Both the position numbers and the translations under genes were made by a program. Below the pieces are notes generated by a model. The model searched no databases and had not been told where the DNA came from. It saw only the letters and a program-made list of their open reading frames with translations. Shown one piece after another: positions 1-64,000 of a DNA stretch of 64,000 nucleotides (its first letter is position 1; each line of letters begins with the position of its first letter). Source of the DNA: Microbotryum violaceum (taxonomy: Eukaryota); contig CDLV01000017.1 of the NCBI GenBank assembly GCA_001244265.2, positions 310,001 through 374,000 of the forward strand. Reading direction: 5' to 3'.

Positions 1-1984
1 AGACGAGCAAGGATAAGAAGACCTCGTTCGTCGTCGGGCAGTACTTGAGGATGCGCAACAGGTACGCCTCGATCGAGATGGCGGGGATGTTCCGTGCGTG
101 AAAGCAGAGTGTTGCGGAGGCAGACGAGAGGGCGTTCGACGAAGCCGTGAGGAGCGACGTACTCGGCGGTTCGGCGAGTTTCGGACTCGGTGGCTTCACT
201 GGTACTGAAGGCGATGAGGCCGAAGCGGTTCGACTCGACCCCTGACTCAGTGCTGTCGACGACGCGCCGGCGTTCGAGCTGGACCGAATGTTGGCCCTCG
301 GGTCCTCGTATTGCTTCTTGAGGAAACTGTTCCCTCTCCTCCGCGACAGAGGAATGGGCGCATGCGTGCCTCCCAGGCTAGGCATAAAACCCTCGACGCC
401 CCCCCCTGCCCCAACTTCTCGCAAGAGATCGACGCCAGGGGTGACGGGCATCTCTTCTGCCGGTGTCGCAGCACCCGAGGGGCCAGCAGAGGAGGAGGAG
501 TCATCCTCGTCCTCAGGTACACCACGTCGATACCTCGGCGTGGCAGGCGAGTTGAGCGGGGCCGCATCGAACCGACCCGCCTGGAAAGCTTGCAACGTTT
601 CGGCATCGTCCTCGTTCCTATTCCTGTGTGCACCACCTGGTGTATTCCGCCCCGAGCTCGACTGCGAAGACACCGCCGAAGCCGATGCATTACGCTGACG
701 CAGCACGTCGTTGGCCTGGGCGATCTGGTCAAGCAGCGATGCGAGCAGTCGAAGCAGATCCGCCGAAGGGTAGTTGACGATGTCGACATGCCGATGGGGC
801 TCGGCTGCGGGCGGAACATCGGATGTTATGGTCTGATCGCCATCGACGTTGGATATCGGTGGTGCGGTCGGGGCAGAGACGGAGTCGCGCTGATCCGAGT
901 CCTCGATTTGCATCGGTTGATCATCACCGACCAGATCCGCTTCGGTGTCGGCCGCATCTCCGTCGTCATCGATCGCGGACTCATCGTTCTCCGCGTGTGC
1001 TCCACTCTGGTATCCTTGCCCCCCACCAGAAGCAGAAACACCGGTCTCGAAGCTGCCCATCCTCGCCGCTTTCCGCCTCGCAGGCCGAGTCGGATCCCGT
1101 GTCGCCTTGGATGACGAGGAGGATGTCGCACTCGGAGCGGCATCGTCGTTCCAGGTCAAGTGGGCGGACGAACTCCCCGAGGACAGCGTCGATGCTCTTC
1201 TCGTTTTGGGCGGCGGCGCGGCAGAGGTCGAGGGTGCGGCAGAAGAGGTCCAGCTCGCACTCGAACCCGCGGCACCAGGGATGGGCGCAAGTTGTTTCGC
1301 CGTTGCGGTCAAGCAGGATGACGTGCGCGGCTCCGTCTCTTGTACGGACAAGCCGGCTAAAGCCAAAGGTGCCGAGTCGTCATGATGCGGGGGCTGGTGG
1401 TGGTGCTGCGGCGGGGCGTGAAGCGACGGCGACAACGATCGTGATGTCGTAGGTACGTCGACGCTCATGGAGGAAGCGCGAGGCGGGGCGTAGGTCGCGG
1501 GGCTTTCGCCGCCGCCGTCGACAGGGGTGCCTCGCGAGCTGGGATCCGCGGTGGCTCTGTCGTGGCTGCTGCTGCTGTGGCTGCTGCTGGTGCTGACCCG
1601 GTCAAACGAGATGTCGCGAGGACGTCGCTCTTGGGGTACAAAGTCACGACCCTTGCTGAGCTGTCGACCCGAACCCAAGGAGTGCGTACCTGTGTGGCCT
1701 TCCGAACCCGAGGTGCCGAACAAGGACGAGGACGAGGTGAAAGCGGAGGAAGGTGGGGAGCTCGACGAGGCCGACGACGGTGAGGGGGAAGGGGAGGTCG
1801 GCTCGAGGGTATGTGGTTGCGAGTCGGGGTCGTGACGGTCGAGTTGGGTCGTCGCGTATTGGGGTAGGAAGGTCGAGTTGGGTGCGGGGGCGAACAAAGG
1901 CGTCGACATCAAGTGAAGGCTGTGGTGTGCTGCCGCCGCGCCAAAGTGGGAGCGAGTCTCGAGGTCGCGTCGACGACTGTCCAT
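1..1984 (-). CDS. Pho85/Pho80-type cyclin (Pcl6/7-like), runs off the window start
   Basis: Minus-strand frame open from ATG at 1984 to position 2. It encodes HVDIVNYPSADLLRLLASLLDQIAQANDVL and, near position 1, FHARNIPAISIEAYLLRILKYCPTTNEVFLSLLV, a Pho80-like cyclin box. Missing from the ORF track because no stop lies in the window. Confidence 0.85.
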   Translation of the reverse strand, partial: MDSRRRDLETRSHFGAAAAHHSLHLMSTPLFAPAPNSTFLPQYATTQLDRHDPDSQPHTLEPTSPSPSPSSASSSSPPSSAFTSSSSLFGTSGSEGHTGTHSLGSGRQLSKGRDFVPQERRPRDISFDRVSTSSSHSSSSHDRATADPSSRGTPVDGGGESPATYAPPRASSMSVDVPTTSRSLSPSLHAPPQHHHQPPHHDDSAPLALAGLSVQETEPRTSSCLTATAKQLAPIPGAAGSSASWTSSAAPSTSAAPPPKTRRASTLSSGSSSAHLTWNDDAAPSATSSSSSKATRDPTRPARRKAARMGSFETGVSASGGGQGYQSGAHAENDESAIDDDGDAADTEADLVGDDQPMQIEDSDQRDSVSAPTAPPISNVDGDQTITSDVPPAAEPHRHVDIVNYPSADLLRLLASLLDQIAQANDVLRQRNASASAVSSQSSSGRNTPGGAHRNRNEDDAETLQAFQAGRFDAAPLNSPATPRYRRGVPEDEDDSSSSAGPSGAATPAEEMPVTPGVDLLREVGAGGGVEGFMPSLGGTHAPIPLSRRRGNSFLKKQYEDPRANIRSSSNAGASSTALSQGSSRTASASSPSVPVKPPSPKLAEPPSTSLLTASSNALSSASATLCFHARNIPAISIEAYLLRILKYCPTTNEVFLSLLV

Positions 1985-3195
1985 GACGAAGGAGGTGGGT
2001 AGGTATGTTCAAAGGCACAGCGTGTTAGTGACTGAGACAACCGGCGCATGAGAAGGGGACAGGGAGGAAGAGGGACTGCGAGTGCTGCTGCTGCTGCTGC
2101 TGCTGCGCACAACGCTATAAGGAAGGGCGAGCGAGCCCCGTGCGAGTAGCTGAGGTGGAGCGGCTCCACGAAGCAGCGCGCCGCGCGATCCACTTCGCGA
2201 CGAGGGCCCAAGTGACGCCCCTGCACCGCGCCAGTTCCCACGTCCAATAAACCAGATGAGGTACTGTGCGTGTCAAGCAAAGCACCGGATCTGATTGACA
2301 ATCCAATCCCATGAGTCACAGGGGACCGAGTGTAGCAATCCTTCCCCGTAGCGACTCCCACACTCTCCCGAGTCCCATCCCCCGACCATTCCGTGCCCAG
2401 ACCGCCGCTCGTCGACGCTCGGGTGCGACGATCGCCCACCGACCAGCCCAAGCCCCAGGCCGACCTCAGGCAGCCTCAGGCTCACGGTCCTCGCGGCCTG
2501 GCCCCGCCCGCCGGTCGAGGGACAATACATGCGCATGAGAGCACACTCCAGCTCCCCAACCTGCCGTCCAGCTCGTACCCAGCCCCTCTAAACCAACTCT
2601 TATCTCTCAGATCGACAATATGATCTGGTCCAGCATGCGAGGGAGGACCTCGACCGACCACGACTGAGGTCCCGTCGTCATGTGTGAAAGAGACGACTTA
2701 CATTCTCAAACGATGACCGACGTCCGAGCCTCGTTCCTTGGTTTGCTGTGGTTGTTGGGTTTGGAGCTGATGTGGGGTTGCTCAGACGCTCTCGACCTCG
2801 ACCGACAACGACCTCGATCTCCGCGTTGAGGATCAGAGCGGAGCGCAAGTGGAAGGAGGGCACTGGCCGTGCACACTCTAGGAACGTGTTGCCCATCTCC
2901 GGCTAAAGCGATCCGCCCCGCAGCGCGAATATCAGGCCAGATGACGGCGGTGATTTCGTCTCTTCCACGAGACAGAAATTTGAACAGTTATTATTTTACT
3001 GGTTTCTCCATTGTAGCACTTTCGCTGAACTGCTGAAAACACGGAACCCGGCCGGGAGCGCACAGACGAGGACCGAGTCTGAGCTGTCTCTGACGCAAGA
3101 CCGCCGCCGGAAACCCATGTGTGAATGCAAGTGATATTACAAGAAAATGTGACCCGCCCGGTCTTCCATAGAAAGACGCCGGGCAGCGTGATCAT

Positions 3196-4637
3196 CTACT
3201 CCTCGTCCTGAGCCAACCGTCTCAGTGTCTCAAATCCACCGGCCTTCCTGACCCTGCAAGAATCAGAAGCAAATGCAGAAGCGGCTGACCCTCACAATCA
3301 GTATCTCGAGAACCAGCCATAAAAAACCAAGAAAAACTTCAACTCACGCCCTCATGATCTCCCCCTTCGTCTTCTGCCACACGTTCGCCTTGCGATCCCG
3401 AGTCATGCGGTCGACATCGTCGTCGTACTTTTTGACCAACGCGACGAGCCAATCGTATTCGAACTCGGACGTATGTCGAACGACCTTGGTTTCGGTAGCT
3501 GCCAAAGCTTCCAGGGCTGCATCGCGAATGATTCGAACCAGATGTGTCAGTGTACACTTCCTCTAGGGCAACTCCCCACCACTTTGGCGATCGGAACTGA
3601 CTTTTTACGACTTCGGTCTTTGGCTCGACGGGTCCTTTCCTCTTTGCGCCTTTGCCAATCGGTATCCCCTGTTTACCCTCGTTCATCATCTCGACCTCCT
3701 GTTCCTCCTCGATGCCCATCCATTCATCCTCGTCCCAGTCCTTCATCGGTTCGCCCCAAGGTGTCTCCTTCCCATCCTCCACATCGTCCTCGTCCTCGTC
3801 TTCATCCTCTTGATCGTGCATTGACCGGTCCACAGCTTTGACCTGTTGTACAATCTCCGGGCCCCCTTTCAGACCCGGTAAGACGATCCTCAACGCCTTG
3901 CCCGTCACAGGATCCCTTTCGATCCTGCCCAACCCAGGTACCAAAGCCTTCTCCTTCTTCTCTACGATCCCCTGCCCCTCTCCATCTTCCCCCTCTTCTC
4001 CCTCATCGGAGTCACCATCCTGTTCGGGGTCGTAGGTTTCTAAATCTTGCATCGTCGCTTCGGTCATGCGATCCAAGGCGAAGGGGGTTGATTCGAGCGG
4101 TTCCAATCCACCGGCTTGACGAGGGTTCAGGGCGGGTAGCAGGCCGAGGGCTCGGTAGCTAAAAGGGGGCACGTGTCGAGGTGAGCACGTTGGGATCAGT
4201 GAACTGTTCAACTTATTCCTTGGAAGAGGATTCCGGAAGAGGATTCCGGAAGAGGATTCCGGAAGAGGATTCCGGAAGAGGAAAGGATGTTGGATCGTTT
4301 CTGCCTCTGCTCCTCGACCGAGACGGAGGGAGAACAAAGTCCGACAAGACTCACTTTTGTCGCACCGTCTTTCTATGTACCTCCAAAGCCCAACCCCAGA
4401 CCGTACACCAAAACACACACCAAAAAATGTCAGCAATCTTAATCACCCCTAACCCCAACCCCAAACCTCTAACCGCCTGGCCTTGAATCGAATCACAACT
4501 CACGTCTTGTCCCAATTCTCGACCAACACCTGCGGCCCTTTCACGATCACCTTGTGCTTGTTCTTGACGCTCTTCTTACTGTTGCTAATTTTGTTGGTTC
4601 CCGAACGCGCTTTACGGCGCTGGCGGGGGTTCGCCAT
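3196..4637 (-). CDS. NOP16: Ribosome biogenesis protein Nop16 (spliced)
   Basis: N-terminus MANPRQRRKAR...ENWDK, micro-exon KTVRQN, then YRALGLL. C-terminal LVKKYDDDVDRMTRDRKANVWQKTKGEI. Last exon VRKAGGFETLRRLAQDEE* ends at 3196. Confidence 0.9.
4222..4282. repeat. 13-bp tandem repeat (GGAAGAGGATTCC) x~4.7 inside a NOP16 intron
   Basis: Read directly from sequence. Confidence 0.95.
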
Positions 4638-4924
4638 GTTGTACGCTTTGAGGTGATGGGTGGCGATGTGGAGACAGCGCAAGGGGAAGCGGAGGTCACG
4701 CTTCGAGCGTCGAGCGGGTCGTTCGGTTGCGAAGCAGCGAGACAGGGACCCCCCAAAGAAAAGTGCATATACCCAGGGTGGGGCTCATTGGCGGAGGTCC
4801 TTCCTGAGCCGGGGAAAACGTTCCACATCCATTTCGAACAGGGTGCTCGTGAATCAAGGCCAAGAAAAACCAAGCCATGCATGCAATTACAACACCCAAC
4901 CCCCGCTTCGTCTCCACTCTCTCT

Positions 4925-5929
4925 CTACTGTTCCTTCAATTCCCAACTGACCCCGCACCCACACCCGCCTTTATCACTCGCATGGGGATTCCCTTGGACC
5001 CTGAACGAACTTCCAATCAACTCGGTCGCGTAATCAATCGTGGAACCTGAAATGAGGGGGAGCGACGCCGAGTCGATGACGAGGCGGGCCGCGGAGGAAG
5101 GGGGTTGGAACAGGCTGCGAGGTGGGGGGGAAAGGGCAAAGGGGGAAGATTCAGCTCACTCTGTTCCGGTGGGGGAGCCGTTCACATCACACATTAACAA
5201 CCGATAACGTACTAATCATCCTCCTGCACCTGATCAGTGACCTGCATCTTGTACTGATACCCATGACACCCGCCCGATTCGACGGCGACGCGCAAGGCGA
5301 GTTGTGGGTTCGACGCTTGCGCTTGCGCTCGCGTGATTTGCTGTGCGGTGCATAAGTAGACAAGTATCAGTACGGGATATCGCTCTAGGTGGTTGGGGTG
5401 GGTTGCGTCGTCGGCAAGGAACCCGCTCTCGCTTGAACTCGCAAGATCACGTGCCGATCCTTCCCTCGCTCATCGCTCCTCAATCACAACCGCTACTTCC
5501 ACCCCCCACACGACCCAAGCCACACCCGAGCCAATCAAAGCATCAGAAACCCACCTGTATAGCCTGATCTGTCAAATTAATCGTATCGTCCCCCTCCTCA
5601 ACGGGTTCAAAGTCCTCGGGCGGCAAAGTCGGTGCTTGGGCCTGGATGATCATCGTCCTGTGGCCCATGGGTGGAGCAGGTCGCAGAGATGAAGGGGGGT
5701 TGCGTCGGAAAAGAAGTGTTGCTAGGGTACGTGTCGAGGGGGCTTGGGCTTTGGGAAGAGAGAAGCGAGGGAGTGGGGGCGAGGGCGATGATAATGAAGT
5801 CGAGGCTGATGACCAAGCGCGTGCGGGAGCCACCGATCGAATGACCAGATGTCGGGGTACGTTCGAGCAGAGCACACCGCATCGTTGGCAGAGCAGACTG
5901 TTGCGTGAGGTTGAAGCGAGGTGGGCCAT
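4925..5929 (-). CDS. ISA2: Mitochondrial iron-sulfur cluster assembly protein Isa2 (HesB/IscA family)
   Basis: Presequence-like N-terminus, LRVAVESGGCHGYQY, IDYATELIGSSFRV and C-terminal GGCGCGVSWELKEQ*, over three exons. Confidence 0.92.
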
Positions 5930-6272
5930 CGTCGTCCAGAGTCGTGCTGGTAGGTCGGGATGTGAGTTGTCGGAAGCGCAAGGGAGCGAGCCGCGCGCGC
6001 TTGGCCGAGGGGAAGCGAAGCGAATCGAATTTTCGAGGATGATTGAGAGCGACAATCATCGAGAGATAAACCAAAGACTTCACAGTCTTCTGGGATGGAA
6101 ATCAAAAGTCCCATCACCCTCATCATGGAGGTGCTCTGGCTTGACCCAGTGTCGGAATACCAAGAACCTCAGCAGGATTATCATGTCGTCTTGACCAATG
6201 TCGGTTACGCTCGATCCACATTTTTCAAGTCAAGATCATGCGTTCATTGCATCTTCTTCAACTCGACTCTTC

Positions 6273-7670
6273 TCACAGCCCCTTCCCATCCTTCTCCCCC
6301 TTCCCCCCCTTTTGATTCTCCCTATCTCCCTCCCCCTTGTCCTCTTTTCCGCCACCGAACCATTCCCTCGCCTTTTGTGAATCACTCTTGGCATCCTGCT
6401 TGGCCTTCTCTTCAGCCTTCTTCTTCTCTTCTTCGGTCAATTCAGGCGTGTCGTCGTCGTTGGCATCGTCTTTTTGTTCGGACGCGGCGGCCTGTTTGTT
6501 CAAGACCTGCAAAGCAGCACATGGAAATCGCAGTGTCAACTGCAGTCCCCTTTCTCACCCAAACGAACAAAAGTACCCACCAAATCGTGCAACGCAATCA
6601 CCGCCCTTATCAACGACGACAGATACATGACCAACAACTGATCGTTCGTCGCGACCGTAAAAGGTCTCCTCGTTCCCGCTTCCCCTTGTCCGGCCGTCTC
6701 GGCCGCATCCAAATTCGGCAACAAGTTGAACATATCCTGCAAGTTGTAGATGATCTGATGATTGACGGGCAAGACCCCGTCCACGACGGCCTGGAGATAA
6801 TCCTTGATTTCGTTCAGACGGGATTGGAGACCCCTCAAAGAGGAGAGTTGGTCCGACACGCGCGAGGACAATGTGCCTACGGAGAGGTTCTTGATGTCTC
6901 GTAGCAGGTGCTCGACACCTATCTCTTCGGCTTCTTCGGCTTCGATCGAGGAAGGCACGTGCAGGAAGGTTTGTTGCGTCGCCGTTCCGTCCTGCAGGGG
7001 TACGAAAACCGGCGGGGAGTAGCCTTGCTCGGGATCAGCTTTCTGCGGTCGACGCACTACCGAACACGGGTACCTCGCCCCCAAACTATCGAACGCACAT
7101 CCTTGATCTCCTCCACAGCGAAATAAGCATCCGTCGGAATGCCGACTCCGCCTCCTCGTTCCGAGTCGGGTCGCACGTCGACGATGACCATGACCGGTCT
7201 CGGGGTGTAGCGTTTGATCACCTGGTTGATCTCGAGGTCGGACGAGCGCAACTTGGGGCCGGTGTGGTACCAACCGATCAGCTTTTCGCTTGCTGTAGGT
7301 CGGCACGAGTGGGGGGAAGGGAGAGTTTCAGTTTCAGTTTCCGTCCCCGCGACGATGCAAGAGGTGGGAAGAGGGCGTGGGAGCACTGACCATTGACTTT
7401 TTTGAACATGTCATTCATGGCTTCGATGTAATTATGATCGAGGAACCAGGTCCTAGGGTCCTTGTCATCCTCTTCGAAAGGGACGGCGAACGAATTGGCG
7501 ACGTTGATACCGCCTGCACCGGGTTTGTCCTGACCGAGGAGGATGCCGACGACTCGTTTGTGCGTGCCCTTGGCGACGCGGGCGAGGTGGTCTTGGATGG
7601 ACAGGAGCACGAGAGGGTGGACGACGACGGAGCGGGAAGAAAGGGGGAGGAGGGCGTCGGTTGTGGCCAT
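6273..7670 (-). CDS. RPN8: 26S proteasome lid subunit Rpn8 (MPN domain)
   Basis: [80 protein letters not shown]. Confidence 0.96.
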
Positions 7671-8023
7671 GGTGGTGGGGACGAGGGTGGGGGAGAACGA
7701 GGAGGACGAGGAGGATCAGGTGGAGAGGTGGAGAGGTGGAGGGAGGCAATGACGACGCGCTCGAGCACGGTTGAGGACGGGGGGGGAGGGGGCAAGATGG
7801 GAGCGAGTGTCTTGCTGCGAGTCAGTATCCGAGAGTAGACTCGAAACAGACGGGCAGACGGGCAGACCGGCGGGAGATGCGGGCGAGGATGTGACACACG
7901 GGTGCACTGGATGAGCAACAACAAGAGCCAAGCCACGACCGGACTCGCGAGCCACAGTCGCACAGAGTCGCGCCTGACCCTGCTGACCTCGTTCGCGCTC
8001 GGACCCCTTCGAGCATTGAGCCC

Positions 8024-8175
8024 GCTTTGAGCTGCTTTGAGCTGCTTTGAGCTGCTTTAAGCCGCGTGACCCGGGCGTGACCCGGGCGTGACCCGGGCGT
8101 GACCCGGGCGTGACCCGGGCGTGACCCCGGGCATGACCCGGGCATGACCTGGACTTGACCGATGACCGGTGACCG
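8024..8175. repeat. Two adjacent tandem arrays in the RPN8/PEX4 divergent intergenic region: (GCTTTGAGCT)x4 and (CGTGACCCGGG)x5 perfect plus degenerate copies
   Basis: Read directly: 10-bp units at 8024-8062, 11-bp units from 8065 decaying toward ~8175. Confidence 0.95.
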
Positions 8176-8232
8176 GACCGGTGAGCCTCGACTACAGTCA
8201 CGTGCTCAGCCACCAACCCTACCTCACTAGCC

Positions 8233-9052
8233 ATGACCTCGCGCACGACCAAACGACTGCTGTCTGAACTGAACGACTTTACCAACTCGCAACAGTCCGC
8301 CTCGTCCGGGCTGATCAGTCTTGGACCACGCTCCGACTCGTCTCTCTTCGATTGGACGGCGACGATCCAAGGGCCACCCGATTCGGCTTACCAAGGTGTG
8401 CACACCCACCGACACCGGATATCAATCACTAGCTTCAGTCCAAACTCTCATGTTGTACGTGTTTACAGACCGCACCTTCGAACTGGCGATCAAGATCCCC
8501 GAAACGTACCCTGCCCACCCCCCGACGATCTCGTTCCCCAAACCCGTATTCCACCCCAATGTCCACCTCAAAGTGAGCATTGACCAATTCTGCCTCGACC
8601 GCCTCCTCCGAGCTCACCGCTGCCCCCCTCCCCCCCCCCCCCACTCTCAGACAGGCGAGATCTGCCTCGACGTCCTGAAAACCGAATGGTCCCCCGTATG
8701 GACCCTCACCTCCGCATGCCTCGCCGTCCAAGCCCTCCTCGCTGTGCCTGAACCGAGTTCTCCTCTCAACGTTGATGCTGGTCCGTCCTCGACTCGGGTG
8801 AAGGTTCGAGGGGGAAATGGGACTGATCCTTTGATTTTTTTGGGTCTCTGTGTGTGTGGGGGTGGGGTGTGTGTGTGTGTGTGTTGGGGTCCGGGTAGCG
8901 AATCTGTTGAGGTTAGGAGATCAAGTCGCTTTTAGTTCCATGGCGAGGATGTACGTGTTGTTCATTCGGGGGCATCTTTTTCGGTGATCATTGGCGCGAG
9001 TTGCCAAGTCGCTGACCGAAAAACACCCGTTTCCTCTCACAGATTCGGTTGA
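8233..9052 (+). CDS. PEX4: Ubiquitin-conjugating enzyme E2, Pex4/Ubc10-like
   Basis: KRLLSEL, WTATIQGPPDSAY, FHPNVH, catalytic GEICLDVLKTEWSPVW, PEPSSPLNVDAANLLRLGD (Pex4-type tail). Last exon and stop are uncertain. Confidence 0.8.
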
Positions 9053-9375
9053 TCACGACGTCGAATTGCAGCATGAGGTCACGTACCTTCGACGACGGAG
9101 TAGCATTCTTTCACGTGTTGTATCATCATCGCCATCTTATCGTTGTTTCGTGCGCAACGTAATTCGCGAACGACTCTTGTCAAAACACAAGAGGCAAAGC
9201 TCCTTCCTTATTGCGCACAACCAAAAACCACCAATGAACGGAACCCCACAACCCCAAAGAAAAGTTTATAAAAATGTTTCAGATCTGCGTTAGCTATCCG
9301 TAATAGAACCCCTCTCGTACCTTCCCGAACCCCGAAACACAAAAAAAAGGAACCCAAAAGTTCCTTCCCCACCTT

Positions 9376-9483
9376 CTCACGCAGGAGCTCGGTGTGATTC
9401 CGGGATCGGAAGAAGGACCAAAGAGAGCCCTGAAGCGGCGCTTGACTCTAGTTAAAAGTTGTGACGCAATCTCATCATGTGAA
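9376..9483 (-). ncRNA. Candidate box C/D snoRNA (snR66-like guide to 25S rRNA)
   Basis: Box C ATGATGA at 9478-9472. A 14-nt element AACTAGAGTCAAGC (9453-9440) is complementary to the conserved LSU rRNA segment GCTTGACTCTAGTT. D'/D boxes are degenerate. Confidence 0.45.
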
Positions 9484-10436
9484 TTAGAATGGAGCAGGTG
9501 GGATGGGGTAACGCCGATCCGTCGACTTTGGAAAGAGTCCCTCCCCCTTTTAGCGTACACGCGTGTTGGTCTAGAGAAAACATCAGGTAGAAACGAGGAG
9601 GGAAGGACGTTCCGAAAACGACGGATCGGCTCGGGACGGACGTAGGCCCTTGTGTAGAGAGGAGAGGAGGGGACGCTCGAAGCGAGGAGGGAGGAGGAAA
9701 AAGTTCACTGCACTGGACGTGGACCAAGGACGCATGAGGTGTGCCGAGGAAGAGGTGACGGATCAAAGTCCCAAGGATGGACAAAGGTCGTATGGATGAG
9801 CGATGTGGAGGTTGCTCATCGCTTCGCGTCCGAAAGATCACGACGACGAGGAAGAGGTGGGTGTGGGAGGAAAAAGAGAGAAGCGCCGCGAAACGAATCG
9901 ACGCGCGAAACGAGGCGGAAAGGGTGGCGTTGCAGGGCGTTACTAATTAGCGAAGGTCGCTGATTACGCCGAATAATAGACGCGGTGCGCCCCCGGTCAA
10001 GCAAGAGGTGGCCGGGTGTGTCCTCTTTCCCTCTATCCGACTTGCATGTGCGTAGCCTACACAAGCTCTTTCATCGTTCAACGGAAAGAAGTGTTATTTT
10101 TGTCTAGTTTCATTTTCAATTCACATACCCCCGGCACACCCACACATAATGGTACAGCTGAGAAACCCAGAACGACATCTAAGCCAAGAAGAGACTGAGA
10201 GGGGGTGACCGCATTATGTAGGGAAATAAAAATGCCACAAAAGGAAACAGGGGGGAGAGGTAAGGGTGTGTAGGAGAAGTGATGGGTTGTACGTCTGTCT
10301 GCAGCTCGAGTCTGATGGATGTGGTGGTTGGATTTTAAAGGGTCGGGCAAGGTTTGACGTCCGTTTCCAGAGTGTGGTGGTGTGAAGGTGTATGCGGAGC
10401 AGACGAACTTGCAACTCTCTCGTCTTCAAATTCGTT

Positions 10437-12266
10437 TTATATGTACTTGGAGAAGATGGGGATGAGCGTCTGCGCCAACGTGTAGGAGAAGACCAACTTG
10501 GGGCCGACGACACTAGCGTTCAGCAGGAAAAAGCAAAACGCAGGCATCAGCATCCCAAGTCAAAACTTTTTCGGACAAGTTGAACCAACTTACAGCACTT
10601 TAGGTGTCAAACCCTTGAAGAAGGCCGAGAAGCCCTCGTTCTTGATCAACTCGCGCACGATCGTCATTCCGCCGACTTTGTTCTCAAAGTTCTGGTTCTG
10701 GATGCGGGTCTGTTGTAAAAACGAAAGAACAAAACATTCATTCGCCGCATCAGTTCCCCAGTCTTCATTCAACAGCATAGAAAGAGACCCGACTGACCTT
10801 GATGACATCAAGAGGTTGCGAAATCGCGATCGATGAAACCGAACCGGCGATAGAGGCGACAAAGTTCTGATACCAGGTCGCGGTACGGTAGTCCTGCAGA
10901 CCAAAAACGTATTCCTTCGTGAACGCCGATCCTCCGAACAACTTTGGGCAAGGAAGGAGAAGTAAATCAGCGGCTCGTTCGCGAACGTGAAAAGGCTTTT
11001 CGGAGGCCTTACGGCAAATGATCCGGGTGCGTTGCGAGCGGCGGTCCATGAAGCCCCTCGGTAGAGAGCGAAGCCTTCGTCCTTGACGATGCGCAAGAAA
11101 CCGCGTGATCGGAACGCTTCGGGGTTAGTTCTGCGTATAGAGAGAAGGCGATCAGATCTTCGACTCGGCTGGCAGCGACGTCGTCTCGATCGAGTTACGT
11201 ACTGTCGCTTGATCTTGAGTACGTCCAAGGGCAAAAGAACGATTTCTCCGATACCGGTCAGACTGTAGACGGTCCCACGATATCATCAGCGTCCGGTCAA
11301 CCCCATATCCCGTCTTGAAAGGTCGCCGAGAAGAAGAGACTGACGATCCAGCGGTAGCCGACATGATAGCCTTGCCGTTCTTCTCTCCGAACGCATTGGT
11401 GAAAAAAGCACGGTGATTGGTGTTGAGGTAGTCGTTAAAGTAAGGTTGACCACCGAACCTGATCGAGACCGGAGAGGGATCAGCCCGGAACTCTCGGCGT
11501 CGGGTCCAAACCGCTCGCGGGAGCGTTGGTTAGAAACGTACTTGTACACGCGCTGAAGGACCTTGTACCCCGCAGCATATCCGAGACCGGGGAAGAGCGA
11601 CAAGAACTTTGCGCCTGTAAAGAGGGAGCAGGCAAAATGGAGGGGGAAAGAAGCGCGGAGTTTGGGAGAGCCGAAATGATCGATCAGTTACGGGCCTCAG
11701 CCTTGGTCGCGGGGGAGGGGGAGGGGAAGGGGGAGGTGGGAAAGAAAGCGGAGCTGACCTGCGGGTGCTGTAGCGTGTTGCTTGAAGACGATCTCGTTCA
11801 CGGGAAGCTGAGAGGAGGATCGAGAAGTCGCGTGTCAACAAGTGGCTTTCCGGAAGAGGTAGATATCCGGGGTGTTCTGGGGCTGGGTTATGAGGGATCA
11901 TGATGGTGTGGGTGCGAAGCGAGCACGGAGGACGGAGAACTGACTCCGACGGTCTTGTTGGACATCAATCGCTTGGCGATCGTATCGACCGGGTGGAACT
12001 GTGACGAGGTACAGGAGGTTCAGTACACCCAAAGATGATTTCCTTGGCCCACTCTTCGCCAAACTGACCAACATCAACTCGGCGATACCTATGTCGCGGG
12101 CGAACGGCGCAAGTTCCCAACTGATGGTGATTAGCTTTCGCGGCCCCTCCCCACTCGACCCTAGAAACGAGCTCCACGTGAGGGTAACAGTTGACTGACC
12201 TGCTGTTCCGGAACCAACAATACGAGCCGCATGACTGTCTTTACCCCCTGCTGCGATGGGCGACAT
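10437..12266 (-). CDS. GGC1: Mitochondrial GTP/GDP carrier (Ggc1/Yhm1), many short exons
   Basis: FHPVDTIAKRLMSN, SLFPGLGYAAGYKVLQRVYKYGGQP, TGIGEIVLLPLDVLKIKRQTNPEAFR, WTAARNAPGSFALFGGSA, FFKGLTPK...GPKLVFS. Confidence 0.95.
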
Positions 12267-12788
12267 GGCTGATGATAGAGGGGAGGGGAACGGCGGGAAG
12301 AAAGAGGGAATGGGGGACGGAGATAAGTACGAGTGTCATTGCGCGAGGCCGGCGGCCGCGAGCGGAAAAGCCACACGCTGCCGGGCGGGTCGGCCCACCA
12401 ATTGGGGGTTAGAGACGAGTGCTAATCACTTGATTCTTCTGAAAGGTTTCGGCCCAAGGCGAATCGAGAGGGGTGCGGCAGCAGCAGAACACCCTGCTTG
12501 ACCTCGTTCTAGTGGTCTCGCCCGATCTCGCACTCAATTCAATGCTCAAGCTATGGGATTCAAAGCTCTCTGCTCAGCTCGCTCTCAGAACGTGCCGACC
12601 TTGCAATTGCTCGTCCGAGTCTTTCTCCTCTCGACGTGGTGCAAGCACGGCTCCACCCTCATCCAGCCTGATGCAACTGCAGAGTCGATGTTGCGATTGT
12701 AATTTCAATCACATTCCCTTCCCAAACGAAGCAAAAGCCGAATCATGCCGTAGTGACGATGTGGCTTCTACTCGTCAAGGTCCGTCCT

Positions 12789-13209
12789 TCAGTGTGCCGG
12801 TCCGTTGGCCTTGAAGGGGTTCTTGGGGTCGTTACAGTAGACGGGGGCTGCGTTGGGATAATGCAATACGGCGATGAGTATTCGAGGAATGCTTTGCACG
12901 TCATGTTCTCCGGCGCAGACACATGTGCTAGTCCGAACAGAAACAGGGAGGACGCACCCTTGAGCATGGCATTTTGGGCCGCGGCGACCATGTAGAAGGT
13001 CATGGCACCACCGATCATGAAAGGCCACCTTTTGCAACAAATTTTTCAACGTCAGTTTCGACTTGATGGAGGAGTGGAGGAGAGAGTGCTGGAGATGAGG
13101 CTCACATCGGGCGAGCGAGGGGAACGGGCCACGCGCGAAGTCCAAACACTGCACCAGCACATCACAGAGAGGGTTCGTCAGGACAGTCCCTCTTTCAGGA
13201 GTACGTACT
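12789..13209 (-). CDS. ATP18: Mitochondrial ATP synthase subunit i/j
   Basis: Spliced product MFGLRAWPVPLARPMWPFMIGGAMTFYMVAAAQNAMLKAPVYCNDPKNPFKANGPAH*, with the typical P..P.WPF and NDPxNP motifs. Confidence 0.85.
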
Positions 13210-13264
13210 TCTGGTGCGTGGTGTCGATGACGCGCTCGTGGTGCGTAGGTCAAAGGGCAGAGAG

Positions 13265-13295
<31 letters not shown>

Positions 13296-13763
13296 TGCTG
13301 GGCGATACGCGGTGGTGTCTCTCGTTCGGGGCAAGGCGATAACGCGGCATCCCTCCGCAATTGACCTCGAGTACTTACTACTAGCTAGCTAGGGAAGGGT
13401 AGGTGGGGTGGAGGGTCTGCTGTAAAGAGAGTGCGTGTTAGTTTGATGCGATGCGTTGTCAGGCAGCACGCGGATGACGTGCCTGGTGGGGTTGGGTTGG
13501 GGTTGGGGTGTGCGATGATTTGGCGGAGAGAGTGATGGAACGGGCCGGCGGGCGGGTCGCGACCGGGCAGGGGACGTGCGGAAGCGTGCGGATCGGTCGG
13601 CCTTTTGAGCATTACAAACACGGCGTAATGAGGAAAGTACGCTCAGACCCTGATCAACGGCGCGCTCCACACCTCACCTCGCCAGAGCTGTCTTGCTTCC
13701 GTCGCGCACCCTGTCTCGCTTCCGTCGCGTACCCTGTCTCACCGCACCGTATCCCACCCCATC

Positions 13764-15706
13764 ATGTCGTCGTCGTCCTCCCTCCCACCGTCCGACCCAA
13801 ACCAGAACAGCAACCCGACGAACGGGGACGCCAAACCGGCGAGCTCTTCCACCGCCGACCACGACGCGATGGACACCTCGGACCACGCCTCGATCGCTGC
13901 ACCACCACCACCACCCCAGGAACCCGAGGAGGAACCTCTACCCGATGAGATTCTCAATGGTACGCCAGAGGACATCATGGCCCGTGTGCGGTTGATTGAC
14001 AATGATCTCAAGGTCAGCTTGTTGAGCGTGGCTGCTGCTGGGTCGGCGATGACGAAGCGTCGCTCCCACCCCCTGTGACCGCGCGACCGCGCCGACTGAC
14101 TTTCCGTCGTGCAACCGTCGCTCAGGTCATGCGATCCGAAAGCATGAGGTTGAACCACGAACGGTCCAAAATGGTAGAGTCTATCAAGGACAACAACGAA
14201 AAGATCAAGAACAACAAGCATCTCCCCTACCTCGTCGCCAACGTCGTCGAGGTCAGTCCTCGTGGGGGTCTGTCTACAGAGCACAGCGACCTTCAGCTCC
14301 AAACTGAGCTCATCCCCCTGACAGATCCTCGACATGGACCCGGATCAAGACGAAGCGGGCGAAGGAGCCGGTGTCGACCTCGACGCGCAGCGCAAGGGCA
14401 AGTGCGCTGTCATCAAGACCTCCACACGTCAAACGATCTTCCTCCCCCTCGTCGGCCTTGTCTCGGCCGAGCAACTCAAACCGGCGGACCTGATCGGCGT
14501 CAACAAGGACTCGTACCTCGTGCTCGACACCTTGCCCGCAGAGTACGACTCGCGCGTCAAGGCGATGGAGGTTGACGAGAAGCCGACCGATTCCTATACC
14601 GACATTGGTGGGCTCGATAAGCAGATCGAGGAGCTCGTCGAGGCGATCGTGTTGCCGATGCAGCAGGCCGAAAAGTTCAAGGCGTTGGGCATCAAGGCAC
14701 CCAAGGGGGCGCTCATGTATGGGCCACCAGGCGAGTGTTTTCAATGAGCCCCGGCGATATCTAAGGTATGCTGACAAGCGCATGCCCATCTCCTCGGCAG
14801 GCACGGGAAAGACTCTGCTGGCTCGTGCTTGCGCGGCGCAGACGAACGCCTGCTACCTCAAACTGGCTGGACCTTCTCTCGTCCAGGCAAGTTATACGGT
14901 CCTCCTTTCGCCCGCCCAGCCCACGAAGGTTAACTCTACTCCGCTTCCCCGCAGATGTTCATCGGAGACGGCGCCAAACTCGTCCGGGACGCGTTCGCAC
15001 TAGCAAAGGAAAAGGCGCCCGCAATCATCTTCATCGACGAAATAGACGCGATCGGAACCAAACGATTCGACAGTGACAAGAACGGTGATCGTGAGGTGCA
15101 GAGGACCATGTTGGAGCTGTTGAACCAGTTGGATGGGTTTGGGTCCGATGAGAGGATTAAGGTGCGTGCAGGTGATGCACCCATGAGGGTAAGTGGGGGA
15201 CCGACTAATGACGCTTGGTCTATCAGGTTATTGCGGCGACGAATCGAATCGACATCTTGGACCCGGCATTACTCCGATCCGGTCGATTGGATCGCAAGAT
15301 CGAGTTCCCCCTGCCGACCGAAGAAGCTCGAGCTCGGATCATGGAGTGAGCCTCTAGTACGCTCTCAGATTGAAGTATGGTCCCTGACGATCTCCCTCTC
15401 CTCCTTTCCAGAATCCACTCTCGCAAGATGCAAGTCTCGCCCAAAGTCAACTTTGAAGAGCTGGCGCGCTCGACGGACGAGTTCAACGGCGCGCAACTCA
15501 AGGCGGTGTGCGTCGAGGCGGGCATGATCGCGTTGAGGGAAGGGAGTCGCATCATTGGGCACGAGCATTACCTCAGTGGTGTGATGGAAGTGCAGAGCAA
15601 GAAGAAGAATGATCAGGTATGTCCGGCATGGCGGAATACTTTCGTTTGTGGTTCGCTTTCGTGGCTGACTTGGGCGGGGCCTTGATGACAGTTCTACTTT
15701 GCTTGA
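13764..15706 (+). CDS. RPT5: 26S proteasome AAA-ATPase Rpt5 (subunit 6A)
   Basis: [26 protein letters not shown], Walker [43 protein letters not shown]; ends FYFA*. Confidence 0.97.
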
Positions 15707-16371
15707 TCATCGGAGAACACCCGCTATTCAAGGCGCGTCGAGGACCCAGGAGACTGTTCTCTATTGTAAAACCATTTTCTACCTTTGTTCTATGATCTAG
15801 CTTTTGCTTGCTTCCCCCCCCCCTTATGTTTCGGTCGCCTCGGTCGCGTGTTTCGCATGATAGCTCCTGCTCGCTCTGCGCTATGGGGACTTCCACACAG
15901 TCTCGCAAATCCACATGAAGAAAACCAGAACGATTTGATGTCACTTTCTCCTCGGAGCCACAGACAACTGAAGCGCTTAAAAGTCGCCTCGGACTTGGCG
16001 GAGGGAGTGTAAACCGGGGACTGGCCGTGCCAATTCCGATTAGAACGTCGACCAAGGTGATTAGGAATGAATTGTCCATTTTACTTGCCCTTTCCCCCGC
16101 GCTTGCTTGCTCTCGTTCCCGCTCCCTTCCCCAGCTCACACGCACCCCCCTCCCTTCCCCTCCCCTCCCTTCCCCTCCCCTCCCCTTCTTCCTCTTCCAC
16201 CGCCCCGCTCGAGGTCGTCTAACCCCTACCGATCCACGCACTACTCAAGGCGTACTACGATCCTCTTCCTCTCTTTCTTGTTGACGCTCACGCTCGCTGG
16301 TTGCAGCACCACCCCGACGGTACGACCGCACGCCCGCACACGCACTCAATCCCTGCGATACTACAAGGGGT

Positions 16372-16372
<1 letters not shown>

Positions 16373-16411
<39 letters not shown>
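16373..16411. repeat. (GT)n microsatellite upstream of NOT1
   Basis: About 19 GT units read directly. Confidence 0.95.
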
Positions 16412-16413
<2 letters not shown>

Positions 16414-16544
16414 CGAATCGACTCGTCGTACCCAAGGCCTACGCAGTTCAGTTATCTCCAGAGGTCGACTCGTGGTCCAACGTCCCGGTGCTTCCTGCTC
16501 CCCCTTCTCCCTCTCCCCTCCCCCCCCCCACCCCACCCACCTCC

Positions 16545-19500
16545 TTGTCCCTTAATCAGCGCCCTTTCCCCCCCCAAAGACCGACCATCGTGACGTCCTC
16601 ACTCGTGAACGCGCCCAATGGAGGGGGGGGCGGTGCAGCAGGTGCAGGGGGTCTCGTAGGTACGGCTAGTGCGGCCGCAGGCGCCTCAACGACGAACAGT
16701 GCCGGCTCGTCGGCCAATTCGAGCTTGTTGACCATCGTCAAGGTCAGTTGGCTGGAAAACCCGCTCCCAAGGGGCGAGAGTGACCTGACGTACGAGGCAA
16801 TGTTTCATCTTTGGGTTGTGGCGTACGTTTAGGCGCAAATCGTGTTCCTTCTGAGCACACTCAGCGAGGATAACTACCAGAAGAATCGGGACGAGATCCG
16901 TTCGGTGCGTCCTTCCTCCCTCCTATCCCCAGCCGTCCTCAGCACTTCCGGTCAGGTTGCTCCCTGTTCCGGATGTGTCGTCCCCATCTCTGCGAGCGAC
17001 TATACGTTGTTTGGTGCCGAGTGGGGTCAGCTCGGCACGAACTTGATCGGCCGCGAGGACGAATCGCTGACGACCATCGTCTGTTGGCCCCCCCTCCTCG
17101 GGCCCACAGCTCGTCGACCAGCACGGCCCCGCGCCGCAACAGCACCTCATCCGTAGACTTGTTCTTGCCGCCTCGACCCTGCTCGTCCCGACCGCGCAAC
17201 CAGCCTCGCCTAACTCGGCCGCCAGCCCGCAACCTGCGCTCGTGATGAAGCTGCTCGCGTCCGAGGTGACACGCATGGCCCGCGATCCAACCCTCTCGGA
17301 GCGCTTCCGTGACGCCGTCGTCGAAGGTTCCGAGGGGGCCTCGGGCGCCGACTCGGTCCTGCGCTCCTTCTCCCTCTCCAACCTGCTCACCCACGTTTCG
17401 CTCAAGGACCTGTCTTCGCTCGAACGCCTCGTCTTCGTCGCACCCTTCCTCGCGCTCTTGTTCCCCTCCGCCGCGGCCCCGCCCAACGTCGGCCTCAAGC
17501 GACAACTCGGACTCGATGCGGCCAACATCGCTCGGCAGGTCCTGCACGGTGCCTTGGATCAGCTCGGGCAACCGGCCCATGCTCCAGCCGATCTCGGCGA
17601 GTCGCTGTCGCCCTTGCCCATCTCGAAGCTGCTCTCGTTGCTGCTGTCCGACATGACCCTCGGCGATTACGAAGGCGAAGGCGAGGCCGTCTTCGACGGC
17701 GAGCAACGAAGGCTCATCGTCTTGGCCGCCGTACGAGGTCGTCTAGGGGCCGAAGTCGGCGCACAAGCCCTGACCCACGCTCTGGGCGAGATGAGCTTCG
17801 CCGGCACACCCTCGCCGATCGTCATCCTCACTCGACTGTCCCCCGCCCCGGCGTTGTGTTCGCCCGACCTAGTTCGCGCCGTCTTGGCTCGGTTCGGTGG
17901 ATTCTCGCAACTTGAGAGTGATGCAACGGCCGGCAGTGGAGGGTCCGAGTTGCGGGTCTCGGCGATGCTCTTTGACCTCGTCGATCAAGCGATGCGCGAC
18001 GCCGATGCGGGCAGTGGCCTTGACCTGTCGAGCTGGGTCCGAGCAGTACACGAAGCCCAACCTTCCCTGCGATGGGGTGGCGTCGTGCGCGCCTACGACT
18101 CGCCGAACCGTAGCCTACCCGACTCGTGGGGTCTTCGTCTCTTTGCAGCCTTGCTCCAACTCTCCCCTTACCCTGCCGAACCCAACTCGCCCCCACCGAC
18201 CTCGCAATACGCCCTTCTCTCCGCCCCCGGTGGTACTTCCGCCATCTCGGGCCTTTGGTCCCCTTGGGCCAACCCGGCTCTCCAGCTCGGTTTGCTCGAA
18301 CGCTTGTTGTACCTCCCCACCGAATCTTTCAGCCTGAGCGCCTTGCCGTCGGTGACCAAAGTCATCTCGATCGAGGACGCGGCCTCGTCGTCGCCGACGA
18401 TCAAGACCTTGGCCTTGGGCGTACAGAGCTCGCCCTGGAACTGCAAAGAGTTGGTCGCGACCTTGATACGGTTGAGCGAGCACGTGCCCGGCGCGACAAA
18501 CGAGGATCTGACGCCGAGGGTCCATGATTTGTTGGATCGGGGTTGCAAGACCAATCCCGAGTTGGTGTTGATTGCTTTGACGCAGATCGAGGTGAGTTAC
18601 TGGGTAGTCTGCAGTCGATGATAGCCCCGAAACTGAGAGACGCCGTGATTCACAGAAACCTTGGACCGTCCTGCACACCGAGTTGATCGCTCGCTTGCTG
18701 TCGACCTTCTTGACCGGCCACCCGGCGCACCAACTCGTCTTTCTGCGCATCTATCAAACCGATCGACAGTTCCTCACCGCCGCTCTGCGCGATTTCTACG
18801 GCGAGAGCGAGATGAACGTCTCGCGGATCCTCGACATCGCCCAGGACCTCAAGGCGCTCGACCTCGTTCTCGAGCTGCGTCCCTTCTTCCTCGCTCTCGA
18901 TTTGGCCTCCCTGGCCAGTCGTCGCGAGTACCTCAACTTGGAGAAGTGGTTGGGCGGGCAGATGACGGCCCAAGGTGGGGTCTTTGTCCGTGCGACGCTC
19001 GAGTTCATCGGGCACAAGGTTGGCCACGATCTGCATCGACAAGAATTGGACCCGGCACCAGAGCCGACGACGCTTTCGCTCGGTGCGGCCACGGTCGCTT
19101 TGTTCATGCGGGCGCTTCGACAACAGTGAGTCGCGTTCGGTCTTTGAACCCAGTGCTACAGAATTGAGCTGATCTCGACGACAACGACTTGCAGCCACGA
19201 GCTATTCACGGGCAACGACGTCGAGTTGTACAAGGAGGTTCGCACGCAGTGCTTGCAGCTGTACCCTCGGTTGATGAACTTTGCGCCGGGCAACGCCGAC
19301 AGCGAACCGGGAATGTCGGTCGTGTCGTTCTCGCCGACGATCGAGGCCGAGTGCGACGCTTTGTACAAGCGCATGTACGACCAGGAGATCTCGGTGGACA
19401 ACGTCGTCAGTGCGTTGCAACGCGCCAAGGAGTCGGACAATAAGCACGACCACGAGTTCCTCGCGTGCTTCATTCACGGCCTCTTTGACGAACACCGCTT

Positions 19501-22500
19501 CTTCAATACGTACCCCGCGAACGAACTCGCGCTCACCGCGAACCTGTTTGGTGATCTCATCCAGTTCCAACTGATCGATTTCATTCCGCTCGGCATTGCT
19601 GTGCGCTACGTTTTGGATGCATTGCGCAACCCTCCCGAGTCGAACTGGTTCAGATTCGGCATTCAGGCTTTGGCGCGCTTCAAGGGTCGGTTGTCGGAGT
19701 GGCCCCAACTTGCGCACTCAATCCTTGCGATCCCGCACGTACAACAGTTGCATCCCGACGTCGCCAACACCGCCCGTTTGGCTCTTCAACAACGAGAGGC
19801 CGGCGGTGCGGCCGGTGAAGGAGAAGCGAACGGAGCGAACGGCGGCGAACTCGTCGTCGCTGCCGAGGAAGAACGACCCGTCTTTACGGCCATTCGAGTC
19901 GACCGCGCTCGAACGGGTGAGCCCGAGGCGCCTCACGAGGACACGTCGGACAAGATCCTCTTCATCGTGAACAACCTCGCGCCGTCCAACTTTGATGCCA
20001 AGGTGAGCGAGATGGCGACGCGCATCGAAGCGAACCATTTCGCTTGGTTCGCGCACTACCTCGTCGCGCAACGGGTGTCGATTGAACCCAACAACCACGG
20101 GTTGTACACGCGATTCTTGGATGCGTTGGACATGCCCGTCTTGGTCAAGCGTGTCTTGCACGAGACATTCGTCAAGCTGGCTACGTTGCTCAACTCGGAA
20201 AAGACGGTGCAATCGAGTACCGAACGCACGCTTTTGAAGAACTTGGGGTCGTGGTTGGGCGGTCTGACGTTGGCCAAGGACAAGCCGATCAAGCAACAGA
20301 ATATCGCGTTCAAGGAGTTGCTTATCCAAGGCTACGACTCGAACCGGTTGATCGTCGCGATCCCGTTCGTGTGCAAGGTGCTCGAGCAGTGCGCCAAGTC
20401 GCGCGTATTCAAGCCGCCCAACCCTTGGTTGATGGCGATCGTGCGCCTGCTCGTCGAGCTGTACCAGTTTGCCGAGCTCAAGCTTAACCTCAAGTTTGAG
20501 ATCGAGGTCCTGTGCAAGAGCCTCAACATCGACCTCAAGGAGGTCGAACCCACCGGCCTGTTGCGCAACCGACCGGCCGATCTCGCCGTCGCTCAAGCGC
20601 AGGCCCAAGCGCAGGCCCAACGGAGTCAAGGCGGTGATCTGTCCGGCATGATGGGTGGTCAGCAGCAGCTCGGCTCCGGTCCTCGCGAGACGGACGACCA
20701 CACGCTCAGTCGTGGGTTCGCAACCGCCGCCGGTGGAGTTCACGGTGCCGATGGCCAACGCTCTTTGGCGCCCTCACTCATGCTCAGTGGCAACCAAGCC
20801 GGCTATTCGCTCTCGCTCCAAGACACGATCTCGGCAGCTTTGCAATCGTTGCCGAGCCAGATCACGTTCAACCTGCAAGTCCCCATCTTTGCATCGAACC
20901 AAGCGCTCAAGCGCCTCGTGTTCGTCGCCATCGACCGAGCCGTGCGCGAAATCATCGCCCCCGTTGTCGAACGCTCGGTCACGATCGCGGGCATCTCGAC
21001 TCGTGAATTGACGATGAAGGATTTCGCGATGGAAGGTGACGAGGAAAAGATGGCTTCGGCCGCGCACCTGATGGTGCAAAACCTCGCAGGCTCACTCGCC
21101 TTGGTCACCTGCAAGGAACCTCTGCGCATCTCGATGGTCACCCACATTCGCAACTTGCTCTTGCAGAACGGCTTCTCGGAGCAGTCCTTGCCCGAACAGG
21201 CGATCCTGCTCGTCGCGACGGACAACCTCGAACTGGCGTGCGGCGTCGTCGAAAAAGTTGCGATGGAGAAGGCCGTCGCCGAAGTCGATGAGGGACTCTC
21301 GGGCTCGTATCTCTCCCGTCGAGCTCATCGCGAAAGGTCGCGAGAGGCATTCTGGGATACCGCCGCGATGGCCGCGTCGCATTACTCTGGCATGCTCCCG
21401 GACCCTCTGAGGCTTAAGTTAGGTGGCCTGCAGCCGCAGCAATTGCACGTGTACGAGGACTTTTCCCGCGTTCGTTCGCTGCAGATGCAAGCCGGTGAGT
21501 CTTTGGGCAAGGGTCGCGAAGAACGAAGTAGGGCGGATTGACTGACGGACGTTTTGATCATACAATACAGAGCAACGCAACGCCGGTGCTTATGGCCCCG
21601 ACTCCCCCGCCATCAGCGCCGCGATCGCTTCGCAAGCCACGGACGCTTTGGTCGGAGGTCTGCCCTCGCAACTTTCGCCCGTCCAAGCGATGGAAAAGTT
21701 TGCGAGCCTGATAGGCGAGCTCGAAAAATACATCATGACGGAGCAATCGGCATCGACACTCTCGCGCCTCGCGCCCGACACCGAGATCCGTCACGTCCTG
21801 CAGCAGATCCCCATGATTGCAGCCAGTTCGGCCAGTCGCGATGAAACGACTCTTGGGTGCTCGCAAAAGGTTGTGCAGTTGCTCTACCGCAGCGAGACGG
21901 CTTTGGCGCGAGAGGTGTACGTCAATCTGCTCGAACGCTTGTGCAGTCTCTCACTCAAGGTCGCCAAGGAAGTCACCGCATGGCTCGTCTATGCCGAAGA
22001 CGAGCGCAAGTTCAATGTCCCCGTCACGACCGCGCTCGTCCAAGCTCGCCTCATCAACGCCGCCGAGCTCGACGTTCAACTCGCCAAGTTCATCGTGCGC
22101 GAGTACCGTCCCTCGGTCCTCGACTTTGCGGCACGTTTCGTTGCCGAGTGCCTTATGGAGGTCCCTCCCGTTTGCGCCAAGGAGCAACTCGTGCACTCGC
22201 TGGACGCTTTGGCGCAAGCGACGCGCTTGGGCAAAGGGACCGAGACGGCTAAGCAGCTCTTGCAGGAGCTTCGAGGTGCCGTTGCCGTCTCTCGCCCCGC
22301 TTCACCCATCGCTGCTGCTCCTGCGAGCACGGCTGTCGTTGCCCCCTCGGCCGCCGCTGCCGGTGCTGGACCTGTCGCTGCCCGAGCTGGCGCGATCGCT
22401 CCTGGCGTCAAGGCCGACGATGCCGAGGTGCGCCAGCAGTTAACGTACTGCTTCGCCGAGTGGGTGCGCCTGTACCAACAGTCGTTCTCGGTCGAGAAGT

Positions 22501-24207
22501 CGTTCGTCGATTTTGTCGTCCAGTTGCAGAACCAAGGCATTCTCAAGGGCGAAGAGATATCGTCGTTGTTCTTCCGCGTATGCGCCGAAGTCAGCGTTGA
22601 CAGCTACATCAAGCACAAGGCCGCTGGTGGATCGGCGGCGACGGGCATCTTCCAGCCTATTGACGCCTTCGCCAAGTTGATCGTCTTCATGATCAAATAC
22701 CACGCCGATCCGACGGGCACCAACAACGACAAGGCCAAGGTACACTACATGACCAAGGTCCTCTCTATCATTGTGCTCGTGCTCGCGAACTCGCACGAGG
22801 AACTCGGCCCTCACTTCCAACAGAAGCCTTTCTTCCGCTTCTTCTCGAGCCTGCTCAGCAACCTCCATTCGATTGAGGGTCACTTGGGCTCGGCCTACTA
22901 CCAGATCTTGGTCGCGCTCAGCCACTCTATCAACACGCTGCAGCCGTTGTTCTTCCCCGGCTTCACTTTCAGCTGGGTTGGACTCATCTCGCACCGTTTG
23001 TTCATGCCCAAATTGTTGCAAATGAAGGACAAGGAGGCGAGTTGCTTTGCGTAATAGTCGTTGCTTGGTGGGTGCACATGACTGACCATGCTCTGTTTGT
23101 GTTCGGATCTTGCAGGGCTGGTCGTCATTCCACCGCCAACTCATCTCGTTGTTGCGCTTCCTCGCGCCCTTCCTTCGTCGTGGCGAGCTTGGCGAGACGA
23201 CGCGCGCGCTCTACCTGGGCACGCAACGCATCATCCTCGTCCTCTTGCACGACTTCCCCGACTTTTTGTCACAAGCCTTTTTTGCGCTGTGCGATGCGAT
23301 CCCGCCCCAATGCATCCAGCTGCAGAATCTCATCCTCAGCGCGTTCCCCGTGACGAGCTCGCTTCGACTGCCCGACCCGCTCCAACCCGGTCTCAAGATC
23401 GAATTGTTGCCCGAGGTGCAAAAGGCGCCGCAGGTCCTGACCGACTTTACGATTGCGTTGTCGACGGCCGATCTACGTGCGCCGCTCGACAAGTTCTTGC
23501 AAACTCGTGCACCGGCCACGATGCCCGCCATGCTTCGCGAGCGCCTCGTCGCGACGCCTTCGTCGCGCACCGACGCGACCGACTGCAAGTACAACATCTC
23601 GTTGGCCAACTCGCTCGTCATGTACCTTGGTGTCGTCGCGCTGAACCAGACCAAGGCCTCGACCGGTGCCGTCAAGTTCGACCCTCAGTGTGCATCGACC
23701 GTCGTCTTGCAGCAGCTGATGAACGAGATGGATCCCGAGGGCCGTTACACGCTCGTGTGCTCGGCCGTGAACCAGTTGCGTTACCCCAACTCGCACACGT
23801 ACTGGTTCTCGTCCTTCTTGCTCGCGACGTTCAACGAGACGACCGATGTGAACCTGCGCGAGATCATCGTGCGCGTCCTGCTCGAACGCATCCTGTGCAG
23901 TCGCCCCCACAGCTGGGGTGTCTTGTACACGTTCAGCCAGTTGATTACGGATGAGGACGCGAAGCTGATGGATCAAGGGTAAGTTGCATTAGGTTCTTCC
24001 TCGTGCAGTTGCGTTTCCGGTGATGCTCACTTTTTCACCGTGCCTGTGTTTGTCAGCTTCGTCAACAAGTCGCCCGAGGTAGCTCAGTTGTTCAAGGCCG
24101 TCGCACAACGTGCTCTTCCTCCCGTTGGGCCTGGTGGTACTGCTTCGGCGGCGTTGCCTTCGCCTACGCCTTCGCTTGCGCCCGCCCCCACGACGGCGTC
24201 GGCCTGA
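16545..24207 (+). CDS. NOT1: CCR4-NOT scaffold subunit Not1 (start codon uncertain)
   Basis: IVKAQIVFLLSTL, DLASLASRREYLNLEKWL, SDKILFIVNN, RVSIEPNNH, LLKNLGSWLG, PPNPWLM, PVVERSVTIA, FQQKPFFR, NQLRYPNSHT, RPHSWG. Stop at 24207. Confidence 0.95.
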
Positions 24208-25303
24208 ACCCGATCAGCGCGTCTCCTCTCGTCGACTCCTTAACGAACAATTAAGGAAAAGTTTATGCTGTCTCTTTCCTCTTTTCACATTTTATGTTTG
24301 TCCATGTACCAACGCCGTACTGCTCATCGGAGAACCGTTTGACAACCCCAACCCTCAAGCTACATATTAGACTCGTGCTCAACACCGACCACCCCGGTGC
24401 CGTGTTTTTATTTTGTCACCCCTCTCCCCCCTCTCTGCCTCTCTCTCTTTTTCTCTCTCTCTCTGAGTTTCTTCCTCTTTCTCCCCCTCTCTCCCCCTCT
24501 CTCCCCCTCTCTCCCCCTCTCTCCTCTACGTTCCCTCGCTTGTTTCTCGGTTCCTCTTTCTCTTTTGGTCTAGCGTACTTTTTTGTTTGTTTGTGTTCTC
24601 TCTCTGTCTCCTTTTTTGGTTGATCAGGATCTGCACATTTTACCCACGCATTGTTCCCCCAAACTCGTCCCCCGCTTCGGCCTTGATGAGAGAGTATATA
24701 GGGAATCCCACCCAGAGATGAAGTGAAGCAAAGACTACGGCCGACCAGAATATACGGAATTGATGTCACGGCGAGCGGGTCAAGGAGCCTACGGCTCGTG
24801 GTGGCTGGCAAGCGCCTGAAGAGGGATCGCCCGAGATCCGGATCCTGGCACTGTGAGAGGAATCGAGGAGAGGCCTCAGTCGATCCGCCTTTTTGCGTTC
24901 GTGTGTACAGGTTCCTGATCTGTACATTTTAATGGGTCCAGATTTTTTGATAAGAATGATCTACCCTGCTCACAAAATGGCTGAAAAGGTCCGTGCACGC
25001 GCCTGTCTTGAGGCCGAGACCGCCGTTCAGGCCGTTTAGGCGCTCCCTCGTCCGAGGTCGACGCGCTTGCCCCCATGACGCCGGGTCGGGCGAACACTGG
25101 CGCGGCCTGGCGCGGCACTAAAACAAGGCTCGGGAGTCGCGAACGCCAGCCGGCCAGGCCTCGTGGCTCCCCGACTCGACGGCAGCTGCTTTCGACTCGC
25201 GCCTGTTGTGTGTGTGCGCGTATGGGCTCGACTCGCTGCTCAGGACGACCTTCTCTCTCCTCCATCGACCGGTACCCCAAGAGATTCCTTTGACGGACAG
25301 GTG

Positions 25304-28300
25304 ATGATGGCCCCCAAAACGGACAAGTCGTCGTCGGGCGCTGGCGCGGGCTCGGGCTCTGGCTCGAGCTCACCGCGGTTCCCCTACAACATGCTCCATC
25401 TTGGCCTGCTAGCGCTCGTGCTTGCGCTTGCCCTCCATCGTCACGTCCTCGGTGGTGAGTCTCGTTCCTACTGATCAACCCTCGTGGTCGCATCACAAGC
25501 TTCGGGAAATAGACAGCGTGTAGAGGAGGCCGCGAAGGGAGCTACATACAGCTCGGCCAAGCGCAGGCCTGTGACGGGGAGCAGCCTCGTGATCGCCTGC
25601 CAAGTCGGATCTCCGTCACCCGCGATTGCGTAGCCCTGGTCACACTCACATGTGGAGCATCTACGCCCAAGATAGACCAGTTCCAGTCTATCGCATCTGC
25701 GATGATGCATTCCGACCACCGTCCCAACGCCGTACACATCTTGACGAATCTTCAGTCTCGTGATTTTGCCTGATGGACAACTAATCTCCCATGTGCACTT
25801 TCCATCACAGATGCGGGGGATCGTCATCACTGCCGTGCACTACTCAACGAAGGGAGATGGCTCGAATCGACCCACCAAGTCTGGCAACCGGACGGGTGTA
25901 TGCTGCATCCTTACAAGCCCCAGGAGGTGACCCAATGCTTCGCCGACCGACATGTCGTCTTTATTGGCGACAGCACCGTTCGTCAAGTATTCTGTGAGTT
26001 GATTTTATGCAAAAACTTCCCCTCGGAGGTGATCTTTCCTGATGTATGGATGGTTCGTATCCTCTGAATAGACGCGACGGTCAAGCAGGCCGACAAATCG
26101 ATCGACACCACGGCCGAAAAGCATTCCGATCGCGTGCTTACCGTCAACGGCGTGACCTATTCGTTCTACTGGGATCCGTTCCTCAACAGCACCCGATTCA
26201 CGCAGCTCATCGGCGGTACCTTGGCGTCGAACGTCGGAGGAGTGACCCCGACGCTCGCCGTCATCGGCAGTGGCATCTGGTACCTGCGACATCCCGACTC
26301 GGGTGGATTCGACAAGTGGAGTCAGCGCATGGACGCCCTCTTCCTAGGACTCGACCCCGAACGTGCTGCCAAGATCGCCGATGCAGTTATTCTCATGCCC
26401 GTTGAGAATGCGCTCGAATCGAAACTTTCGCCTGAACGCGCCGCGACTGTGCATCTCGACGACATCAACCAGATGAACTCGGTGCTCGACAAGAAGCTGC
26501 ACGAGCGCGCGGCGGTGCAAAAGACGTACTCCATGCGCCCTACGTTGGCTATTCCTCGTGTCTTCAACAAAGTCATCGCCGGCCTCGACGAAGAGACCGA
26601 CGACGGTTTGCACTTTTCCGACGCCGTCGTCAAAGTTCAAGCGACGATCTTGCTTAACGTACGATGCAATGATGTTCTACCGAAAAAGTTTCCCTTCGAC
26701 AAGACGTGCTGCAACTCGTACCCTACGCCGAACTGGGTTCAGATCCTGGTCCTCGCGATCTGCATGGGATGGGGACCGATCGGACTCTACATGCATTGGA
26801 AATGTGAGTCGACTTTGCAGCAAAGGCTAGCTGCAATCCAAAAGCCTAAAGAGACTACTCCCTTGCACTTTCAGCCGACATCTACCCATCGGCCTCGCGT
26901 TTCTTCCCCGAGGCCAAGGTTTTGGTGTCCCTCTCAAGTTTCGGCCTTTCGGTTGGCTTGCTCTTCCTCGCTGATCGAACGGGCCTTTTCCTCAAAGAGA
27001 ATAAACAGTACAATTATTTGACGTTTGGGATTCTGTGCGCTGCCTCTGTCGTCGCTGGTGTCCTAACGATGAAACCCGCCGAGAAGGATCTCGGGTTCCT
27101 CAATCGCGACCAGACGGATGAGTGGAAAGGGTGGATGCAAATTGCCATCTTGATCTACCACTACCTTGGCGCCTCCAAGATCAGCGGCATCTACAACCCG
27201 ATACGGGTGCTCGTCGCCGCTTACCTCTTCATGAGCGGCTACGGCCATCTCAGCTTCTTCCTCAAAAAGGCCGACTATGGATTTGCTCGTGTGGCCAACA
27301 TCTTGATTCGTTTGAACTTGTTGACCGTCGTCTTGTCGTATTTGATGGACACGGACTACCTTTCGTACTACTTCTCACCCCTTGTCACCATCTGTGAGTG
27401 CATGCATCACTTCGTCACGTTGCGGGGCCCTCTGACTCACTGACGCTTTTATCTCATATTAGGGTTCGGCATCATCTGGGTCACCATGTGGATCGGACAC
27501 CAACACAACGACAAACCGGCGTTCTTGGTCTCCAAGATAGTCGTCGCCGCCGGCTTGACCGCTGCCTACTTCGAGATCGAAGGACCTCTGGAAGCGACGT
27601 TTACTATCATCAACACGATCTTTGCGACGGCATGGAACGCCAAGGAATGGCGCTTCCGCGTCACGCTCGATATGTGGATTGTCTGGATTGGCATGTTCAC
27701 CGCGTACGCCTTCATCCTCATCAAAGACAATCGCCTCATGGAACATCCGTCGTGGGCCAAATGGCAACGATCTGCCATCATTGGCAGTGCGATATCCATG
27801 GTGGGGTACTTCGTCTATGAGCTGTCCCGAGCGAACAAGTTCGTGTACAACGCATCCCACCCTTACGTCTCTGCGCTGCCCGTCTTGGCTTTCGTCATCT
27901 TGCGCAACGCGACGCCGTATCTCAGATCGACGTCGAGCAAGTTCTTCATCTTCTTTGGGCAGTGCTCGCTCGAGACGTTCATCATCCAGTTCCACTTTTT
28001 TATCGCTGGAGAGCAAGTCCATTCTTCTGCGGTCTCAGCTCGTGGTCGCGATGTACAGAAACTGACGAAATCCTACCTATTTTCCCCTCCAGCACTCGAG
28101 GCATCATCATGATGATCCCTGGAGGTCCTCTCTTGCGACCCATCAACTTCACCGTCACCTCGATCATCTTTGTCTACATCTCGAACCATGTCGCGGCCGC
28201 AACGGGTTCCCTGACCTCTTGGATCTGCGCCCCTGCCGCGAACCCGAACGCGGGTCGACTCCCCATCGCCAATCTCAACGTGAGTGTACCTGCAACCGCT

Positions 28301-28589
28301 CGAGCACCGGCAGGAGCGCCTTCGGAATACGTCGCTCTAGCAACCGTCGGGGAATCGGGCGAGGTGGACGAGAAGGATCCTCCGATCTTGACACCTCCAC
28401 CTGCTCCGGAAACGGTCGTAACCAAATTCGGGAACTACGTCAAGACCGATCTCAAGCTTCGGTTCCTTGCCATCATTGTTGGGTTATGGTTCTTGAATGA
28501 GCTTTGTGAGTCGTCAATTACCTTTCATAGTCAAGCTGCGGGAATAGCCCCTGACAATGTTTGGATTTTGCCTTTCAGACCCGTCATAA
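25304..28589 (+). CDS. CAS1: Cas1p-type (Cas1_AcylT/CASD1) membrane O-acetyltransferase; unrelated to CRISPR Cas1
   Basis: [91 protein letters not shown]. Confidence 0.92.
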
Positions 28590-29026
28590 CTTTTGGAACA
28601 GGCAGCCACTTGCATTAATCTCGTGTACATCATTCTAAATCTCCGAAAGCCTCTTGGGGTCAGATTCATCATCATTGCAACGATTTGTTACAAATATAGA
28701 GTCTTATGGTCGAATTCTTTGACGACGGCAAGGTTCCAACGACAGTGCATTCGTCACGTGCGCGCCAACTCTTCTGGTTGAGGGAGTCGGGGTTAGGCGC
28801 ATGTTTAGCTGCAAAATCAGCCGCACGGGCAGCTGCGGCGCTAGACTCGGTGTTAGCCGCAGGATAGCGCCTGAGCAGGAAATACTATCAACGGAAAGGG
28901 GTGGCTTCCGTTGGTGGGTAAAGAAGAGGAGGCCTCAAAATTCAAAATCCAGCAGCGGCTCGGGGCCAAAGGAGGAAGAGAACAAGTATACACTGCAGTT
29001 GATATACCCAGCTTCACTATGCTCGA

Positions 29027-29570
29027 CTAGAACTTAAACTTGTCCTTGTCCTTGCCCTCGTTGCCTCCCCCACCTCTCTTCTTGGCATCGGCCGTCTTCC
29101 TCCTTTTGGCCACTTCCTTGCCGACGAAGTCCGAAAAGTCCTCATGCTGCCCCGTCGTCGATCTTCTATTGCTCTCCTCGTACCGTTGTCGCAGATCGGA
29201 CTCGGACAGACCTTCCAATTCGGCCGCATCGAGAGCAATATCGACCCCACCGGCCTTCCTCTTCGTCCCCCGGTCCTCCTGCCCCAATACGGGAGGCCCA
29301 CCCGCACCAAGTCCAGAAACGTCGTACACGCGGTCGGAGCCCATGACGCCTCGCATCCTCGCTTCTCGTTCGGGAATGACCTGGTAGAGCGACTTGGGAC
29401 GCCCATCGTCGTCCTCGGTCTGTTCTCTCTGCTTCCGTAAGTCCAGGAAGGCCGGTGTGTCCAATCCGCCCGGTACGGTCGACGTGACGGACGCGAATCC
29501 AGAAGGTGTCTCCAACCCTGACGGCGTCTGTAGCCCATCCGCAGGTGCGGCCTGAGTCCCTTCTCGTTCA

Positions 29571-29602
<32 letters not shown>

Positions 29603-31193
29603 TTCCTCTTCCTCGTCTTCCTCCTCATCCGGTTCTAACTCGCCCCAAATATCCTTCTCGACGGGCACGCCTTGATCTTGCTGGTTCTGGTCCAAAACGC
29701 CATAGATGTCGCCGTAGAGCGGTCGACCAAACTCGTCCAAAGGTGGTTTGCCCCATCCTCCAGGATGGAAACCCCAGGCCGCTCCCTCGGGTATCGGTGC
29801 GTTCAATCCCGGAATACGCAAGTTCGGGTACGACGGTGGTGGGCCGTACCTCTGCATCGAGATGAGCCAAGGGGGTGGTGCGAGCGGCGGGATCGACAGC
29901 GCTTCCTTCAGCGCATCCGAAAGATCTCCTGGCTTCTTCTCCTTCAGCTTTGTTTCATACTCTTTGCCTTCGTAATATCTGTCGTGACGAAGAGCACAAG
30001 GCGGGATCAGCTTCTCTCGTATCTCGCCCTGATGTCAGGATTGCCCCAGACTTGCCCCAGACTCACGTTTCACCGAACGCGGTCATGGGCGGTTTGGTCT
30101 GGAATTTGAAGAAGGCGTCGTGGAGTTTCTGGTAGTCGATGTCTATCTTTCCCATCTTGGGTTGCACGCGTTCTCGCGTCTTTTGTTTGAGCGATTGCCC
30201 TTCCTCCTTTTCCTTGATCGCATCTCGCTGGGTTGCGATACCGGTGTCGGCGATGAAAGCTAGGAAGGAACGACCGGACCTCAGCGCCGAATCGCAAGGA
30301 GACTGGACATCACACGAGCAATTTTGGAAACTCACTCGGCAATTGAAACGCAGGTTTCTCAATTCCCCTCTTGCCCTGCAGATAGTCCCTCTTCTGCGCC
30401 CAATGTCCTGGCACGGGGATCGTGTTGCGATGACTCTTGATCTGGACCAGCAGCTTGGGGTCGGTCGCCGAGACATCGACCCAATCGACGACCTCGGGCT
30501 TCTTGACGATCCGCTTGAGCTCAGCCACGGACAGACGGTTCATCTTGCGCTGCTTGCGCTTGGAAAGCGGTTTGGCAACGATCGGGTCGCCGTTAGCGTC
30601 GACTTCGTCGTCCGAGGGCATCTCGTCATCCGAATAGATGATTTCACCCTTGGTGCCGTCTTGGCCTGGCAGGCCGGCTGTTTTCGAGTTCTCGTCCTGC
30701 CATAGTGATGGCGCTCGAGTATGGTCAGTGACTGTACGACAGAAGGCACACGCGACGACACGCCTCGGGCAGCCAAGGCACTGACCTGTTCGGGATCGAC
30801 GGGGTTGAAGTGGGCAAAAATGTGTGCGAATTCGGGAGCCAGGTGTTCGGGTAATCGCTCTACGGCCATGTCAAAGTGCTTGCTGTCGTCGTCGTTGTTG
30901 TTGTCGTGGTCACTGAGCGTCGTCGTCGTCGACTCCGGTGCGACCGACTCTTCCTTGATCTGTGGCGCGATGATTGCGCGTCAGATCAACGATCGAGACG
31001 CTCTTCATGACCCTCCTCTTTGTATCGCACGCACCTGCTCATCTTCGGCACCCGAGGTGTCTGGCGTAGGTCCTGCAGCCGCGGCGGCCTTGGCCTTGGC
31101 CTTCTTCTTGAGCCGCTTGAACTGCGTCTTGGTCGCCTTGGAGGTGGACACTGTCGGCTTGGGAGTCTCATCAGCAGCTAGGGTGCCGTTCAT
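29027..31193 (-). CDS. SF3B2: U2 snRNP splicing factor SF3B2 / SAP145 (Cus1)
   Basis: RLSVAELK, PVPGHWAQKRDYLQGKRGIEKP, VQPKMGKIDIDYQKLHDAFFKFQTKP, MQRYGPPPSYP, GFHPGGWGKPP; ends KFKF*. Confidence 0.95.
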
Positions 31194-32012
31194 CGCTGCG
31201 GCCAGTGTAGCTTGCTGTTGCGGTGGTGCGGCGGGCGGTACGAGTAGGAGCGAGTAGAAGCGACTAGAAGCGGGTGTGTGGAGCAGAAGCAGTCGCTCGG
31301 TTCGGCGCGCAGCCTTGTGCAGCCTTGTGCAGCCTTGTGCAGACACGCGCGCGCCGGCCCCGAACGCCAAATCAACGCTCGGACCGACCGCCGACGGGCT
31401 CAATCCGAGTTCGCCGTGCACATTCGAGTCAGATCAGCTTCCAAACAGTTTTGTGAGCACTATCTTGCTCGAACTTTTCTTGGCAACAGTGGCCCAGTGC
31501 TAGGAGCAATTGAAAGGTTTTCGGCGGCCACCGGCCAGGTCCGAGTCGATCCGGTTTCATCGGGGGAGATATGTACTAATATATGTACTAAGGCTGACTA
31601 ACAGCGACTACGAGTGACACGTTCCTGCTGCTGTCGATCACCTTGATCGTTAGACCGTGTTACCGAACACCATGTGATCATGCGCTGCTAATCCGAAAGA
31701 GACTCCGTGTCCGTTCAACCGTTGCGGCTGCGCGTGCATGCAACGGGCCGAGGGCCGTTACCGCGGTCCGCAGAATCTGAACTTCCGAAGAGTTCACTCG
31801 GTCTGCTGACTGACGGCCACCGGGCTCGCTTTGCCTCCTTTACTTACACCGCATTTGTTCCACCCCGAACTCGTGCGCACCAGGCGCCTCTTTTGTTCTT
31901 TCTCCCCCTCCACCAACATCTAGGCTCTTGGAAAACATCTGCGCCACGTCCCTCCTTGTACCCCACCTCGCTCCACTTCACCAACTCACGTGACCGTCCA
32001 ACTCACCTTGCG

Positions 32013-33038
32013 ATGGCTCCTGTCGACTTGACCAGCTTAGGCCATCAGGTTCGTCGTCGCTTCATTGACGTAACTGTTCGGGCGACGCTTGACCATTTCA
32101 CATCTTACTGACGTCATAACAGCACCCCATAGACACTGTTCCGCGCACCCCATTATCCCTGGCCAAAGTTCGACGCGGTCGATGACCGAGTCCGCGGTGG
32201 AGTATCGACGTCCAACTTTACCATTAGGAAGGAACCCCATTCTCACACGATCGGCGTCTTCAGTGGTCACCTTGGTGAGCTACTCCCAATCCGATCATCG
32301 CAGCTGCCGTTGCTGACGGCGATCGTGCGATCGGGTGCATTCCCCCCCTCTCTTCCCGGACCCCCGAACTGTCACCCGGCAGATATTATGGCCTTAAAAG
32401 ATGTGGGTTTCGCATCCCAGTCAACCGTCTTTAACAACACGAAGCCCCTCTCGCTCCCCCGTTTATGCTACTCCGGTCTACTCCTGACGATTCTGAGACC
32501 CTCCGACGAGGTCTCGGTGACGACCACCCCCATCACGACCAAGAAGCCCTCTAAACCGAAGTCGTTTGTTCTGACCTTGAAATCCTCACCACCGGTCACT
32601 CGACCTGATGGAACGAGGGTAGCGGGTATTTCGTACGAGTATGCGTTCACGCTGGGTGATTTCGACGGCAAGGAGAAGCAGATTCAAATGGAGTGGGATG
32701 GATTCACTGCGACGTATCGAGGTAGATCGGACAAGAAATTCGCCAAATTGGATCCGAACAAGTTGTATGAGTAAGTTCTATCACTTTTACGGTCCTGATT
32801 TCCGTGTTTGTCACGGCTGACTCTTCCTGCCCCTTGCTTCAGACTGAGCTTCATGTGCCGTTCCAACTTTGGGGAACAAGCCGGTGATTTCGAACTCAAG
32901 ATCCTCGAACTGGCCGCACTGAAGAACAAGTATGACAAGCGTCAATCTCGAGGATGTTTCGATCGGGCCAAACAACTGGTCACGAGGCGTTATGAGGCGG
33001 GTTGGTACAGACGTGATCAAGGCGTGAGGTTGGTGTGA
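32013..33038 (+). CDS. CIA30-domain protein (complex I intermediate-associated protein 30-like)
   Basis: Spliced product has AVDDRVRGGVSTS, FSGHLDI...GFASQ, FTATYRGR and LSFMCRSNFGEQAGDFELKI. Confidence 0.8.
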
Positions 33039-33461
33039 CGCCTTGTCGAATTGTCCAACCGAGGCGGATTCAGATCTTCTTTCTCTGTATATACTTCACG
33101 CAAGCATACGCGCCTATAATCCATACCAATATAAGTCCATATTATGTACAGACGACCCGTTCAGTACTTGAACACTCCACAGCTGCAAAACTCCGCGAGT
33201 AGCGTCGAAATGCAGAACTTCCTCAGTCCCCAGGAAGCAGGTCGAGATCAGCGACGCCCAGGGCCGCGTTCGGCAATTTGCGGATCGAGCGGGGAATTTC
33301 AGGTCTGCATACATCTCAAAGACGCACATCCCGAAAGCAAACGAATCAATCAACACAAGTACATCTCCGATAACAACAGGACAGCACTGGTCGCCCGATC
33401 ATGAAAAGACGAGAAGGACTTTTAAAGCGGTTGCATGCGGCCTTCACGTCTGCCGCGGCTC

Positions 33462-33594
33462 TGCCTTACAGAACAGCCCTATAAGTAGCCTCTGAGTAGC
33501 TAGAACTGCCGAGTTCTAGATACGACTCGCTTTTAGTCTAGTGGTCAAGAACGACAGACTGTATTTTATGCACATCAGAGGCGCATACCTTACA
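33462..33594. mobile_element. Short dispersed repeat, copy 1 (solo-LTR/TRIM- or MITE-like, TG...CA ends)
   Basis: Homologous to 42837-43016. CCTTACA at both ends; internal hairpin CTAGAACT-GCCG-AGTTCTAG at 33500-33519. Confidence 0.65.
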
Positions 33595-33635
33595 GCCGCG
33601 GTGCTGGGGACACCGCAGCCGGGCATTCCACAATT

Positions 33636-33800
33636 CAAGGGTCCACATTAGATCAGATCACCGCCAGATTTGATCTGATCTGACAAATCTGATCTGAATT
33701 TTTCTGATTCTGCCTTGATTGATCTGATCTAATAATTATGCTGTTAATGAAGTCTATCAAATAAAAATAAAATAAAAGAGCAGATCAGTTTGATCTGAGG
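33636..33800. repeat. AT-rich GATCT/AGATC-repeat patch with a 14-bp inverted repeat; likely DNA-transposon end relic
   Basis: ATTAGATCAGATCA (33647-33660) and TGATCTGATCTAAT (33720-33733), with several more GATCTG units in both orientations. Confidence 0.5.
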
Positions 33801-34221
33801 CATGAGATTGCCTAATTTGGCACAGAGAGACTTCTACATGTCTACATGTTGAAATCCTCATCTTCTTCAACCTCATCCTCATCCTCATCATCCAAAGTGA
33901 TCACCTTGCTAAGCCGCCGCTTTTTGGAGGAGCTCCTAGTACAAGCACTGGCAGCGATGTGCAGTGGGGTCGGCCACGGTAGCCGCGCAATGCATTGACT
34001 TTCTAACGGTGATCCCTCGCGGGTGCCAGTCTCGGCATCTCGAGATACCCGAGTCGCCCGATCGAAATGAAATGTCACTGGCACGACCCCACCTCAGCCC
34101 CCAAACGCAACTCCACTAGGCTCATGCTTCACCTTACTCTTCCGCCTCTCTCATTGCACTCAGGACTACGACTTCCCGGATTGATTCTCTCGCACCAACT
34201 CCACGATACAAATCTTACGTA

Positions 34222-35362
34222 ATGTCGTCTTCCAAAGTTATCCTATATGCGTACCCTCAATCGCCCTTTGCCGCCAAGCTCGAGCTCGTGCTCACGCTCA
34301 AGCAGGTCCCCTATCACTACGTCGAGGTCGAGCGCATGCCCCCGCGTCCGGCCCTCCACCTCCTCAATATCACCTACCGCCGCATTCCCGTCCTTGCTAT
34401 CGACTCGGATCTCTACCTTGATACCTCGCTCGCCGTGCAGGCGCTCGAAGAACGTTTCCCCGACTCGCCCTCGCTATCCCAGTCCCACTGGGGGCTTCAA
34501 ACCGCCACCGCGTTCCACTGGTCCGACCGAGCAATCTTCCAACTTGCCGCAGGCGCACTTCCTTGGACCGAACTACCAGAAGTTTTTGTCAAGGATCGTT
34601 CGGCCTACCGAGGGGGCCAGATCGACCCCCAAACGATGGTTGCCGCTAGGCCCAAAGTCTTGTCCGCCTTGAGAAGCCACATTGTATTTCCAACCGTTCT
34701 TTCTTGCTTTAGAAATAACGTGATAATTCGAACAGCGGATTCAACTCGTCTCGTCTTGTCGTTTGCAGGACCTGGTCGAGAAGCAACTCGCAAGTCGATC
34801 GTCGGAAAAGACTTTTTTGCTTGGTACCGACAAACCGACCTACCTCGACATTTCGCTTTACTTCTCCCTCAACTGGGTCTCAGGTATGTCATCCATCTTG
34901 CTAGAATGTTGGAAACTGTTTGGCGTACTGAAAGCGGTTCGAAATACAGGCTTCGGCACGGCGGATTCCATCTTCAAGCCAGCTTCGGGCACGTCCCCCG
35001 ATTTCCCATTGACGTTCGCTTGGATGACCCTAGTCAAGTCCGCCGTCAAAGATGCCACCTCGACCGCACCAGGAAAAATATCGCTCAACCCCGAGGACGC
35101 CGTCACTTCGATCACGTCTTCCCCGGCTTCGAAGACGATCACGGTCGACGAGAGGGATCCGCTCCTCGTCGCCAAGTGGTTCGCGATCGGTGACCTCGTC
35201 GAAATCACGCCCAATGATGTCGGCAAAGTGCCCCAGAAGGGCAAGCTCGTCGGCCTGGACAAGGTCAAGGTCAGCTTGGAGGTCCAAGTTGAGGGAGGCA
35301 AGGGCATGTGCACGGTTCATGCGCCGAGGTTGGGCTTTGATGTCAAGAAGATCAACCAGTAA
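34222..35362 (+). CDS. Glutathione S-transferase-like protein
   Basis: ILYAYPQSPFAAK, MPPRPAL, ITYRRIPVLAI, LYLDTSL, FLLGTDKPTYLDI, and the C-terminal G.LVGLD...VHAPRLGF of a fungal GST subfamily. Confidence 0.85.
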
Positions 35363-37559
35363 AGGGATCAAAGAACTAGAGACTACTCCTCCGCTGGGCA
35401 AAACTGGGTCGTTGGTAGGAACATTGGGGCGTGTGGATACTCGCTAGGTTGGGATGCAAAATTGAAAGAACATCGCGCGCTTGCGGTAAGATGATTTTTG
35501 TCTTATTGAACCCGAGACTGGCATGGGGCTCGATAGGGGCGCCTCTGTCGTTGACGAGCCGGAAGCTGTGCACGGACCATGCAAAATGAATGTCTGTTCT
35601 CATTCGCACAACACCGGTCGAGGGTCTAGCTGTCCACTCTTGCGAGATGGCGGAATCGGCTGCAATCCGGTTTGAGAAAGTCCGATTCGGCGATGCGAGC
35701 CTCGACGGTGCAGACAACTGCAGACAACTGCACACAGATCACCTTCACCCAGGGTGCCCACTCCCTAGCTTGGGAAATCCTTGTGCAAGTCGCCCAGGGT
35801 GCTCATCGACAGTCACGGGGACTTGCGTGGGATATCCTTTGGCACTTGCAACCGTTAAAAAGGCCCTCTCGGACCTCCGCATAAATTCGACTGTAATCGG
35901 GCAGGTCGAGAATGTTTTCCGGGTTCAAGTGGGAACAGGCGGAATCACGCCGGCTTCCAGCACCGGCTCGCCCCCTGTAACTCCATCTTTCCAATGACTG
36001 CACACACCCGTGTCCGCCCAATCATCAGACGCTGGAGCACATAAAGGCAAACATATACATCACTAATTATATCCTGGGTGTGATCAACTGGTGGTGGATG
36101 AAGACCACCTACCGCTTCGCCGTTAGTAGGTTCGGCGTGTTGAATGCGATTTACATGTTTCCCAATTTCCATGCCGTTACCCCATGTTCAGAAAAGGAAG
36201 GATCGCAACTTGGACATGTCCTGACTCCTGACTCGGAGTCGCAACTTTGCCTCGGACTCGGACGCCACGAGCAAGTGCTCCTGCCGCTGCTTTCCGGACG
36301 CAAGCTTGTGCTCGAGACTGAACAGCAAAGTATACCCCGAGTCAGCCTCCACAATAACATCTAATAGTAGGTGGGCTCGCCCTCTAGGTCGTTCCGCCGA
36401 TGGACCACGCGAATAACGTTCTAGGCCTGGGGACCCGAATGTCATTGGCTGTGCTTCACTTGAAGATGTACCCCCTCTCGCATGGTGGACAACGCCCATC
36501 GCATGAAGACAATAAACCCCGCAAAAACAATTATGTAGCCTTTGATCGCCGAAGAGGGTAGCCCTGCAATTTATGAGGCTGACAGAGAATCTGCAGTTGT
36601 TCAACACCAGCCTTGCACGAAGGTTGACGTTGGACAAGACGAGCTGTCGCAATGAGCACCTGATCACTAGATCGTCATCAAGCGAATGTGAGGAATGAAA
36701 TATGTTTGATCGATAATAAGCGTACTGTACTCGTTCGCCGTGTTGGCACGAGCGACTGCCTATTGTCAAGCCAAGCTCCGAGATGCTGTCCAATGACTCG
36801 GCGTCCGGAGGCACGACTAAGACACGTGAACTGGGAGAGATCGACATCGCCGCAGGGTGGGTGCCAGGTGGACACAGATGCCACTTGATTACCAAGGACT
36901 GATGTGTCGGACTGACTGAGCACCAACTCTTACGCTGGCGGTGCTAAGTGGCAGGCGACTCGTCCTTGATTAGCCTAGTCAGATCCGACTCCAACATTGA
37001 GCCTCCCTCGTGAACCCTTTTCGTGTTTTGTAGTTTTTGAGTGCACGTATCGAGATGCGCATGCACCACGGATTTGAAATTCGACAAGAGAAAGTCACGC
37101 GCCACAAAATCTCCTTAGGGGCGCCGTAAGTCAAAGGTACCATAAGTACCAGCGGATCTAGCGTTCATTAGATTCTGTCTTTGAATAAGACTAGCTGGAA
37201 TTTATGACTTTAAACTTTAAACCAGGCGCTGAAGTGTAGCTTTTGCCTGCGTGTGGCCGGTTCTTCAACTTGTTGCGGGTGCGCGTGATGACGTCGTCAA
37301 GCCGGCGTGCCTTGGTGCGGACCCTGCTTTCGGGCTGCGTTGTGTCCTCACCCGCACCTGCATGGCATTACGCCTGTCATCGTCCGGCACTCTTGATCGT
37401 ATTGAGCCACCCCAACCTTTCGTAGCGCTCCCACCTCGAGACCCAACCGCCTCTTCCGACCCCTCGCTCTCGGACCCGATCTCGGCTTCGGTGGCCCTCC
37501 CCGCCGCCTCCACCACCACGACCACCACCGCCGCCGCCGCCCCAGCCTTGGACGCCAAG

Positions 37560-38839
37560 ATGCCTTCCTCCTCCACCGCGACCCCTGTGGCCCTGTCACC
37601 CGACGAAGCCGCCTTGGCGACTCAGCAACGTCGATTCGCACGATCGCAAATCGCGCTGCCCATCTCGCTGCTCGTGTTCATCATCGCGTCGCTGCTGAGC
37701 TCGCTCGTGGCCAAGCCAACCTTGGCGGAGGTCTCCGAGCTCTACTTGACCGTTATGACCCCGGCAACGAAGCTCATTGGCTTGTACTGGCTCGTCATTG
37801 CCTCTCTTCTCGTTGGTCAGGTCAGCCACCATGAGAGCGCTCAACTTTAGCAGCTCTCAGAGCTCTTCATCTCAGGCGGACTGACGGTAATCTGGCTCGG
37901 AACTCACTCGCAGGCGATCCTCTTGGGCGTCGGTCCCGCAGGCTCGCAACCGATCCTCGTCAAAGGAGTTGGACTGCGTCTCGCTTTCGTCAACCTTTTG
38001 GTCAGTTCCCACTACAACATGGCGCATCTTTGAGCTCCCCCGTTGAAGGATCATCTCTCGCTGAAACGCTACCCCGATGACCAAAATCCGGGATCTGGGA
38101 ATCATGCAGATGAGCGCCTGGATCGGCTGCTTCGTCTTGCGTTTCTTCCTCGTAGCGCAGATCATTCTTCTGGTCGTGCTCATCATGGTCATCTCGATCT
38201 GGGCGACGCTGTTGAGGTTCCCGCCTGTCGCGTCCCGACCATTCTATTTTGTCTTTATTCACATGCCGATTCGGTCAGTACCCCAGCAGTCTCAAACGTG
38301 GCTCGCCAAAGGAACAAATTTCAGGGCTCAATCCATGTTCACGCCGTCTTCGCAGCATGTTGCTTGCAATCCTGTTGCAAGTCGACGTCTGGCAAGGAGG
38401 TTTGTTGGCCCTTCGGTAAGTCTTGGCGCGTGGCCTCGCGACCAGAGTCACGATCAGCTGAAGGTCGCTCAAAGTGTTGGATCCTCGCTTCGACAGCTAC
38501 TACCGCCACCCTGCCAAGAGCGGCCACCGCCCATCGTGGGAAGCCGCGCACTCGACACACGGCTGGATCATGTTTGCCATCATTATCGTCGTTGCGTTGA
38601 TCAACGCTGCCGAGGTGTTTTACCTACGAGACTTTGTCTTTGCCGCTTCGTGCAACTACCTCGTCGTGGCCGAGACAATTCAGAGCGAGGGCAAGTCGGC
38701 GCAGATTTGGATCGCGTTGGTCTTGGCCGCGGTCATGGTCGGAGTCTCGCTCCTCTCCTCGGTCGGATGGTCGATGATCAAGCACGATCGCGAAGGAGCT
38801 ATCCGGTTGGCCGACGAGGAAGAGGTCGCCCGCGCCTAG
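37560..38839 (+). CDS. Multi-pass membrane protein of unknown function (possibly DUF1774-like)
   Basis: About five exons with canonical GT-AG introns join into ~7 hydrophobic segments; FIHMPIRM motif; ends EGAIRLADEEEVARA*. Confidence 0.7.
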
Positions 38840-39532
38840 TACGGAGGAGATGAAGTGAACGTCGTGGACAAATTTTGTAGATAATTTACAACCTTTATTT
38901 TCTTCTCGTCCTGTTGGAGTCATGATCGTTTGAACCAGACTCGTAATCAGGGTCTACTCTGGTGCTTGTGGTGGGTGAAGATTTTGCAAGTCATTTGTAA
39001 AGTGTCTCACAGATCGGCAAAGCGCGTGTGACGGATTGAGTGGGCGGCGCGGCGCGTCTCTATCTGGCTACCAACTTCAGACCGTTGACATAGCCCTTCT
39101 TGGTATTTATCGTCCGGCTGTGACGGCTATCTCACCTGTCGTGCTTTGGACCGGCAAAGGCTTCGCTGCACTGCTTGGGTCGCCCAGCAGTGGAAGCCGT
39201 CACCGGTGCGAGGCGCGGCGTTCGTGCGACCTCGCAGACGGCTACGAGGGCCGCATCGCTGAGCATTCACTCCTTGTGGTATTCTGGCTAGTGCTCTTGG
39301 TGGTGAGTCGAAAGAGAATTCAACCTGTGGGTGTTTCTGCTTGCTTTCGGACGGATGCTCATACTCAAGCTCATATCGCCGATAGAGGCGGACTCAGACA
39401 CGGGATAGGGGTGCACGTTATTCAACGCAGCAGCAGAACCCTTCCGCCACGTTCAACCCGGAGTGCGACATCATCACGCTCGAGGCTATCATCTTCATCG
39501 TCGTTCATTCATACCCACCGGTGGCCCGCACG

Positions 39533-41985
39533 ATGTCGTCACGAGCGATCTCCCCCACCTTCGATCCTCCGCGGGCACCATCAACTTCGCGCCTCATGGA
39601 CACGCCCGCACTGGATTTTAGACCAGAGTCAAACTCGAGTCCAAAGCGCAACCAAGCGTCATCAGCGTCATGGACGTCATGGCTGGAACCACATGAAGCC
39701 TCGATTCTAGCACCGTCGAGTTCAGACTCGCAAGGATCTTGTGAATCAGTAGGGCGGTCACGTGATTTGAGCGGTCCCGATCAATGTAAAGGCGAGCCCT
39801 CGGCTAGGACGATACGCAGACCTAACTTGGCTTCCCTTTCACCCATGTCTGATCGAGCCTTTGGACGGTCGAGTGGTGATTCGCACGCCACTAGAAACAG
39901 ATCCTCGAGAGCCGCGGTCGAACAAGCGTCGAGACCGGGCAAGCTGGGCTCCTCCTCCCCAATGCACAAGACCAGAGCTACCGGCGTCAGCTCGAGCACG
40001 CAGTGGACATCACCAGTTCTTTCGATTCAGGTGAAAAGGCTATCAAAGAAGCGAATGATCTTGAACGGAGCTTCAAGCAGGCCTTCAGCCTCGACGTCTT
40101 TGTCCCTACTCGCTGAGAACGGAGCTGACCCCATAATGAGAGGCACCCCCTCGTCCGCCTCGACCTGCATACCAAATTCGTCAACTACACCCATGACCAA
40201 AACTCTGCGTAGAAGATCTCGGACACCCTCTCCTACAGAGGATGCCAGAGCTTCTTGGCCGAAACGAGAGCCCTCACCTCAAATCGTGCCCAAGTCGCTC
40301 AAGCCAACCTCGTCAATACTCCGAGCTCGTTATCCGACCCCGCCCGTCTCCATTGCGTCCGCTCGAGGATCTTCAGTCGATCTGCGGACCTTTCATGAAC
40401 CAAGCGGGGAAAGGGGTCCGGTTGTGGCGGGTGACATCGATGTCATTATCATTGACGACACCGATGAGGAGCTTGATGACGAGCGAGACGGTCGACTCTC
40501 GTCTCCGAAGCGAGCGAGATATTCCCATAACTTATTTGACGAAGAGGAGATGGCTTCGGCTAGACGATCGTCTACGAGTCACCTCGGTGTTTCATCGAGG
40601 TGGAATACTAGCAAAACGACCGATCCACGTTCGTCGATCCGATCATCGACGATCCCCACACCCGAGCAGTTTGTCGTTGACCCCGAGCTGTTCATCGCCT
40701 CGGCCAACTGGTCACGCCGCATCATCATCGACGTGCTTTATCTCAATATCGACTGCCTCGCCTTGAAGCGAGAAGTTCCGGAAGGTCAAGCCATCGATCT
40801 TGAGCTCGAACTCGCGCTTGTCGCGGATGTGGATGGAGGTCGAAACGAGCTCGACCTCGTCGGCGAGTGCGTGCGTCTCGAACGCTGCGCATCGAATGCG
40901 ACCCGGCTCATTTTTGAGAGATCCAAACCACACACATTCGAGCTGGACTTTGATCCCACATCTCTTCGAACGGCTACGGATGTCCACGTCGAGATCACTC
41001 TGCGTAGCCTGGACGGCGAGAAATGGGACACAAAAGCTTGCCTGCCCATCTCTGACTGCGACGTTCGAGGCGTGGAGCACATCATCCCTTACGTTTCTGA
41101 ACAGACCCTTCGCTTCTCCAAGACAACAACGGCTCGAATGGCTTATCGATCAGCGGCGATGCTTGACAGCCGAATGTCCGAATTGGACTTCTCGGCTCGA
41201 GAGCTCGATCGACGCCTCGATCGGGTCAGACTCGAGAATGACCCGGTTTGGTTACCCGATGCTTTGGACGTTGCATCGATGCGGTACCAGGAAAGTCGAG
41301 AGACGATGCTGGGTCGGAATGAGATCCTTCAGCCGGTTGACCATGGTCCAACACGGTATACCTACGACTTCGTGGTGCGGCTTTCACTTTCCATTTCAGT
41401 GGAATTGGAACCCCTTACTGCAGCAGACTGACGCTGTCCCGGTTGGGTACTTGATCCTACCAGACAAAACGACCGGTGGATCTGGGCCAGCGTACCATGG
41501 AGCCAAGCACCACTGAGACAACTTTGAGTACGATCCAGGTTCGGCAGCAACTTAACGCGGTCAGTCTGTTGAGCTGCTCCAGTGCCAGAATGCCCGAGAG
41601 CCCTTCTGATCCTCAATAGTTCGAGTCCCGTATGCAGTTACTTTTACGCACGTCCTACACCGCGAAAGAACGTCTCGTCCGCCGCCTGCACCACTCGTGG
41701 ACGATATTGAACCCCTTCCCACCTTCGATCGTCGAGCGCGAACTCGCGTGTTGGAACCACTTTGCGCCCGTCATCGAGCACTTCATGGCCGGCCAGCAAC
41801 TCGAATGGTTCCTATGGACGAGTTTAGTCATGAAGGGTGAGAAGGGTCAGTATCGGGGTTTGTTGTCTGTCCCAGAATGGGAGCAGGTGAGGAAGATGTA
41901 TCGCAAGCAGGTTAGAAAGATTGAGAAAGGCAGGCGGCAATCGTATGAAGTCTGGCGAAGGCGTACGGAGGATTCGGTAGGGTAG
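39533..41985 (+). CDS. Uncharacterised protein with a long disordered N-half and a possible C-terminal VEFS-box-like domain
   Basis: 636-aa ORF plus two further exons (41464-41538, 41620-41985) joined by GT-AG introns in phase 0. Confidence 0.65.
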
Positions 41986-42836
41986 CAGGTGTTGCAACTC
42001 ATAAGTCGACGAAACCCTCCGAGAGGATTTATGAATGGGGGAGATTAGGTCATGTGCATTACCGAATGCGTTTGACCATGCTTCCCCGGTTGAGACATGG
42101 CGGTGGACAACTTTGTTCGAGTGAAAAAAGACTTGGTCGGCCTCCTCCCACAGCAGGCTCGCTAGGACCTTCCGGCGCTTTTCTGGGCCTTCTGCTAGCT
42201 TCCCGTTTCCACGTGAACAGTACACGTGAAGTCTACTGCACCGGGACCGCACACGGAACACAACGCCGCAACACGCATCGTGAGCGCTCGCCCGGAGTCT
42301 TCGCTCGAGACTTTGGTGAGGGCAGGATTCGCTTCGAACGTGTTCATCCCCCATCGTTGAAAAACAGACTGAGCATCGCTGCAAGAGCAATACATACCTG
42401 ACTAGAAAGAAAGACCGGACAAGGGCGAAGAGCCAGGTCCTATTCCAAAACCGGAAACGCCTTGCGAGAACGTGGTACAACAAAGGGTGCAAGGGCGAGT
42501 GCAGATTTGTTGGTTCCGGGGTCAACATGCGCATGATTGCGCCACGACACCGCATTATTCGACATCATTTTTACCCGGTTTCAAGCAAGCGATGCACCAT
42601 CCGCATCGCCTGTCGAACTAGGGGCTCGTTAGTGCGCATAGTAGCTGTGCTAGCCCCTGCCCACAGGTTTTAGGTTACTAGACTAGATGTGCCCAAACTC
42701 GCACTGGCCAGCCCATGCCCGCTAACATCTGAGTCCACGCCTCAAGCTTTCTTTCTTGGCGAGCGCGGTTAGTTGGATTAAATTCAAGATCTGTTCCTTA
42801 GACTCTGAAGCGCAGGCACGCTGCAGTGCAAGGGGA

Positions 42837-43016
42837 TGCCTTACAGAACAGCACTAAAGTAGCCTTTGAGTAGCTAGAACTGCCCGAGTTCTAGTTACAA
42901 CTTGCTTTTAGCCTAGCATAGCTAGAACTGCCGAGTTCTAGTTACGATTTGCCTTTAGCCTAGCAGTCAAGAACGACAGATTGTATTTTATGCACATCAG
43001 AGGCGCATACCTTACA
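42837..43016. mobile_element. Short dispersed repeat, copy 2, with an internal ~46-bp duplication of the hairpin unit
   Basis: Same TGCCTTACAGAACAG start and GCACATCAGAGGCGCATACCTTACA end as copy 1, in the same orientation. Confidence 0.65.
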
Positions 43017-43400
43017 CACGCAGGGAAACGCACTGCACAGCTTTCTCGCGCTGGGGGTATTCGCGCGATGGCCCCTCTCTTCGACTAGCCCAGCTCTCTC
43101 GGGTCTTGTTGAGCTCTAGCTTCTCGGCTTGCAGAAGGCTCGGCTCATTGAAGAACAAAAGGACTGTTCGACCACCAAGTCAAGCTAAAGCACATGGAGG
43201 GTTTCACGCTTGGGACAGCGCAGCGCCATCCATCTCGTTCGTCCGGCAATACAACTCTCTCTCGAGTAGGGGCTTGACAGATGGGCCAGAATGCAGTTTA
43301 GTGGAGAGGTGACATTCCTTTGCGCAAACGATGGGAAGAAAAGGCAGACGATAGTACAGGAAAGAAGGATGAACGACTGGTGGTTGAGACTAGGGCTCAT

Positions 43401-44740
43401 TCACTCTCTTCGTCGGATTCGGCTTCAGCTAGCCATTCCACGAACGGGCCAGCGGCCTTCCGGACCTTTTTCGAGATTTTTTTGTCGACGTACTGGCGAC
43501 GGGAATGGCGAGGATAAGTCAAAGAACACCAAAAACGTATGGTATCAGCCCGCAGCCACTCACCTTGCCAGAAGCGTGAGTTCCCCAGTGCGTGACGACC
43601 TCTTCCTCGAGCACGTCGGCCTGGTAGAACTTCATCAAGATCTTGGGTACGTCCGGGATGTGGTCGGGATACGTCTCGCCTACGAGGCGTTCAACACCGC
43701 CAAGCAAAGACTTTTGGTGCTTCTCCGACGTCGTCATCTGGTGTTGCAAAATCCCCAACTCAGCATTGTCTTCGCGCGTGTAGGTCATGTACAAACCCAC
43801 GACTTACCTTGAAGAAGAGGGGCAAATGCGCGTCAATCTCTTCAACAATCTTATCGGTGAAGAGTGCTTGAATGAGCACAAGCAACGTCTTGTGCTTTTT
43901 AGCGATACTCATCTCCTCGGCCTTTTTGTACACCTCGGCGTCTGACACGCTCCCTCGATTCTCGCGCACCCAATCGCCGAACGTATCGTACGGTCCACCG
44001 GCCTCATCATCGTCGTCATCGATGACCAACGAGTTCTGCAGCTTCGAGTCGAGCTGGTTGACGCGCGCCGCGACGGCCTCCTTGGACGTGTCAATCGACC
44101 ACTTGTCCTCCTTCTCGCGCTGGGCGATCAATGCCTTGGCCTGCTCGTCACTGAGCATCTCGGCGGCGCCGGCTTCGATCTTTTTTGTCAGTTCGTCGTC
44201 GGATTCGCCGTCCCCGACATCGTCCCCGGGTTGACCCGCGATCGAGTCAGCACCGGCGACGGCCTTCTTGTTGGATCGACCACCGGCTTTCTTGGACTTT
44301 GGGGGGTTCTTAAGGATGAAGGTCGTGAGTTTGTGGCGCATGTCGACGTTGCCGCGCTTGCCGCAGGCCTTGCAGTCACGGAGGATGAATTCGTCTTTGG
44401 TGATGATGAGCTCCGTTTCGGGGTTCTTGCACGACGCGCACAGCACGAACTTGTCGATGAAGACGTCGAGCAAGTCACGCAGACGATTCGTCTCGTGCGC
44501 GCCATTGACGATGTAGCGTTCGGTCTCATCGTTGAAGGTCGCCTGGGCGCCGAGTTCGCACCCAAAGAACTTGGTCGGGTACGACGACGGGCGATTCAAG
44601 GCTCGCGCGACATCAGCCATGTTGGGAAACACAGTCTTGATGCCGTTGCCGCGGCCCTCGATCTTGGTCAAGAGCGAGGGCATCTTGTAGCGGTAGAACT
44701 TGTCGTCGACGTCGCGACGGATGTTGACGATCGCAGCCAT
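43401..44740 (-). CDS. TIF5: Translation initiation factor eIF5
   Basis: [53 protein letters not shown] and the C-terminal W2 end [15 protein letters not shown]. Confidence 0.97.
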
Positions 44741-44780
44741 GATGGTTGACGTTCAAGCTGAAGATTGGGGAGTGAATGCC

Positions 44781-45090
44781 CTCTGTGGGGCGTGGATGTG
44801 CATTAGCGCCCAAGGTCCTTCGTGATGCCTGCTGTGTAGAGGTATGCGCGGATGACTCGTGCGTACACCGCAGGCGCGCTAGCAAGCACATGCTCCAGGC
44901 CGAAACCGAGTCACAAGCTCGTTCGCCAGCCACACCCCCCTCGACCAGCAGCAGCAGAGGTTGTGGAAGGAAGGCCATGCTTTCTCAACAGTGCAGAGTT
45001 CGGGTACGCACATTTGAGAGCAGTTTTGAAGGCTCGATGACGAGATTCGTAAAGTCGACGACGCTTGCAACAGTGGACGAGCAAGGACAT
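44781..45090 (-). promoter_or_regulatory. Poor-context uORF in the spliced eIF5 5' leader
   Basis: uATG at 45090 in context CTT-ATG-T, 26 codons. Stop T|AG forms across a predicted intron 45011-44783 (GTGCGT...GCTAAT...CAG). Confidence 0.7.
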
Positions 45091-45932
45091 AAGCTGTACT
45101 CGAGCTGAAGACTGCAATGTAGTTGCGTAGTCAAGTCGTCAGCTTGATCGGGCTACGGTGCGTGCTGAGGGGGGGAGCACGGGATGGATGGAGCTGCTGT
45201 TGCGACCGACGGACCTGTTCGTGTGAGCAACGTGCGACGCGGCCAGGGGCAGGGGCAGCGAAAACTGGAGCGTTGCAAGTGGCGATGGCGAACACGCGCA
45301 GCAAGATATGAGGGTGGAAGCGCGGGTCGGATCCAGCAGACTCCGGAAGGTGAAGTAATGTGAAGTAATGTGCGAGGAGCAAAGGGTGCTGCGGGTAGTG
45401 CAGGTGGGATGGTACGGAGCGAGTCAAAAGAGCGCCGAGCTGCCGCGAGCGCCGAGGCGGCGAGGTGTACGTCAGCACTTTTTGGACCCGGCCTGGCTAA
45501 CCGTGGGGTACGGTCGCATCCCACCACGCAGCTAAGCTAGAACAGCGTCGAGTGCCTCAAGTCTGAGATATAACAATGCTTCCGACTGCTCAACCCGACA
45601 TGGCGTGCTATTCGCTCAGGACAAGTTTCCCGCAATCCCGAAGTTCGATCGAGAAAATCTTTTCTGGCCGTGTCCGGGACTGACGAGACCGGAGAGAGAG
45701 AGAGAGTCAGATCTACCGTATCTCACCCTCATCTATGAGTAGGTCGACCAGTCGCCATCCGGGCGGGAGAAGAGTCTGCACGGAGCATCACCACCTCGAA
45801 GGATTCAACGGGCACTTTGCTTTTGTAATTTCACCATTCGGCGCGCCTTCACAACTGACTCGCAGCTACCTAGTCAACTGGATTGTTGTGTCTTGTAATG
45901 TAGACTTGGTTTCGGCGGTCGCTCTGCCCTCT

Positions 45933-47221
45933 TTAGGCTTCCTCAAGAGGGGGCGGCCCGTCGTCGTCGCTGCTGTCTTCTTCGGGAGCGTCGAGCGCGG
46001 CGGCATCGTCACCACCTTCTTCACCACCGAGACCGCCCATCCCTTGCGCCTTCATTTGAGCCTGTAATGAAATGACATTCGATTTAGACCCGAAAGCCCG
46101 TAAGCATCAGAGGCACAAACCAACAACTCACGAGCATCTTTTCGAAATCCTGCGCAAGTCGCCAAATAGTAAGACGTCAGAAGCCGAAGAGGACACGCGG
46201 AAATCTCTATCGTTCCACACTGATCAGCTTACCATCTCCCCTCCGGCGCCTCCCATACCGCCCATACCTCCCATCATGCTGGCAAAGTCAGGGGCCCCAC
46301 CGGCTCCACCCATGCCTCCCATTCCAGCCATCTGAAACAGTATGAAAAGCAGGGTTAGAACCCAAAAATCTTCGTTTGGCTCGACGAGTGGGCATGACTC
46401 GAAAGCTTACCGGGTCAGCAGCCTCGACCTCCTCGGCGGGGTCTTGCTCGTCCTCGTCAACCCATTTGCTGAAGTCGGTCTGTCGATGGTAAGAATAGGC
46501 GCTCAGAGTCAAGCTCAGAGTCAGTCACATGTTCTCGTCCACGCTTTTCGAAGTGAAAGGGGTCATGCTTCGTGTCGCTCGTAAGGGGATAACGCGCACG
46601 CGGCGGTGTGAGCTCACGCACCTTGAGGTAGTTGAGCTTTTGCTTCTCCTTGGTCAACCGGGGCCAGAACTCCTCCTGGGCGACCTTCTTGCGCAACACA
46701 AGGCTCAAGTTCTTGCCGTTCAAAGTACGCTTGAGCTCCTCGACCTCGGCAAAGAGCTCGAGCTCGAACGCGAACGTCTTGGCCGCAACGGTCGAAGCCG
46801 TGTTGGTGCCTTTTGGTGGGGTCGAGCGGCCGGAGAACTTGATATGTTGGCCCTCGATCGAAAGCTCGTACGAAGGATCAAGTTCGGGCACCGCGATGGT
46901 GAGGTAGACGATATTCTTCTCGGATTCGTGCTCGCTGTCGGCGCAGGACACGAGTGCATGTGGGTGGGAGCGTTGTGATCAAAGCATGCGACGAGGAGAG
47001 CGACCGGTGATCAGTACCATGGACGATAACCCATTCCAGGTGGCACAGGAACGTAGCCACGGCGCCGAATGCACTCGGGAGGGATTCCTTCTCCGAAGTT
47101 CGATCAAGCTCCGTGGTGGGGCCACGCCGGCAGAAAAGACACTCGAGGTGTCTGGGCTAGGTATGGCGACTCACCTTGAGCGCTGGGCCCACAGGACCTC
47201 GGGGTAAGATGTTGACGACAT
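45933..47221 (-). CDS. SBA1: Hsp90 co-chaperone p23 (Sba1/Wos2)
   Basis: PEVLWAQRS, IVYLTI, EEFWPRLTKEK, KTDFSKWVDEDEQ, GM-rich tail and acidic end GPPPLEEA*. Confidence 0.95.
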
Positions 47222-47771
47222 GGTGTTGTGCTGGTGAGACGTGCTGGGTATCGGATCAAACAGATTCGAGTGGGAGGAAGGCGAGAGCGAGTTGGCGCAA
47301 CGCCTCCCAACGCGCGCTTCTCTTGCAGTGACTCGCGGAGACTCGCGGAGATCAATCACTGCAGGAGCAATCGGATCAATCCGGATCAATCGGAAGCTCT
47401 CGTCGCGCACTGCTCCCGGTGCCTAACCTCCGCTCCATGTCATACCTCTGATCATCCCATCCGTCAACTGCCCGGTCGAGCAATTGCCTTTTTCTCCCTC
47501 CCACCTTGGTCGCACCGTCGCACGCCGGCATGTTGGCGGTCGCAGCTGCTCGGACATCGGCGCCCGGTGACAGCACCACGTACGGCCAGATAGGGGTTCC
47601 GTGTTTGTTGTAATGGGTATGCTTGCGTATCATATCGAGTCGCATTCGAGAGTATCCGATTCCAAGCTGTCCGAGAACAGCTTTGGCGCCGACGCCGACG
47701 ATGAAAACCATGCTTTTGTACCTCTGTCCCCCCATATCGACCGTCTGTTCTGTCTCTTGCGGCGATGTGGC

Positions 47772-49474
47772 ATGTCCGCCGCCCTTCCCCCAGCCTTCGA
47801 GTTCCTCACCGGGCTGTCGACATGGCTCCACCCGAATCTCTCCATTCGACCGTCTGCCGCACGCGGTGACGTCCTTGGAAGTGACGACGCAGCAGCAGGT
47901 GTCTCGATCTGGTCGACGGCCGCCATCGACGTCGGTCAAACAGGTTCGTCACCGCAGCCCACCTACTTCCCTTTTCCTTCCCCTCCCCACCTAACTTTTC
48001 ACCCCTAGTCGCTTGTATCCCCAAACGCTCCGTGCTCTCGCACCGCAGCTCGCAACTCCATCTCCCCGACTGGAACCGATCGCCGGACCTGTTCCCAACT
48101 CTCCGTCTCGTCCTCGTCGTTCTCTACGAGCTGCACCTAGGCCCTCAATCAAACTGGTCCGAATACCTCGCATCGTTACCCTCTGCAACAGTCCCCGTAG
48201 GAGTCTTGTGGACCGGGAAAGCGAAAGTATGGGCTCAAGGAACCCAAGTCGATCGAGTCGTCCGTGGATTGGGATTGGAGCATGTGCGTGTGGAGTACGA
48301 CCACATTCATTGGAGCAAATTTGCACTCGTCCTGAACGTCGTCTCAACCCACAGGAAGCGCTCCGACAGTTTTACGACGGGCTTCCGGAGAAAGTGCTCG
48401 GAGCGATCGGTCACCCCACAAGGGAAGCCTTCTTCCGAGCTTATTCGCTCGTCTCCTCCCGAGCCGTGAGTACTCACAGACCCCCCACCCCACTTTCACA
48501 AGCCTCCACACATCCCCCTTGAACAAGCTCGAATCACCTTTCCACAGTTCATGATCGACGCCTTTCACACCGTCGCCCTCGTCCCTTTGTTCGACCTCTT
48601 TAACCACTCCGATACGCCGCACGTCCATCCCGAAGCTGAGCATTGGGTCTGCTCGACTTGCGGTTCGTTCGGGTTTTGTTCGCATGACGATCAAGACGAG
48701 GGGGACGAACTGAGGGAGGAAGCACCATTGTCTTCCCCGACCTCGCACCCCACCGAGAGCGGGGAAGACGAGACTTATGACCTCGTGACCGTCCTCCCCA
48801 TCGACCCTTCCAACGGGGAGCAAGAAATTTTCAACACCTACGGCGAGCTGAGCAATGCTCAATTGGTCACGATGTATGGGTTCATGATCGATGGTAATCA
48901 GTACGATAGGGTCGATTTTGAGGTTGGGTTGGAGGAGGAACAGATGCGCGAATGGGAGGAGTTGATTTCGCTTTGGTCGGAGCTAGGACTTGGGCATGAG
49001 GAGCAGTGCCACGAGCTCATCATACCCCTTCCGACGACGACAAACTCGACGACTGGACCGGACCGTTTCATCAACGATGAATTCTACATCGACGCCGAAG
49101 CCCGACTCTCCGTACCCCTTTGGCTAGCCCTCCTGATCCAGTCTGAGATTCCCCTCCCCCGCTCATCGAGGAAGAAGCAAGAGGTCTTTCTTCAAAGTTT
49201 CTACGATTCCCTCTCAGCGACCACCTTTTCGCTCGGGCCATTAGCGAAGAGGAATTTGGCGGTTTTCAAGTCCCACGTCGAAATGATCGTGCTCCGGAAA
49301 GTCGAGGTCCAACATCGACCTGAATTGACCAGTCGGGACTTGTTCGATTTGGCCGAGACTGATGGGTTGGAGGAAATGGAACGTTTGGCGATGAAGTCGC
49401 TGGCGCTCGAGAGGGGTTTGTTGGAGACGCTGGTGGCGAAGCTTGCGGACTTGGTGGGGATGGTCTTAGGATAG
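47772..49474 (+). CDS. SET-domain protein lysine methyltransferase (Rkm3/SETD6-like)
   Basis: SNWSEYLASLP, AYSLVSSRAFMIDAFH..ALVPLFDLFNHS, VCSTCGSFGFCSHD, EIFNTYGELSNAQLVTMYGF. Confidence 0.85.
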
Positions 49475-49631
49475 AGCAAGAGTTTTGAGGGGCATTTGTA
49501 TGGTATCGACAGGGACACTAGGACCTGCATTGCAACGCATCATTTCATTGACCCTTCTCCTATTCGCATTCCTTCCTTCCAAAAGGACTCTCCCTCCTTT
49601 CAATTCTTAAATCAACCGATCGCATCTTTGA

Positions 49632-52600
49632 TCAAAGCTCGTCATGCGCCGTCGTGACCGGTTCGCCCGCGCCATCAACCACGGTCTGTTCTTCGTCAAC
49701 TGCATCGTTTCCTCCTCCCATCATAGCGGCTGCGGCATCAGCAGCTTTCTTGGCCGCGAGTTCGGCCTTGACCTCTGCAGAAAGGGGCGAACAAGGTATC
49801 AGTCACCTCATCGGTCCAGCTCGTCGCCCCCACCTCGATAAAGAAACTCACTAGCCCAATCCTGGAACTCCCCCTTGGGTTCCCCCCCGTCCATCCCAGC
49901 GGTACCCGGCTCCTCAAACTTGACCGGACCATGCTCGACCTCCGGCGCGGGTTTCACCTCCACCTCCACCTTGGCCTCTTGCGCCACTCCAAGCGACCTC
50001 CTCAAGATGGTCTCGATCTGTTTGAAATACACGTTCGGGTCCGGGACCGTGAAGCCTGATTTGACCAAGGCGGTCAACCAAAGCACCTGCAAGCTCTCCT
50101 TCAATCCATCATCTCCACCTTCCGCCTCCTCATTATGCGCCTCGACTTTCGTCAACAAAGCTTCGATCAGCGGATGTTTCGGGTTGATCTCGAACGTTTT
50201 CTTTTGCATCTTCGCAAAGGACGTCATGAAATTTTCACCGGTGCCCTGGTTTTGGGAAGCGATCAAGCGTTCCATGTTGCCGGAATAACCTTGTTTACCT
50301 GCGACGACGAGGCAGGGGGAGGTTGTGAGACGGGTGGAGATGACGACTGTTCAACCACGAAATTAGAACGAGGTAGAGTTAGCTCGTTGAGACTGAAGGG
50401 ACATGGTCTATGTGGGCGCGAGCTCACCCTTCTCAACCGAGTCGGCCAACGTCTTCTCGATGTACTTGGCCAGCGGCTCGAACTGAGTCTTGTACGACTC
50501 TTCCTCCTCCTTAGCGTCCTCGTCCTCATCTGTCGACAATGATCACGCACCCAAAGAAACAACCAGAAAAGACCATCAGTACCACACCAGGACGTTTCCC
50601 TCCGTCCCTCTTTCTTGTTCTGGGATCTGACGCTGACCTTCGTCACCGAATTTGAGGCCTTCTTTCGCGACGTCTTGGAACTTGAGGCCTTCGACCGTAG
50701 GGAGCGTCGAGACGAGCTGTACGGACAAGGTGCTCGTTCCCTTGTAAACAAAGCGGATGGAACGAAGCCCACGGGAAACTGTGACGTACCATCTCATCCA
50801 TAGGGTCGGTCATGTAGAGGACCTCGTAACCCCTAGCCAAGATACGTTCCACGAAAGGCGATTTCGCCAACTGTAATCGACTCATACCCACTCATCAGTT
50901 TCCTCAAAAGGAAAATGCACCTTCACAACACGCAACTCACATCCGAAGTCTTTGCCCCCGCCGCAGCAATGAAGAACAACTGATTCTGGCCCTTCCTCCT
51001 CCTCATGACGACATCATGCAAACTCGTAACGTTGTCCGAGGCGGACGAATGGAATCTCAACAACTTGACCAACCGATCGCGATTCTTGAGGTCCTCGACC
51101 ACACCGACTTTCAGGGCCGTTCCGGCTTTTTCGATCAAGGCGTTGTACTTCTCCGGGTCCTTCTCCGCAAGGGAGGCGAAGGTGTCGAGGATACGTTTGA
51201 TCAGATTGGCTTTGATCTGATGGATCACGCGCGTCTTTTGTAACGAGTCACGACCGACGTTGAGGGGGAGGTCATCGACGTCGATGAAAACCTTGACCCA
51301 GTTGAGGTGACGGGGTAGGTAATCCTTGCCCAAATCGTTGGTGATAAAGACCCGACGCACGAACAACTTGAGCGATTCGAGTAGGACGTAATCCTTGGAA
51401 TAGAAATCGTTCGGCAACGAAGGGGGGATAAAGATGAGCGCTCTGAAAGAAGTCGGTCCGGCATCTCCCTTGAAGTGGGACCAAGCGAGGGGTTCTTCAC
51501 TCGATTTAAAGGCGCCTTTGAAGAATTCCTCGTATTCGGTTTTGGTCACTTCTTTAGGGTCACGCATCCAGAGCGGGGCTCGGTCGTTGATCAACTGCCA
51601 TTCGGTCGTCGTCACTTCTTTGGTCTTGGGTTCCTTGGGCTTGTCGTCGACGTCCTCGACCTTGACTTCGGAATCGTCGTCCGTCTTGGGCTCAGCTTCG
51701 GCCTCTTCTTCGGTATAAGTCGTCGTCGTTTCGGTCCAGAGGTAAATGGGCGAAGCGCCATACTCTGCATGCTTCGAGATCAAGCTCTTGAGCTTCTCGT
51801 GCTCGAGGTACTCCTTCGCATCCTCCTTGAGATGAAGGGTGATTTCCGTTCCTCGACCGAGCGTCGTGCCTCGAGGGTCCTCGGCGATACGGAACCCTTG
51901 CGCATCGGCGTTGCTTTCAAAGACGTATTGCTTGGGCGAGTCGTTGCTCTTGGAAGCGACGGTCACGCGGTCGGCGACCAGGAACGAAGAGTAGAAGCCG
52001 AGTCCGAATCTGAGTTTACACCAAAAATCGTGTGAGGTCGAAGGCTAGCCAAAAAGGAAATAGATGGAAGAGAAGACTGACTGTCCGATCAAGTTGGCCC
52101 CGTCGCCTTTATCGAGTTTGGCCAAGAACTCGGAAGTACCCGATCTCGCGATCGTACCCAAATTCTCCGCCAGTTGTTCCTGCGTCATACCCAAGCCGGA
52201 ATCTGCAAAAGAAGGTTGAACCGACGGATGAGCGATCGCGCGCCCCGCTTGTCAACGTCTTTAAGACTGACCTCGAATAATGATACGTCGGCCCGGGACG
52301 TCGGTGATGACGCTGACGTTCAACTGAGGTGCGGGTTCCAAGATGGCCGGGTCGGTCAAAGACAAAAGGCGGGTCTTTTCCAAGGCGTCGTTGGCGTTGG
52401 ACACTGCGAGTCGAGTCGAGGGAGGAGGTCAGTTTTTCGTCCAGTCGATCAAGTGCAGCCGGTGTGGGTACTTACATAGTTCTCGGACCCAGACGTCCCT
52501 CGATTCATAAACTGTTGGATGCGCGAGGTGGGAAAAGAACACGTGGCGGTCAGTACACCCGTGCTCGAGCCTCTTGACACCGTCCTTCGTCGGACGGAGC

Positions 52601-52891
52601 ATGACGTGGCCAGCAGGACCCGACCGGCTGCAGCGCACACACATCATGGCGCCTTGGCCGAACACCAAGCAGCTACTCACGATTTCCGACCACGATCTTC
52701 ATCAATCTCGCAATATCACTCTGATACTCGTACTTCTTCGCATGGCTGAACGTCTCTTGTTCCTGTTCAGGCGTCAAGAGGGAAGCCGCAGGTGGGGGGG
52801 TATCCTCCGAAGCTGATGATGTGGCAGTTACGCCCAGAGCGAGACGAGTCGATAAAGCCGCGAGGGCCAGGAAGGAGGTGGAGAACCTCAT
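49632..52891 (-). CDS. GRP94: ER-resident Hsp90 (GRP94/endoplasmin)
   Basis: Signal peptide [70 protein letters not shown] and C-terminal HDEL*. Confidence 0.93.
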
Positions 52892-53264
52892 TTTGCCGTG
52901 GGGAGCGGGCCGATGGGTATGTTGGAGAGGGTGTGATGAAGGGGTAGAGATAGAGAGGAACGATGCACGCGAACGGACAAAGAACCAAACCGGACGGCGG
53001 TCGATGGAATCGTCTGGAATCTCGTCCCCGCGCTCAGTCGCGCGCTCGAGCACAAATTGTCGTCGCCGCGCCGGCTCGACCTCGGACGCTCATGACTTGT
53101 TGAATTCCTGATCCTGGTCCGCCTGGATCTTGATAGAGATCGCACTGAAACAGAAAGAAGGTGACTACGAGCTGAACAAACAAAAAGAAGTAAACCAACC
53201 CCAATATAGCACAACATGTGTAGAACCCTGAACTCTGAAGAAACCTCCTCCCGACGTCCCCACG

Positions 53265-54224
53265 TCACTTCCCCGCGCCGGCCTCCCGACCTCCATAAGC
53301 GTCGTCCAACGCCTGCGTCAAATCGTCGACCGATAATCCCATCCCTTCTAAATCAGCGTACAGCTCTTTTAGACTTCGCGCTGTCGTTTTGCCCTCGCTG
53401 GGAGTCTCGTCCGTCGGAGTTGGTTCGTTCTTCGGATTCCTCGGCAAAGACGAAGATCCTTCGACCGGAGGTACATCCTTCTCGAGATCCCACACGTCCG
53501 CCAAAGCATCCTTGACGACCTCATCTATCACCAAACCCTGAGCCTTACCCTCTCCCCCCGCCTTGGTCGAATCCTTTGTCTCTTTCCCCTCCGGATCGGC
53601 CTGGGAATTCCGAGAAGGTAGAACTGCGCCAGTTCCACGCGAGGCCTGGGTGTGGCGCTTGTAATGGCTCGGGTCTTGAACCCGTCGCCGAGGCAAGAGG
53701 GGCGAGTGACGGGTCCTTAGCAACGGTGGCGCTTCTTCAATGGGTTCACGAGAGATGATTCGGATTGCCGAACTAGTGCAGTGAGTGATGGGATACGTGC
53801 GAGGTGTAGCCGATGCGAGATCATGCACGACGAAGTGGACCACGTCAGTCGGTCAGTCTCCCCCGTGATCCCCCTCTCCCGCGTATGCCCAAACTCACAT
53901 CAGCAACCCAACCACCGCCACCACCATCACCACCACCACCACGCCCTTCCCAGTCCTCGACCCAACCCACCTCCGCTTGCGCTTGCCCGTCTCCTCCTCG
54001 CTCGTCTGAATCGGGGGTGCCGACATGCCCGTCACGACGGCCTTCCTTGGTCTCCCCCTCTGTCCTTTCGGCGAGCGCGTGCGCAAACGTCCATTACTCC
54101 CTCCCCCACCTACTAGACTACTAAGATGCTCTCCCCTCGTTGTAGGTCCTTGAATCGTGATGGACGGGATTGGGCGAGTTGAACTGCTGGAGGCGGTTGA
54201 AGAGGAGGATGTGCTCGTGGTCAT
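53265..54224 (-). CDS. Hypothetical single-pass (type II-like) membrane protein
   Basis: ORF 53895-54224 splices (GTGAGT...CTAG) into ORF 53265-53843, completing a transmembrane segment GVVVVVMVVAVVGLLISAIRII after a basic stretch. Confidence 0.55.
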
Positions 54225-55027
54225 TTACGAAAAGGGCTCCGAGTCGCTGTCGAAGGGGGAGGAAGCAGAACTAGCAGAATCAAAGGGAACCCCCCCGAGT
54301 CACGGCGCTGCCGTCGGCTCGGTTCTTCGAGAATCAGGATCCAGAATACATAGTCGAGAATTCGGTCACGATCACCCCCGACCGAGTCGGCCGAGCGCGT
54401 CATGTGTGGCATTTCGAATTTCGACTTAATTTTTCGCTACACCTTCCATATGTTTAAAACCAAGCCATTAACGTGTGCAGAGCTTTCCGTCCATTGAGAG
54501 ACCAAAGAGGTCAAAGAGTCGAACCCTCTCCTCTTGGGGACAGCGTAGTCGTAGGCTAGGCGCCATAAGAATTTCTCGTAGCTGCTGGCTAGCCGACGGC
54601 TTTCGGGTAGGCTCGGATGCTTCAAAGTTTGGCCTTGTACACTGTTCAGATAGGCTCACCTGGCGGTACTCTAACCTTTTCTCTCGTTCCCTTCCCAATC
54701 TTTCGCATCGCTGCCGCACCTCACAATGAACGTCGCCAAACCTATGCACGCTCGCCGAAAGCATCGCGCTCATCGACTTCATCAGGCCTGGCGTTGAGTG
54801 ATGGTCGCTGCTCCAAAAAATGCAAGAGACTGATTGCTTTACACACCAACATGCGAGGCCAAAGGTGCACTGTGACTTCGTAGGATCGGTCAACGGCGAC
54901 GTGGGGAACCCTTGCAGGCTGTTCGAGGTCATCCTCTCCCCGATTCGGCCTCTCGTCTCCCAAGTTATCTGAGGCAAGCTTGTTGGGATCAACGATGATT
55001 CCGAAATGATCAACAAAAGAAGAAGAA

Positions 55028-55099
55028 CGGCTGGACCAGGAGTCGAACCTGGGTCGCTTCCATCAATCGGAAAAGCTTTGACCACTAAGCTATCCGGCC
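55028..55099 (-). tRNA. tRNA-like gene with an aberrant anticodon loop (probable pseudo-tRNA, possibly Cys-derived)
   Basis: GGCCGGA TA GCTT AGTGGTCA AAGC T TTTCC GATTGAT GGAAG CGAC CCAGG TTCGACT CCTGG TCCAGCC G. Full cloverleaf with A and B boxes, one acceptor-stem mismatch, loop lacking U33, and a T-run downstream. Confidence 0.8.
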
Positions 55100-55156
55100 C
55101 CTGATATCAGTGCAAGGTCTACTAACACCTTCAACAAAGCTCAGCGTCGAGTAAAC

Positions 55157-57818
55157 GAGCGCGGCTCGCTTTCACCGAAGCAGGGGCAAGGACTCGTTCG
55201 CCTGCTCTTCAAGCACCACAAGATCGGGGCCGATCGCGCCGAGCTCTCGTCGTACCGGCCCATCACCTTGCGCGAGTGCGACTACAAGCTCTTCACCAAG
55301 GTCTACGTTGCGCGACTCAACCACGTGCTGCCGGACCTGCTCCCACCGCAACAGCACGGCTTCGTCAAGGGCCGCCGATCGGCGGACGCGTCATTCCACC
55401 TGCGACTCTTGATCGAGGAGCTGGGCGCGCGCGGCACCGAGTTCCCTGACGCGGCGCTCTTGTCTCTAGACCAATCGTCGGCTTACGACCTCGTCGAGCA
55501 CGAATGGATCTTCGCCATCTTCGACGCTCTCGGCGCTCCTGCCGCCTTCCAACGCGTTCTGAGGATGCTCTACTCGGGTGACTCGACCACGGCGCGATAT
55601 ATCATCAACGGCTACTTGACTCCGCCGGTGCGGCTGACGTGTGGGCTCGGCCAAGGGGACCCGGCGTCGTCGTCGGTCTGGGATGTCGTGTTCCAGCCGT
55701 TCCTGGATGCTCTGCACCGTCGAGGCATCGCGCTGAACCTCTCGCTTCCTACCATTCACCCCTACCCACAGAGCCGCGCCATTACATCTCTTGCGTTTGC
55801 CGATGACGTCGTCGTCGCCGTCGCGGGCTCGGAGTCACTCACCTTGCTCGACGACCTGGCGCTCGACTGGAGGCTCGCAACCAATGGCCGGCTCAACACC
55901 GACAAGACCGTCGTACTACCCATCGGGTGTCGCTGGAAGGCTGGCGATCGTCCGCTCGTCGTCAAGGCCGAGGGCGAGTCGCTCGAGTGGATCGGCCTAT
56001 CTTTCGACCCCATCAGCAACACCGAACTCGCCAACGTGAATCTCGTCGCACGGCTCGAAGCGGTGCTCGATTCGGCACGGGACCGGGGGCTCACACACCA
56101 CACCCGAGCGTTCTACGTCAACCGATACGCCATTCCCAAGATTCTGCACATCCTCTCCGCCGACATCCCACCGCTCGAGGTCGTCAAGGAGCTTGATCGC
56201 ATTCTCGTCGACTTTGTCCGCGGCGGCAAGAGGAGGTCGTGCTATGGCAAGGACGTCGTCTTCACACCGAGGTTCAAGGGGGGTCATGGGGTCATGCGGA
56301 TGCAGGACGTCGTCGACTCGGTTGCGGCACGCGTCTGGGATGTGCTTCTTGGCGGTTCGGATGCGATCTGGCAGGGACTTGCGCGCGCGGCAATTGTACG
56401 AGCCCATCCCGCCCCCGACTTTGACTTGGCAACTGATGCGTGGCCTTGCGACTACACTCCGATCCGAACCGATCTACACCCAAGATGGCAGGCCGTGCTG
56501 AAGGTACCATCGACGCACAATGCGCAAGTCAAGCCGAGGACGTTGACGCTCGCGAATCTTCTCGCCCTTCCGATCAAGTTGCACACCCTTCACTACCTAC
56601 CGGGAGCACCAGCTGTGTCGCGATCACCCTACGACGCCGATCATGCTGCGTTTGCCATTTACGCCAAGGTAGCGGACCTGTTTCGACGCGAGCTGTACCC
56701 GGGCGGGGCTTTCATCTCTGGACGCCGCCGACGGATGTGGTCGTCAGCAACAGCGAATACGATCAACGGGGCCGCCCACAACGAGAGCACATCGTGGCAT
56801 GGTACCGACATGCGATCAATCGATTGAGGTTCACACCAATAGCTCAACCGGTGGCGGCAGTACGAATCAACGGGCCTCCCCGAGTCCACCCCAGATCCGA
56901 GGTCCGCCCACCACCCCGCTCGAGTCGATCCTGCCCCATCCGATCGACCCGCCGCAGCGCCTTCCGAGACCGGCTCTCCCAGACCAATCAACACAATACA
57001 ACTTGCTCAGCATGGATCGGCCATACACCATCCGTCGCGTCCGCCGAGTCTTGAATGCAAAGGCCTTCACCGACACGATCGGTTTCAGGGACTCGCTGCA
57101 GCCCGACGATCTCAAGGGATTCTGGAAGGGGGTCAACTCGAAGGCATTGACGGCGAGGGAACGCGAGGTGTGGTTCAAGCTCGTCAGGAACTTCACCCCG
57201 ACTCGGAGTCTGCAGTTTCATCAAAAGCACGACGACTCGCCCGCGTGCCTCGTCTGTGGAGCGCCCAAGGACGATCGGGAGCACTACTTCTTCGACTGCG
57301 TTGACTCTGGGAACGTTTGGATCGCGGCAAGGAGCGTGCTCTACGACGCACTGGGGCTCGACACGATCGACAACACGCATTACACGGCTGTTCAACGCAT
57401 GTTCGGACTTCCGAAGCTCAAGGCCAGTCTGCGCGATCAAGAAGGAGCGGGGAGGACGATCGAAATATTCACCGGGCTGGTCTTGGAGATGATCAGCAGC
57501 GGGAGGTGGGGGATGCAGAAGTGGGGGACGAGGATGGAGGGTGCTGGGAGGAGGAGGATCATCTTGGAGGAGAGGTTGAAGCTGAGGGCGGGAGGAGCTT
57601 GGCTCTCTTCTTCTCTCTCTCATTCGTCTCCTGGGGGGAGCAACCGCTTGGCTAGGGCATTTGAATCCGAATCTCGGATTGGTGGACTTGGCTCGTTTCT
57701 CGCACATTTGCGGGCGGTTTGTGTTATCATCGTCGACTTCCATCTAGTTTTTCCGTAGGCCAAAACAGGGGGAACAGGAACTGGGGGCAATATGATGAAC
57801 GTTTTCTACAAAAAAAAA
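55157..57818 (+). mobile_element. L1/Tx1-like non-LTR retrotransposon, copy A (5'-truncated at RT start, frameshifted, poly(A) tail)
   Basis: [41 protein letters not shown], catalytic FADD, C-terminal CLVC...HYFFDC knuckle; A9 at 57810-57818. Confidence 0.93.
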
Positions 57819-57828
57819 CCCGTGCACG

Positions 57829-60800
57829 TTTTTTTTTTTTTTGTAGAACTTGTTCATCATATTGCCCCCAATTCCTGTTCCCCTGATTGGCCTACGGAAA
57901 AACTAGATGGAAGTCGACGATGATAACACAAACCGCCCGCAAGATGCGAGAAACGGGCCGGTGTCCACCAATCCGATACTTGGGATTCAAGTGCCCCAGC
58001 CAAGCGGTTGCTCCCCCCAGGAGACGAATGAGAGAGAGAAGATGAGAGAGAGAGAAAGAGAAAGAGTAATAAAATAATTGACTAACGACAAGAGACCCAC
58101 CCCGCCGTCACTTCCCAACTCGGTCGAGACAAAGACAAGAGAGCGACTGCGCAGCTACCCTGACCCGCGAAGTCCCAAGGCTATGCTCGGTCACAACAAG
58201 ACGCGGTGGAGGCCCCTCAAAACCTCCACCTCAGCAGTCCCTGGCCCCTCAAAGCCGACTTTCTGCCTGTGTCTGCTGATCCCTCCCTTGACTCAGAACC
58301 CCGAAGCCAAAGAGCGCGAGTCACCGTCGAGTCAATCTCAAATCGCGAGCCGGTCCATGAGCAACGAAGGCAGACCTGTAATAGATGAAAGATGAAAGCA
58401 AGATATTTAGTATACAGTGTTTTGTTGGAAGATGAAGCGTGATGGTGTGTGTGTGTGGGGTGTGGTGGGGGGAAATCGAACCCAGCCTCTACTGCCCTCG
58501 CCCGCCCCTTGCTCCTCCCGCCCTCAACTTCATCCTCTCCTCCAGTACCACTCTCCTCCTCTCCACGCTTTCCATCCTCGTCCCGTGCTTCTGCATCCAC
58601 CATCTCCCACTGCTGATCATTTCCAAAACCATCCCCGTGAACATCTCGATCGTCCTGCCCGCCCCTTCCTGTTCGCTGAGCTTGGCCTTAAGCTTGGGGA
58701 GGCCAAAGAGCCGTTGCAGTGTCGTGTACTGGGCGTCCTCAATCGTGTCGCACCCGAGTGCGTCGCAGAGCACGCCCCTTTCCGCGATCCAGACATTCCG
58801 CGAGTCAACGCAGCCGAAAAAGTAGTGGTCGGTGTCGTCCACCGGCGCTTCGCAGACGAGGCACGCGGGAGAAGTGTCGTGATTCTGTTGGTGTTGCAGC
58901 TTGCGCGTCGGGGTGAAGCGGAGAATCAGCTTGAACCAAACTTCCCTCTCCCTCGCCGTCAGTGCCTTCGAGTTGACCGCCTTCCAAAAGCTCCTGAGGT
59001 CGTCCGGCTGCGGTGGTCCCTTGAGCCCGAGCGTGTTGGTAAAGGCCTTCGCGTTCAGGACCCGGCGGATGCGACGGATGGTGTACGGTCGAGCCATGTT
59101 CAGCAGCTTGTACTGGCTCGCCTGCTGTGGAAGCACCGGGTCCGGAAGGCGCTGCTCCATTGCGAAGCGGGCCACGGGCTTGGGGAGAATCGCCTCGAGT
59201 GGTGCGCTGGTGCCGATCCGGGGAGGCACGTTGAGCCGTCCTGCCGCCACCGCCACCGCCAAGGGCGTGTTCTTGTGTCGATCGACAGTGAACCGGTACC
59301 AGGCCGCGATTGCCAGTCGCTGCGGGAGCCCGCGTCGATCGTACTCGCTGTTGTCGCCGAGCACATCCGCCGGCGGCGTCCAAAGGTGAAACCCCCCACC
59401 CGCATACAACTCGCGCCGGTAAAGATCCGCCACCTTCGGGTAGCCCTGGAGACGAAGTTAGTCAGGTATATGAACCGCGTCGATGGTCTGTCTCCCTCTG
59501 ATGGGGGTGTGGAGGCTGCCGAGCAAGGTGGGAAGCGCGAGCAGGTTCGCGGTGGTCAAGGTCCTCGGGTTGACCTGTGCGTCTTGCTGTTTCGGAACCC
59601 CCAATGCTGCTCGCCATCGGGGATGGAGGTCGCTGGGGATGGGAGTGGATGGATGTGGCCAGAGATCGGTGGCCAGGTCGAGGTCGGACTGAGCTCGCTG
59701 GAGTGCCGCGCGCGCAAGTCCTTGCCAGATCGCGCCCGAGCCGCCGAGAAGAACGTCCCAGATCCGTGCCGCAACCGCGTCCACGACGTCCTGCATCCTG
59801 ATCACCCCGAGTCCCCCTTGAGCTTGGCTGTGAACACGATATCTCTGCCGTAGCTGGTCCTGCCCTTGCCCCCACGGACGAAATCGACGAGCATGTCATC
59901 GAGCTTCTTGACGACTTCGGGCGGCGGGATGTCGGCTGCAAGGAAGTGCAGGATCTTGGGGATGGCGTACCCATTGACGTAAAAGGCACGGGTGTGGTGT
60001 GTGAGCCAGCGATGCTGAACCCCTTCCAGCGTCGCCTCGAGGCGTTCGATGAGATTCGCGTAGGCGAGTTCGGTGTCGCCGCTCGGGTCGAAGGGGAGGC
60101 CGATCCACTCGAGCGACTCGGGTCCCAGCGGCGTCCGATCGGTAGGACGACCGTCTTGTCCGTGTTGAGCCGGCCATTCGTTGCATGCCTCCAGTCGAGC
60201 GCCAGATCGTCGAGCAAGGTGAGTGACTCCGAGCCCGCGACGGCGACGACGACGTCATCGGCAAACGCAAGAGATGTAATGGCGCGGCTCTGTGGGTAGG
60301 GGTGAATGGTAGGAAGCGAGAGGTTCAGCGCGATGCCTCGACGGTGCAGAGCATCCAGGAACGGCTGGAACACGACATCCCAGACCGACGACGACGCCGG
60401 GTCCCCTTGGCCGAGCCCACACGTCAGCCGCACCGGCGGAGTCAAGTAGCCGTTGATGATATATCGCGCCGTGGTCGAGTCACCCGAGTAGAGCATCCTC
60501 AGAACGCGTTGGAAGGCGGCAGGAGCGCCGAGAGCGTCGAAGATGGCGAAGATCCATTCGTGCTCGACGAGGTCGTAAGCCGACGATTGGTCTAGAGACA
60601 AGAGCGCCGCGTCAGGGAACTCGGTGCCGCGCGCGCCCAGCTCCTCGATCAGGAGACGAAGGTGTAGTGCAGCGTCAGCCGATCGGCGGTCCTTGACGAA
60701 ACCGTGCTGCTGCGGCGGGAGGAGATCGGGTAGAATCTGGTTCAAACGGGCGACATAGACCTTGGTAAAGATCTTGTAATCGCACTCGCGCAGGGTGATC

Positions 60801-60998
60801 GGCCGGTACGACGAAAGTTCGGCGCGATCGGCATTCTTCTTGTGTCGCTTGAAGATGAGGCGCACGAGTCCTTGGCCCTGCTTGGGAGAGAGTGAGCCTC
60901 GCTCTATCATCGCGTTGTAGGCCTTGGTCAGCACCTTGGCCCACGCCTTGGGTGCGGTCTGGTAGAGTTCGTAGGGCACGCCGACGGTCCCGGCGATC
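57829..60998 (-). mobile_element. L1/Tx1-like non-LTR retrotransposon, copy B (same family as A, 5'-truncated, frameshifted)
   Basis: Same RT motifs and CLVC...HYFFGC knuckle; ~650-nt 3' UTR; T14 at 57829-57842; deletion and frameshift near 60120. Confidence 0.93.
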
Positions 60999-61006
60999 GT
61001 AGGTGG

Positions 61007-61325
61007 TGTCTTTGTCTCGACCGAGTTGGGAAGTGACGGCGGGGTGGGTCTCTTGTCGTTAGTCAATTATTTTATTACTCTTTCTCTTTCTCTCTCTCTC
61101 TTCTTCTCTCTCTCATCTTTTCTCTCTCATTCGTCTCCTGGGGGGAGCAACCGCTTGGCTGGGGCACTTGAATCCCAAGTATCGGATTGGTGTACACCGG
61201 CCCGTTTCTCGCATCTTGCGGGCGGTTTGTGTTATCATCGTCGACTTCCATCTAGTTTTTCCGTAGGCCAATCAGGGGAACAGGAATTGGGGGCAATATG
61301 ATGAACAAGTTCTACAAAAAAAAAA
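61007..61325 (+). mobile_element. Severely truncated 3'-UTR-only copy D of the A/B family with poly(A)
   Basis: Reverse complement of 57829-58137 apart from a substitution and CT-microsatellite differences; A10 at 61316-61325. Confidence 0.9.
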
Positions 61326-61333
61326 GGGGCACT

Positions 61334-63609
<2,276 letters not shown>

Positions 63610-64000
63610 GGGCACTCGTACTGATATTGCCACAATTATACTTCCGACCCCCATCTTTGCCACTTTTCTGCCTTTCCGATTGCAGTCGCACGGACCCTTG
63701 CGCCGAACCTGGAAGCGAGTCCGACCCCTATGCAGCGAGTCACCGCCTCCCATCTGCTGCCGAGCCCCTGGCTTGAGAACAGGCTGACTCTTTTGATGTG
63801 AAACTATGCTTCATTTCCAGTCGTGCCTGAACAAGTTCATACGCGAGCCTAGAGGACCTGGCGGAGTGTAAGTGTGTTGAACCCTGTCCTCGCGTCAGAG
63901 TGTCCTCAGAATCGTAGTACAAAGTTGAACTGTATCGCTCACATTCTCATTTGTGATTTCTGCAGTACCGTCGCCCCAAGCCCGCGATGTCTGCAAGACG

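Follow-up and report, generated by a model that had tools for sequence, protein, structure and literature searches.

Some non-LTR retrotransposons (LINEs) are directed to tRNA genes. The table of a 2018 review holds four such elements, all of them from dictyostelids, and gives distances to the tRNA gene of 40–54 bp for TRE5 and 39–64 bp for NLTR-B (PMC5911963). TRE5-A (DRE) of Dictyostelium discoideum is described as integrating about 48 bp upstream of tRNA genes and as requiring a functional B box, and its ORF1 product as binding subunits of TFIIIB; it also integrates at loci that have A and B boxes without other tRNA context (PMC5391098). NLTR-B of Polysphondylium pallidum is unrelated to the TRE elements, yet it too is reported upstream of tRNA genes, within the range given above (PMC5006619, PMC5911963), and is thus a precedent for the convergent gain of a TRE5-type geometry.

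From fungi, an L1-clade LINE has been reported in Microbotryum (PMC3956500), and Zorro3 of Candida albicans, a LINE of the same clade, is described as integrating at poly(A) tracts (PMC7175516). A literature search of incomplete coverage turned up no fungal LINE described as directed to genes transcribed by RNA polymerase III (Pol III). There is another kind of element that has to be introduced here, i.e., the Helenus/TRIMp3 retrotransposons (Kojima 2024, PMC10886601), which are described as having a short LTR and an internal tRNA-like sequence with A and B boxes that is mostly non-functional as a tRNA. According to the same survey, the target duplication of the fungal members is 5 bp long and solo LTRs occur frequently; the survey reports none from Microbotryum.

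Here, a locus of Microbotryum is described at which a nest of four dead LINE pieces (A to D) stands beside a mobile unit of 156 bp that bears a tRNA-like module. The locus lies in a stretch of 64,000 nucleotides, the whole of which was analysed and is called the window (64 kb). Compared by layout, the nest resembles TRE5-A: an APE-type LINE is found upstream of an A/B-box Pol III unit and turns its 5′ end towards it. For TRE5-A, loci with A and B boxes but without tRNA function are reported to suffice as targets (PMC5391098), and nests form at targets. TRE5 differs in being strictly tRNA-associated at its 40–54 bp (PMC5911963), whereas at the Microbotryum locus the junctions are at 57–70 bp, one copy lies antisense and an ORF1 is missing. 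The range of 57–70 bp overlaps that of NLTR-B, which comes from an amoebozoan, has an RNase H domain and can be likened to the Microbotryum LINEs by layout, not by sequence. The behaviour of Zorro3 matches the positions of two of the pieces (B behind A, D behind C), but does not account for a GC-rich primary entry or for the nearness of the nest to the A/B-box unit.

Layout of the locus

The original prediction had a LINE cluster beginning about 57 bp upstream of a tRNA-like gene, with the 5′ end of the cluster facing the gene, and this description holds. ARAGORN and Rfam agree on 55028–55099 for the tRNA-like gene, which therefore starts at 55099 on the minus strand. Repeat finding, self-BLAST and a jump in identity all place the start of the homology between copies A and B at 55157, A being on the plus strand. 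Left of 55157, A and B share 28% identity over 60 nt, and right of it 82% over 60 nt; thus, the 5′ boundary of A is sharp. The 57-nt gap between 55099 and LINE A is the sum of 37 nt of the unit's arm, the target duplication of 5 nt and 15 native nucleotides. The suggestion that the boundary of A could be up to 45 bp closer to the tRNA-like gene is rejected on this composition, since the 57 nt are unit arm, duplication and native letters that are also present in run X14 (see below). All features are listed in Table 1.

Table 1. Coordinates in the window of the mobile unit, its tRNA-like module and the pieces of the LINE nest.
Feature	Positions	Strand	Basis
5-bp target duplication, left copy, AAGCT	54976–54980	.	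repeated at 55137–55141; single in empty X14 allele
156-bp mobile unit, solo-LTR type, bears the tRNA-like module	54981–55136	-	termini, length, absence in X14
tRNA-like module	55028–55099	-	ARAGORN, Rfam RF00005, A and B boxes; inside the 156-bp unit
5-bp target duplication, right copy, AAGCT	55137–55141	.	letters match 54976–54980
native intergenic DNA, 15 nt, from unit to LINE A; ends in AAAC	55142–55156	.	same letters open the 28-letter stretch of X14
LINE A: 5′-truncated ORF2 (RT, zinc-finger region), 3′ UTR, A9 tail	55157–57818	+	repeats, self-BLAST, Pfam
10-nt spacer from A tail to B tail: CC and palindrome CGTGCACG	57819–57828	.	compared with native X14 letters
LINE B: T14 run (poly(A) tail), longer 3′ UTR, ORF2, 5′-truncated	57829–60999	-	self-BLAST; contig ends
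7-nt filler from B 5′ end to C 5′ end	61000–61006	.	loose end at 60999; C start at 61007
LINE C: 319-nt 3′-UTR fragment, B type, A10 tail	61007–61325	+	95% identical to 57833–58137
native letters GGGGCACT, left target duplication of D	61326–61333	.	GGGCACT again at 63610–63616 and in empty allele
LINE D: second family, 5′-truncated, A8 tail (63602–63609)	about 61334–63609	+	tblastn; loose contig end at 61350
right target duplication of D, GGGCACT, then native right flank	63610–63616	.	X14 contig resumes at 63622

The rest of the window is occupied by housekeeping genes, including those for Not1, HSP90, eIF5 and a ubiquitin-conjugating enzyme. Among the 92 ORFs scanned, none outside 55.1–63 kb had a transposon domain: in one set there were three ORFs with such a domain out of 38, all inside the nest, and in the other set there were none out of 54. 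When seven LINE ORFs were compared with the window by tblastn, the matches were confined to 55082–62618. The chance of a nest boundary lying at most 60 bp upstream of the tRNA-like gene, head to head, can be estimated, roughly and post hoc, as 60/64000 x 1/2 = 5e-4.

The LINE pieces and their families

The Pfam domains RVT_1 and zf-RVT were found in the LINE copies of the window. There were 104 longer relatives with E < 1e-10, of which the closest were Microbotryum gene models that were 92–96% identical to ORF2 of copy A. The full-length relatives P0029 and P0030 carry PF03372 (Exo_endo_phos, APE), PF00078 and PF13966. Judged by these domains, the LINE of the nest is L1-like in architecture, with an APE endonuclease, an RT and a zinc-finger ORF2 across its relatives. 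Copy D has about 35% amino-acid identity with A, and 95% identity with the protein P0056. By depth, X1 has about 13 LINE copies (RT region) to more than 100 (3′ end); any association with the tRNA-like unit can thus be at most a preference, not a rule. Several Microbotryum gene models (P0014, P0015, P0037 and P0084) fuse a LINE RT with Copia integrase and RT domains, which points to frequent nesting of LINE and Copia copies in these genomes, on the same strand.

In three of the four copies (A, C and D) the 5′ end faces the tRNA-like gene, and B has the opposite orientation. The 5′ end of B is at 60999, where the multi-copy contigs of three runs lose their match to the window. About 460 nt of the 3′ region (58049–58510) are present in B and partly in C but not in A, and contigs of X11 have a further 3′ variant that joins 57602 to 58418; thus, several length variants of the 3′ UTR coexist in the LINE family of A and B. 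At 56704, 59812 and 60980, A and B are each without single bases that are kept by the multi-copy contigs in all four runs, and these missing bases are the cause of the frameshifts in ORF2 of A and B.

The mobile unit and its tRNA-like module

The unit starts with TG at 54981 and ends with CA at 55136, and has a 5-bp terminal inverted repeat (TGTTG/CAACA). In the window there is an AAGCT on both sides of the unit, as against one AAGCT in the empty allele of X14. The tRNA-like core of the unit is at 21–48x single-copy depth in each of the four runs, X14 included, i.e., the unit is present at about 20–50 copies per genome. Given this depth, and given that the presence or absence of the unit at the site differs between strains, the unit belongs to a multi-copy, mobile family. 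It looks like a solo LTR with a Pol III promoter module, of the Helenus/TRIMp3 kind, with which it shares, by description, the TG...CA termini, the 5-bp duplication, the A and B boxes inside and the multi-copy state. In contrast to the full elements, it stands here as a solo unit alone: blastn found no second copy in the 64-kb window, and paired LTRs, a PBS and a PPT are absent from it. A 31-nt piece of the unit had no exact match among the metagenome contigs scanned, and a tblastn comparison of 106 proteins with the unit found none among these gene models that reads through a unit copy.

Two other classes of element were considered for the unit. If it were a SINE, there should not be 37 nt upstream of the tRNA-like start inside the unit, nor should an A-tail be missing; the TG...CA ends and the 5-bp duplication also oppose this reading, which is rejected. 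A MITE (DNA transposon) is unlikely given the 5-bp duplication and the TG/CA ends.

The tRNA-like module is the sole tRNA called by ARAGORN in the window, as tRNA-Gln with anticodon TTG. Its match to Rfam RF00005 scores 49 bits against a gathering score of 29, and there was no other Rfam match above threshold in the 64 kb. The A box (TAGCTTAGTGG) and the B box (GGTTCGACTCC) agree exactly with the consensus, as nothing else in the window does; a T-run (terminator) follows 9 nt downstream. In all of the 25 contigs that cover 55064 (tRNA position 36), i.e., 10 from X1, five from X6, four from X11 and six from X14, this position is T. The anticodon of the unit family is therefore TTA, and TTG is private to the window: a private T-to-C change (plus strand) at 55064 turns the "suppressor-like" TTA into TTG, and the Gln call depends on this change. 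In tRNA anticodon loops, U33 is nearly universal. The loop of the module is GAUUGAU, with A at position 33, and one acceptor pair is C-A; the anticodon loop is defective.

An empty allele and the comparison of strains

Contigs of four public runs were compared with positions 53400–64000 of the window: X1 (organism A), X6 (organism B), and X11 and X14 (both organism C). In X14, position 54980 is joined to 63622 by a contig of 6,469 nt with single-copy depth (28.8), and only 28 letters separate the two. These letters correspond to 55142–55156 of the window (15 letters), GTGC (four letters) and 63610–63618 of the window (nine letters). Thus, at this site X14 is without the whole 8.5-kb LINE nest and without 54981–55141, from which it follows that the unit and the LINE nest are both later arrivals, and that all LINE junctions map within the 28 native letters.

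In X1 and X11, single-copy contigs of the left flank reach into the unit, to 55030 and 55063, and contigs of the right flank start inside copy D at 63558, so in both runs the unit and copy D are at the site. The left-flank contig of X6 ends at 55017, which is 37 nt into the unit, at about 5x depth, and the start of the unit alone is seen there. No intermediate allele was seen at the site among the contigs of X1, X6, X11 and X14. Since the split from the X14 lineage, one intergenic site has thus gained a unit and four 5′-truncated L1-like LINE pieces of two families.

At another copy of the unit in X14, its last base (55136) is joined directly to the 3′ UTR of a B-type LINE at 58423, in a contig with a depth of 44.5 in which the shorter side of the joint is 52 letters. 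This joint is ambiguous: it could be a LINE that was cut at the edge of the unit, or a unit inside the tail of a LINE. A joint in X11 leads from 55134 via 30 other letters to 63520; with one side of only 25 letters, it is too short to be informative and was left out of account. In the left flank of X14, 54425–54604 contains a small inverted stretch and a 51-nt replacement. Divergence in this region is 4–6%, compared with 1.6% further left, which implies that it is probably non-coding intergenic DNA.

Entry points and order of insertion

Native coordinates were counted from the tRNA-like +1 (55099). The end of the unit is then at -37, its duplication at -38 to -42, and the 28 native letters at about -43 to -70. 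The four LINE pieces (A+, B-, C+ and D+), from two families, entered a native zone of about 15 bp that is 15–28 bp past the edge of the unit, i.e., 53–70 bp upstream of the tRNA-like +1.

The 5′ junction of A comes after AAAC (-57/-58), and the letter C follows the A tail. This fits a possible 4-bp duplication of AAAC with a bottom-strand nick at TTT/A (T|AAAC), at about -53/-54; TTT/A is an ordinary nick site of the L1 type. The tail of C is followed by GGGG-CACT, and GGG precedes C's side of the nest, which indicates a 3-bp duplication and a nick beside GGG (|GGG) at about -62 to -64. This GC-rich entry point is unlike an A/T-driven nick. The tail of B, read in the direction of B, is followed by C-GTGCAC-GGG. 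Of the two possible readings, this one appears to be the closer to the native AAAC-GTGC-GGG, a 2-nt AC indel aside. On its two sides D has GGGCACT plus A's, which indicates that it was inserted at the tail of C.

Insertion into A-runs fits two of the four copies (B and D), whereas A is at AAAC and C is at GGG. At least two of the entries, those of A and C, are primary, and neither lies in the tail of the other copy. The simplest history has two primary entries, one by A at an ordinary L1-type site and one by C 8–10 bp away at a GC-rich site, and two additions that look tail-seeded, B behind A and D behind C.

The orientation of B and exchange between A and B

The tail-to-tail junction of A and B (57810–57842) reads A9-CC-CGTGCACG-T14, which is palindromic almost throughout, and forms the middle of an inverted repeat of 2.4 kb; such a structure could be unstable. 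The spacer within it is best taken as inverted native target DNA, a reading that depends on few bases because the spacer is CC plus an 8-bp palindrome.

Copies A and B are 78% identical overall, but in 55357–55956 (A) and 60105–60704 (B) they are 95–100% identical over about 0.4–0.6 kb: identity is 95–100% over 55357–55756 (100% over 55557–55756), against 57–83% in the neighbouring stretches on either side. In 60206–60272, copy B of the window differs at eight positions from its own multi-copy family. To judge from these letters, the tract looks like the result of gene conversion between the inverted arms at the locus. Given such exchange of sequence between A and B, the middle of the nest could have been turned round by recombination of the two inverted arms. 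The orientation of B may alternatively be due to direct antisense insertion, or to both ends of one staggered break priming B and C. Classical twin priming does not explain the head-to-head pair of B and C, as B has a poly(A) tail of its own; a variant of twin priming in which both nicked ends prime is conceivable.

Why LINEs accumulated at this site

Five insertions within 43 bp, with the other 55 kb of the gene-dense window free of transposon domains, are not random. Our best explanation is that these LINEs prefer to enter at the upstream edge of a Pol III complex, as do TRE5 and NLTR-B, and that stacking on poly(A) tails came on top; we give it a little less than an even chance of being correct. 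TFIIIC and TFIIIB would assemble on the tRNA-like module, and the integration complex of the LINE would favour the DNA at the upstream edge of the Pol III complex. Nicks would be made at the two points 8–10 bp apart, with the 5′ end of the element facing the module, as for TRE5 and NLTR-B. The poly(A) tail of a LINE so placed would draw more copies (B behind A, D behind C), and exchange between the inverted arms of A and B would rearrange the centre of the nest. Tethering of the LINEs by TFIIIB is thus inferred. Evidence for the preference is provided by the empty allele, which puts all LINE junctions within the 28 native letters, the exact A and B boxes with a T-run terminator, the two primary entries, the two LINE families, the lack of transposon domains elsewhere among the ORFs scanned and the reported integration of TRE5-A at A/B-box loci. 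Against it are the single locus, the copy number of the LINE families (about 13 to more than 100 by depth), the antisense orientation of B, the fit of half of the pile to poly(A) seeding, the ordinary L1 nick at the site of A, and the LINE 5′ junctions at 57–70 bp upstream of the tRNA-like start, slightly beyond those of TRE5. Poly(A) seeding explains half of the LINE pile, but leaves unexplained the two primary entries one helical turn apart, one of which is GC-rich, and their position 15–28 bp from the Pol III module. A Pol III-proximal landing preference is the most economical single cause of the geometry. The original prediction had proposed a Pol III-proximal safe haven as the reason for the hotspot: the distance, the orientation and the accumulation of several LINEs agree with this, but the target has turned out to be a mobile LTR-type unit rather than a cellular tRNA gene, the positions of B behind A and D behind C are explained by poly(A) tails, and B lies in the opposite orientation.

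The geometry might also have arisen without any targeting, if the first LINE nicked an ordinary TTT/A site by chance in a tolerant intergenic region of 1 kb and stacking followed. The later LINEs would have been attracted by poly(A) tails and by a spot that, being already disrupted, was harmless to enter, and the LTR-type unit would have landed 15 bp from there by coincidence or because insertions are tolerated at this spot. The tail junction of B and the duplication of D do fit insertion at the A-run of an earlier copy, and integration at poly(A) tracts is reported for the L1-clade element Zorro3 (PMC7175516, PMC3956500). However, the 3′ junction of C is at GGG, outside any A-run, the primary entries are 8–10 bp apart though A offers 2.6 kb of equally harmless target, and the crowding of insertions into 43 bp of a window otherwise without transposon domains speaks against chance; we regard this explanation as less likely, but as a serious rival. 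It is improbable, in our opinion, that the dependence is reversed or shared, i.e., that the integrase of the unit prefers LINE ends or that both elements prefer the same open or bent spot in this promoter-like region. The joint of 55136 to 58423 in X14 could be a unit integrated into the tail of a LINE, but can also be read as a LINE truncated at the edge of the unit, and the events that are repeated at the present site are entries of LINEs, not of the unit. We know of no mechanism that aims a Copia-type integrase at the edges of LINEs. Finally, both ARAGORN and Rfam call a tRNA, as would be expected if a resident cellular tRNA-Gln gene were the safe-haven target. This is scarcely credible, since the X14 allele lacks the TG...CA unit, with its 5-bp duplication, in which the gene sits, the core of the unit is at 21–48x depth, the family anticodon is TTA, and position 33 is A, not U.

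The preference for the upstream edge of the Pol III complex can be extended from this site to a general proposal: the L1-like LINEs of Microbotryum home to that edge, and a mobile tRNA-like LTR unit carries the landing pad with it, thereby seeding nests. We put this forward tentatively, as possible rather than probable.

Significance

Whether or not the LINEs were targeted, the history of a fungal LINE nest can be read from the empty allele to the exact base. If the assignment of the unit is true, the Helenus/TRIMp3 kind would be extended to a lineage in which the survey reported none. If the targeting reading is true, this would be the first LINE outside Amoebozoa that homes to the edge of Pol III complexes, and an independent origin of the safe-haven strategy; the fungal case would be in a plant pathogen that is amenable to genetics and for which population genomic data are plentiful. 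Moreover, if a mobile A/B-box module attracts LINEs, then one transposon would decide where another accumulates, and may itself have made the landing pad.
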